A stretch of DNA of 62,990 bases, the filler included, from Reticulomyxa filosa (taxonomy: Eukaryota > Protista > Foraminifera): assembly GCA_000512085.1 (NCBI GenBank). It is 10 parts of 10 records of this genome, joined end to end, with 100 filler letters (N's around TTAATTAATTAA, not from the genome) between each part and the next. Parts side by side here need not be neighbours in the genome. Positions count along the whole stretch, not along the records: positions 23,934 to 37,679 come from ASPP01018224.1; 9 more parts are not named here. One strand, written 5' to 3'. A model generated the notes under the pieces. It made no database searches, was not told the origin of the DNA, and saw only the letters and a list, made by a program, of their open reading frames with translations. Within the stretch, counting starts at the first letter, position 1. Every line of letters starts with the position of its first letter. A program made the translations under genes and the position numbers. Below, in pieces: positions 1-62,990 of the stretch.

Positions 1-45
1 TGTTATTATTGATTTATTGTTATTGTTATTTTCTTTTTCTTTCAA

Positions 46-170
46 TTAAAGGATTGAAAAAAATCATTTTCTTTCATTTAAAGGATTGTAAAAAATCATT
101 TTCTTTCATTTAAAGGATTGAAAAAAACTATTTTCTTTTATTTAAAGGATTGAAAAAACCATTTTCTTAA
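46..170 (+). repeat. 32-bp tandem repeat, about 4 copies (TTAAAGGATTGAAAAAAATCATTTTCTTTCAT)
   Basis: Units start at 46, 78, 110 and 142 and differ at a few positions each. Confidence 0.85.
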
Positions 171-547
171 GTAATATTATTTTCACAAAAATTAATTATG
201 AAAAGAATAACTAAACAACAACAAGCTTGTGAAAAAGGAATTTACATATTTCAACATGAACTACACTTACACTCCAGTATCTTGATAGCAAGTGAATTCC
301 ATTTGAATAGAAAATCGGCCTTGTTGATGTCATATATTTTTTAAAATGCTACATAAATCTGACAAATATATCGAAGTAAGAAGCATATTTCAGTCAATGT
401 AAGTATTATTCCCAAGTAATAGTATTCCGATTCTATGTTCAGTGCTTGACCTTGAAAATTATACATTTGAAGTTCAAATGAGTTACAAGGAAGAAGAAAA
501 CCTAGAAAAAAATCACAGATAATAGCTTCAATAATAACTTAACGTGG

Positions 548-1899
548 TTAAAGTTTCGTATAAAAGTGCAATAAATTAGGTATCTCATTTTGTTGATCTT
601 CAAAAGCAATCTGAAGCTTCACAATTTGTTTATGTTTTTCTTTTTTTGGACCTTTCCACAATTGCGACAAAGGTTGAATACTAATTATCAAACTTTTACT
701 GTCACCTTTTATGTTTTCAATGTATATTTTGAAGAATGTCTCTGAAAATAATTTTAAAACTTTGAAACACCAGTTCATCACCAATTCAAGCTTAGTTGTT
801 GTCTTGAGTACATTGTTCTTTGCATAATTGTGAAGTGCACAACGAAAAACTTTTAAACAGCGCCCAGTGTCAATATGCTTCAACATAATTCTTTTGGGCA
901 GCAGATGTTTTTTTGTCTTTGGGTGATAGACTTTGACACAAGTAAAATTACCATTAGCTGTTTTGTTAATAATTGAATAGATATTTTCAATGCAAAAGAT
1001 AATAAAAGCAAATTTATGAGGATTTACTTCAACAACTTTGATTGTTTGTAATTGCGGAAATCTGTGTAATTCCATTATAAAAAATTGTTAAGTATCTAGG
1101 ATATTCACGTGATTGCATGTAATAATAAGAAATAAAAAATAAAGAACAAAATTATTTTTTCATTCCTGTTGAAATCCAAATATATTTCTAATAGCAACGA
1201 AAAGTCTCCCGTTCCTATAGATAAAATAGTTTTTCCACCAAATGCTTGTAACAATGCACATAGAGTGTTATAGTGCTGGAACGTAAGATGAATGGGAGTT
1301 AGACTGCTGGTGTAACCACTTTTGAATTCTTTTTTTGTTTCTTCACTGATTCGTCGTAAAAACAGATCCTTGAAAATGTAGGTGTTGCACAATATTAAAA
1401 AAGAAATATCGTGCACATACATAAAGCTTTGCAAGAGCCTTGTTTCCTTGTACTTTGGTAAACACATATTTTTGGTCCAGCTAACAATTTTTTTTGGATA
1501 ACCGTGTATTTGGTAAACATAGTCTGGATGGGCATGGGTCCATCGCCGATCAAAGGTATTCATTTTTTAGTCACATCATCGAATATGAAAGTAAGAGTTG
1601 TCTACTTAATGAATTCATTTGATCGCCTTATAATAAAGACACTTATCGAATTGAACATAGCCTTTAACCTCTGTAAGTGGAACGGATCGGGTGATATCAC
1701 AGGCCCGTATCCATGACGCTTCTGTATCAGTCTCGCTGATATTACAAGCATAAGGATTTTGAACATAAACCCACCACTCATTTTGTTCCAATTTTAAAGC
1801 GGTCACGACTGATATTACATCATCCTTGGATTTCTTGTCGAGTGTCAGAGATCGTTTGTGCATTACTAAATCACCTTTTTTACAAACTGGAATATTCAT
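548..1899 (-). CDS. Hypothetical protein, probably one multi-exon gene made of ORFs 1615-1899, 1105-1563 and 548-1075, with a possible last exon ending near 341
   Basis: A phase-0 intron (GAG|GTTAAA...AAGTAG) joins PLTE to TTLTFIFDDVTKK. Adding one A to the A6 run near 1563-1568 continues into MNTFDRRW. The later junctions are unresolved and no family was recognised. Confidence 0.35.
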
Positions 1900-2109
1900 T
1901 TGTATGTTAGCTTCACAAGTTTTTATTTGTTATAATTCATTTGTTGAGAATAGTGCTTATGAGATTCAATAATCCCAATATTGCACATAACTTGTAATAA
2001 TACTTTTAAAAAGGTGGCCCTTTGCCAATTTTTACAATTATTTTGCACGAATTTTTTTACTGGCTCGTTTTAACCGAACCAAAAAGGGGCAAATATTTTC
2101 CCACAAAAG

Positions 2110-4785
2110 ATGATAGGCCAGCAAAAAATGTCACGAAGGCGGCCAATTCCAGTGAATCCACGCCCAAAAAATCCATTTCCTCAGAATAGTATTGCGATTT
2201 CAGGAATTGACTGCATAAAACCACCAAACTTGAAGATATACACAGTATTTATACTCACAGCTCTACTCTCTTTGTACGTAGCAATGCTCGCGATTTCATC
2301 CATTCCAACTCCTAGGCATGGTTATTAAAAAAACAAAAAAAGAAAAACGTTTTTTTTTTTGTGAAAAGTTGAAAAACATGATAGTTCAAATAGAACTTAA
2401 AAGAAGTTTTTTTAAATGTAAAACGACAACCAATCAAAAAACTTTAAAAAAAAAGGACAGAGACTCCACAACATGTGAAAATGAGCGATGAACCAAAAGT
2501 AGTAAACAAAGAGTCGACAACCCTCTCTGCAATGCAACAAAAAATAATAGACATTGTCAAATCACAATCAAGTTTGAATAGCAGTAACGCGATCGCGATG
2601 AGTCGATATGTGTATATCGAGTTCACAGGATATATGGCATCACAGGTCAACGGGCAGTCTAAAGGTTAAGTTTGTGTGTCGTTTTACTCTCTAAACAAAA
2701 TGTAAAACAAAAGCAAACAAATTTAAAAAAAAATAAAAAATAAAAACAGGAATGTATGACAAATTCGAGTCGTCTGTAGATTTGGAACATGCGCAAGAGT
2801 ATTGCACACTATTACGGTCTCAATGTGTCGGAGTAGCAACAAATGCAAATGCCGGTCACCAATTCTACACAAAAAAATCCCTTCCATTGGTGGAAAAATC
2901 AGGTTGGAAGTTTTATTTGAAATACGACACAGAGATACCGTGGCCTGAAATGTTTAACACACTACGCGAAAGTGGACTGAATTACAATCGAATGCAAAAC
3001 GATTTGAAAGAAAAATACAGTTTTAGTGTATCCTTGTCGTCTTAATACTGTTTTTGTATTGTTGATACGTGGTATTGCATTATATATTGTGTATTATATG
3101 TTATGTGTTTTGAACATTATAGAGAATATAGAACAGAAACCAGAGACAAAGTCGACATCAACCCAACCACCCAAATCGTCCCAATCGCCAAAACCCTGGA
3201 AAAAGCGCTTCGTGGGATATTCCATGAACGTCGGCCGGATAAACAATCAACTGTTTTCATTTGAGGCGATGATCCAATATTGCGTGTATTACAATCGAAC
3301 TTTGGTCATCCCTTGGCCCAGACATCGCAATCAAGTCATGGGATTTGAGTCGGGAATGTGGGATTGGGAATTCTTGTCTCGCAGGGTTGATGTAATCTTG
3401 GAACACGAATTGCCATCACATTTAAAAGATTATCGCAACATGGCCACTAATAATCCTTGTCGCTTCCACAAGCTTGTGGGAAGAGATATCCCGTCTCATG
3501 CCAATGATCAATGCGAAATGATTTATCTGTTTGAAGGGGAATTTGGCATCTTTAAAGTTTTGTCTTTCTGTCCATTGACATGCATAAACATGTATATACT
3601 TATTTTTTTATTCGTGCATATGTGTCTGTGTATATTATCATATACACATATACACATATATACATGCATATATATATGTATATGTGACAATTAATAAATA
3701 AATTGAGTTAGTTTGAAGATGGTCCGCATGGTGTGATGCAATATGTTCGACCGGCATTATACATTCGCGAAGCGGTGGAAACATGGTTGCGTAAAATGTT
3801 TCAGATCGCTCCAAACGAACCGATTCGGTATCGAGTTGGGGTTCATCGTCGTGCGATGAATGAAGGCGGCAAAGAGACCGATACTGGGAATCCTTATGTT
3901 TGTCGTTGGCAATCTCATGGCATCAAAGGAGACAATCGCTTTCACTGGCTGCGACAAGCTATTCGTCACGTCAGTGATGAAATTACCATCATTGGTCTAA
4001 ATGACCAAACTAACCCATATTATGCAAAATTGAAAAGCATATGGCTTCAACAACGCGCAGAACAAGAAAAGAATTTATCTGTTTATGATCTAATTGTTAA
4101 TACCTATGCACATTCATGTGCTATGGATTGGTATGATTTACAAAATATTCTAATCTTTCATCAACAAAAACTTATTCAGCCTGGTGAAAAGTTTTTCATT
4201 GCTCATGATCATCAAGTATGTTTCATTTAAGAAATACACACGTGCGTTCATATTTTTGCTTTTCATTGCTTTTGTTGGATAGAAGAAAATATTACAATAG
4301 CAAAATAAATAATGAGTCCAAAACAAATGGAATAAATCATTTTAGTACAATATTTTTGCATTGGGTGGATATGTTTGAATGAAAAACAGGATAAAAAAGC
4401 AATTGAGCTTATGAAGCTTCACGGAGGAATTGAACAATCCTCGGAATACTTACAAGAATGGAGCCAAGTAGACAAACAGTTGGAAATTCACAAAAGTCAT
4501 TGCAATGATTTTGCCTTTTGCACTGATAGACACGAACTAATGTCGAAAGAAGAGACAATTTTTGATATGTGGGCCTTGTACTACAGCGAATTTTTGGTTG
4601 GTTCATGGATGAGCACACTAACAAGGACTGTTTGTCATTGGAAAGGTTTTGAAGAAAGTATTTATGTTGGCAATCAGTGCTGGCTGAAATGGAAATGGGA
4701 TGATACAGTTGCTCATAAAAATAATAACTGGTTTACACTTGAAGATCTCAACTGGACTGCACTAACAGATGATCATTTATTCTAA
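2110..4785 (+). CDS. GDP-fucose protein O-fucosyltransferase family (POFUT1/GT65-like), type II membrane protein, 6 exons
   Basis: Phase-compatible GT-AG introns at 2321-2460, 2665-2749, about 3020-3122, 3557-3711 and 4216-4389. Motifs GRINNQ, VGVHRR, FIAHD and DMWALYYSEFLVGSWMSTLT parallel the O-FucT motifs GRxxNQ, GxHxR, FxATD and DxxxxxxxxxFIGxxxSSF. N-terminal TM segment IYTVFILTALLSLYVAMLAI. Confidence 0.8.
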
Positions 4786-5961
4786 ATTTTTTATTTTAAC
4801 ATTAATTTCGTTCATTTGCTTGGCAAATTTTTTTACAAAACTTTGATCAGATTGACACATCCAAATAAATGAAAACAGTCATAAAAGTCAACAAGTGGTT
4901 GAAATGTTTTAAGGCTTGACTTGTCTTACTTCAAAATTTAGTTTTTTTCTATGCATACGCTTTTTTGATGATGACAAATAAACTTCTTGCACGTTTTACT
5001 TACAGATAAAATCCCTGAATATTAACGACTTTTCTTTGCATAATGCTTTATATTTTATCTTCATGAAAGCTGACCCTATTCATCCAAATATTTACAATTG
5101 AAAAAGAAAATTTGTGATAATCAAATTTACACAAAATTTGTTCTTTTGTTGAAATTTTTTTTGTTACACGTGCTTTTATTAGTTCAGCTTTGTTTATGTA
5201 CATTTATTTGCAGTTGACTTAGTTCACTTTGTCTCTTGCTTCATTATCATGTGTATTAGTTCAATTTATTCAATGTATATTTCAGTTTGTGTTCATACTA
5301 TATCTGAACATTAATAGTATATAAACACTAAATGCTTATTTATTTCTTCTCTTTGTTAGACATAATCTTTGATTATGTATATTATATATTTTCAACTTGT
5401 CGTTGTTAGTTACTATTATAATACATTAATAGTTTTTTAGTTTTGTGAGTTTTTTCAAATAATCTGAAAAACGATTTGAAGAAAGTTAAAAATGGCGTTT
5501 TAGTAGAAAATACATTGTTAAGTCGAGACAAAAAACTTCAATTACTCTTACTAGTACATTAAACTACAATTCAGCAGTCTTTAAGTTATATATATCTTTA
5601 TCGTTTTATTTACTACAAGTTTACATTTAGTGTCGCATTAATAACTGCTAATGAAAGTGGTCAACTAATTTTTTAAAGTTCTGTCTATTAATTTTACAGA
5701 ATTAATGCAAAATATACAAATTGCTGTTCGAAGGTTTATCTACATTTTCATTGCTTTGAAAAAAATTTAAATCATTTAAATTATTCATAACGTTCTGCTG
5801 ATACAAAAATGACAGTTTTCATCATGTCAATATCTTTTGTTATATATCATAGCGAATTTTCGAATGTAGTCTAGTTTGCGAGATGTCCGCTGACTATAGG
5901 AAAAGCCTAGCAACTAAATTTTGTTTTATTTTGGAAAAGTTAATAATCTGATAAGGTGATA

Positions 5962-8615
5962 TTAGATATTCTTTTGGTACTGATTACAAATTGTTTTTTG
6001 TTGTAACCATAGTATTAAATCATCAAGTATTTGCAATGTTGTATTGGTGGCAGACGATTTAATTGTGAAATTTTGTAATTGTTGATCAACTTCAGATTGA
6101 TATTTTTTCCAACTAAACACGGCCCCAATGCAAATATGATCACTTGGTTCACAAGAATTTGGAAGCGCCAATTCAAGCTCAGCAACTTCTGGTTTTAGTT
6201 CATCCAATGCACCAATACAAATGACCTCATTTGTGGTATGCCAAATATAATCCAAACACATCGCCCTAATATTTTTTGGATCTGTTCTCCCACGCATCGA
6301 ATCTGCATCTCTGACAAAGTTGGTAAACTGCATTTCACGTCCCAAAACACTTTCAAAACTTGACTGCAAATGCAAATCATGCGAAGTATCAATTAGTGGT
6401 AATTGAACTTCAGATGGGATTTGTTTGAATTGCCAGATGTCCGAAGGCAGCTGTTTCTCCCGAATTAATTGATACACTGCCGATCTAGGCGTGGAGTTAA
6501 AATCACCACAAAAAATTATGGACACGGTCTATGATTTGTTTATTTAATTGTTTATCCCCTTTGTTTAAGTTTAATTTTGTTTGTTATTTTCCAATTTATG
6601 TTTTTCTCAAAAAACAAAACAACAACAAAAAATCAGCTAACTTGATGATCGACATCTCCAATGATAGAAGGAAGAACAGATCTTCGCAAGCGATCACATA
6701 ACTCTACTTTAAGAATGTACAAAACCTGCATAATTTGAACGTCAGGAGTTTTGAAGGAAGCAGAAACATGTGCATTGACAATGCAAAGGTAAGAGGAAGA
6801 CAAGGGATGAAAAAGAATCATTAATTGAGCTACTTGGGGCAGCCCATATCTCTTTTTTGAGGGTTCATTAGAACAAAAGTCAACTAACCGTAATAAAGGG
6901 ATTTCAATATTTTTGATCCAAACAAATTTTTTTGCTTGTTTGCAATTGATTACAATCAAGTTCCCAATAATAGCTTGAGTTTGCACTAGCAACTTTTTGT
7001 TAGCCCCACCATAAGAACCACTTTTATGCACATAAAACAGAGTCTCTTGATCCTTGCAATGAAACAACTTAGTCAGATGTGGCTTCCAAAAGTGTGCATA
7101 CTCTGTTTCGTCAATCTCTTGCAAGCATAAAATATCAACATCAAAATCTTTGGATATTTTATCTAGTAGTTGATGGGAACGATGTTTCCATGATAAATTG
7201 TGTGATTTTGTCCAAGGGAATATCTCTTCATCACACAATGATCGAGCCAGTGTATTGTACGACAATACACTGAATGAATACTTATCAAGACTGGAATTTC
7301 TCCATGGTTGCAACGAGGCCATTGTAATGTTATTCTCCACACCATCCTTTGCACATTGAAAAATCCATTCACGTGCAAATTTTTGTTTGAGACTCTCTGC
7401 ATCCCATACTTTTCGAGGCTTCAAAACAATGCGTTGGATATATGCATCCGAAAATAAGAGGCTCTCATTTGTGGGTTTTGCTTCATTGTCTTCTTTTTGT
7501 TCACAATTATCATTTGACGGGGCAAATGAAAGTGATGAATCCAATGGATAAACAAAGTCAATGCAATGCAAATATTGAATGCAATCATACACAATATATG
7601 CCCATGAATATTTTCCAATTTCACATTTCCATTTGCTGTATAGCCATGACAATGTTGTCTTCTCATCTGTTATTGTGGCCAACAAGTCACCCATTTGCAA
7701 ATGTCCCCCATCCGCCTCAAAATCGAAATTACACAAGTATTTTTCCAAATTCTCTTTCAGCTCCGTTTTACACTCTTCACTTATCCATAGTCTGCGAATG
7801 TGTGTTGCCTCACCTTCCTTGTTGTGCAACACCTCACAAATCTTGCTGTTCATTGCCTCCTTCTTAAGGCTTTCCAATAGCAGCAAATAGCGATATTCTT
7901 TCAAACTACAAATTTTGTCCCATTCTGTACTTGCTATTCAATTTTTTTTGTTTTTAAACTCCAAAATTGTCTGCTCTTTTTTATTTTTCTTATTATTTAT
8001 TGCTATACGTCACTGCAAATTTACCATTAAAAAAAAAAAAAAATCTGTTTAATGTAAACAATATTCTCTCATTTCTCTCTTCTTTTTGTTCGAATTACAT
8101 AAGTAAGCAATGTCTTTAAGAGATATATAGCCCGAGTTTACTGAATCAAACACCAGCTGGTGGATGTTGTCGATATTCTCTGTCCAATTCACAAAGTAAA
8201 GGTTCAATTTTTGTCGCAACTCGTATATCAACTTTCGTTGCACTTTATCTGTTACGTGAATAAACGTATTTTTCGCATCTCGCGTCTTAATTTTCTGAGC
8301 TGCTTTGTTATTGCTTTCTGTGCTCTTGGAGATTATTTGGTAATTTGCACCATTGTTGACAGCTAAAAGATGATACTGCAGCGAATTTTTTCCATTCTCG
8401 GTGTTTTCAACTTCCAACCCAAGCTGAGTGGCAATGCTACGAACACTTTCGAGTGAAAGCAACGAAAGTATCGGAATTTGCCCTGAAATTTTCGGCTCGG
8501 AAATCAAGGAATATAACGCTTCATTATGGGGATATGATTCCACAGCAAACAACGAGTTGAGAGTATGGATTATTTGCTTGCGAATCTTTTGCTCTTCGGG
8601 GCTTGGAACAGACAT
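5962..8615 (-). CDS. CCR4/Angel/nocturnin-like EEP (exonuclease-endonuclease-phosphatase) protein with N-terminal La-motif-like domains, 3 exons
   Basis: Phase-compatible introns at 8098-7934 and 6641-6529. EEP motifs VLSYNTLA, DILCLQEID, IVNAHV, CGDFNSTP, LDYIW and PSDH are intact. Confidence 0.85.
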
Positions 8616-8928
8616 TTGATAATTCAAATAATTTTGATCACAAACCTTGAGTGTCCCGTTATGAGAAAACTTTTTTTCAGATTTCTTCAAGAAGAATGTG
8701 TTTGGGGAGAATATTTTTCAATAGTTTAACTTAAAGTAGCTATATTGTGGTTAAAAACTTTTTATTACACTATCTTTAATCGTGGTAACTGTAGTTGCTC
8801 GTTAGGCTGTCTTTTGGAAATAAATTATTTTTGTTTTATTTCTGAAGAGTAGACGTTGTAAAAACTTTTTTTTTTTTCTACCCCCCTTCGTTCCATGTGT
8901 ATGAAAGCGAACTAAAACCTTGTTTGTG

Positions 8929-10839
8929 ATGGCAGAAGAAAAAAAGGAAGTTTAGTGTGGTTGTTTTGTTTTGTCCTTAACGAACGTGCAAGGTATTAGA
9001 GCGAAAAAACGACAAAAAAAAGACAAAACAGGAATTAGTAAAATTACAATTACAAGCCCAAAATTATGCATGGGGTAAACCATCGAACGAATCAAAAGTT
9101 GCCCAACTATTAAAAAGCAAAGATGTAAACCCAAATTTACCTTATGCCGAGCTATGGATGGGTACGCATGTGAGTGGCCCTTCTCGAGTGCAATTACTGG
9201 TATATACCACGTCAAGTCAACCTACGCTTAACAATGCCTTTGCATTTTACTGTATAAGTATTTGGATGCTGTAAACAAAAATGAAAAACGGGAAAACATG
9301 AAAAAAAAAAAAAGGATGGAACAATTCAATTGCTTTCGGAATACATTCACAACGACTTGCCATTCTTATTTAAAGTGCTATCAGTGAATGAATCATTGTC
9401 AATTCAAGCACACCCAAACAAGGAATTGGCCGCAAAATTGCATCAGAAACGGCCAGACGTATACAAAGATGGTAACCACAAGCCCGAAATGGCAATTGCT
9501 TTGACAAAATTTGAAGCAATGTGTGGGTTTCGTCCTTTGAACCAAATCGCTCATTTTTTGAAGCATGTTAAAGGTTACTCATTTGTTACGTATACAAAAT
9601 TATTAACCTTTTTTTTTTTGTTAATTGAAACTGAACTGACAAAGAAAAAAAAAGGATTTATTTTTTGAAAAAAAAAAAAAAAAGAATTCGCGGAATTGGT
9701 CGGAAAATCGGCAACAGAGTCATTTCTTGCCCTTGCATTGAATGACAAAATAAAGTAAATGAAATCGATATAAGAAACGTATTGAAACAAGTGTTTAGCA
9801 ACGTAATGACTGCTGATTCAAAAAAAGTAGGTTCAAATGTCCGTTCATTGATTGATAGGATTGATCTTGGAAATAAAATACCTGGTAATGTGTATATGTA
9901 TACATACACGTGGTAACACATACAATATTTATAAATTTAAACTAATCACTTGAATTTTTTAAATTAATTTTAGAAGACGCGCTCAAGCTATGCATTGTTT
10001 GTGCTCCTTCAAAAAAAAAGATCCTTTTAGTCAAAAATCCACTGACCATCACCGCGCAAATGTGGATGCCTCAGAAACAGACCGAAAGGATTCAGAGACG
10101 GGAAATAGCAAGAACAGTAAAAGTAATGAGAGCGAGGACAAGAACGTGAACACGACCCGGGATAGTTGGAAGAAACGAAATTTGGAAATCAATGAATTGT
10201 TATGCCGTTTACACAAACAATACCCTGGTGATGTTGGGATATTTGCCGCATTGATGCTCAACTGTTTTGTCTTGCAGCCGGGTGAAGCTATTTATTTGGA
10301 AGCCAATTTGCCACACGCTTATTTAGATGGTGATTGTCTAGAATGTATGGCTTGCTCTGATAATGTTGTTCGTGCTGGTTTAACGCCCAAATTACGTGAT
10401 ACCGAGGTATTATGCGAAATGTTGAATTATGCTGCGCAAGTTAGTTTTGTTTTTTTAGTGGCTTATTACTTTTTTGTTACGTGTCCATTGCAACTGATCT
10501 TGTGTTGAATATGAACAGCCGCCTGTAATCTTAACGGGGGAGAAAGTAAGCAAAACAACAATGAGATACAGTCCGAATGCTGAAGAGTTCCGTCTGGAAA
10601 GAACAGTTTTGGATGAAGGTTCGGAAACTGAAAAAGAGGTGCTTCAATTACATCATCCCAAAAGCAAATCGAATTATCATTCTCTTTGTTTGGTTTATGA
10701 AGGAAAAGGACTCATTAATGATACATCTGTACAAAAAGGAGACTGTTTATTAATTCCTCCAGATATGAAACAATTGACTGTTTCTGGAGACCCAAAAAAA
10801 GGAATTATGCTAGCACGATGTTTTGCACCAAGTCTATAA
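8929..10839 (+). CDS. MPI: Mannose-6-phosphate isomerase, type I
   Basis: Motifs [48 protein letters not shown] and [27 protein letters not shown]. Introns at 8950-9031, 9200-9314, 9574-9684, 9885-10020 and 10440-10518. One frame break at about 9747-9774 (see findings). Confidence 0.95.
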
Positions 10840-11064
10840 CTACACAAATTTCACGTGTTTTATTTGGTTTTTTCCTCTTCTACTTTTTGCTAGTGAAAAT
10901 CAAATTTAGAAGCTATCCAAAGAATACCCGATACGCACAAACTACCTATTTTCCCAATTTGAGCAATTCTCCTTTGTGCACTTAACGGATAAACAATTAT
11001 CAAAATTTATTTTATAATTTATTCCACTAAAATAAAAATTATTGTTACATAAGATTTTCTTTAT

Positions 11065-11164
11065 NNNNNNNNNNNNNNNNNNNNNNNNNNNNNNNNNNNN
11101 NNNNNNNNTTAATTAATTAANNNNNNNNNNNNNNNNNNNNNNNNNNNNNNNNNNNNNNNNNNNN
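11065..11164. other. Artificial contig spacer N44-TTAATTAATTAA-N44 (stop codons in all six frames)
   Basis: Identical 100-bp spacers also occur at 12455-12554, 23834-23933, 37680-37779, 38999-39098, 40769-40868, 57396-57495, 59486-59585 and 60966-61065. Synteny across them is meaningless. Confidence 0.98.
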
Positions 11165-11194
11165 TAGCCGTCCGGCATCCGAAGGACTAACGTC

Positions 11195-11225
11195 GGGGCG
11201 CCCCTAACGGGGCGCCCTTTCGTTT
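11195..11225 (+). terminator. Bacterial intrinsic terminator of an upstream gene outside the contig
   Basis: GGGCGCCCC-TAAC-GGGGCGCCC hairpin followed by TTTCGTTT. Confidence 0.7.
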
Positions 11226-11243
11226 GGTTGAGGCGAGTACGAC

Positions 11244-11885
11244 ATGAAGGCTTTGGTCACGGGGTTCGATCCCTTCGGCGGCGACGAGGTCAATCCGTCG
11301 TCCCTGGCGGTGAGCCGGCTGAAGAAGAGGATCGGGAAAGTGACCGTCGTGACCGCCGTCCTTCCGACCTCCTACGCGAAGTCCGCGAAGGTGCTGCGCG
11401 AGGCGATCGACAAGGCGAAGCCCGACATCGTGCTGTGCGTCGGCCAGGCCGGCGGTCGCACAGAACTGTGTCTCGAGCGGGTCGGCATCAACGTCCAGGA
11501 TGCGCGGATCCCCGACAACGACCGCAAGCAGCCGATCGACGTGCCGGTGCTGGCCGAAGGCCCCGCGGCCTATTTCGCGACCCTGCCGATCAAGGCCTGC
11601 GTCGCCGAGATGCGCAAGGCGGGCCTTCCGGCCACCGTGTCGAACACCGCCGGGACGTTTGTCTGCAATCACATCCTCTATTCTCTGATGGCCATCATCG
11701 AGACCCATCCGATGAGAATGCGCGGCGGCTTCCTGCACATTCCCTATGTGCCCGAGCAGGCGGCACGGCTGGGCGGCGCGCCGTCGATGGCCGTCGACGA
11801 CATCGTGCGCGGCATCGAGATCATCGTCGCGACCAGTGCCACCCGCACGACGGACATTCACACTGCCGAAGGCCGGATTTCATAA
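11244..11885 (+). CDS. pcp: Pyroglutamyl-peptidase I (peptidase C15), bacterial
   Basis: Motifs VTGFDPFGGDEVNPS, GQAGGR, ERVGIN, AYFATLP, SNTAGTFVCN (catalytic Cys) and GGFLHIP (catalytic His). No introns, high GC3, and an SD-like GAGG upstream. Confidence 0.96.
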   Translation: MKALVTGFDPFGGDEVNPSSLAVSRLKKRIGKVTVVTAVLPTSYAKSAKVLREAIDKAKPDIVLCVGQAGGRTELCLERVGINVQDARIPDNDRKQPIDVPVLAEGPAAYFATLPIKACVAEMRKAGLPATVSNTAGTFVCNHILYSLMAIIETHPMRMRGGFLHIPYVPEQAARLGGAPSMAVDDIVRGIEIIVATSATRTTDIHTAEGRIS

Positions 11886-11891
11886 AAGTTC

Positions 11892-12020
11892 CCGTCGTCT
11901 CGACCGGAGCACCGAAGGTGCGGAGCGGAGAGACCTTCGCTCGACGGAAAGCCGGCAATTCGTGGAGAGAAGATCTCTCCACTCCGCCTCGCTTTAGTGC
12001 GGCTCCGGTCGAGATGACGG
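11892..12020. repeat. Bacterial palindromic intergenic element (REP/MITE-like), about 130 bp
   Basis: Terminal arms CCGTCGTCTCGACCGGAGC and GCTCCGGTCGAGATGACGG are 18/19 complementary. Inner arms GCGGAGCGGAGAGACCT and AGATCTCTCCACTCCGC also pair. It lies between convergent genes. Confidence 0.75.
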
Positions 12021-12025
12021 AGTAG

Positions 12026-12454
12026 CTACTCCGCCGCGAGGGCGAGGGGCGGCGGCGTGTGGTGGACCGGCTTCGTCTCGGCGGTGGCGTTCGGCTTCTT
12101 CACCCTGAACCAGGCCGCATAGAGCGCCGGCAGGAACAGGAGCGTGAGCGCCGTGGCGACCAGCAGGCCGCCCATCAGTGCCACGGCCATCGGGCCCCAG
12201 AAGACGCTGCGCGACAGCGGGATCATGGCAAAGATCGCGGTGCCGGCGGTCAGCAGAATGGGGCGGGCCCGGCGGACGGTCGCGTCGATCACCGCGTCCC
12301 ACTTGCTGTGGCCCGCCGCAATGTCCTGGTCGATCTGATCCACCAGGATCACCGAGTTGCGCATGATCATGCCCGCGAGCGCGATCACGCCCAGCAGCGA
12401 GACGAAGCCGAACGGCTGGTTGAACAGCAGCAGGAACAGCGACACGCCGATCAG
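12026..12454 (-). CDS. AcrB/AcrD/AcrF-family RND efflux permease, C-terminal part (5' truncated by the contig end), bacterial
   Basis: Motifs LGVIALAGMIMRNSVILVDQI, RRARPILLT and MAVALMGGLLVATALTLLFLPALY match RND TM10-12. Confidence 0.93.
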   Translation of the reverse strand: MIGVSLFLLLFNQPFGFVSLLGVIALAGMIMRNSVILVDQIDQDIAAGHSKWDAVIDATVRRARPILLTAGTAIFAMIPLSRSVFWGPMAVALMGGLLVATALTLLFLPALYAAWFRVKKPNATAETKPVHHTPPPLALAAE

Positions 12455-12697
12455 NNNNNNNNNNNNNNNNNNNNNNNNNNNNNNNNNNNNNNNNNNNNTT
12501 AATTAATTAANNNNNNNNNNNNNNNNNNNNNNNNNNNNNNNNNNNNNNNNNNNNAACCAAAATGATATTTAAAAGCTACACTATTCGTAGATATTTTTTT
12601 AAAAATTTGATTAAATGTTGTTTTTCATTTAGAAACACAATAATCTATATAAGGTGGCATTTTATGTATCAAATTTCTTTTTTATCCTACTGTAGTT

Positions 12698-12850
12698 GTT
12701 TTCCTGGCCTTCAGTGACCTTTTCTTAGTTTCCAGTCCTTCTGTTGTCTTTTGCTTTAATTTCCTAGTCTTTCGTGGCTTTCCTTTAGTCTTCAGGCCTT
12801 CAGGGTCTGCCTTCTGTTGCCTGACCTTTAGTGGCCTTTTCTTGCTGGTG
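12698..12850 (-). repeat. Degenerate purine-rich minisatellite (AAAAGGCCACTGAAGG-like units)
   Basis: Recurring GGCCTTCAG, GACCTTT and GGCCTTTT words on the + strand. One frame reads as a Lys-rich peptide with no start codon. Confidence 0.35.
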
Positions 12851-14009
12851 CGAGTGCTTTCAGCACATCTTAATGAGATGACTGGTCGCGATTAGAATAT
12901 GTATTTTGGCATTCTTGCCACTCCCTTTCGCTAGGCTGTTACACCCTGTTGGCTTTTAGCTAGCCAATGATGATGAAATGAGATTTTTTTTTAATATCAA
13001 TAATAAATGATGTTAAAATGAATTTTTTTATTAACAAAAATAAATAAGTCACATAACTTACAATATCACAAAATTCAACTGCTATAAAAAAATCTTATAT
13101 CACTAGTAAAAAAATTTATTTTATGTCTTGCATGAATCTTCTTGACAATGATAGAACTTCATATCTATTAATAAAAATGACAGAATTACCAAATAATCCA
13201 ATCAGCGTATTATATAGTGAGTCTCGACTGCGTCATTAATTGAATATATTCAACACTGTAACAATATTTATTGTGCTCATTATACTTTAATTAGCATGTA
13301 TTATCATTGCAAATTGCTTTCTTTTAACATTGCTTACCTTATTTTAGTGTAGGTAATTTTGTGCTGAAAAACCTACCATACCAAACTGAATTGCTCTATC
13401 ATTTGTTTCTAGATTCTTTGGAAATTTCGAAACTATAGTTAAGAAATTTCGTAATTTTGGATTTCAAAAACGTTCATATGTCAAATTATCTCACTTCTAC
13501 TAACGTTTTCTCCTTCAAGATATAATCTTTTTAACAAAGGTTAATTGATTTACGAAACGAAATTGTACAATCAATACTATATCAATAATATTGTTATCAG
13601 TCCATTAAATTTTTTAACAGAAAAATGGTCAAACATAGCATGTCTCAAAAAATTAATAGTGTAATGTTTTTGTTTTGGCGGAATATGTCTCACCGTATTT
13701 TTCTAAAATTTAAAACATTTGGCTAACGTTAAAAAGACGTGCGAAACATTAGTGATACTGTCAACGCTGAAGACGAGAGGCCAAAAAATAAAATAAAGTT
13801 TTTCGATAATACATGATTATTTGTAAAATTGCCTAATGAGTTAAAACGTTCATTTGAAAAGTTTAAAACATGACGCACAGTCTTGTGAATCAGGAATAAA
13901 AAATTGCTTTTTTTCCATCCCAAAACAACAAAAAAAAAGGGTTCAATTTTGGAAAAAAATGACACTACTGATACTAAATATTTTATTAATTAGTTTGATT
14001 TGTCTTAAT

Positions 14010-14687
14010 TCAGATTTCTGATTCAATATCATCGGGGACTTGCTCCTTAGTATCTCGACTGGACCAGAACAAACACATGCTAACGCAAAGCATTAACATT
14101 TGATAGCAAATCATCAACAAGGCCAACGCTCCCAAAGCGAATTGAACCGAACGCAAACTTTTTTCGATTTCGTGATAACAACCAGGACATGAGGAAGTGG
14201 TGGTCGTTGTGAGAGTATCATTGAACACGCCATACGACGTTCCGTCGGAGCTAGTGTCAGATCCGTCAAAACCGCAACAATTGAACTGTTCTTCAAATTT
14301 ACTACGTTGCGAATCGCTCAAACTATCCCATCTTTGTTTGATCAGTCCTTTCAAATGGCTCGGGTTGAATACCAATGACACAATGACAATTTCAAATATA
14401 AACGTCACGCACAGTCCAATCACATAAAAAATTAACATACATTGACTGTTGGTTTTGGCAGCGATACAGCCTAAAATAGCTATCCCCAGTATCAATATCC
14501 CCAAAACAAGAGACAAAGCGAACAATGCTGAATTTACTTGGCCGACATAGCTCACGTGCCCTTCCGTGAAGCTGTAAATGCCTACAGACAGTATTACAAT
14601 GGCAAGTATGCTCAGGCCAACATTCACGTACAGTATGAAGCCTCGCGCAAGTCGAGTACAACACGGCTCTTTGTATTCCCTTCCCAT
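14010..14687 (-). CDS. Tetraspanin
   Basis: Four TM segments, a CCG motif (FNCCGF) in the large extracellular loop and GC before TM4. The likely start is MGREYK at 14687 and the CDS has no introns. Confidence 0.9.
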   Translation of the reverse strand: MGREYKEPCCTRLARGFILYVNVGLSILAIVILSVGIYSFTEGHVSYVGQVNSALFALSLVLGILILGIAILGCIAAKTNSQCMLIFYVIGLCVTFIFEIVIVSLVFNPSHLKGLIKQRWDSLSDSQRSKFEEQFNCCGFDGSDTSSDGTSYGVFNDTLTTTTTSSCPGCYHEIEKSLRSVQFALGALALLMICYQMLMLCVSMCLFWSSRDTKEQVPDDIESEI

Positions 14688-15324
14688 TGCATAGCCAACT
14701 GCTTTGCTATCATACCTGTACAGGTGAGTTTGTGTGTAAAAAGCAAGCACGGGTTTTTTTTGCGCGTGGATTGTCGAATCCAAAAATTACATTACCCGAA
14801 AGAAAAAGGGAGTGGTAGAACGCAAAGAACTACAAAACTTGTTCATCGCGCTTCCACCACGATTTTGGCGTTCCATATTCACTACTATTGAAACTTACGA
14901 ATACAAATCCAATTATATTAGCAAAGATCACATATATTAAAGATAAAAAAGTTCAATTGCCGAGCACGAACCCAAGTTAGTGTTTGCTGTTAAAACGAAA
15001 TTTTTCCAGAGAGTAAGAAGCTTTTTTAGAAATGGCAAGATAATAAATACTGTTTAGTAATTTGGAAAATATACAAATCAAGAAATTTAAGGCTAAAATA
15101 TCCATCTTTGAGCTTTTGAAGTCTGACTAAAAAGAATTCAACATCATTGCCATTTTTAAGTTTTCTTTGATTAACGTTGCACTAGTTGTACTCATTTAAA
15201 AATGTTTGCGAAGTATTGTAGAGATTTAAAGTTGGAATGACATTCTAAAAACATGAAATGAAATAGTTAAAAAACTACAAATACAATCCCTTCAAGAATA
15301 ATAATTCGCGGATGAATCAAATTT

Positions 15325-16394
15325 TTATGTCCCAATAGTTTTGCTGATTAAATAGTCTCTTAAATTACGATTAATCAATAAGCCAATGCTCCATGGCACA
15401 AACATGCGTGCCATGCGAATGGGTATGCTAGTAGGGATGTTTTGTGTCACACGCGAGAGACGTTCGACAAGTAGAGATCGTGTATGGTTGTAGTAGTCCA
15501 AGCCCATCAAATGACAAGGCGTTGTAAGAAGTTGCACCAAAAGCGGAAACAGTACTTGTGCAAGCTGCCACTGCTGATACGTCCACTGTTGACGCCTTTT
15601 GTCAAACATAAAGCAAAGCGCAAGCAACAAAATGATGCACGCATTACCTATCAAACAATATGAGACATATGCATCGTATGAAACTACTAACTTTTGCAAA
15701 TAATCTGATAATACCACGGCTCCTGTTGTTTATTTGATTGCCACTTTGTGTTTAACATGGCAAACAAAGAAAAACAAAAACGCACCGAGGACATTGCAGC
15801 TATCGCGGGCTACCCACCACAGATACGAAAATAGAGGTAATGGCGTAGATGATTTGAGTCCAAACCTTTTCGTCAAGATTGGATCTTTGTATAGTACCGA
15901 CAAACCACCATTCACCACAAACACAAGCCAGAATTGCCAAAAAGCAGTGCTCGAGGCACTTTGGTTGCTTGCAATGCACACTGTATCTGTAATGTTTTTT
16001 ATCATATACGTTGCGCCGTATGTTACCACAACCACGCCAAATTCCAGCAAGCGCATATATTGGTAAGGCCTTTCTTACGTTACACACATCAACGTTTTTT
16101 TTACACTACAATCGATCCACAAAGTGCAAGGTGGAAAATACGAACCGTTTACACACGGACAACAAACTTGGTCATTTGCTTGATGCTAGTAGACAAACTT
16201 GACAACAATGTTGTTTTGCCGCTCATACTTTCGATTACTGCTGCGTCCATTGGGGTTATGAACCAAGACAAAAAAAAACCAGCTAAGAAGGACACAAATA
16301 TATCAATCAAAATACGGTGTGTAAACGCGACATCCAAAGGTTCTTTTGGCTGAGAAAAAAATTCTTCCAACAATTCTTGGGTTGCCATTATCAT
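15325..16394 (-). CDS. Conserved mitochondrial-carrier-like membrane protein of uncharacterised function (fungal/protist orphan family), about 4 exons
   Basis: ORFs 16149-16394, 15730-16056 and 15325-15717 join through GT-AG introns. Motifs ITPMDAAVIESMSG, TYMIKN, KDPILTKRFG, SYLWWVARD, QLLTTPCHLMGLDYYN and RMARMFVPWSIGLLIN. The family call is from memory. Confidence 0.6.
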
Positions 16395-19033
16395 GAAGAT
16401 GACGGGGAATTTTGTGCTAAAAAATTCTAGACAGTCAACACATCAAACTCAAGTTGATGAAAATATGGATTCGTTGTCTTTTGAAACGTTGGATAGCAAA
16501 AGGGCGTTTCAGAAAATTTAATTAAAAATAAAATTAAAAAGGTCGAAAGATATATTTGTTTACATAAGAGGATAGATCTCGAGAGTAAACTTTTTTTTGA
16601 GCGTTATCAATCTTTTTATGCTTTTCGTTTATTGTTTATAAAAAATTATCTTTACATTCTTATAATTTTATTTTTTGCATCATTTTTGATTGCATACTAA
16701 ACGTTTGCTTCGTGCACAAACAGGTAGGAACAAGAAAAAATACGTTTGCAGTTCCAAATTGTGGTAATTATCACTTTAATAAATTCTCATCAGGTAAGAA
16801 ACCATACGTAAAAAATTGATGAGAAAACGTTAAAAAAAATATAATAGCGGTTCAAAGCACAATATACGAACAATTGATTTAAAAACCATTATCAAAGTTG
16901 ATGTTAAATTCATTATGAAATATTAGCTTCAAACTAAATAAATTACAACAAAATATTTATGCATTAAATTTTCTTTTATTGTTACTGATAATATGATGAT
17001 ACAAGAAAATACATTTAGCTATCTCTGATATTAAAAAATTATTTTAATACCATTGTTAATGTCGATTTTTGCAAAAAAATTATATTAAAGATTGAAACAG
17101 TTAGATATTGCGACATAATTCCAAAGATAATATCAAATATTTTCAACAATTCGTCTTATGCAAAGCTCGTGGTGAATGCATTGCAAAGACAAGACCAAAG
17201 AATCTATACAAACGAAGCCGCAGTAAATATGATATCGGCTAAACAGCAGGACAATTAAGATTGTAATTCAACAGCTTTCACATAATTTTTTTAACAATGA
17301 TAAGTTTTTTAATTTACTTTTTGTTTTAGCTTGCTTTGATAAAAGTATATTAAATACATATTTTATGAAAATTCAACATATCGAAAACAATGATTTGATT
17401 ATTCAGTTGAACATTACTCATGCAATCCACACTGTAATTTTTTTAGAAATTCAGCGCACTAAACATACTTGTGAACAAGTTTGCCAGTCCCATATTGCAT
17501 AAAAAAACAAAACTTCATCATATACATAAACTACAATGTATTGAAGCAGACAAAATAAACTTTGACAATCAAAAATAAAAGACAAAGTCTCATTATTGGA
17601 GTGAAAATGTATTGATGACTAAGGATCTACTTAAAGAAGATATGACATAATATACAATGTTGTAAGACGTGGTTCCATGTAACATAACCTTTGCACGTAG
17701 TCATTTGTCTGAATAGATAAAATAAACTCAAAAAATTATCACATTAAATCGAAAACAACAAACATTTAATTTAAGTGCATATTTAATCTTTCAAAAAAAT
17801 TGGTTGCTCTGCATCTGGTTCGGCGACCACTCTGACGATTTTGAAATTTCTTTTTCATGTTTTTTGTAGCATTTTTCGTTTTTGATCTTCGATGATCATT
17901 TGCTTTTCAGTCATTGCAGGTAACCATATCTTTGATTTTCAGTTTTGATTGGTCTATTTTATTAACTGAACTTGGTGTACTTGATTACTGACAGCTTAAA
18001 TCCTTTATCATTTTCCGATTTAAATAGTATTTGTTCTTGTTTTTCATGTCTTTGCTGCTGTCTTTCAGTATCCACTTTGATGTTGGCTTGACTTGCATGT
18101 ACATAGATTGTGGTTTTGTCTACAATCTCTTTCAAAACTGTCCACTAGTCAATTTTTTTTTTTCCAGCAAATTTGTTTTCACGGTTGATTTATCTATCAA
18201 TACAACATTTGAAATTTAGTTGTGATACTTTAAAGTTTAAATCAAAAATTGAAATTATTTTTTTGCTTGCTCTTGTCCATTGTGCGATAGTTTCTATAAG
18301 TTTTTGTTGAAAATTTATTCGAAAGACTATATTTTATATTACTAGTTACTAAATTACATTCTTTTCTACACCGACCAAACCAGTGAATGATTATTTTTGA
18401 ATCTTTTAAAAATTTTCTTATGTGCTCCCATGGTGGTATGGCAATTTATTCGCTTTCTCTTCACGACAAATATACAAATATAATAAAATAAAAATAAGTT
18501 TTTTTTAACACATACTAAATCTTTAGGTAAATTTTTTTAGTTGGATGCATTCTTTAAAATAGATGCTATGAAAGAACACTTGAATGTCTTTTGGCGTTGT
18601 CATATGTTTTGTAATGTAACTTACAACGGCGTGTTTTTTTGTTTTCGGACCTAAATAAAGCCAAATATTCAAAAAAATGCGCTTTCTACACTTTTTTAAC
18701 TTTACGATCGTATTATCATTGATTACGGCGTGCAATAAACTTATTTTTTAAATTTTAACGTTCAGTATTTGTTGGCATTCAATGAAAAAAATTTTCCACA
18801 AACATCTTCTTAATCCAATAAATCAATACGAAAGTAAACACGGTTTTAATCAAAAACGTTATTTGTTCCTTTCAGAAAATTAAAGAAATATAATTGAATT
18901 TTATCAGTGACAGTGATGTATCCATTAACGATGCATTTAATCAAATGAAAAACACATCCCAAACCTCAACACGAGACCAGAACAAACATACAAGCAACAG
19001 CAGTGCACACCAACAAATATAACATTTTTTATG

Positions 19034-22000
19034 TTAATCTTCTTCCCAGTTCACATTTTGTGCGACGAAATCTGTATCAATAGCATGACAGTTGGATATT
19101 GCGTACAACAATTTCTTTTTCATTATTTCTTTGCTTGTGTATTTTGGTAATTCTAATGTAAAGAAACATGTATCTATAAACAATTCAAACCATAAACATT
19201 TTTACCAATTCACAAATAAAACTAAAGACAAGGATGACATACGGCTGACGGGTAAGACGAAATCATCATTCTTAGGCGAGGTTAAAACTCCAAAAGGATC
19301 ATGGAAATCCTCAGAACGAGTTGGCAAACGACTTTGTCCCCAAACAAATCGTAAAAAGTTGCTTCGTTGTTGATGTGTAAAGTCCTCCAAAACCTGCCAG
19401 AAAAATTGGACATGTTGATCCGTAGCTTTAACACCATGTTTGTAAACAGTATTCGCCTTAAGCAATTCCAAATCAATTTCACGTTTGCCACAAATCATCA
19501 ATTCCAACTCTTGCCACGTAAACAATGGTAACAATGCTATTGGAACAATTGTAGCTAATCCTCGTCGGATTGCATCTACTTGGGTGCTGAATTCATTTAA
19601 ACGATAGTGTTCAAGTAATTGGACATATTCCTTTCGATTTTCCCATCTATTGAAATTCATCAATTTTTGTGCAGAAAAGAAGAAAAATCATGCACTATAC
19701 AATATAAATACAGATTGTCGTTACATACGTGACTTGAATCTTGTCACCGTCTGGTTTCAGTAACACTTGTCTTCCATCGGACGATGTTGTTGTAAAATGA
19801 TAGGGGAAATAATCGCTAAATGTCTGAGGTGTTACGCCTTCTCTTTCAATATTTGACAGCTTATCCAAAATGTCAAAGCAGAGACTGTCAATTTCTTTTA
19901 GATCTTCACGACCGACTGGTTTTCCCACCAATGGTTTCCATACCACACATGGAAAGTCCAAATTTAGGTAGTGCTTTCCACGAATAGCGACTCCCATTAA
20001 TTTTCCCACAAAAGTGTACATGGATAAATAAAGTGAAGATGTACAAGAAGGATTTGGTATCCATTTCTCTTGGTTATCTCCATACCCTCTTGAATTCGGG
20101 CATTTGATAAACAATGGCAAATGATCCGACTGCAAATCTCCAGAGAGAGCACTTAACGAATCTCTGAATAATCCTCCAGCGTCTGTACCACCTTCTCCTT
20201 CGTAGGTGACTCCCCAAGGACGATTGTTCGGAGCACATCGCAAATATACTGGCCTTACAAAGTTCAATGTGCGGTATGCTTGTCCAAATATTGATTTTTT
20301 GCTGCTTCGGTAGCACTCAATGCATTTGTTGCGGCTCTTTCCCGTGCTCTTAATGCCTTCGGTCGGTTGATTATTAAACTAGTGCGATGTGTCGACGACG
20401 TTTGCTGCAAGACATTTTGCCAAGGCAATCGCTTCAGATCACTGAAAATTAATGATCGCAAGCTGCATAATCTCGCGGCCAAGGACCAATTTAGACCAAC
20501 TTGCGTAAAGTCCACCAAAGGGAATATAGCTTTCATTTTGTAATTCAGAATTTGAAGCATCAAAAATCTGCGTCTCAGAACTTGAATGTCAATGTCACTC
20601 AAAGCGTCGTGTCTCTCTAACAGGTTATTATCCGGGTATAGCGAGTGCGCCACCATATCCAATTGTGAAAGTTGGCGAACGGCATTGCGTGCTTCTCTTT
20701 CTCCAGCGTTGTCAACAACATTTCCATTTGCATCAGCAGGTGCAGCGTTTCCAATTATTCTCCATACATCTCTCAAATCATTTATGGCAGAGTCTTGATA
20801 ACAGTTTTCAAATAGTGCCATGACTTCGTTGTCCAAATTGGAGCTAACACTCCAAAGACTAGAATCAAATTCAGACACTTTGCACGCAATAGAACGTTTC
20901 AAGTATTTCAGTGACAATTTAGCTTCGCTTTGAGGATCCCAATCGGAAAGATATTTTACAGTAGAACCAGTAGCAGAAGTGAGGATTTGACAGTTGATTG
21001 TATATTCATGTACTTTCTTATCTGGCAAACATTGCAAATAATATCTGGTATCTAATACAGATCCATTAACTCCCAAACATTTCACAGGAGGTTGTGGATA
21101 ACCATTTTCGACTCCAGGAGGGCATTTACCCAAGTAAATAGGATCATTGTTATGTTTCAAAGCACCATTTGTACGTTGCTTTTGTACCAAGTTTCCATCC
21201 ACAAATAATTTCACACCAATAGCATTGGCTGTTACCGCAACGTGATGCCATGATCCGGTAGTCAATTCGTTTCCTTCATGTGTTAATGTGATGTGATTAT
21301 TGGCTTTAGTAGTTACTATGGTTTGAATGGCATTTGATTTGTTACCACTTGGCAAATAGATCCAAGGAAGCGCTGAATTGCTGTTGCGATCACCTTTTCT
21401 GAAGATAGTGCGATTTCCTTCAACACCTTCTATTCGTTTATCCAAATACAACCAAAACATGACTGTAAATTCACTAATTTCACCAATTCCACCCGTTGGA
21501 CAGGCCTTTCCTGGCACTACTTCTTCATTTTCACTTAATTGGAGAGTTTTGTTATGTGGTGACACAATCAAATATGATTCTGCCAATTGAACTGCCCTTG
21601 ACACTTCTCCTAAAAATATGGTTGGCAAAAGATAACCAACATTCTTTGAGGATTTTTGAACTCTAATGGCTTCTTTTGCGAGGCCGTCACTAGGTATTTT
21701 GCTTTCGTTCGTATCCGGTGACGTGTGAGTTGTTTGCATGTCAACAGCAGAGTGTTGAGGATCGTCCATCAAACCTTGATGCACAGTTAAAGTCAAGGAA
21801 GACATTTCCACGACACGATCAAATGTTGACTGTTGTGCGCAAATGTACACTGGTGTTTCTGACTTGGCCACAATTTTTCTTATTTTCAAGACATCAGTGC
21901 GAATTTTATTGGACACGTGATCATACACGTCCCGACGAATATCATATTCAATTCGCACTTCTTTATCTGTAATTGGACGATTTGTATCCACATCATTGAC

Positions 22001-23738
22001 AAATACATTTGGCAAAGCACTTACCCATTGACTTCGTGGGGGCAACATTAAACGGGTTCCTCCACAGTTGTTTATGTGTGCTTTCATTTTGTCTGTGATA
22101 TCACTTGTTTTTTGCTCTGCAAAAATGCCCCAAACTGCTGACACAATGTTAATTTTCCAAACATACAAATCATTGTGATCATATGTCAGATCTGGTTCCT
22201 CAGTTTTCGTTTCTCTTTCTTTTTCTTCTTTCTCTTCTTTCAAGTGTGAGTCTGGCCCAGTCGTCAATGGTAAAGATGCTTGGGTTCGGAACAACTCAGT
22301 AATTGCCATCAATTCAACAATGCTGTTCAAAAGCTGCGATTGCACAGTGCGGTCTCGTTGAATCATTTTTTCGACAACGTCATCCATATTTTGTCCTAAT
22401 TCTTCTAATTTGCTCAAGTTCAAAGGAAAACGTTTTTCCGTAGGCAACTTGTGAACGCACAGCAGTAATTTAATCAATTGTTCAATGCCTCGTGTTTTGA
22501 CGTTGGATTTCAAATAGATAACAAAACTATTCATTTATTTGTGATTTAATGATTTCTTCATTAGATGCAAAGGAATAAAGACAGTGTATTTTCGTTTGCT
22601 TTATTTTTTTTTTGCGCGAATGATCTTTCCCCGTCTCTTAACTGCAACAAACTATCTGCAAGTGGAGTGACATATTTCGGTTGCTCAATTATATTTTTGT
22701 GTTCCATTAGCAGTTCAAACAACCAACACCCTAACTCAAAGTTGAATGCATCGATGGCTTGAAAATCATCAATGTGTTTTTCAATTGGTTTCACATAAAA
22801 GCGATATCCCCAATACTGATTGTCGAAACTTGATGTGAACTTGAACCAAAAACGATTGGACGGTACAATGAACGTGGGGAAGCGGTCTGCTCCTGTACCT
22901 CTGCAGCGCAAGTATTGATCCTCAAAATCTTGATCGGCGTAAAAAGTCAAACCTGTTTTGAAGTCATTTGCTAGATTGCACTGGGCATCAAATGTCACCA
23001 TCAATCGAGACGCCCCAGGTACATATACCACTCGACGCTCATCAACATCTTCTGGATAGGGTTTGTGCTGGGATTCAAACATGAGCACTTCGTTGGGATC
23101 ATTGACTGCTTGAACAAAATGCAATATGCATTCTTCGATCAATCCTTGAGTTAACGTCGTGCATGGCTGTGCTTGTTGTATCAGCTCCTGGCGGGTTGGT
23201 TTGTCACTTCTTCGTTTCTTTTGGAAAATGTCATCCGACAATCGAAGTTTCAAAATCGATTCTTTTAGTCCTTCTTCGCGTAACAGATCAAACACTTTGC
23301 CAAAATCTTTGATCAGACTGTTTTTACGTTTCACCAACAATTTGGACTTTGAAGTACCAGCTGATAAAGCTTCTGCTGCAGCCAGGTCTAACAGACGAAT
23401 AACCGTGTTGACCCCACCAAACATCTCCATGTCAAATGCCATTGTGCCCGGCCAATGTCGGAGCAACCACAATACACTGCGTCGAACTTTGCGAATGGAC
23501 AGGGCGTGCTCGATTTCGACGTAATGAGAGCCAATTCCGAAAATGGGTACTTCTTTTTTAATGTCCGTTGGTTGCAAACCTTCATCCTGAATTTGATCAA
23601 TCACCTCTTGGGTACGAATGTTCAATTCTTCAACAGGATCTTGATATCTTTCAAAAGGAATATGTAATGCACGGACTGGGAATGCACCACGGAAAAATAC
23701 TCCCAGTTCACGATCAAAAAACTCCATGTTTATGCGTC
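19034..23738 (-). CDS. Large HECT E3 ubiquitin ligase (HERC2-type HECT) with CUB-like and LamG/ConA-like domains, 5' truncated
   Basis: Motifs GEGGTDAGGLFRD, FVGKLMGVAIR, FLRFVWGQSRLP and spliced LPVSHTCFFTLELPKYTS...LLYAISNC (catalytic Cys). The LamG region reads FTVMFWLY...WHHVAVT...LFVDG. There is a one-base frame break at T6 20295-20300. Confidence 0.93.
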
Positions 23739-23944
23739 CTTTATTACAGCAACAACAACCACAAAATAGTTTTTAATTATAAAATCTCTTTTTTTTTTTT
23801 TTAACTGTTATTGACATCTACTGATTGCACAATNNNNNNNNNNNNNNNNNNNNNNNNNNNNNNNNNNNNNNNNNNNNTTAATTAATTAANNNNNNNNNNN
23901 NNNNNNNNNNNNNNNNNNNNNNNNNNNNNNNNNAAAAAAAAAAG

Positions 23945-25174
23945 GAAAACGACTCGGAACCTGAATGTGTGGATGGAACTTGCTTGTTTGCATGCAATCA
24001 AATGAACCGAAAAGTGTTTGAATGGCTAACAGAGACAGGCACAGAAACAGATGCGGAAACACAAAGCCAGTCAGTATCGAAAGTCAATGACACAAATAAA
24101 CGCAGACCTTCGAATGAATACAACGTGTGTGATATACCCATGGTACTTGTGTGGCGCTCTCCTGTACTGTCTTCTACGCGTTTTATTATTCGCTTGACCA
24201 AAGAGAAAATTCATTGGAATTGGAAAACTACCAAACAGTTTTCTTTAACTGTTTATTTACTCTTTTTTTTTTTTTTTTTTTGTTTGCTTTGATTAGGAGA
24301 AACAAAATTGAAAGAAGAAAAACAAAAAAGAGGGAGGCGTGTCCATTATAAACAAAGGTACTTGATGCAACAATTAAAAATAAACGCTGCTTGCGCTGAT
24401 ATTATGTTGGATCGCTTATCTTGGAATCGTGAGCAAAGTGAGCACATTTTCGAATTACAATTATTCGAAACAAGTATAACACATTTTCGGTACGTGCATC
24501 TCAAGTTTTCCACTTGGTGTGATCTACGCCAGAAAAGCTCTCCATTTATCGATTATCCCAGACTTGTGAGAATCGACTGGAAGGGTGATGCGACTGAGGT
24601 ATACCATATCTTGCGTGACGTTGTTGCAGACACCGTTTTTGGGATTTGTGTACCTCTTCACTCTCTGATGAGAGAATACTTAGTTGATACTGACCGATTG
24701 TCTATTAGATTTTTGGTAGGTTTTTTCTTCGCCTCTTCCTTCCTCCCCTCCTCTCTTGTCTAACATATCTTTTGGCTGTCTCCATATGCTCGTGCATTGT
24801 GTTGTGTGATAATTAATGCGACGTGAAATAATGGAAACGCATACCAGTTAACTTTGAACAAAATCATTTGAATACACACATACACATGTAAAATCTTTAT
24901 TTTTTTGTAAAATTTGTAAAAAAAACAAAATTTAGAGTCTTCCAATGATAGCAAATCGATCCATTTGAAGCATCAGCCTTGGGAATGGAAACAGTTGGGC
25001 GTGGACTTGATCAAACAAATGCAATCAGAAAAAACTCAAATTAAGAAAAATTTTAATTCGCCTTGGGCAACGCTCTGCGTTTTGTTTGATGAAACAATGT
25101 TGGAAATTTATAGAAAAGCGATCACAGAGAAAGACAAGTTCCTTGGTACAAACAACATTATATTCACTCCGTAA
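23945..25174 (+). CDS. Hypothetical protein, 3' part (at least 3 exons, 5' truncated)
   Basis: ORFs 23969-24292, 24308-24763 and 24965-25174 can be linked by GT-AG introns, for example 24716-24937 in phase 0. No family was recognised. Confidence 0.5.
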
Positions 25175-25533
25175 TCTCATCTTCTCTTTTCATATATGTG
25201 TCAAGAATATTGCAAAACTTGAATAATATTTGATTAAATTTCGATTGTTTATTATTTGCTTCAAAATTTGGTTTTTCTCTTCGTTTAAAATTGTAAACAA
25301 AGTCAAATACAGTGAATGAATTACAACATCCGCCAACGAAAAGTGTTTGAATAATTTTAATGAATTTTAAATTCGGGTACATTGACCAAAGAAATCGTGT
25401 TTTTTTGCCAAACCCACATAAAAACAAACAAACAAAACACAACAGTATACATTGAGAATAGCAATATATACCAATTGGTCGAGCCTTTTTTTTCAACAAA
25501 TCAAAAGAAAAACAAAATGAAATTTCCACATCG

Positions 25534-28500
25534 CTAATTTTTTCCAAATATAAGTTTTGAGACCGTCACTACTGCTGTCAAAAAGACAGCAATGATTGTC
25601 CGCACAAGTAAAACGCTCAAATCCCCATCATAAAATCGAGGAATAATATCTTTTCTTATGACAATTTCCTTGACATTGTCGATGAAGTCGAGATGTGCTT
25701 CTTCCAACAAATGTCTTTCTTCAATGACGGTTTTCTTTCGTTGTCGAAGACCCCAATCATTGGGTGACTCTTTCTCTGTTCCAGCACTCGCAATTTTTTG
25801 AACGTCATCGTTTTCAATTACGGTTACATGTTTCTCTTTGTTTTTCTTTTCGTGATCCGATTCTTCTAGATTTTCATCATCCAGATCAGGGAGGGTGCTA
25901 ACACTTGGAATGTTAACAACAGTCTGGTTTTTTTTCTCATCTTCGTCTCCGGCCGGTTGCGAGGCATCACCTGGATTTACTTCTGCCAATGGAACATTTA
26001 GATTATTGGAAGGAGCTAATATGAAAAATTTTTGTTTGATTGATTTCATGGATAATCGACATTTCAAATAAAAACGCTGCTCAGCGATAAATCTTTCTTG
26101 AATTTTTTGAATACTTTGAACATCTTGCGCACCAAACCAGATACGTATTAGGCACACCAAAAATAGGAGCCATAAAAACCCAATGCCATTCCACAAAATA
26201 CTTTGATACGCAATACCAGAAATAAAATAAACACGATAAAACATAAATGCACTCAAAAATAGTGAAATAGTGACCAACCACAATGTTGGTAATTCTTGTT
26301 TGCTGAATAACAAGCTACCTGTTCAAATCACGTACATACAACAATACATGCATACACAAAAAAAAAAACAATATGTTGTGAAGCCACTCAAAAAAGATAA
26401 GCACAGGAAAAAATAAACGAGACTTTACTCACCATCAACTGCCAAGAATGTTCGCATTTCCAACCATCCAAGTGCATTGGAATAACGCTTGAAAGATAAA
26501 AACAGGTTGCTAAATTGAGCACGGATGTTCCTTCTTCGTGTTAACAAAAATGTCAAATCGCCCACGTAACTCTTAAAAGTATTGAAATTGAGAACATATT
26601 GCGCTTCAATGGTTCGTAGCAATATTTGCACCAAGCAAAAGTTTGAAATGATGGCAGAAACGCATATTGCCACATGATTCGAGTAAATGAATGAATATCC
26701 TAATATCACACGAGTAATTCCTGGCAGCAGTGCATACAAAGCGCTTGTCAATGCAATTACAAATGTGACCTCTCCTATGTAGAGATACAACAAACAAGAA
26801 TGGCAAACATTTAAAAATTTAAACATGTAACAAAAAAAAAGGGGGGGAAAAAAAAAGGGAAAAAAAAAAAAAAAAAAGGTAACCCAACTTGGAATACGTT
26901 TTTGCGCTGATTTAGCCCTTTCGTAAGCATACAGATATTCCCCAGCAGAGCATTTATACTCAAAAATGTTCGCCAAAGTATAACTCGATTTCACCCAATT
27001 TTTGCCACGACGCCAATGGAGGATCAACGACGACATCATAGCTAATCCATACGCTAAACAACACCCAAAAAACCACGTATAAACAAAACGGTCCGGCGGT
27101 TTCAATTACGGACACATTGGAATCATAATAAACTACAACGGATGCATAATATAAATGAAAAAGTACCAATCCAAACAAGCCACTGGCGACAACAAACAAA
27201 ATAAATCGTTGCACCAGTTGCGCTTTCGACTGACTCAAAAACCAACGATAATTTCGAGCCGCTTCGTGCTGTTTTTCCTTTTCATCCGAGTTTTCTGCTG
27301 CACGACCAACCACCAACCCGAGCAAATCATATGATATTGCTTCAGGACGAGTATAATCCAAATCACGTGGGAATTTTATCAATAACTGTTCATAATTTCT
27401 TTTATCGTTATATTTGGTTTTGTTTGCATACACAATTTATTCCGTATCATATACATATTCATATATGTGCATATATACATATATGTATATACATATATGT
27501 ATATAAATATATATATATATATTTTTTTTTTTTAAATACGTGTAAAGTACAAAATATAACAACAATATGCATATGTAACTTTTCAGGCGAAAAAGTCAAA
27601 AATGCAACTACTTGCCACAGCAATCGCAGAGGCAAAATGCACCCATAAAGTAAGGATTTAACCAAGACATCCCTGCGAAATCGGCGAATGATGGTGTATT
27701 CTTTCAAAGACAATATCGGTAGTGAGATCTTATCAGGAGGAACATTTTTTTCCGAAATTTGGGTTAATCGCAACCGCTTTTGGAAATCCAATTGTCTGTC
27801 GTCCTCCACACTTTCTCCTATCAAATTGTGTTGAAAACATTCCACAAGTTGGTTCCACGCTCGTGTCGTTGCTGCCGCTGCCGCTGCTGGCTTCTCCTCA
27901 ACTGCGCTCGGTCGACTCCCTTCCAATGCCAGGAGTTTGTTTTGAGATTCGATCAAGCTTTTGAAGCACTCTTTCACTTGTTCTTTGTTCGACGCTGTCA
28001 ATTCGACATATTCGAAGTGATTTTTTTCCACAAATTCCATAACGATTAATTTTTGGTTTTTCTATCAAAAAAAATTAATAAATAAAATAAGGACGGCATA
28101 CAAAAAAAAACACTTATTACAATTAAGAAAAACGCAACATAAGTGCAAAAGGTGTACGTATGCAGGTTTACAAAAAAAAAGTTCAAATGAACCTCTGCAC
28201 AGAGAGTTATTTGTGTTTCAGTTTTTTCTTTTTTTTTTTTTTTTTTGAATTTTTTGTATGTGTGAAGATTGACCAAAAAAAAAAAATTAAAAAAAAATGA
28301 ACTTTTAAAACGTGTAGTTAATAGGCAAAGGGGAAAGGGGGAAAAAAAAAAAAACCTAAGGGGGGGGGGGAGGAGCGGATAAAGTATACTCAACATAGTC
28401 AGGCGGTGCAAATTCGTCAATCCTGTTGGCGGCAATAACAATTGGAAGAGAAGAAATATTTCCATTGGTAGACTTTTGCAGCTTGCTGATGTAATGTTCA

Positions 28501-28975
28501 ACACAACGCCATGAATTTTCAAAAAAATCTCCATATGCCATCACCAACAAAAAAGCATCACGAGTACGTATCCATGAATCTTGCAATGATGCAAATTCTT
28601 CTTGTCCCGCAGTATCCAAAATGTCCAGCAACAACCTTTGCTCTCCAATTGGAAAAATTTTCCGATAAGAATCTTAAAAAGGTTATGGCGGGTTCGCAAC
28701 CCATATTTGTGTTGTTTGTTTGTCGTGTGTATGTATTAAAAGGGAAACTGTCGGGCTTCATGCCTTTTTGTTTTGGTTTGTTTTTTGACTCTTTTTGATT
28801 GTTCACCTTCAATTGTGGCGTCGTGAGACTCTTGAAAAACCCCGTGCACAAACTGGGTGACTATCGAAGTTTTCCCAACTTTTGAAGTTCCAAAAACACC
28901 AACATAGAAGTCAGGTTCAGTCTCTCGGCCTTGAGTTGATTGTGAGAATGAGCGATTTGTTGCGTGTTCAGCCAT
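25534..28975 (-). CDS. Ras-family small GTPase fused to a PHTF-like multi-pass (7TM) membrane domain, 6 exons, about 850 aa
   Basis: Exons 28975-28807, 28672-28395, 28061-27580, 27398-about 26884, about 26770-26431 and 26318-25534 have compatible phases. Ras motifs GTSKVGKTS, ATIEDSYRK, LLDILDTAGQEEF, NRID and ELTAS. The C-terminus has 7-8 hydrophobic segments. One +1 frame break lies near 26960-27005. Confidence 0.8.
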
Positions 28976-30586
28976 TCTTTCAAAAAGGAGTAGCCTCCGA
29001 GATCAAATAAACAATACTACTTTCAACTTCGTTTTCCCAAGTTCAGTCGTTCACAAAAGTTCAACACCTTGTTCTCCCAGTTAAAAACTCTTGGAAAGAA
29101 CACAGCCCAAAAATACAATATCAATTATTTTTTTACCTATTGTCACGGCTTTCTAAAAGGTTTTTTGTGCAAAAAGATCAGATGAAAAATTATATGTTAT
29201 TGTGGATACGAATTAATCAAAGCTAAATCAAAAAACGTACTGTCTTTGACTCTTTCTAACTTAAATCTTTTATCTTTTTTATAAAACACATGCAACTTCC
29301 AATTTTTACATCCAAACATTTAATTATCTTTTTTTCTAGTCAAGTTTGCTAACCTTATCCAAAAGGACATAGTACGCACAAAACATATTAATTGATATAA
29401 CGACTTACAACAAAGAAAATTATTGATTATGTTGTAATATTTGTTGTTTTGACTGGAATGTTTTTGAAATTATTTATCAATGTTTCCAATCTGTTTGAAA
29501 TAGTTGACAATTTCTTGAGCAGTAAGCTGTTTACGTCGTGTAAATATCATGACTTCTACTGTTTTATCACAACACTAGCAACAAGTTGAATTTGACATTT
29601 GACCATTTTTGATATTTTTGCACTTTATTCAATGTATGTTTCATTTTTGCAATCACTTTTGCCATATTTTTTCATTTCGGTTCCAGTTAAGTATATTCTA
29701 AGACATTTTCATGAAGTTCATAACTTATATTTCTTTGAAAAAATGAAACGAAAAGCTAATTGTGATATTTATTCCAATTTGATCTTTTAAATGTATTTTG
29801 TATATATTTTTGTGTTACTTTCATAAAACCAATTATAATATGATATGTTTGTAATCTATTACATCATTTATATCTTTCGCAGTTTCTTCTGTCGACTTAG
29901 TGTAATATTGGTCAATGCAAAATAGATTTAAATCAAATACAAAAATACTATTGCTGTAACTGTTTCAGTATCGTATTTCTTTCGTTTTCGTTTTGCTGTA
30001 GCTGTCCATTTTCAAATTTTTTTACACATTTTTGGAAATATTTGCAAGTATTGTTACATCTGAATTGCACTAACAAAGAACCAGCTGTTTTACTTTCTAT
30101 TGCAATTTAGATAGAATTTTTTTAATTTAATTATCACAATGTGCACAAGTACATTTATACAATTTTTTTCTATTATAGTAATAATTTGGTTGATCTAATT
30201 TACTTTGATTTATGTACAATTATTTGATGATAGCTACATTTTCTAAAAGAAATAATTGATTCCAATAAAATAAAAATTCACTATTAAAAAATTACCATTT
30301 TGTGAAGGCAATTGATTTTATTAAAATAAACATTTCAGCTAACTTTTTTAAAAATACATATTTAAAATGATCTGGTTTATATTTATGAAAAGCAAGCTCT
30401 TAGATAAATTCAATAGAATGTGTGCTCCAAACGCGATTGAAAAACGACTGACGTAGTTTTTACTTGTACTAAAAAACTAACAACTGAACTTACCCGGCAG
30501 GTTTTTCCAATTCAAAAATTGCCACGTAAAGAATCTAAAAAAACTTATACATATTTTTACTAATAGTTATTATATTAAAAAATACG

Positions 30587-30831
30587 ATGAAAGCGTTCAA
30601 GGCAGCAACACAAAACAAGCCCACAGAATCTCAATACTTTGCAAAACTCGGAAAAGACGCCGCGGTCTTTGCTGGGCTTGTGGTTTTCACCTATCTTGTT
30701 CCTGTCGTTCTCGAACAAATTGGGTATTTACCTTTTTTTTCTTTGCTTTGACTTGAAATTTCTTGACAATTTTGTGGCCAAAAATAAAATTAATTAGCTC
30801 GAAGCCTTCGAAAGGATCTCAAAAGAAATAA
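30587..30831 (+). CDS. 56-aa single-TM microprotein, Tom5-like, 2 exons
   Basis: ATG at 30587, phase-2 intron 30724-30797, TAA at 30829-30831. Product MKAFKAATQNKPTESQYFAKLGKDAAVFAGLVVFTYLVPVVLEQIGSKPSKGSQKK. Confidence 0.65.
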
Positions 30832-31518
30832 GTTAGATATTGAAACGTGATACGGCTTTGCTGATGTTCACATGCACAAAGATTCGATTTGGAAAAAGAG
30901 ATAATTCCTGAACGTCACACTCAAAAAAATATCTGTTGTTCAATGCTAGTGTCTCGACTTTGCAAAAATTCTAATAAATTTTGTTTAACTTGTTTTTTTA
31001 ATCAACTTTTGAAATGAAAATCTGGCATCTTGGAAAATTTTTTTGTGAAAGATTTTTTTTGGAGAAAAATTTGGAATAACAATTGGTTACCCTGGGCAAC
31101 ATATTTCCGTCATGTCAAACTTCCAATTCAAACAAAGACCAATTTTGGGTCGAGAAAAAAAAAGCCACAACAACAAGGAAAGACGACACAAAACAAAATA
31201 AACAAATCGAGAAAGATCGCAAAACAGTTATAAACACTTTGGTCTCTCTCTTGCTTTTCGTATTCAATAAATTTTAAAATTTGTTTTGTTTTGTTTTGTT
31301 AGTGTGTCAGGTACTTTGGATTCCTCAAAGCACCTGATCGCTCTTGTTTTTTTTTATTTTTTTTATTTTCACGCCCTCACCCCTATTTCCCTTCCCGTTC
31401 CGTCCAAAAAAAAAAAAAAAAACAAAAACCTCACACAATGAATATTATTTGGTACTTTTTACAGTATTGATTCCAACAAACCCTTTGCAAACGGGTCGCA
31501 TATTATTCTGCAAACCCG

Positions 31519-32575
31519 TTAATGCCACATTTCATTTTGTACTTCCGTTATCTCGCTATCCACAGTTTTCATTGCTTGTTTCATTGCAATCATAGTTTCT
31601 TGAGTTGATTTTAAACCTTTTCACCAACAAACATTCAATAACAAAATTTTTTTCCTCCCATGAAACAAGATACAACTCTAATTACATTTTTTAAAAAAGG
31701 GGCGGATTGGTATAATATTGATATACAAAAAAAAGGGACCATTAAAAAAGTCCGAAAGGGGGTGTATGGTGCGTGTAGGGGGGGGGGGGGGAACAACGTA
31801 TACTAAACTTTTAAGAAGAACTTTTTCAGCATCACCAGCGCATCCGCAATTGCAAAGCATTTCGGCATTTTCCATAGTACGTTTAATTTGAGACTCAATT
31901 TCCAGGATCTGACGTAATTGCTCGTCTAAAATCCTTTCTTTTTGCTCGAATTTGTCATCAATAGTTTGCATGAGCTCATTTTCACATTCTTTGATTTCTT
32001 GAAAATGTGCCACGGAATCACTTTCAGTATCAGTATCAGTATCAGTGTCTGGTGTCTCAGTCAATTTAATTGCGACCATGTTTGTCTTCGTTTGCTCTAA
32101 GGCAATTGTTAAACGTCTTTTGTCTGACAATTCCGAACCTTTGAACACCGCATTCAAACTTCTTTTTAATTCGTCTGTGTTCATTTTTGTCAATATGTCC
32201 AATGACGTTATTCCTTTTTTTCTCATTCTCTCTGCGTACATGTCACAACGTAATGTCTTCAACCATTCCACTAATTCTTCAAACTTTTTAGTTTCTGTGG
32301 CCCCTTTTTCCAAAGTTGTATAAAAAAAAAAGAAAACTCCAAAATTTAGCTTGGAATACTAGTGTCCCATATGATACAAAGAAAATGAATTTTTCTTCTC
32401 CCTTTGCAAAGAAGGGGGAAAAAAAGGCTTGTGGTTATTTCATGTTTTCGTGTTGTGGTTGTTTGCGGTCATTACCAGCTAAGATAGCTTTCCCAACAAT
32501 TTTGGGTGAAAGGTTTTTTGGAGATATCCAATACTGCTCTTCCAATTTCTGGTTTTTTTTTAATTTATTTGCCAT
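31519..32575 (-). CDS. SAM-domain and coiled-coil protein, about 3 exons (3' end uncertain)
   Basis: LVEWLKTLRCDMYAERMRKKGITSLDILTKMNTDEL...DKRRLTIAL fits the SAM consensus. A phase-1 intron links exon 1 (MANKLKKNQK...ILA). Confidence 0.65.
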
Positions 32576-33376
32576 CTTGTTTAGCAAAGGAAAGTTCAAA
32601 ACCGAAATTTGGGAGCGAAAAACAAAATAAAAAAAAACTAAAACAAAACCAGGCGTTCCTTAAACTAAATGGACAGTGATATATAGAAATGTGTTGTCAA
32701 TTAAATGAAAATAAATTTGTGCGTGCAGTTTTGTTATAACTTTTTGTTCACAGAATCGGCAAACGTTAATGAAGATAGTGTCAAAACAGCTCTTTTTTAA
32801 AATTTATAATGTTTAAAATATTTTTTGTTTACGTGAACTTTTCTCAAGCTAGCTTCGTGCTTGATGGAATGTAGTAAGGAAAAAAAAAGAAGATAAATCT
32901 TTACATAGAAGATGTGGAATGAAAGAAAACAGGACAAGAAATCGAGTGTCCCCCCCTTATGTTAACATTGACCTCGTCACACAGTGCGTGGTTGAAATAA
33001 AGGTTGGGAGCACTTCAACAACAAAGTTAGGAATTATATCACACAAAAAGGACACAAGCCATTTTTCCTTACCAAAAAAAAAATCTTTCTTAAAAGTTGT
33101 ATCAGGCATGATACAATAACGTCGAACAATTATTTCAATTGAGTAGTGAGCATATCATAAACGCTTACCAACACGTTTTTTTCATGCGCTTCATACGACC
33201 TTCAGGAGATGTTTCATTATAATTTACTGGAGCAAACGAGCTGAGACAAAATAGCATAAATATTTTCGCAAAAAAAAAAAAAAAAATTGCGAGATACACC
33301 AAATAATAGAAAAATGCTCCCCTTTAAAAATAAAAGTTATTGAGCCTACGGGAAAGCTTGTCTTTCCAAAATTTTG

Positions 33377-34364
33377 TCACAACACAGAGAGGCGGTAAAT
33401 CGACGTACCTTTTTTATTGGCACCGTTTACCTTTGCCTTGTTCTTGTTTGTATGATTGCATTGCAAACAATAGCCAAGTAATTTGTCAACTGTCTCGGCA
33501 TTAATATGACAGACCTCTATTTCAATGTCATCAACTTCATTCTCAGATGAACACAGTGCTATTGGACATTTTCTATGGATCATTTCCACCACTTTGCCCA
33601 ACTGATCGCTGTTTAATTCAGTTACTAATTTCGCAAACTTCAATCGTTTTTCGTGTACACTCTCTTGGCAACTCATTTTATCTGCTTGCTTCCTTTGTTA
33701 ATTTAAAAAAAAAAAAAAATACATAGCAGCGCATTTTTTTTTTTGTTTTGTGCGAACAAAAAACCCCGATTGTATACGTTGCAAAAAACAAAAAACCATC
33801 TCTTTAACATTTTGAATATTCCTTTTTTTTTTTTGAAATTTGGATAAAAAAAATCCAATACCAAAAAAAATCAATATTATGTGTACCTTTTTTTCCGCAA
33901 TCATTTCTTTAAGTCGGGCAAACTTTTTTTTCGAAAATCTTGGCAAAATTCTGTGCAGCATGCATTTTTTTAAAAAAATACTGACAATGTAAGAAAAAAA
34001 AAAAGCAGGGTGTGTCATGTCAAGGTCAAAATTTGATACTGATTTTTTTTTTGTTTATTGCTCTTTCGATAACTTCTGCCACCATGTAAATGTTGCTCCC
34101 AGGAATATTGTAGCGTTTGGCATTTTTCCATACCAATCTTACATCCTCTGCAAATTCGTCTGCACTATCGTATTCCCCTCCACTTAGTTTTTTACCAATT
34201 GTCGCCAAGTCCATCGGATGTTTGATTATTTGAGGATAGTCAGGCAGATTCAGTGCTTTCCAGTCCACCGGATTTTCAAAAGGTTCAACTCCGGGTTTGG
34301 TCTTCAGTTCTTTCAAAATTTCGGCACATTGTGCTAATTCTTCACTTTGGATGCTATCATACAT
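33377..34364 (-). CDS. Bromodomain + ET (NET) domain protein, BET/GTE-like
   Basis: The bromodomain reads PFENPVDWKALNLPDYPQIIKHPMDLATI...DVRLVWKNAKRYN, with the conserved Asn. The ET region reads EKRLKFAKLVTELNSDQLGKVVEMI...DIEIEV. A small middle exon encodes NFAKIFEKKFARL. Confidence 0.92.
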
Positions 34365-35171
34365 GTTTGATATTTGATCTTAAGTTACTAAATGAAAGAT
34401 TTTTGGAAATTGAAAAGATCAAAAAAAAAAAGGAAGGTATACAAGTCGCTCTTGCCTACGTTTTGATTTTCAGAAAGAATTGATGCAGACAAAAACATTT
34501 AATTTGAACTTGAAAATCAAAAGGTAAAAAATTAGTAACTTTTTTAAAAAGTTTCCAGCGACGCTTTTAATATGTTTTATGGTTCTAAAAGTCGAAGTAC
34601 ATTGAATACAAGTTTGTTGACAACAAATTGCTTGTTGAATGCAAAAATAAGGATTCACATATGTTGTCCTTATCAACAAAACATTCAGTTTTGGTTCTGG
34701 TGGGATTCAAAAGACTAAATCCAAGCAATGGCGTAACACTTCCTTTACTCTACAAAAATAAAGAGCCTTTTAAGTTGTGAACAAAAAAGAGTTAAACAAT
34801 TTTTCAGTGTAATGTCCAATCAATAGAAAATTACCTTGCATCATTAATACCAAATTTATTAAATATCGTTATTTAAAAAGCGTGAATTTTCAAACAACAC
34901 GCAAAGAAAAAATGCTCAGCTGCAGCAGTGAAGGGGTTCAATATAATTTGTAAAAAATTCTGTAATATGCCCATTGCACAGCTTCTTTGTTTATAGAAAA
35001 TATTTGAACATTAACTCGTCAAAAACTCCACATAGTGTGCGAATCACAATTGATAATTTTGATATAATAACAAACTAAAAAAAAAAAAAGAGGTTTGTTG
35101 TCGTTTAAATTCTGTTGTGACTATCTTTCGAGGAGAAAGCCCTAACATTATATTCCATTGCATAGTCTTCA

Positions 35172-37384
35172 ATGTCTTCACCGACAACCGATGATGATAC
35201 GAAATCAGTTCCGCCCTCAGCCGGCATCATTATTGCCGCGGCGACTAGTTCAAAAAGTTACAAATCCGAAGACATATCAAAGCACTACAGTCCAGAATCG
35301 CTCATGATTAAAGGTGGGTTTTGTTAAAAAGTACGATATCTGTACGCATGCATATGCATATTGATAACAACAAACATGGACGAACAAGATTTACACTTGT
35401 ATTTCAAAGCAAAAAAATGGGGGGGGGGGAGGAAAAGAGAGGAAAAGGAAGAAGAAGAAGAAGAAGAAGAAGAAAAAAAAAAAAAAAGCACGATACAACA
35501 TGTTTTGAAAAAAAAAAAAAAAAAAAAAAGTGATTAAATTACACACTATTGGTTGTTAGAGTCGTCCTGTCGCCAGCAACAATGTAAGACCTCTTTGCTT
35601 CGATACTCCAAGACATCCGTGCTATGTATCTATGCAAACTTATGTTGGATTTGTATGGCATTAGCTACACTCTCATTCCGCTATGAGCAACTAGTTCAGT
35701 TGTTTTTTTTTTGTCATTATAACATATGCATATCTCGTTACGTTATGTATTTTGCTTATCAAATATTACAAATTATACACATTACATATGCATATATGTA
35801 CATATACAATATATATGTATATATATATATATACATATATCTAAACGACTTGCAATACAATCGAATCTTTGTTGTTACAATAGGTGACACAACAAGAATT
35901 TCCACCGTACAGTGAATTGAACGAATGCAAATTGACCGGCTATAATCAAAATACGCCGTGGGGCAAATCTTGTACGGTCAACTATTCCATCAACTATGAC
36001 TTTGACACCCCCATTTATTTTATTACAAATTGACCAACTTTTTTCAAGTGTGTATATATTTGGTTCATTTTTTTTTCTTTCTAAAAATACAACCACGCAT
36101 ACATACATACATACATGTATATATGTATATATGTGTATATATATATTATTTTTATTTTTATTTTTTTGCTGATATTGACAGAATCATCGAGTATATGTGC
36201 GATCGCGATCGGATTATCAGTTGAGTGGACAGCATCCATCGGAAGTGTCTACATGCGACTTGTGGTCAAGATACAATGGCAGCAAACTCCTGCCGTGTGG
36301 ACTTATTGCTGCTTCCTTTTTCAATGGTTTGTGTATGTATGATTACAATGCTCTCATTATGCGCGTAGTGTCCTCTTTCCTATGTGTATATGTGTGTTGT
36401 ACATTAACACACACGTGTGTGCATGATAACAATATAACTCTGTCAATTGCCATAACGAACACTGTGTTATTGTTATGTTTGTTTGTTTTTATTCATTTTA
36501 TTTGTATCGTTTATGGTGATGATGATGATGATGATGATGATGGGGGGGGAAACGGGACGGAAATTAATATTTGCTAAGATAAATATAATGTGACGCACAT
36601 TGACGGACGAACGGGACGACATACGCAGTTGTGTCCATATACGGCAGGATCGTGCACGGGAGACGAGCAAAAGAGTGAATGGACCAACGCCTCGTGGCAC
36701 CACAATGGGACGTGGGAAAACAGCAATATCCCCTGGTCTTCGGATAAACGCCACAAGTTCCGTCCAACGAAGCTGAAGTCGGGATTGACCAACCGTGCCG
36801 AGTTGCAACAGTGGCAACAAGTGACGTTACCAAACACGAGTGACGTGGATTTGATGGTGTGGATGAGGGTCGCTGCGAGTTCCACCTTTACCAAACTCTA
36901 TCGCATCAATCGTCAATTGAAGTTCAAAAAAGGGGACCGTCTTTTGGTTAGTTTTTTTTTTTTTTTTATATAAATAAATTATAAGAAAATTGATAAGTTT
37001 GTTTGAATGTATGCCATGGGGTGGGGGGTGGAAAAAAAAAAAGGTTCATATAAAAAATTATTTTGATGTGTCTCAATTTGATGGGACAAAATCATTGGTG
37101 ATATCGACGACCAACTTTATTGGCGGAAGAAATTTCGCATTGGGAATTGGGTTTTTTACGACTGGCATTGTCTTTGCTGTCATGTTTGTAATTTTCCTTA
37201 TTTTTGCTCCGCGAGACAGGTCTACACTTTATTCTCTCTTCTTTTTCTTTTTCTTCAAAAAATAATAATATATGCATCCCCCTTTTGTTGAATTTGAAAA
37301 AGAATAGGAATCAAACCCTATATACGACCAGAAATGCAGCTTAGCTACAACATGGCAGATGAAAGATTCACCAAAGAAAGGTGA
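35172..37384 (+). CDS. CDC50/LEM3 family P4-ATPase (flippase) beta subunit, multi-exon
   Basis: Motifs PIYFYYKLTNFFQ|NHRVYVRSRSDYQLSG, PCGLIAASFFN, IPWSSD, LMVWMRVAASSTFTKLY and FDGTKSLVISTTNFIGGRNFALG, with two TMs. The last exon is uncertain. Confidence 0.92.
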
Positions 37385-38183
37385 ATAATACTTGAGTTTG
37401 AGGGGCAGAAGAGATATATATATATAAATAAAATTTTTATTTATCTTTGTTGTCTAAATATATTCTTCTGTTTCTGTCCGGAAATAATCAATCTTATTAT
37501 TTTTTTTTGGCTTCTTTGTTTGCTTTTTTTCTCCTGCACTGTTTGTTTTCTGAAAGTTGATCATGGCTTGTTCTTTTTTGATTGCTCTTGTTTGGGACTT
37601 TTGCCCTCCCCCTTTTTCGAGTGAAACATATTCTTGGAAATTGCTTATGTAGAAATGTACCAATCTTTTTGTTTTGTGTNNNNNNNNNNNNNNNNNNNNN
37701 NNNNNNNNNNNNNNNNNNNNNNNTTAATTAATTAANNNNNNNNNNNNNNNNNNNNNNNNNNNNNNNNNNNNNNNNNNNNACTGACGCTGACAGGCTGTCA
37801 GGCCACGTCAGCAGTAGAAACAGCAGGTTAAGCATGTAATTGAATAAAGCGCTAGTATGTTATGCAAATCTCTCAGCTTCTTTAATGTATAAGAGAAAAG
37901 CTTCTCATGCAACAAGCATGAAGGGGGGAAGTTCGTAAAAGCTACAAAACTGTGTTTATATGTGGAAGCATAAATTGTAATATTTGAACTTAAACAATTT
38001 TAAAAATAAATAAATAAAAAGTTTAGTAATTTGGGAAATAAAAATTGAAAAATCGGGTTTTTTTTATTTAGTGAATCAAATAAACACAGTGGAACGGATC
38101 ATGAGGACGAAAAAAAGTTTTTTTGTTGTAATCAATGATTTTTTAAAGTGCAGACTTGAATAGCTGAGCCAATAACAAAAAAA

Positions 38184-38903
38184 ATGACAAAAAAGGACGT
38201 GTCATTGTGGTGTAGCACTTTGACTGTGTGGATGATACTGGTAGTGACCAGAGACATGAACGCACATCCGTTGGACGACCCTTGCATTGTGTGCAATCAA
38301 GTGCAAAACTGTTCAACAGAAGATTGGGTATGTATGACATTGCCAGCAAACCAATACAGCGTGGACACTCACGACAAGGGGTTGTTAGTAGAAAACGAAC
38401 TGAAAAAATTACGAACATGGCCACACTCACATATCGCGTTGTGTTCCACAACAGCACACCGACCTATCATTGCAATATCAACACATAATACTCGAACACA
38501 ATCAAGTTGTTTGGGTTTTCGCGGCTTTATTCCGGCCGTGTATATATCATGCATTTTCAAATGGAGTAAGTACTTCCCCCGATTGGAAAGTATACGTAGA
38601 TCAAAGTGATTTCAAAGATCTAACTGCGTCAATGCCTTGACAAAGATGATGAAGAACATTTGTTCTAGGGGAATGTTCCACGACGGTAAGCGATGGTTTT
38701 TCTATCTGTATTTCATAGATGGTGACTATACTTATCACACGAGAATGACATACATAAAACGATGATCGATTACTTCACTCCACAAGAACTCATGCATGGA
38801 CAGTCTAATCAGGTCCTGTCTACTTTAGTGTCACTGAGACCACGTCACAGCCGGATACCGTTTCTTATGGTCGCTTTGCTCATTACTCACTTTTTTGAAT
38901 TAG
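38184..38903 (+). pseudogene. Possible secreted Cys-rich protein, frame-disrupted
   Basis: ORF 38184-38609 starts with a signal-peptide-like segment. Coding-like composition continues in shifting frames with stops. Confidence 0.3.
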
Positions 38904-39156
38904 TTGCAATTTTGTATATGTACGTATTCTGAGAGATTAATAATTTTTTTCATGTGTGTGATCTTTTTTACATTTTTGTGAACGTTGGTTGAAATATGNN
39001 NNNNNNNNNNNNNNNNNNNNNNNNNNNNNNNNNNNNNNNNNNTTAATTAATTAANNNNNNNNNNNNNNNNNNNNNNNNNNNNNNNNNNNNNNNNNNNNAA
39101 AAAAAAAAAAAAAAAAAACAAAACACAATCGCTTAAACTTGAAATTTCTGCGCAGA

Positions 39157-39499
39157 ATGCAAGTAACGAGCAGATGTATTGGACAAGTGGGCGTGTTTAC
39201 GCACACGACGTTGGAGAAGCGTAACCTGTGGATGCTTTCGAGCGTGACACTGAGTCGGCGACAGATGCAAAATCGCATCGACTGGACAAGAAAGGAGGCG
39301 TAGCGAATACGATCCGAGCACGACGAACTTCGTCGAGGAAGATGGAATCGTACAAAGTGAACAAAACGCCGACGATGGAGCTCTTTACAGATTATTATCC
39401 AGAGAAATTGCACGAGCCTGTTGAAGTGTATTACAAGACACAAGAAAAAGAAAAAGAAGAAGAAGAATATGAAAATGAAGATGGAAAAAGAAGACCATT

Positions 39500-39545
<46 letters not shown>

Positions 39546-40033
39546 GCGTCAGCAGAAGCAATGTCAATGACTCAGTCCACAGACAAAGGTACATTCAAAG
39601 AAGAAGTGATCCCTTCCAAGCCACTCACGAAAGAACGACAACCTTCGTCAACACCTCATATGTCCACCTTAACAGAAGAGGAGACCCCTTCTGATTCGAA
39701 AGAGAAAAATACGTTCACGTACAAGAAGAAGAAAAAACCGAAGCAACAACAACAGTCGGAGGGCTTGCCTGACGTGTGGCCTAACAAGCCTTGGCTGTGG
39801 AGGTCGGCCATCAACCTCAAAGACAGGCCCTTCGAAAACCAAGATAAGAAGCATTTGGAATGGTTCGCCGACGACGACAACAACAGTGTCGGCAGGGCCT
39901 GGTACACGTCCGAACTCAGGCTTAAAGTTACTCTATTGAAGAGTGAGAGAAGAGAGAGGGGAGGAGGGGGGAAGCAAGAAATGTCCAGAAATTTCTTGGT
40001 CACTATTCCAATGTTTTGCACAAAACAAATAAA

Positions 40034-40065
<32 letters not shown>

Positions 40066-40656
40066 TTATTTATTTATTTTTTGTTTGATTTTTATTTATT
40101 TGAAATGAAATAGTCAAATCATGATTTGTGGCGTTTGTGGTATGTATTATTACGTGAGAGGAACATGCTGAATACAATGCGGTTGCAATGTCGTGTGTCG
40201 AAGAGACTAATGCCGAATTATGGACGACTGAAAAAAGTAACGAAATCGATGGACCGTTTGATGCAAATATGGAATGAGCGTGCGTACATAACGCACGAGG
40301 CATTGAAACGAGAGAAAGAGACGTTGAAAGAGGAGGCGCGTGTGGAGTGCATTGAGCATCGACGCTTGATGTCGCTAAAGAAGCGCGAAAAGATCAAACA
40401 GCTGTTCTTTGATTTGGTGGAACAACACGAACACGACTTGTCTCCTTCTCAATACAATGAATTTGCCACTCGCAGAAACACCATCCAAGAGTTCCTCTTT
40501 CTTCAAAATCATCGCTTGCCCGATGTCTTGGATCCTGTCAAACGACGGGCCACCGATACCATTCAAGACGCCAATGTCGCCCAAGTTTTTGATAAGGATT
40601 TGGAAACTAAGGCCAAAGACTTGATTCATGCCAATTTTGGACATTTGGCCACTTAA
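39157..40656 (+). CDS. MRPL47: Mitochondrial ribosomal protein L47 (uL29m) with long extensions, 2 exons
   Basis: Intron 39927-40113 gives GRAWYTSELRLK|SNHDLWRLWYVLLRERNMLNT...RLKKVTKSMDRLMQIWNER. The presequence-like N-terminus is out of frame near 39290-39340. Confidence 0.88.
39501..39545 (+). repeat. (TCA)15 microsatellite encoding poly-Ser
   Basis: Seen directly. Confidence 0.95.
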
Positions 40657-40868
40657 TTGCTTTGTTTTCATTCAATTGATTAATTGTTTTCTTTTGGTTT
40701 GTTTGTTTCTTTTTATTAATACACAACACACACACATACAAGGATAGTGTCCTCCTTTTTTTTTTTTTNNNNNNNNNNNNNNNNNNNNNNNNNNNNNNNN
40801 NNNNNNNNNNNNTTAATTAATTAANNNNNNNNNNNNNNNNNNNNNNNNNNNNNNNNNNNNNNNNNNNN

Positions 40869-41400
40869 ATTAACAACGATTTTCGTCGTCAAAAAGGTCG
40901 TAGCGAAAACAGAAACAAAGACAAAAGAAAATATTTTCAAACTACTAAAAAAAGAATTTTTTTTTAAGTGTAAAATTTTTTATCGTGATAAAAATTTTTT
41001 TTTTCTGGTCAGATATCTGATATTGCGATTTTGCGCGAGATCAGATATATACAAGATAACAACACCCAAAACGAACAGCCGATTAACAAGAAAGAATGCC
41101 GAACAAAAGTGATCAACTTTTCTATTAAATAGGGAAGATCCAAATTTGTTTTTACAACCGTTGATTGATCTCGCCGTACAATATTTGAGATTTTATTTGT
41201 TTTTTTTGATATTTTAAAGATTAAATTAAAACTTAAAATTTTTTTTTCACTTGTTGTTGATTGTGTGTGAGTTTTGATAGGTTTTGTTGATCTTTTCCTT
41301 TTTTTGTTTGTTTTCCTTAGAGTACTATGTTCCTTTTGGGACGAGGTTCTCATTTTAATTTGGATAAGATCTCATTCTTGCTAAAAAAAAAGCTCCAGAT
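40869..41400 (-). repeat. Dispersed repeat copy 1 (probable retroelement 3' UTR)
   Basis: Shares blocks TTTTCGTCGTCA, ACTACTAAAAAAA, AGATATCTGATATTGCGA-TTTGCGC and GAGTACT-TGTTCCTTTTGGGACGAG with 42255-42950, in the same order and orientation. Confidence 0.75.
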
Positions 41401-41814
41401 ATATATTGGATTAAAGGATCACTTGATTGATTCTTTTGATGTTGCTGACTTGAGTTCTTTGGCTTGATTGGTGTAATTACCAATGTTGGGGATGATGAAC
41501 ACAGTAAATTATGTCGAATTCTCCTGAGAATTTCCACATGTTGTCGAAAGTGATTTCCTCTTTCTTTTTCTCATCCACTTCAGGTCGCACAGCAATTTGC
41601 ATTGCATTTGTCAAAAAAAAATTCTTTTTTTAAACACTTTCCTCAACCTCAAAGCGCAAACAAAAGCAAGTTAAAAAAGCACCTGGTCCAAAATAGGACA
41701 TTTCACTAAATAATACAAAGAAAAAAAGCATAATTATAAAATCAAACAATCAAACAACCAATCAGGCATTTTCTGAATAATTTTTAAAAATCTCAAAAAA
41801 CCTTGTTGAAAAAT

Positions 41815-42165
41815 TCAAATAATTTTTCCAGTTGCCATTGTGACCTTTACAAGTTCTTTGACAACTTTTGTTCTTTTTTCCACGTCTTGTCTCCAATCAC
41901 CAAACTTTTTATGCTTGATTTATTGAATTGAAAGTGCGTCAATACATTCTTGATTGATGCTCGCCATGCTTCTCTAATGTCTTGATAATGTGGCATTCAT
42001 TAGGAAATGTTCAACAGTTTTTTCTTCATCTTTGCAATCTGGCGAATAAGTTCTTTTGATCTTGAACAGGAATCCATCAATCCCGTTTACCTGTAATTAC
42101 TATGCAAACACATCTGCGCTCGTGCACTTCCAATTGATGTAATGCAATCTTTTCGAATGATTTGG
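41815..42165 (-). mobile_element. Decayed non-LTR retrotransposon, ORF2 C-terminal zinc-knuckle region
   Basis: VITGK..FLFKIKRTYSPDCKDEEKTVEHFLMN[fs]PHYQDIR matches the I/Tad/Ingi-type pattern RTGH..SPxC..ETVEHFLxxCPxYxxxR. Confidence 0.75.
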
Positions 42166-42254
42166 CTTCAATTATATTGCAAAAAAATTTTATTTTGAAG
42201 AAAAAAAGTACAGAACATTAATAATGCAACATTTAGCAGTATCTGAAGAATTTC

Positions 42255-42950
42255 GAAGTAATTAACAACAGTTTTCGTCGTCATCAAGATTGGCAAAAGC
42301 AGCAACAAAGACAAACCTAAAGAAAAGAAACTTTTCGGACTACTAAAAAAAATATTTTTCAACTAGTAAAATTTTTTTTGTCTAAGTTGAAAATTCAAGA
42401 TATCTGATATTGCGACTTTGCGCAAGATCTCGTATATCGAACAATACTTCTGTCGAAATTGAAAAAACTGTCAGTCAAAATGATAAAACAAAGATTGCAA
42501 ACAAAAATTGATATGCTTTGCTATTAATTAAGTCACAATGGCAAAATTCAACATTTGATTATTAGTATAAATTTTAATTTTTTGTTTATTTTCTTTAATT
42601 TGTTAAAAGAAGTATATTGAATCTCAATATTTAATGGTACTTCAACATTTCGAAAATAAGCTCACAGTATTCTGTTGATCACTAATCCCGTAATTCCCCC
42701 TGACCATCCACATGAAAGAGCCAAATTGTTTTCACAATCCCGATCCTCAACCTTTGAGATTCCGTTTGCTTTTCTGATATTTTAAGTCTTAATTGAAAAC
42801 TTTAAATTGATATTTCTTACTTGTTGTGCGAGTTTGACAAATTTTGTATATCTTTTCCTGCTTTTGTTTTCTTTTGAGTACTTTGTTCCTTTTGGGACGA
42901 GATGTTCTTTTAACTTGAATAAAATTTAATTTTCGCTAAAAAAAATCAGA
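42255..42950 (-). repeat. Dispersed repeat copy 2, lying between the LINE RT and zinc-knuckle remnants
   Basis: Diverged copy of 40869-41400, with AATAAA downstream on the - strand near 42190. Confidence 0.75.
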
Positions 42951-43009
42951 TTGCGCAAATATCGTTTGGTACATTGCGTGGTTCCATTTCATTTTCCTCA
43001 TTTGTCCAA

Positions 43010-43430
43010 TGTCAATTCCATTCTGAAAAATTGGTTCAGTCACTTGTAATAACAATTCTGATTTGTTGTGCCAAGATTGATGTCATGCTTGTTATTGTGT
43101 AAATAACTGCTTTTCATTTAATACACATCAATCTCATTTTGATAATTCCTTCCAATAATTTCCCAACCCCAGATAATAATGAGATTGGTCTGTAATTCTT
43201 GCAGATGCTGTTATCTCGATCTGGTTTTGGAATTGGAACAATATTTGCACAATATTGGAACATATCTAATCTTAAAACTTCAATAAAATAATACTAATAA
43301 TGAACCAATCAACGCTTGCCCACCATTTTATTATTTGATTGTGAATATTGTCTGGTCCTTGTGCTTTGTTAGATGAAATATATCTCAATGCCTCAATTAA
43401 TTCTTCTTTTGATGTCTTTTCAATATGTCC
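43010..43430 (-). mobile_element. Decayed non-LTR retrotransposon reverse transcriptase, N-terminal part
   Basis: KEELIEALRYISSNKAQGPDNIH and ANIVPIPKPDRDNSICKNYRPISLLSGVGKLLEGIIKMRL, interrupted by stops and frameshifts. Confidence 0.9.
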
Positions 43431-43519
43431 CGTTGTTGGTTCCACAATGCATGAATTATTGATATCATTAATTTAAATTGAGAAAAAAATTTTATTGTAT
43501 TTCCTTCTTTCAATGATTC

Positions 43520-43856
43520 GATATCTATCAAATACCTCACATTTCGCTTCGTTAAATCCAACTGTGACTACCTTTTCTTCAATGCTCTTTTAACATCTTC
43601 TGATTTCGCAAATGTCACCTTTACCACTGCCATTTTTTAAAATCTTTCCACTCTTCTATTTCATATCCAAGTTCCTCAATGTGTTAATAACTTCTTGTAG
43701 TAATTCTTTTGTCAATACATTCTTCAATAAAATACAGCGATGATTTCTGTGTTTTAGATTTCTTGTTTGAATCTTTCTAATTGTTCGTAGACATAATCTT
43801 GTTGAAATATTGAACAAGGTGTAATATCTTGTTCTTTGATTCTTGTTTTTCATCAC
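43520..43856 (-). mobile_element. Possible LINE ORF1 (RRM-like) remnant
   Basis: RCILLKNV...VVKVTFAKSEDVK...VTVGFNEAKCEVF in shifting frames, upstream of the RT remnant. Confidence 0.45.
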
Positions 43857-45563
43857 TGTACAATATTTATTGATTGTTGCTTTGTTTGTCTTTCTTTTGT
43901 TTTGTGTTTTTTTTTGTCTGCGTTCTATTTTTTAAAACGATTTGCTCTTTTAACTTGAAAGACCTTAGTTTATTCATATATAGATCGCAAAAAATATTGC
44001 TAGTAGTCCAATACACTTGACCGCCCCCCACTGCAACATATCTAAAAAAACTTGAATATCCAAATTCTCAATTTCAATCAAAATTTTCTTCAGAAATTTC
44101 TTTATATCAAGACCCCTATATTTGAATACTAAAATGAACTTCAGAACTTGAACAATGTTTAATCTTTCAGTGTTCTCACATAAATACTCTTCAAATAGAC
44201 AACTTTTACATCAAGTTGGAAATGATAATGAATGAAGTAAATGTGACAGTCAAATTTATATTCCAAATCATTGATAGTGTATTTGCCTTAATCGCTGTTG
44301 CCAATATTTTTCAATTTTTTTTAATTCAGTGTTTGTGATTTTAATAAATGTCCATTCACCAATGTTGCAGAAAAATTCATGTCTAATCTTCATTTTCTGC
44401 TTCAAACTATTCTTTTCGTTTATTTTTTCGTTTTCTTTTCTTCTTTGAGCTCTTGATATTGTCTAAATTCATTTATTCGATTTTCTTGTTTATTTTAAAC
44501 TGCAATAACAATCATATGAATGTTTAATCTTTTTACTTGTTATTCATATCCAGCTTCAGAAAATTATCTTTTTCGATTTAATAAATAGATATACGATCTT
44601 ATCACATTGTTTGCAAATGAATTTTCACCATATGCGTCCATATCAATATCAACATCTTACTGTTTCTGTAATATCTTTGATTGCCAATCAAATTTTTCTA
44701 ATTTTTAATCAATAAATTTATATTTGAATATTAGTTTAAAGTTGTTCTTATTGCCTTTGTTTTCACAATTGTACTTGCAACATATTACTGATTATCAATC
44801 AAAAGTATTTTAAAACGGCGATCAGTATATCCTTTTCAGCCAGTGTTTTTATTCATGAACATTGATCTTCCATTAAGTCTGCTAATATAATATATAATTC
44901 AGTAACAACCCCAAATGAGTTTGCACTATATATCTTAATTGGCGAGTGTTTTCATGTTACTATATTGTATTTTAACATCCTTTATAGCATGTATTGTGAT
45001 TTTGCTGATGTAAATAATAACTATCTGGATAAGCTTGTCGTTGATACTGCCAATATAGTTTTGAAGTGTTTGAAATATTATTTAATCTAACCAAAGATTA
45101 AACATTCTATTGTTTTGTAATTTACGTAGTTATTCATTTGATGTTCAATTCGTATGTTTATATATCATCATGTACTTCAATTATTTTCTTTTTTATGTTT
45201 TTTTGTCGCTTTTTATCTCTTGCACTTCTTCACTGACGTATTCTGTCGCTTATTCCAACGTTATCATACAATCAAATGTTACCATTTCTGTCAGTGTTTA
45301 TTTCACGTGCACGTGCAAACATTACAAAATTTTTCATTTTCAATTAATTCGACGTAACTTATGAAATGTTCATCTAATATAAATGAAATAAACAAAGTGA
45401 CTGTGTCTATAAATAATATGCGCCAGTCTTTTTGTTTGTTAACTTAGACTGTTCTTGCTTGTGCTTTTTTTTTCTTGTTTAAAGAGATGTTTTAAACACG
45501 GAAAAGGCGTGTTCAAAACGACAGTTGCCAATGTTACAGTTTTTTTAAGAGGGGGGTGAGATA

Positions 45564-46888
45564 ATGAACCAAATTTGTGCTGGCAGTACAACAGCATTAG
45601 TAGGAAGCCAAGGTGTGTAATTTATGTAGAATCGTTGTAAATGAGTGATCAAGGAGATAAAAAAACAAAACAAAAACTTTAGTAATTATCTATGTCTTTG
45701 CAGTAATAATTTATACCTTCCTTACAATTTATGCGTGTATTGGATTAAAAAATCATGTACTCAATTCAAAGATAAGAGCTAATTATTTACATTATTTTTT
45801 TTGGCATACTGGATATTGTCATGGATATGCGTAATGGATAATGGTTTTTATTATACGTTGAGTCGTTATTACAAATGGCCAATCTATCACTCATGGTATT
45901 GTCCTGTATATGCAGTAATTATATTTGGATCAGGCGTTTTTTTTAAGATATGTATTCAATGGTTTTGGTTCAGTCGATTACGTTTAGTATGTTTTTAAAA
46001 TAAACTAATGAATTGGCTGTATATATTTATGTACATATTTAATAATATCACAATGTAATAGGTTCAACATTTAAACGAACTTGTTGGCAAATGAGTGAAA
46101 CATGTAATAAGGCATTTAAATACAGTTCTATGGGCCTTGGTATAGTATATAGTGTGGTCATTGTGATTATGGGGATTTATGCAAATTGTGCGATGCAAGT
46201 ACATATATTGGATTTCAATCCATTTCAACCTCATACCAAAGATATTTATAATTGTGCGGGGTTAAGTATATGTATACACATTCTTTTTTTTTATTTGAAA
46301 ACATATACAGATATTTCTTTTAGATGGCCAAGCATATGGGACTCAATATATACTGGATCAGGAGCCTTTGTCGGAGGAGTATATTCAATAATATTGTCTT
46401 ATGAATATATTCGTAGATTATCAAAAGTAGTGACAACAATGGATATAACTAATATCACAGAACGTGAATTATATAGAATTGAGAGGACATGTGTTATTGC
46501 TTTATGTAGTTGTGCTAGCACTATTTTTTGGTTAGCCCTAGCTGCAATCCTTCCTTATAGTATTGGATATTTTTTTATTCCTATCAGTATTATTATTGAT
46601 GGGATTTGTTTGATGTGTTCATTTCGATTTGGTGATTCTATATTTGAATATTTCTTTGGATGTTGTTTGCATTATATTCAAGACAGAAATTTACTTCGAC
46701 GTGTTATCATTAAAAAAATTATGGAAAATAATCCCACTACGACTAGTGTGATATTAACTACTTTTACACTTCCAACTGATCCTATTATTGAGCAACCTGA
46801 AAATATTACAATGAGATCAACTGATTTCATTGTTGATCAACCTGAAAAAATCACTATGAAATCAACTGATTCTTTGGGCCCAATATAA
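45564..46888 (+). CDS. Seven-transmembrane (GPCR-like topology) protein, multi-exon
   Basis: Exon 1 is 45564-45612 with intron 45613-45682, and a further intron lies at about 45987-46061. Seven hydrophobic segments. A one-base frame break at about 45780-45802. The C-terminus has a 15-aa duplication IIEQPENITMRSTDF/IVDQPEKITMKSTDS. Confidence 0.6.
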
Positions 46889-47234
46889 CTTCTTTTTTTA
46901 TTTATCATGCAAATTACTCTTTTTTCCAAATGTAAATCTGTATTTATAATTATTATGACTTTTTTGTATCATTGCAAAATGGAATCAAACAGTCCTTGTT
47001 ACAACAAAAAAAGAGTAATAGTAATGTTTTGAAATAATATATTCCTTGCCTTTAATCTTTCAACAAACATAGAAAACTTTCAACGCATGTACAAAATAAT
47101 TCAAAAGAGTGAGGACACAAATTAAAATAGAAAGAATTGTTTGTGATTTGAATTTTGAGGATATTAGAAATTGCTGTAGAGACTGTGAATTTTTGGACAA
47201 GGGATAACAAGAATACGAATCACCAGAATTAAAC

Positions 47235-48014
47235 ATGATTATCATTTTCAAATCCAGTTCTGTGAGACAACTAAGACTCGGTTGCAAATTTCGTACATTT
47301 TCGACCGATATTCGTGCAGAATGGTGCAGAAAACTTGGTGTTTCCACAAACGCGTCGCAAGAAGATATAAAACATCAATATTTATCACAAATAAAAAAAT
47401 GGCACCCTGATTTGTTTGCAACCAAACCAATGCAAGAACAGGAAGAAGCACGCCGAAAATTTCAGGAAATTCGAGAAGCATATGAAGCATTAACTACACA
47501 GCCGGAAGGAGAAGAAGCAAAAAAAAAGCCAGAGATGAAAATGGCTGAAACTCATACTAAAACGCAAACAATGAACAAAAAAGCGACATATTACGCATGG
47601 TCCCAAGTTCACACATGGAACAAAAGTAATAGTACTACTAATAATAACAACGAGGGACGAACTAAATATTCTGCACCATCGTTCGTGTATCGTCTAATCT
47701 ATCCTTCATGGGCTTTGCTAGAGGAAGCGTTTCGACATTTAAAATGGCTGCACACTACTGTTTTTTTTATAATGTCTTATGTACTGCTACGCTACCTTTA
47801 TAAAGTTCGTTATGACAAAGAGAAAACATTTGGATTGCCTGCAAATGTTTTACCAAAAAAGGTCCTCCAACACGAGGCCGAATCTGTAAGTGGCCAAGAA
47901 TTTCAGGATTTTCTCCATCCGTTGTTAGTTGTCGAAAATCATTGCCAGTATTTTTTGGATTACTACCTTATTTCAAAGGAGAACGACCCTATCAAAAGTC
48001 AGACAATTCATTAG
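47235..48014 (+). CDS. DnaJ (J-domain) protein, probably mitochondrial and membrane-anchored
   Basis: LGVSTNASQEDIKHQY...KWHPD...KFQEIREAYEAL, a basic presequence-like N-terminus and one TM (TTVFFIMSYVLLRYLY). Confidence 0.88.
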   Translation: MIIIFKSSSVRQLRLGCKFRTFSTDIRAEWCRKLGVSTNASQEDIKHQYLSQIKKWHPDLFATKPMQEQEEARRKFQEIREAYEALTTQPEGEEAKKKPEMKMAETHTKTQTMNKKATYYAWSQVHTWNKSNSTTNNNNEGRTKYSAPSFVYRLIYPSWALLEEAFRHLKWLHTTVFFIMSYVLLRYLYKVRYDKEKTFGLPANVLPKKVLQHEAESVSGQEFQDFLHPLLVVENHCQYFLDYYLISKENDPIKSQTIH

Positions 48015-48784
48015 AATCTCCTCCTTCCACAACAGTTGCTCATACTTAATTTTTGCTAAAAAGCAATATCGAGTCAACAAATCGTTCTCCGGATTAGCGA
48101 CAAATTTCTTTTCTTTTCAGTGGATATGGCTCAAAGGCCACAGACAAGTATTTTCATAGTTTAAAAGAAGTACATCATCAAATTTAACACAATATTTCAC
48201 AAAAAAAAATCAAAATGAAACTTAAATCAAAATATAGACTGTAAAACGACAATTAAAAAAAATAAAATTATCTGAATGGTATTGTGTGCCATCAAGTTGT
48301 GAAATTTGTATATGCCAATCCGTGAATTTTTTATTATTCAAATCAATTTATTCTATCCCACAAAAAAATATTATGTAGAATCACTGAAATATACAAATTA
48401 CACTTTTACAAATCAAAATATTCAATTTTAAACTTTTTTTGGCTTTGCTCCATCTTTACTAATTCTTTCAAAAATTTGAATCTTGTATTTCTTATTTATA
48501 ATAAAGTCAAAAGCAATTAACGCACTGTTAAAAAAATTTAAATAAAAAATACTATTTAAAAAAAGCAAATAACTTGTAAAAATAAAAAAGAGTATAAAAA
48601 ATGAAATGTTATTAAATGTTGATTTTTCATGAAAAATGTATTATCCTATACTTTTTGAAAGTATATTTAATGTCATGTTATGCAAGAATATAATACATTC
48701 CAATCTTCCTTATGTTTCATTATCTTGTTCTATCACAGTATTTTTTCACTACGCAGCACTGTTTAAAGGAGGAACCTGTTAGGG

Positions 48785-49417
48785 ATGATCACTCCCCATG
48801 ATGAACAAACAGCATTTTTGCGAGTTTCAAATTCAACAAATCAAGATTCAAACAATATAGAATCTCCTACTTTTGATTCTCGTCGTGATACAGAAGAGCA
48901 AAAACAAAGCGTAACAGAAATTGACGACAGTGGCTTGGTGTGTTGTCAAAATTATGATTCATGGGTATTGACGTACTCTACAACAGACGATGTGGATTGG
49001 TTTATGAGGTTGTCTGTTCTGTGGTATGGTTTGTTTGAGTGTGTTCCATTGTTGTGGGGAATATTATTCTGGACCGCTGGAGAAGTGTTGTTTAGTATTT
49101 ATTTGTTAATAATTGCTTTTGATTTTTGGAAAGTAGTCATTTATTTGTTGGATCTACTGTTTCATGTGATTCCAACCCTTTATTTTGCAACTCGTGGAGA
49201 TGAACATGCTAGGAAATTGTTATGTCCTTTTTTCTTCGGCATGACGACTAACGTTTTGAATATTGCCTATGCCATTCTTGAATTAATTTTTGGTTCAAAA
49301 GAATCGGCACTGTTGATATTATTGGTGCTACTTCCAATTGGATTGATGAATTCACTGAGTTTGATTGCCATCTTTCAAGGGAAATTGAGATTATATGATC
49401 AAGATTTCATTGACTAA
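48785..49417 (+). CDS. Hypothetical four-TM membrane protein
   Basis: Intronless 210-aa ORF with an acidic N-tail and four hydrophobic segments. Confidence 0.65.
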   Translation: MITPHDEQTAFLRVSNSTNQDSNNIESPTFDSRRDTEEQKQSVTEIDDSGLVCCQNYDSWVLTYSTTDDVDWFMRLSVLWYGLFECVPLLWGILFWTAGEVLFSIYLLIIAFDFWKVVIYLLDLLFHVIPTLYFATRGDEHARKLLCPFFFGMTTNVLNIAYAILELIFGSKESALLILLVLLPIGLMNSLSLIAIFQGKLRLYDQDFID

Positions 49418-49704
49418 AGGTCTTTTGATCCTTTCTTTGCAAGTAATGTAACTTTATTTCTTTTCAATCATGCTATAGCAAATTTATTCGTCAAAAATAT
49501 ACACTTCAAATCTTCAAAGATTTTTTTTTGTGGTTATGTTGTACATTAATTAAACTTCTAATCAAAAGTTTGAAAACTAATTTAACTATCAGCAGCTTCA
49601 TTTTTAAATCAAAAAGAGGAAAGAATCTCACGTAACAAAGTTCTTCAACGTATATTTAATCAAATTTATTTTTAACCAAACAAATGCACGTTTTGCAACC
49701 GATC

Positions 49705-49837
49705 GCAAAAATTCCCTAAAATGAACCACTACAGCATTTTGATTTATTCACGAAATTGACATTTTTGATTCATTAGAATCATTTAAAAATTATGAATGAA
49801 ATTGAAATGTTTGTGGTTCATTTTAGGGAATTTTTGC
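49705..49837. repeat. 133-bp fold-back element with perfect 25-bp terminal inverted repeats (MITE-like)
   Basis: GCAAAAATTCCCTAAAATGAACCAC (49705-49729) is the exact reverse complement of 49813-49837. Confidence 0.8.
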
Positions 49838-50239
49838 AGTAGATTACACGTTTAGATCATTAGTCTTTTTTTACAATCGAGGACAAAAAATTTCTTTCCG
49901 TCCCCCTAATGTTGTGTTTTATTTTTCAAGCCAATCACAAACTATACATTTGAAACATATTTGTCCAATTTTCAAAAACTCATGACGAAAATGTAACAGC
50001 AGAAAACAAAAGATTCGACGCATCTCGTTTTAAATTTTCCAAGTCAATAAGTTTGTGATGTGTTTATTTTCAAAAATTCACGAAACGTTTTCACAAACAA
50101 AATGTTTTTCAGCAAACGTGACAATAAGAATGTTCGACTCATCTTTGCAACACGTACTCAAAAATCCAAATTTTTCTTTCCTCCAAGCGTGAAAAACGAG
50201 GAAAAAACCTTTGGTGGCAATTGCGAGCCTTTTTTGCCC

Positions 50240-53200
50240 TTACAAGGCGTGCACTCCAAATGTATGCTTCAAGACGATAGATGCAGCATGACAAGTGTCA
50301 ACAAGTGCCATTGAGTCATTTTTTGTGATTTGCAGCAACTGCCTGGACTTATTTCCTTGTTGGTCTTTGCTATCAAATGCACCAAGAATAGAAGCAACCC
50401 ATTCTTTAACTCGCTGTTTAGCAAGTATAGGTATTTGTGACTCTTCTGCTGCTTTGATTTCAGCGTGATGAACAGGACTGACAGTAAGGTGTCTTCCAAC
50501 CTGAACCACTACAGCATCTCTGTCTGGAAGCAAATCTAAATATTCTTGCGCTACTGTCAATTCTTTATGTAGGCTGTGTTCATATGATTCTTTATTCTTG
50601 GGATCACCTGGTGTCAACTCTGCGACAAATTTTATTGTCTCTATTCTTGGCAGCTGCTCCGTGATTGCCTATCGTAATACACATTCAAAAGCAGTAGTGT
50701 AATAGTACTATTAATGTATTGATATGATAATTAAAGAGATGACCAAAGAGCAAACATATTATTATATTAGGAGATGCCTTTCAACATACACTGACTGACT
50801 TTTTCGTCTTGATTTGCAAAGCAAGAATGAGCATATGCAATTTCAATAAAAGTTTGAACAGAAAAGCGGACAAAATATTCAAAGAAATCTTTCAGTTTGT
50901 CGTGTTGATAGATGTAAGAAAGTTGACATATTTCCATTAATCGATTAACATAATCAAAAATCGGCACAGTAGACAAGCGAGAAGCTAATACTCCAAAATC
51001 ACTATTTAACTTTTCGTCTTCTGCACTTAGGACATGCATTAGTGAATCATTGTTTTTAGTTTTCAACGCGGTTTCAAAGCCAGCGAGTGCACTCTTCAAA
51101 CACATTCATCAGCAAAACTTTTATATACAAACAAAAGAAGCAAAAACTGCGGTATTCGGATAGATAAGTATACGTTTAACTTTGGCTTGAGGCAATAATT
51201 GCTTAATTTCAGTGACAAAAGTAACCATATGCGACTGCGTTTTTTGATGCAGTTGCTTGACAAGGTCTTGGTTCTGTTCCAATTCGTTTTTCAAAGATTG
51301 TGTCTTTTGTATGTGTTGGCGTATCGACTCTTCGTAATTGTTTCGAATAGCGCTCATTGCTTCCAAGGTTTGATTTAAGTCTTTGAGATATTTTTCGTAA
51401 TAAGACAAATCGTTCATTATCCCATTGACTTGTCGTCTCGAGAGCTGTTCCAATTGATAGTTGAGACGATATTCCAATCGTGTTTGCTGATATAGCAATT
51501 GTTTCATTTGAGGACGAATTCGATTTTCCAAAGACGCATGATCGGCAATGATCTGTTGCAGCACTTCGATGGCATTGGCTTCTGCTTGTTCGCTCTCGAC
51601 GAGTCTTATACAAATCTGTTTCTTTTCACGTCTGCACACGCACAAATATGTGTATATAGAAATATTTTGCTATATCCTCGGTCCATTGTGTCAATAAGAT
51701 AGTAAAATGAAACAAACTGAAGTGCAGCCATTGTGGAAAAGTATTCTCGTTGAAACACTTGATATTCCTCAAATAATTGGATAAATCTGTCTTGTTGTTC
51801 AGGAGAGAGATTGGAATTGGACGACAGTCCTTTTTGGAATTCAATGGTAAGTTTCTCGAACTTCAAGCGTTCCAAAAGTGAGGAAGACAAATCTCCGGTC
51901 AAAGTCTGTTCATTTTCTGTCGATATCTGTTCTGATCCGGTCTTTGTGCCACCTCCATCAATATCATAGACTGATCCCAGCAAACCAGTATTTGATTTGC
52001 CTCTTGAATGCTTTTTCGATTTCGTCTTATTTTGCCCTCGTTTTCCTGTATTGGTATTTTTTCTTTTTTGTCATGCTTCTCTACTTCATCTTCCTCTTCT
52101 TCTTCCTCTTGCTCTTGCTCTTCTTCTTCCTCTTCCTCTTCCTCTTCCTCTTCATCTTCGTCATCATCATATATCGGTCGAGGTGGCAACCCACTCTCGC
52201 TGTATCGCTTTTGATCCAATTGCTCTATAATGTCCAAAGAAGCACGCACACACTCAATTCTCATTACATTATGTATATATACATTGTCCAAAGGATCAAA
52301 CAACACTTACTTTCTACGGCCAATGAAAGGGGTCCATGCTGCTGTCGTTCGTAAGAACTCGGTGCCATGGGAAATGGCGCTGGCAGAATGGTATAATCTT
52401 GTTCCAACAAAGGCAAACTATTGACATCTACTTCTGGGCCTGGGGGATGCAATTGAGAAGGTCGAATTGCAAAATTTGCCTAATAATATTAGAAAAAAGA
52501 GCAATGTAAATGTTGTTATCCAACACATATGAGTGTCAATAAAATCGAAACTTCAACAGAAGGGATTTTTCGTTGCAGAAATGAGATAAGCTCTTTTTCA
52601 GCAGTTTTTCTTCGTTGATGTTTTCCTATCAATGCCCTTTGCTTGTTTGAGTATACAAAAGAGAAGAAAACACGTTTGTTTATTCAATGTTCGATTTCGA
52701 TTGTTTTTTGGAAACAAAAAAAACTCAACAACATCTTGAAAATATCCATGGGGCACGATACCCCTCAGTTCCAAATCTCTTTGAGATGGTCGTTTATGCT
52801 TATCCAGTTTTTTGGATAAGCTATTTTGTAATAGCTGACGCTGAGCCACGCGTGGGGAAAACGAGGTCCCGTCCTCGCTTATCACACCTGCTTTCAATAT
52901 ACCTTTGGCAAACAACGTGGCCATTTCTGGTCGACTTTTGAAAAACAGTGCCAATTCACTCGCCGTTGACATTTGTCGTCCGTGTGTCTGCAAATGAAAA
53001 GAGAGAAGAGATATGTTTTAATTTTTTCCATTGAAAAAATGTTTATTAATTTTTTTAAAGTGATAACTGGAGCCCCCACATGGCCTACAGAAACCAATTC
53101 TCTGCCTTCAGGTGAATGTTGTTGAGAAAGCGCTTCAGATAATTGTTTGCTTTCGACGGCATCTTGTTGCATTCGTTGCATGAAGTTGCTTGGTATATTC

Positions 53201-55121
53201 ATCTTCAAAGTAATTTCGGGATCGGATCTCATCTCTTCCTTTTTTTTTTGGTTGAAACAAGTCCACACCAAATGATAGACACACATTCATTAGAATACAA
53301 ATGGATATGTTAGTGTACATAGTGCACAAACAAGAGTTGGTTGATATTTGACCAAATCTCGACTTGGCGAACTGTGATCAGACATATGAAGTTGATAGGG
53401 ATTTGGGGTCAAATTGGACGCGGCCTGTTGTTGTGTCTGTTGTGCCGATATCGAACTTTGGTTTGTCGATTGTGTGGACGTATGTTTGGCAGAAGCATGC
53501 GCATGCACATGGGACGGAAAGGACCCTTGTTCAAAGTCACCGTCGGGAAGATGAGGAGACAAAGTCGCGTCCCCTGGTCTTGGTCGCTGCTTGATTTTTT
53601 CTCCTAGGTGCAATGTGACATCCTCTCGCTGTTGCTTTTTCGATTTGATAACGTCGTCGTGATTTTGAACGAATTCCATTTCATCGACGAATGCCCTTTG
53701 CACAATTTCCTTTTGATCGGGGCGTTCAACCACACGTTGCGTCAATTTTTTTTTCACATCCGATCGTTCTTTTTTTCGAGCCTGCTCCACTTCATCATGA
53801 TCCTACGTTTGATATCACATGTCAATTATTGCGATGAAAAAAAAAAAAAATTGAAAAAATAACTTTTTCAAAGTCGTCTTTGTCCACAATGTGTCTTTGG
53901 ATTGCCTCTTCTTTTGGCATTCTTTGTTTATATTTGACTGCAAATTTTTTTCGAATATTGCGTCGTTTTGCTTTGACTCTATCTACCACGTCCTATTCAC
54001 AAAACAAACCCAATGTACCAACGCACATATGCAATATATACATATACATATGTATATATTGTATATATGTATATACAAACAGTGTCATATACAGTGTGTT
54101 GTATTAGAAAGAAAAACTTACAGGATCACTCAAAGATGGTTCAACTAATACCCCTCTTTGAAACAATTCTTGCGGTGTTGGTTGCATTTTCAATTTCATT
54201 TTTCGTTTGAGCTTTTCTTCAGCCGTGAGGAAATGCGTTTGCTTTTCTTTTTCTGCTTCGGTGTACTCTTTATCCGTATTAATTGTCGGAATATATTCCG
54301 CGGGAATCAACGACCTCGCTGCAATTTCATTGACTGTGATTCGTTGTGCGAGCTTCCACTCCAATCGATCAATACTTCGACTTCGCATCTTGTGATACAC
54401 TGGTCGATCCATATCTCGTCCACGGCGTGAGGTTGTACTGTGCCCATTCACTGCATTTGCATTATGTTCATCGTCATCCATTGTTGCTTCTGTCTTTTGT
54501 TCGTCTTCGTTAATCAGTGTTTCGCGCAGCCATTTCAAATATTTCACCAAATCCGGAGATACTTCGTTCGGCTCTGAGTCAGATATATCATCTGGTGTTG
54601 GCCTTGACTGTAGCGCATTTCGCAATTGGATTCCTATTATTCTTCGTTCTTTCATTTGAGTCTCCATTGAATCCCACTTTTGTTTGATTGTTTAGGGAGG
54701 AGGGAGGAGGGAGGAGGAGACAGACCCCAAAAAAATATATATTTATATCGTGCAGTAGAGCATATTGTCTTGTCCCGACCCCAATGAAAAATTCAAGTGT
54801 TTCGTTTGTCAAACTTCGTCTAAAAAGGCGTTGGGGGGAACTATGTTTTTCAGCTCCAAATCGTGCTGAGATGGCCGTGTCCTTGGATCCAAACGCCTTT
54901 TTAAGCACTCACTGATGCGCTTATGATCTTCACGAATCTTTTTTTCTTCTTCTGTCAGTTGGGACTTCTTTCGACGTTTTGAAGAACTGTTTGGATTTCG
55001 GTCATTGCTCACCGGAGACAATGTTGCATCAACCTATCCACTCACAAAGTCCATCAGTCAACTTCTTTTCATTTCTTTCGAGCATTTACCTCAAACATAA
55101 ACATACTGTTGGTGTGGTCAT
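50240..55121 (-). CDS. Multi-RPEL-repeat (G-actin-binding) protein with an acidic tract and C-terminal coiled coil, more than 10 exons
   Basis: RPEL-like units include LKRRLDPRTRPSQHDLELKNIV, LRNALQSRPTPDDI, LEWKLAQRITVNEIAARSLI, LTQRVVERPDQKEIVQRAFV, FKSRPEMATLFAKGIL and LSKKLDKHKRPSQRDLELRGIV. There is a frame break in an A-run at 52012-52070, and the start is uncertain. Confidence 0.8.
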
Positions 55122-55926
55122 TCTCTTTGGATATCCTTGCAGATTTATATAAAATCAAAGGGGCTGCAAACTCTCAAGGTGGTAACACATTCCTGCGCTC
55201 AAAAGTTATAAGAAGAAATGAATGTTTGCCACAAATTGAAAATTAGCGTACAGCAGTTTTAATATAGATATCAACAATAAATTGGACCACAAAAATCTAA
55301 CAATAACAAAACGTGCCATTTGTTTGCAACGTACATGCAAAAAATCGCTCTTGCACCACAAAGTATCCGGTTTGTCGAAAAGTCAAACAAATTCTAGTAT
55401 CTTGGCATAAAACAGAGTCACAATAGTCGCCAAAAAATAAACCAAAAAAGTAAATGGCTAAATAAAAACACAAACAAAGAACCGACATGGTGTAAAAATA
55501 AATTGATGCAAATGTGTTTACAGTATAAAAAATTTAAAAAAGGGAGAGAAAGAAATAAACCATTCATCATCAAATGCATCAATATTTGTCTTGTAAATAT
55601 ATTCAGAACAATTCCAAAAAAAATGTACATATGCATAAATATAAACATATATAGAAACCTTTTTTTTTTTTGTTGGTGTCTGTTTCTCCACAAAATAAGG
55701 GGAGGATAGTGGTTGTAAGTTCCAACAAAAAAATAAAAATATGAACAAACGAGTCAAGACACAATATCTCAAAAAAACAAGCAAAAAACAATCTTGTTCG
55801 TTTTAATTGCAGAAAAATTAGCACATTACAAAAAAAAAAAATTGATAACATGCAACATTTGACCGTTATGCGAACATGTACGTCACTATACTAGCACCGT
55901 GTGTATGTGTACAGGATACAAATGAG

Positions 55927-56880
55927 TTACAAAATAGAGCAACAACACTGTGTTGGAATGACAACAGCTGATTGCAAATAAGTGATAACGTTCTCTTCTT
56001 GTCTTGAAATCGCATAATCCAACGGCGTTCTGCCGACTTCATCTTCGCTATTCGTATCTGCCTGTTTCTTTTCCACGAGCAATTTCACAAATTCGATGTC
56101 GCCTTGCGCAGCGGCACAGTGCAATATGGTCACTCCATTTGCATAACTGCCGCTGACATTTACATCTGCTCCCAACTCAACCAATTTTTTCGCTGTGTTG
56201 TACCACTTCGATTCCACTCGGGATACATTATCCAGTGCATAGCTTTATTTTTTTTTTTTAAATTAATGTTTGGGGAAAAAACGAAAGGCTGTGACCACAG
56301 AGAGCAACTAGCCGCTACATACAATATACGTGTTTCCGCGCAATTGTTCTCATTCGTGTATGTGTTGTACACATGGGTACATTTATTGCAAAAAAAAAAA
56401 TAGAATAATGTATATAACATGCCTTAGTGCCGTTTTCATTTGTTGGTCGAATGTGTTGATATTTGCTCCTTTTTCATACAATAATGTAACCAGTTCCACA
56501 CTGCCGACAGAGGCCGCTTCCATCAGTGGAGTACGTTCCAATTTGTTGCCTTTGTTCACATCACAGCCATGACTTATCAAAAATGTTACCATTTCGATTT
56601 GATTGGCAAGGCAAGCGTGATGCAATGGTGTACTTCCATCAAATCCTTGGGCCAGATTCAATTGGACACCTTTGCTTATCAGTAAAGACGCAATATCTTG
56701 ATATCCTTTGCTTGCACACAAAAATATTGGAATTGTCTCCCCCAGCGCATTGTTTATGTGACAATTCGGATTGGCACCCTTCTCAAGTGCCTCTATCACT
56801 CCTTTCATATCTCCTCTGCGACAGGCGTTGCAAAGATCCATGTCAACAGGTTTCGCTTCCCAATGGTTATTTGATTTCAT
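55927..56880 (-). CDS. Ankyrin-repeat protein with C-terminal CAAX box (CCCSIL), 2 exons
   Basis: Ankyrin repeats GSTPLHHAC, RTPLMEAASVG, GVTILHCAAAQG and GRTPLDYA. GC-AG intron at 56422-56243. Confidence 0.92.
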
Positions 56881-57495
56881 ATTTATTTGGATTTGTCTTT
56901 TTTGTTTATTTTATGTCAATATCTTCCTTTGAATTGAAATGGATTGTAATATGAGGCGATCAAACCTTGTTTTTCGAAACTGGCTGGTACTTGCACTTTT
57001 AAAAAGAATATTTTATTGTGTAGTAATTTACTGAAACACAAACAGATTACTTTTCAAGACGTGCAAAGTGTTTAAAACACATAGATTGATTTTTTTTACT
57101 TGAAGAAAAAAAGACAACGTGTTAAATGCAAAAGATTATTATGATTTTTTTAAGAAAAAAATTATTAAAAAACATCAGGCTACAAAGAATAATGCATGTT
57201 TGGCACAGCAAATGTTGCAACAACATCATACTGTCAATACATTGGCGATCAAAAGAACAGAAACCCAAACAACAACAAAAAAGGTGGAAAAACAAAGAGA
57301 AAACATGAGAAAGAAGTGCGTTAAGGGAGGGAGGTGGGGGAAAAAAAAATGGCAAGGAAAAAAAAAAAAAAACGAAGAAAACAAGCACATCAAAANNNNN
57401 NNNNNNNNNNNNNNNNNNNNNNNNNNNNNNNNNNNNNNNTTAATTAATTAANNNNNNNNNNNNNNNNNNNNNNNNNNNNNNNNNNNNNNNNNNNN

Positions 57496-57532
<37 letters not shown>
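57496..57532. repeat. (TA)n microsatellite at the contig start
   Basis: Seen directly. Confidence 0.9.
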
Positions 57533-57541
<9 letters not shown>

Positions 57542-57559
57542 ATATATTGCATTGCTGCT

Positions 57560-57965
57560 TTTCATTTTTTTATAACTGTGACAAATAGTCAAAATATTGT
57601 TTGGTCGATTCTAATGACACTTCTGAAATCACTTTAATCTGATCCAAAAAAATCCATAAAGTCTTGGTAGTCCAACGTTTCGTCAAAGTCTTCTTCTAAT
57701 ATACGTTGCAGAGATTTTATTGGCTTTGGATCCTTTACCTTTTTTGATTTCTTCGTCTTTTTTGCACTTGGGGATTTGTTCATTGCTCCAATTTCTGGAT
57801 TACTGCTTATTACTGTTTCAAATCCCTTGTCCGTTATTTCTAGTTCCTTTTTTTTTTTTTGTTTGTTTTGTTGTCATTTGTTGGTTATTATTTCCAAACA
57901 AAATTTGAGCTGTTTTCTTTTTCCACAAAAAAACAGGTTACGGTTTCAAGGGGATTAAAAAGCAT
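57560..57965 (-). CDS. Hypothetical protein, 5' fragment
   Basis: MLFNPLET|intron|ELEITDKGFETVISS...SLQRILEEDFDETLDYQDFMDF. The frame is unresolved after a T7 run and the contig then ends. Confidence 0.3.
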
Positions 57966-60792
57966 CTTTCAAGTTCAAAGTGTATGCACACCAGCAACTT
58001 GAATGCTTGATTCAAAGGTATTAAAAAAAAAAAGTTCTACTTCGAAATATGTCCAACTTTTGTTCAAATATTTTCCCACCCACAGAATCTATTCTTTCCT
58101 TCACTGTTTTCCAGTAAACTTAAAAAGTATGCGCAAAACGAGTTCGAAAACCTACTCCAAACAAAAGGCGTTAACTTAAGCAATATTACAACGTTTGTGT
58201 TTGCTTTCAATATTGTTATAAACATCGATGAAAAGGTAATCATTCTAACTTTATGTACAAGCGACTACTTTATTGAGAGATGTGCTTTTATAGTGAATGC
58301 AGTAAAGTATTGCAGGAACAGCGAACACAACTGAAGTGTAATACGAATGAAATTTTGTTCTGAAGTAAGTTTTCAATAAAACGAAGTAAATTAAATAAGA
58401 GTAATCCACAAATTACAAAAGAAAACATACAATAAGAAAAATAAAAGTATCGTTGTAATATAGTGCTATCACAGCCTTAGTACTTTTCTACAATAATATT
58501 CAATGACTTAGATTATTAATATTTGTTGCATAACATAGCTAAACATAAATTATAGTCACAATAACCGTCTTGAAAAATTTAACAAATTTGATAGCAAGGC
58601 TATACTAGTTAGTGAAACTATAGTCTATTCTTCTTGTTTTTTTATTGAAAAGTTGTCAGATAGCAATAATTTTCGTATTACTTGTACCAATTAGACAAAA
58701 CACGTATTTTACATTGTAATTGGATTCTTATTTAATTTATTTTTGTTATCTTCAATGTATTTGTAATAATATTATCATGCTACCACTAATTATTGTCATT
58801 AACAATTACTTTATTTATTTGTCAATATTTTTCCAACTTGTCTATGTTTTGTTCACTTTTTTCATTTTATACATTGTTGGCTATGGCTTTCTCTATATTA
58901 CTTTAATGATATTTTCCTAATTGACTTTTTATATTGTTTTGAATTTAGCACAGTCTCTTTTGTGTTTTCCGCCAAAAATGTCGTAAGTTACTTGTCATTT
59001 ACAGTATTTTCACAATTTTCGACAGCATTTAAAGTAAATATTGAGATTTCTATCATTCTGTTGTTTTTCCGTTCAATAACTGCGTTTATATTAAGAAATT
59101 TCTTAAAATTTTTTAGTCAGGCGTTTCCCCAACGTGTTTGACCTTCAATTGAAAATTTAAAAAGTAAAATAAAAAACAAAAGAGTGGCTATGCCTGTTTT
59201 GCTTGTCGATGAAACGATACAACATAGAAAGATTCGTTGTGAATTTTGTTTGTGCGTGTCCTCTTTTCCTCTTGTTATGTCGAACGAAAGGGGTTGACAG
59301 CTAATGTGCATTATCAGATCATATGCAGAAGTAAACAAAAAAAAACTAGTAAAATTGTAAAATCATTTGTTAAGTGCTTGACTTTTTCATTAAAAAAAGT
59401 TTGCACAACTACTTGTAGGACAAGGATAATATTGAGGACACAAGCACTCACTAGCAAACATAATAATGCTGCAAAAAAAAAAAAANNNNNNNNNNNNNNN
59501 NNNNNNNNNNNNNNNNNNNNNNNNNNNNNTTAATTAATTAANNNNNNNNNNNNNNNNNNNNNNNNNNNNNNNNNNNNNNNNNNNNATATTGTTCTTCAAC
59601 ACAAAATTGCTGACACAAGCAGAAACGATTTGCACTTTTCCAACGGTGCAAATATATGTGAATATGACGATGCACACCAAGAACTAGAGTTGCGTAACGG
59701 TTTATTAGAATCAAAAAAGGCCTGGTTGTGACCTTTGTTTGTAAAGCATGCAATTGATATTACATGGTCGATTATCTGCAAAAAAAAAAGAAGCAACGCG
59801 TATTAGTATGAATATTGCCACCAATATTTAAAAAAGTCAATACTTTGCCAAGAATAAAAAGGAAAAGACTTTGACATGCGCAGAAAGAGCTCAAGAAATA
59901 TTATTACATTACTTTGGCATTGTAGATGTTAGATAGACGATGAAAAGATCGCTCCTTTGGCTACATGCTGCTCCACCTGCGAAAGATTATGTAAAACGTG
60001 ACTGTCGTTTTGCGAAGCAGTTCATTGAGAGTGCATGTAGAGGCAATCAAATTCAGCGCCAATCTAACTTCAAGTAAACAAAAAACAATCGTTCGAATTA
60101 ACGAAACAATACTTCAAGATGAATTTTTATTGTCATGTTCTGGTTAAACTCTTAAAAAAAAAACTTAGAGTTGATTTAATCTGATAAAATAATAGAATAA
60201 GAAAAAAAATATGCGATGTAAAATGACATCTAATAAAGAGAATTCACTTCTACTTGTAGCTGCTTTCATTGTTTGTTTTCGATGTTTTGCTGTAATAAAA
60301 TTTGTAATTGTTTTTTTTTCATCATAAGGCTTTTTTATCAATTGAAATAAAATTACAAAATAGCACTTTGTTTTGTACCTGCGTTAAATAAGAATACTTT
60401 ATACGAACAACAAAATTATAAGAATTATGAATCAAACAATGGGATTTTAAATTCTTGGAAAAAGATCAGTACTTATGTTTTCTTTTTGTATTTGTGAAAT
60501 TTGCACATTATTTTATTTTTTTTGATCGCCTTCAGAAAATAACTTTTAATTTGATGTTACTTTTTTATACGATATCAATTTTTTATCAGCTGCATATGAT
60601 GATTATTTGCAAAAGAAAAAAGATATCCGCAAATGGAAAGAAGTGCTTAATAAAAACGCAGTATACGTAGTGTAATTTGTTTGCCGATTGAAAGACGTGA
60701 TCAATAGAAGACAATAACAGTGTTTATTATGAATTGTGTGTGGAGGAAAAAAAAATAATCAACAGTCTATATATATTACACCAATTGTATTC

Positions 60793-60965
60793 TTATAAAT
60801 GCTTGTAAATGTTAGCAATAGCAATAGAAATCAAGAAAACAGAAATTATCCACATAGTAACAAGTTTTGGATTTTGTGCACATATAGCACACCCTCCGAA
60901 AGTGATTGCGATGATAATGACAGCAAAAATGCTAAAACATATGATTGCAACTACTGACTGTCTGT
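60793..60965 (-). CDS. 3' end of a membrane protein (two TM segments), truncated by the contig end
   Basis: Open frame RQSVVAIICFSIFAVIIAITFGGCAICAQNPKLVTMWIISVFLISIAIANIYKHL*. Confidence 0.4.
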
Positions 60966-61108
60966 NNNNNNNNNNNNNNNNNNNNNNNNNNNNNNNNNNN
61001 NNNNNNNNNTTAATTAATTAANNNNNNNNNNNNNNNNNNNNNNNNNNNNNNNNNNNNNNNNNNNNAAAAAAAAAAAAAAAAAAGAGGGTGGACATGACTC
61101 TTTTTTTT

Positions 61109-61456
61109 TTATATGTATGTATTTTGTTTTGCACAATTGTAACGTGATTGATACAATTCCAACAATTGATCTTTACTAAGCGTTGATAACTTGCGCGCTT
61201 CTGATAGCTGAAAATTTTCTCCTTCCGTGAATAGGCCTTGAAAAAAAATCCGTAACTCGTCCACCACAGTTGGCTTGGGCATGCTTCGGATTATCTCGGT
61301 AATGTCCACATTTTCCAGTGCACTATTTGTTGGCTCGTTTGGTGTAGACTGTGAAGATGCAGCTCGACGGCTTGCAAAAGATAGAGAAAAACGAGTAGTA
61401 TTTTGCGCAAGGGTGTACTTCTTCAACGAGATAAATGATCTTTTCCACATTACCAT
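61109..61456 (-). CDS. Hypothetical protein with a mitochondrial presequence-like N-terminus, probably first exon only
   Basis: Arg/Lys/Ser-rich, acid-free N-terminus MWKRSFISLKKYTLAQNTTRFSLSFASRRA. It runs into intron-like sequence at the contig end. Confidence 0.5.
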   Translation of the reverse strand: MVMWKRSFISLKKYTLAQNTTRFSLSFASRRAASSQSTPNEPTNSALENVDITEIIRSMPKPTVVDELRIFFQGLFTEGENFQLSEARKLSTLSKDQLLELYQSRYNCAKQNTYI

Positions 61457-61776
61457 AATGAATTTGACCCTAGGGGCAATGAAGTTTTTATTCTTTCTAA
61501 AAAAAAGCTCACTTTAAGTTACTTGCACAAAAAAAATATCTTTAATAACTCTTTTTCATTACGAAGAAATTGTCGACAGCTTTAAGCTGAAACATATATC
61601 ATGGTAGTATCAGTTTTGTTATTGCTATGATTGGACAAGAATTTGTTTTTATTGTGACTTATCCCTGCACAGACAAAAAGAAAACAGTATGATAAGTGCT
61701 AAAAGATTTTACTTTTAAGATAAAGAGGACAATTGTTTTTGCATTTTGCAAAACCAAATATACAACGTTTCAAAAA

Positions 61777-62936
61777 ATGACAGCGTCAGTTTTTAAACTT
61801 GGTTGTCGACCCTTTAAAGCAATGACTGACAGAGCATCATTGATTGCTGATGTTAAATTCGATAGATTGCAGGATTGGGATATATCTCCGTTGACATCTG
61901 ATGAAAATCAAGTCAATGAGAGCAAAAATGCTATCTTAGGTCGTGTTTGGCGTTTTGGAAAACAAAAACTTCAAAAAAGTGCAATTTTTTGGGGTGTACA
62001 TTCTTTTAGTTTGAGCAAAGCCTGCGTTTGGCCATATAGACTCAAATGAAGTAGCATCAGAGGAAGAAGAAGAAGAAGCAATTATTAATGAAGAAGAGCC
62101 AAAGCGGAGCAAAAAAGAAATAAAAGCGAAACGTTTGGCAGCAAATGACAAAAAGTCACAAACAGCGAAGGCGTGTGTTGACAACGACAGCCATGACAAG
62201 CACGGTGTGTTCTTTGTAGTTGTTGAGAGCAAGAGCGAGCCAGAGGGGAGAGGGGGGGGGGGAGGAGAGAAGAGGAAAAGGGAGGAAAAAAAAAAAGAGT
62301 GTATTAAAGTAGGAAGAGGGATGTGGATGGAAAGGTACGTTTTTTTTTTTTTTTTTTTTTTAAGAGAAGGTATCTATTCTTGAGTGTGTGTGTGTGATAG
62401 TTGAAGAGAGAGAGAGACAAATAACAACACTACAAAAAAAAAAAAAAAAAAGTCAAATTTGAAGACTTTTTAGGACAAAGCGTGGAAGAGCAATCATACA
62501 AAAAAAAGGAAGATGATTCAGCGAATAAAAATACGCATAACGATATTGACATAAGTAACATTTTCAAAGCTTTCGACGATATCATGATAGCGGCGATGAA
62601 TACACAAAGTTATCTTTCTCTTTTTTTTTTTTCCCCATTATGGGAGGAAGAAAGGGGGGGGGGGGGGAGGAAAAAAACACTCCTTTTTTTTTTAAAAAAA
62701 AAAAAAAAGAGCAATCAAATGAGCGACATGACGCACTGATGAGTAACGAAGAATATGAAAAGATGAAGAGCACGTTCCATGACGAAAATAATGTCCACAT
62801 ACCACCTCCGCCCACCAATAAACGTTCCATCCAAAATAGTACAACAACGTCGACGGAAACGAATAACCGTCACTTTGCGGATATGCGGAAGAGTGAACCT
62901 TTTCAACGTAATGCGAAAAAAAATGACCTCCCTTAA
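61777..62936 (+). CDS. Hypothetical charged low-complexity protein, multi-exon, 3' end uncertain
   Basis: MTASVFKLG... is joined through a phase-1 intron at about 61940-62015 to AKPAFGHIDSNEVASEEEEEE. Further exons lie near 62453-62610 and 62711-62936. Confidence 0.45.
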
Positions 62937-62957
62937 AAAAAAAAAAAAAAGAAAATT

Positions 62958-62990
<33 letters not shown>

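What the first reader, a model, noticed from the sequence alone, without database searches (positions are those of the whole stretch)
25534..28975. Ras GTPase fused to a PHTF-like 7TM domain: candidate GTPase-coupled chemoreceptor-type ion channel
Seen: five ORF-track fragments splice into one gene with compatible phases. A complete Ras G-domain with no CAAX runs through a linker into one N-terminal hydrophobic segment plus seven TMs. The C-terminal half (LLTRRRNIRAQFSNLFLSFKRYSNALGWLEMRTFL; FIAEQRFYLK; PRFYDGDLSVLLVRTIIAVFLTAVVTV) aligns by eye with my recollection of PHTF1/2 ([69 protein letters not shown]). Established: PHTF proteins have been reported as structural homologues of insect odorant/gustatory receptors. 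These are tetrameric 7TM ion channels with a cytosolic N-terminus, short outer loops and long inner loops, and the loop lengths here fit that topology. Inference: the Ras domain would be cytosolic and could gate the channel or be switched by it, making a one-chain sensor-switch. I know of no described Ras-7TM ion-channel fusion.
Basis: partly seen in the sequence, partly recalled or inferred. Interest (0 to 1): 0.82.

Follow-up and report, generated by a model that had tools for sequence, protein, structure and literature searches.

The report
Ras switch fused to chemoreceptor-fold channel domain
This foraminiferan gene joins a Ras-type GTP switch to a seven-helix membrane domain that folds like insect smell and taste receptor channels, an undescribed combination conserved across foraminifera, though this copy carries a one-base frame break.

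Summary
On the minus strand, 28975-25534, six GT-AG exons encode about 854 aa. The protein has an N-terminal Ras G domain without CAAX, a linker, one short hydrophobic hairpin (TM0) and seven TM helices, ending 3 aa after TM7.

The window is a contig of Reticulomyxa filosa (Foraminifera). The public annotation splits the gene in two.

The fusion is real. Every full-length relative found (759-1026 aa) carries Ras plus the same membrane domain. Those with a named source come from Nonionella, Bolivina, Elphidium, Ammonia and an R. filosa paralogue. Several are complete ORFs on single transcripts.

No specifically PHTF-like affinity was shown. No sequence link exists, and IL1 is only about 50 aa.

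Caveat: an extra T in a T5 run (26966-26962) breaks the frame inside the conserved IL1. This is either an assembly error or a pseudogene. Channel activity and GTPase coupling are inference only.

The parts
28807..28975 (-). Exon 1: ATG at 28975-28973, 21-aa leader, P-loop GTSKVGKT, switch I HDATIE
   Evidence: Pfam Ras profile 4-32, E 1.9e-05. Donor G|GTGAAC. The junction gives TIE|DSYRK, as in Ras and the homologues.
28673..28806 (-). Intron 1, 134 nt, GT..AG, phase 1
28395..28672 (-). Exon 2: end of switch I, G3 DTAGQEE, G4 variant NRID
   Evidence: Pfam Ras profile 37-115, E 4.7e-12. Best solved relatives are K-Ras, H-Ras and M-Ras, E 1e-11 to 1e-13.
28062..28394 (-).
   Evidence: colinear with homologues
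27580..28061 (-). Exon 3: G5 (ELTASNK), end of the G domain, poorly conserved linker, conserved PILSLKEY..RRF motif, and the TM0 hairpin (LLYGCILPLRLLWQVVAFL)
   Evidence: Pfam Ras profile 129-159. tblastn to P0013, P0015 and P0010 over the motif and TM0. In the model of P0013, TM0 is two short helices broken at the conserved LP.
27399..27579 (-). It holds an AT-rich simple repeat.
   Evidence: the junction is colinear with homologues
26884..27398 (-). Exon 4: cytosolic pre-TM1 segment (LLGLVVGR..WFLSQS), TM1, EL1, TM2, IL1. The exon may end at 26889 instead.
   Evidence: tblastn E 1e-13 to 1e-18 to four homologues in one frame up to 26963. The remainder is colinear in the next frame.
26962..26966 (-). 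Frame break: a T5 run inside exon 4. One T too many relative to the family-conserved frame creates the TGA at 26962-26960, where the public gene model ends.
   Evidence: With X at the break, the alignment to 9 homologues needs no other gap there.
26770..26883 (-). Intron 4, 114 nt (GTTACC..GAGAG). The alternative 26775-26888 (GTTGGG..CATAG) has the same length and changes two residues (SW versus RE). It holds poly-T/C tracts.
   Evidence: The choice between the two is not resolved.
26433..26769 (-). Exon 5: TM3, EL2, long TM4, IL2 with the conserved LFLSFKRYSNALGWLEMRTFLAVDG
   Evidence: Part of the deposited product P0001.
26319..26432 (-). Intron 5, 114 nt, GTGAGT..AACAG, phase 1
   Evidence: The junction AVDG|SLLFSKQELP matches the homologues (..EGKILFGEQELP). 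The deposited model P0001 has AVDGDKQELP.
25534..26318 (-). Exon 6: long TM5, EL3, long TM6, about 120 aa of acidic and largely disordered IL3, TM7a, TM7b, a 3-aa tail and the stop codon at 25536-25534
   Evidence: HMMER of this exon found 33 relatives, E down to 1e-54 excluding self. AF2 of P0001:17-388 gave pLDDT 77.5, with TM7 as two helices (300-333 and 345-369) separated by a short break.

Best explanation
Window 28975-25534 (minus strand) is one six-exon gene of the foraminiferan Reticulomyxa filosa. It encodes an approximately 854-aa membrane protein.

What is there (shown):
- The N-terminus is a Ras-subfamily G domain. The P-loop, the switch I threonine, DTAGQ, an NRID variant of NKxD and a TAS variant of SAK are all present. 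There is no CAAX.
- A poorly conserved linker leads to a conserved beta motif (PILSLKxF) and a helical hairpin (TM0).
- Then come seven transmembrane helices with the fold of the insect odorant/gustatory-receptor superfamily of seven-TM ion channels (7TMIC).
- The gene belongs to a multi-copy family seen so far only in Foraminifera. Every full-length member has the same Ras + 7TM architecture, so the fusion is old and kept by selection.
- This copy has one extra T in a T5 run that breaks the frame in the first intracellular loop.

What is inferred:
- I take the extra T for an assembly error rather than a dead gene. That is not shown.
- Topology: the N-terminus and Ras domain are cytosolic and TM0 does not cross the membrane.
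- Mechanism (about 0.3): the membrane domain assembles like other 7TMICs through its cytosolic TM4-TM7a 'anchor' and forms a ligand-responsive channel or receptor. The tethered Ras domain sits under it. Either its GTP/GDP state sets the activity of the membrane domain, or conformational change in the membrane domain exposes or hides the Ras effector loop. Either way, reception and Ras signalling would lie in one chain.
For: Gene and fusion:
- GT-AG introns with matching phases.
- Colinear Pfam Ras matches on exons 1-3.
- K/H/M-Ras are the closest solved proteins.
- Exon 6 alone finds 33 relatives among 1.84 billion representatives. All six hits of 775-874 aa carry PF00071 at the N-terminus.
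- A second search adds four more Ras-bearing members and two partial ones.
- Named sources are Nonionella stella, Bolivina argentea, Elphidium margaritaceum, Ammonia sp. and R. filosa. They include MMETSP transcripts called 'type:complete'.
- The break-marked model aligns end to end with 9 homologues at 28-30% identity.

Fold:
- AF2 of P0013:240-851 with 31 sequences: pLDDT 79.6, pTM 0.77.
- TM4, TM5 and TM6 helices are 42, 49 and 47 residues. TM7 is split into 563-574 and 586-609.
- Foldseek's first ten rows are all OR/GR/Orco.
- The window's own product P0001 gives GR/OR at ranks 1-7, in register with TM3-TM7.

Topology:
- The three predicted outer loops have 0 K+R. The inner loops have 6, 6 and 19.

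Conservation:
- It peaks at TM5, the TM7a-7b link, TM2 and the N-terminal beta motif. This partly recalls the reported 7TMIC pattern of a conserved anchor and TM5-TM6.

From memory, not a tool result:
- All OR/GR structures were released after AlphaFold2's training cut-off. Release dates are shown.
Against: - No sequence-level link to any 7TMIC family: Pfam on exons and on 31 members, and an alignment profile against PDB sequences.
- The full-domain fold evidence comes from a 30%-identical homologue, not the window protein.
- The frame break may be real, making this copy a pseudogene.
- Its G domain also departs from the family consensus. It has Ser/Lys at Ras positions 12/13, H-D-A for Y-D-P in switch I, NRID, and no Cys cluster.
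- Oligomerisation was not supported. The two-copy run gave 'no answer', and the tool did not use the supplied alignment.
- Nothing tests ion conduction, ligand binding, GTP binding or coupling.
Confidence: 0.68

Rival explanations
1. The architecture is as described, but the membrane domain is not a channel. It would be a polytopic anchor or scaffold that replaces the lipid anchor of Ras and fixes a Ras-like switch at a particular membrane. The protein would act simply as a membrane-resident Ras. Its resemblance to OR/GR would reflect shared ancestry or shape without ion conduction.
For: - There is no CAAX, so the protein needs another membrane anchor.
- Most relatives keep a Cys cluster just after the G domain, like the acylated tail of Ras.
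- The Ras effector loop (YDPTIED[ST]Y) is strongly conserved in the family, which suggests ordinary Ras effectors and regulators.
- Ion-channel function has been demonstrated only for insect OR/GR members of the 7TMIC superfamily (established knowledge; the papers read treat the others as candidates).
- The oligomer test gave no answer.
Against: - A mere anchor would not need about 600 conserved residues.
- Conservation is highest in TM5, TM2, TM6 and the TM7a-7b link. These are regions that form the anchor and conduits in ORs.
- All five 7TMIC hallmarks are kept, including the split TM7.
Confidence: 0.3
2. This particular copy is a pseudogene. The extra T at 26966-26962 is real, and translation stops after TM2 (..LYFGEHF*). 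The downstream TM3-TM7 exons would be a decaying remnant of one of several R. filosa paralogues.
For: - The frame break sits in conserved coding sequence.
- The G domain deviates from the family consensus at the P-loop, switch I, G4 and G5, and lacks the Cys cluster.
- R. filosa has at least three other loci of the family: RFI_18052, RFI_32418 and RFI_20654.
Against: - It is the only defect in about 854 codons.
- All five introns keep GT-AG and phase. All downstream exons are open and keep the family motifs.
- The break lies in a homopolymer, the classic site of assembly error.
- An in-frame splice that skips it also exists (26994-26775).
Confidence: 0.25
3. There are two separate genes, as in the public annotation. 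One would be a 560-aa Ras protein with three hydrophobic segments (28975-26960). The other would be an independent 388-aa membrane protein (26826-25534).
For: The deposited annotation calls two genes here. The stop at 26962-26960 and an ATG at 26826 make this formally possible.
Against: - Ten or more homologues, several from single transcripts, run straight through this point in one ORF.
- The first 17 residues of the 388-aa model are translated poly-pyrimidine intron and match nothing.
- The split would cut a 7-helix fold between TM2 and TM3.
Confidence: 0.04

Closest known systems
Insect odorant and gustatory receptors and Orco (7TMIC superfamily, Class A; PDB 8z9z, 8jm9, 8vc1, 7lic, 8v02, 8v3d, 8jme, 6c70)
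   Same: - Seven TM helices with a cytosolic N-terminus and a near-absent extracellular C-terminal tail.
- An N-terminal hairpin (TM0).
- Short outer and long inner loops.
- Long TM4-TM6 reaching into the cytosol, and a split TM7.
   Different: - No detectable sequence similarity; 5-9% identity in the structural alignments.
- No 7tm_6 or 7tm_7 Pfam hit.
- An N-terminal extension of about 280 aa carries a Ras G domain.
- A folded beta element is built from the N-terminal motif and IL1.
- IL3 is very long and acidic.
- Ion conduction and tetramer formation are untested.
PHTF1/PHTF2 and other Class-B ('PHTF-like') eukaryotic 7TMICs
   Same: Candidate members of the same structural superfamily. 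They are found in unicellular eukaryotes as well as animals, have long cytosolic insertions, and have no known function.
   Different: - PHTF-like proteins are defined by a long loop between TM2 and TM3. Here IL1 is about 50 aa and the long loop is TM6-TM7.
- No PHTF family among the Pfam hits.
- No Reticulomyxa or foraminiferal entry in the supplementary files of the PHTF paper.
- PHTFs have no G domain.
GrlHz (holozoan GR-like proteins), the subset with an N-terminal WD40 propeller
   Same: A precedent for a 7TMIC carrying a sizeable cytosolic protein domain on its N-terminus (Benton and Himmel 2023, PMC9998090).
   Different: The added domain there is a protein-interaction propeller, not a nucleotide switch. 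The taxon is different, and no sequence relation was found.
H-Ras/K-Ras/M-Ras (Ras subfamily, Pfam PF00071)
   Same: The G domain has G1-G5 in order. The effector loop is nearly identical to Ras in the family (YDPTIEDSY). The catalytic Gln of DTAGQE is kept.
   Different: - No CAAX or free C-terminus; the domain is the N-terminal module of a polytopic protein.
- This copy has Ser and Lys at the positions of Ras Gly12/Gly13, NRID for NKxD and TAS for SAK.
FeoB (prokaryotic Fe2+ transporter with an N-terminal small-GTPase-like G domain): an analogy for how it may work, not a relative
   Same: One chain with a cytosolic N-terminal G domain fused to a polytopic membrane domain. In FeoB the nucleotide state is thought to control passage through the membrane part (established knowledge, not tested here).
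   Different: The G-domain family and membrane fold are unrelated, and FeoB is bacterial. No similarity was found in any search here.

Membership tests
Ras family small GTPase (Pfam PF00071) | Profile match above the curated cut-off, colinear over the whole G domain | tested here: met
   Exon 1 scores 24.7 bits and exon 2 scores 46.2 bits against a cut-off of 21.6. Exon 3 scores 12.7 bits for profile 129-159. Profile positions are 4-32, 37-115 and 129-159 in order. Full-length relatives score 83-165 bits.
Ras family small GTPase (Pfam PF00071) | Nucleotide-binding motifs G1 GxxxxGK[ST], G2 Thr, G3 DxxGQ, G4 NKxD, G5 SAK | tested here: met
   G1 is GTSKVGKT. The switch I Thr is kept in HDATIED. 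G3 is DTAGQEE. G4 is NRID (K to R). G5 is TAS. All are present, but G4 and G5 are variant, and Ras positions 12/13 are Ser/Lys. Activity is not tested.
Ras family small GTPase (Pfam PF00071) | C-terminal CAAX box or lipid anchor | tested here: not met
   The G domain is followed by about 650 more residues, and the protein ends ..LIFGKN. Relatives keep a Cys cluster after the G domain, but this copy has a single Cys. The G domain is Ras-like. The protein as a whole is not a classical lipid-anchored Ras.
7TMIC superfamily (OR/GR/GRL/DUF3537/PHTF); criteria of Himmel et al. 2023 | Seven transmembrane helices (TM0 not counted) | tested here: met
   Hydropathy peaks. Helices in the AF2 models.
7TMIC superfamily | Extracellular loops shorter than intracellular loops | tested here: met
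   EL1, EL2 and EL3 are 7, 9 and 8 aa. IL1, IL2 and IL3 are 51, 21 and about 120 aa in the window protein.
7TMIC superfamily | Intracellular N-terminus, extracellular C-terminus | tested here: inconclusive
   The positive-inside count agrees: 0 K+R in the three short loops against 6, 6 and 19 in the long ones. TM0 is modelled as a broken hairpin, not a spanning helix. No topology predictor or experiment was available.
7TMIC superfamily | Long TM4, TM5 and TM6 helices extending into the cytosol (anchor domain) | tested here: met
   P0013 model: 42, 49 and 47 residues. The window's own product: helices 33-79, 99-143 (kinked) and 152-212.
7TMIC superfamily | Split TM7 (TM7a and TM7b) | tested here: met
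   P0013 model: H563-574, an 11-residue break, then H586-609. Window product: H300-333, a break with short strands, then H345-369.
7TMIC superfamily | Shared sequence profile with other 7TMICs | tested here: not met
   No 7tm_6, 7tm_7, DUF3537 or PHTF hit at E up to 1 on the exons or on 31 members. The alignment profile against PDB sequences gave nothing. A profile search of 5.8 billion proteins returned only the family itself. Published 7TMIC clusters also often lack such links, so this does not exclude membership.
7TMIC superfamily | Homotetramer with a TM7b-lined pore; cation conduction | not testable with these tools
   A four-copy job exceeds the size limit. The two-copy job gave 'no answer', and the alignment was not used.
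PHTF-like (Class-B) 7TMIC | [quoted passage not shown] | tested here: not met
   IL1 is 51 aa here and 50 aa in P0013. It is folded and is not the longest loop. The definition is taken, and the paper gives no numeric threshold.
PHTF-like (Class-B) 7TMIC | Sequence or model similarity to PHTF1/2 | not testable with these tools
AlphaFold DB is not on hand and there is no solved PHTF structure.

The most novel reading that the evidence does not exclude
The foraminiferal Ras-7TMIC proteins would be self-contained ionotropic and metabotropic receptors. They would form a tetrameric ligand-gated channel of the insect chemoreceptor fold whose gating is set by, or which directly switches, its own covalently attached Ras domain. 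This would be the first direct physical link between the 7TMIC superfamily and small-GTPase signalling. By the Rosetta-stone logic, it would also hint that unfused 7TMICs such as PHTF, GRLs and DUF3537 work with Ras-like GTPases.
Probability: 0.2. Interest if true: 0.9.

Novelty: new variant of a known kind. Interest (0 to 1): 0.72.

Why it matters
Outside insects, the function of the ancient 7TMIC superfamily is unknown. This includes human PHTF1/2, plant DUF3537 and the protist GRLs. A conserved natural fusion to a Ras switch is a rare functional clue, because fused domains usually act in the same pathway.

The fusion yields a concrete, testable hypothesis: nucleotide-state control of a chemoreceptor-fold channel, or channel-state control of Ras.

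For the Ras field, it is an unusual way to put a Ras-subfamily G domain on a membrane without CAAX. For foraminiferal biology, it points to a lineage-specific, multi-copy receptor family. That family could bear on sensing or on the control of the reticulopodial network.

On the practical side, the public R. filosa annotation of this locus is wrong. One gene is split in two, one splice junction is misplaced, and there is a probable homopolymer error.

Tried and rejected
1. RNA evidence. One run search found only three runs holding 5-6% of the sampled words. Those places were sent to no database search afterwards. One local script did use the whole minus-strand region, including them, as the subject of a local tblastn.
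3. The protein-atlas search on exon 6 gave no usable hit. The fold search in the ESM Atlas gave only TM scores of 0.28 or less, or short matches.
4. Sequence routes to a known membrane family all failed. These were Pfam on exons, Pfam on 31 members, an alignment profile against PDB sequences and a profile search of the 5.8-billion set (which returned only the family).
5. Complex prediction with two copies of P0026:318-775 gave 'no answer': score 0.00, the alignment was not used and the fold was uncertain. This is no evidence either way.
6. My first in-frame model used an intron at 26994-26775 and gave 819 aa. I set it aside as the main model because homology continues through the supposed intron and the splice would delete 36 conserved IL1 residues. 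It remains possible as a rescue splice.
7. I looked for conserved intron positions in the paralogue RFI_18052. Its structure differs and it has no intron in IL1, so it does not settle intron 4.
8. The joined spliced protein was built only inside local scripts, for hydropathy and for alignment to homologues. Searches went exon by exon by reference. Folding used database proteins: P0013, and P0001, the window's own deposited C-terminal product.
Full report
**Where the window comes from**

The usable piece (23934-37679) is the whole 13,746-bp contig ASPP01018224.1 of assembly GCA_000512085.1. A paralogue from the same assembly is deposited as 'hypothetical protein RFI_18052 [Reticulomyxa filosa]'.

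The piece is about 35% G+C. Its other genes are ordinary eukaryotic ones: a SAM-domain ORF, a BET bromodomain gene and a CDC50 fragment.

**The gene**

Reading the minus strand gives six exons:

| Exon | Coordinates |
|---|---|
| 1 | 28975-28807 |
| 2 | 28672-28395 |
| 3 | 28061-27580 |
| 4 | 27398-26884 |
| 5 | 26769-26433 |
| 6 | 26318-25534 (stop included) |

- All five introns are GT..AG, 114-333 nt long, and the phases match.
They are supported by gap-free colinearity with homologues. No RNA evidence could be obtained.
- The run search found only marginal holders. I sent those places to no database search afterwards. One local script used the whole region as a local tblastn subject.

**One defect**

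- Homology to four relatives runs in the exon-4 frame right up to a TGA at 26962-26960 (..ELYFGEHF*).
- The next 26 conserved residues (EYKCSAGEYLYAYERAKSAQKRIPSW, compare DYQCDVYTFLRSYAFSRQSKRNRHFSW in the paralogue) lie in the neighbouring frame.
- The switch happens in a run of five T (26966-26962). With an X at that point, the 854-aa model aligns end to end with nine full-length homologues at 28-30% identity and needs no other gap there.
- The reference therefore has one T too many relative to the family frame. Because the break sits in a homopolymer and is the only defect in about 854 codons, I favour an assembly error. A real frameshift (pseudogene) is not excluded.
- An in-frame splice that skips the break (26994-26775, my first 819-aa model) would delete 36 conserved residues. 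I treat it as unlikely.
- Intron 4 itself has two equally good placements 5 nt apart (26883-26770 or 26888-26775). Both give the same protein length.
- The public annotation follows the break. It calls a 560-aa Ras protein (28975-26960) and a separate 388-aa protein (26826-25534, P0001).
- P0001's first 17 residues are translated intron. Its exon 5/6 junction (AVDGDKQELP) fits the family worse than mine (AVDG|SLLFSKQELP against ..EGKILFGEQELP).

**The G domain**

- Pfam Ras (PF00071) matches exons 1, 2 and 3 at profile positions 4-32, 37-115 and 129-159.
- The closest solved proteins to exon 2 are K-Ras, H-Ras and M-Ras (E 1e-11 to 3e-13).
- The motifs are all present: GTSKVGKT, HDATIED, DTAGQEE, NRID and TAS. 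There is no CAAX, since the domain is internal.
- This copy is the odd one in its family. It has Ser and Lys where Ras has Gly12/Gly13, H-D-A for Y-D-P, and it lacks the Cys cluster (CxCC-like) that most relatives carry about 20 residues after the G domain.

**The fusion is a conserved family**

- HMMER with exon 6 alone against 1.84 billion representatives found 33 proteins. The six hits of 775-874 aa all have an N-terminal Ras domain (83-165 bits) and the same membrane domain.
- Two further word-index searches, one with a relative's membrane region and one with a 31-sequence alignment, added more Ras-bearing members (759-1026 aa) and only this family.
- Named sources are Nonionella stella, Bolivina argentea, Elphidium margaritaceum, Ammonia sp. 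and R. filosa (at least four loci). The rest are environmental contigs of 1-10 kb.
- Several come from transcriptome assemblies with ORFs flagged complete, so in other foraminifera Ras and membrane domain are on one mRNA.
- No member from outside Foraminifera appeared. That is absence within these searches, not proof.

**The membrane domain**

Instead I folded two database proteins.

1. P0013:240-851 (Nonionella, 30% identical to the window protein), with a 31-row alignment that included the window's exon 4 and P0001.
   - pLDDT 79.6, pTM 0.77. The low-confidence stretches are confined to the TM4-TM5 and TM6-TM7 loops.
   - In order, the model shows: two beta strands over the conserved PILSLKNF..R.F motif; a helix-break-helix hairpin (TM0, broken at a conserved LP); TM1 and TM2; an IL1 of 50 residues with strands and a helix; TM3; TM4, TM5 and TM6 of 42, 49 and 47 residues; a long disordered acidic loop; then TM7 as a 12-residue helix, an 11-residue break and a 24-residue helix ending 3 residues before the C-terminus.
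   - Foldseek against 350,542 PDB chains: the first ten rows are OR, GR or Orco (E 0.03-0.3, probability up to 1.00, TM by target 0.31-0.44).
   - No GPCR, rhodopsin or transporter fold is among the top 50.
2. The window's own deposited C-terminal product (P0001:17-388, TM3-TM7).
   - pLDDT 77.5.

In the window protein:
- The three predicted outer loops are 7, 9 and 8 residues without a single Lys or Arg.
- The inner loops are 51, 21 and about 120 residues with 6, 6 and 19. This is the positive-inside pattern expected if the N-terminus, and hence the Ras domain, is cytosolic.
- Conservation is highest in TM5, the TM7a-7b link, the N-terminal beta motif and TM2.

From memory: all OR/GR structures were released after AlphaFold2's training cut-off (release dates), so the model is unlikely to be a recalled template.

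**What is not supported**

- No sequence method links the family to 7tm_6, 7tm_7, DUF3537 or PHTF.
I had no PHTF sequence or model to compare.
- The published mark of PHTF-like (Class-B) 7TMICs, a long TM2-TM3 loop, is not seen. The long loop here is TM6-TM7.
- The safe statement is therefore '7TMIC fold, class undetermined'.
- Tetramer formation, conduction, ligand binding, GTPase activity and any coupling are untested. The one complex job returned 'no answer' and did not use my alignment.

**How it most likely works (inference)**

- The G domain hangs from the cytosolic N-terminus on a 50-100-residue variable linker. In most relatives the linker begins with a Cys cluster that could be acylated, like the Ras tail.
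- The linker ends in a strongly conserved beta motif that the model places beside the IL1 strands, directly under TM0, TM1-TM3 and next to the anchor helices.
- The Ras effector loop is almost unchanged from Ras in the family.
- A plausible mechanism: the nucleotide state of the tethered Ras domain is read by this cytosolic beta element or anchor, controlling the membrane domain. The converse is also possible.
- I give this about 0.3.
- The main rival (0.3) is that the membrane domain only anchors and positions a Ras switch.

**Novelty**

- 7TMICs in protists are known, and thousands of new ones were reported in 2023. A 7TMIC subset with an N-terminal WD40 domain is known.
- No paper in the searchable library holds both '7TMIC' and 'GTPase', or 'foraminifera' with 'gustatory receptor-like'.
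- The two key papers mention no GTPase or fusion. The supplementary files held for them contain no Reticulomyxa or foraminiferal entry.
- One paralogue is already deposited as a single Ras+TM 'hypothetical protein', so the sequences are public but uninterpreted.
- I rate it a new variant of a known kind: a new domain architecture and a new, lineage-restricted family within the 7TMIC fold.

Noticed in passing
Family alignment A1, about 20 residues after the G domain (e.g. P0013 ~205-215, P0015 ~196-200); window 27850-27830: Most family members carry a Cys cluster just after the Ras domain: CLCC, CVCC, CHCIC, CTCTCC, CDCKCSC. It resembles a multi-acylation site or a relic of the Ras membrane-targeting tail. 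The window copy has only one Cys there (LVECFQ).
   Followed up: partly
window 28900-28870 (exon 1): The P-loop of this copy is GTSKVGKT, with Ser and Lys at the positions of Ras Gly12/Gly13. Relatives mostly have GAG[GAS]xGKS. Substitutions at position 12 in Ras impair GAP-stimulated hydrolysis, so this copy may be slow-cycling or degenerate.
   Followed up: partly
window 26826-25534 and 28975-26960 (public gene models; L001 5001-6293 and 2852-4867): The deposited annotation splits the gene into a 560-aa and a 388-aa product. The 388-aa model starts in intron 4 and uses an exon 5/6 junction that removes four conserved residues.
   Followed up: yes
L002 1501-4106 (paralogue RFI_18052, contig ASPP01013936.1): The deposited 775-aa model of the paralogue has a poly-F/poly-K stretch at about residues 200-312 that looks like translated intron. 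It lacks the conserved PILSLKNF motif and TM0. Its intron positions differ from this gene's, with no intron in IL1.
   Followed up: partly
   Followed up: no
window 31678-32313 (-), 33377-34364 (-), 36990-37265 (+): Neighbouring ORFs hit SAM_2 (E 7e-08), BET plus Bromodomain (E 2e-07 and 2e-25, a BET-type bromodomain gene in at least two exons) and CDC50 (E 1e-14, a fragment at the contig end). These are ordinary eukaryotic genes with no evident link to the finding.
   Followed up: partly
model m07cfd89a8cf4, residues 1-20 and 164-194 (P0013 241-259 and 403-433): AF2 predicts beta strands in the conserved N-terminal PILSLKNF motif and in IL1. This could form a small cytosolic sheet absent from insect OR/GR, and it is a candidate docking surface for the Ras domain.
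   Followed up: no
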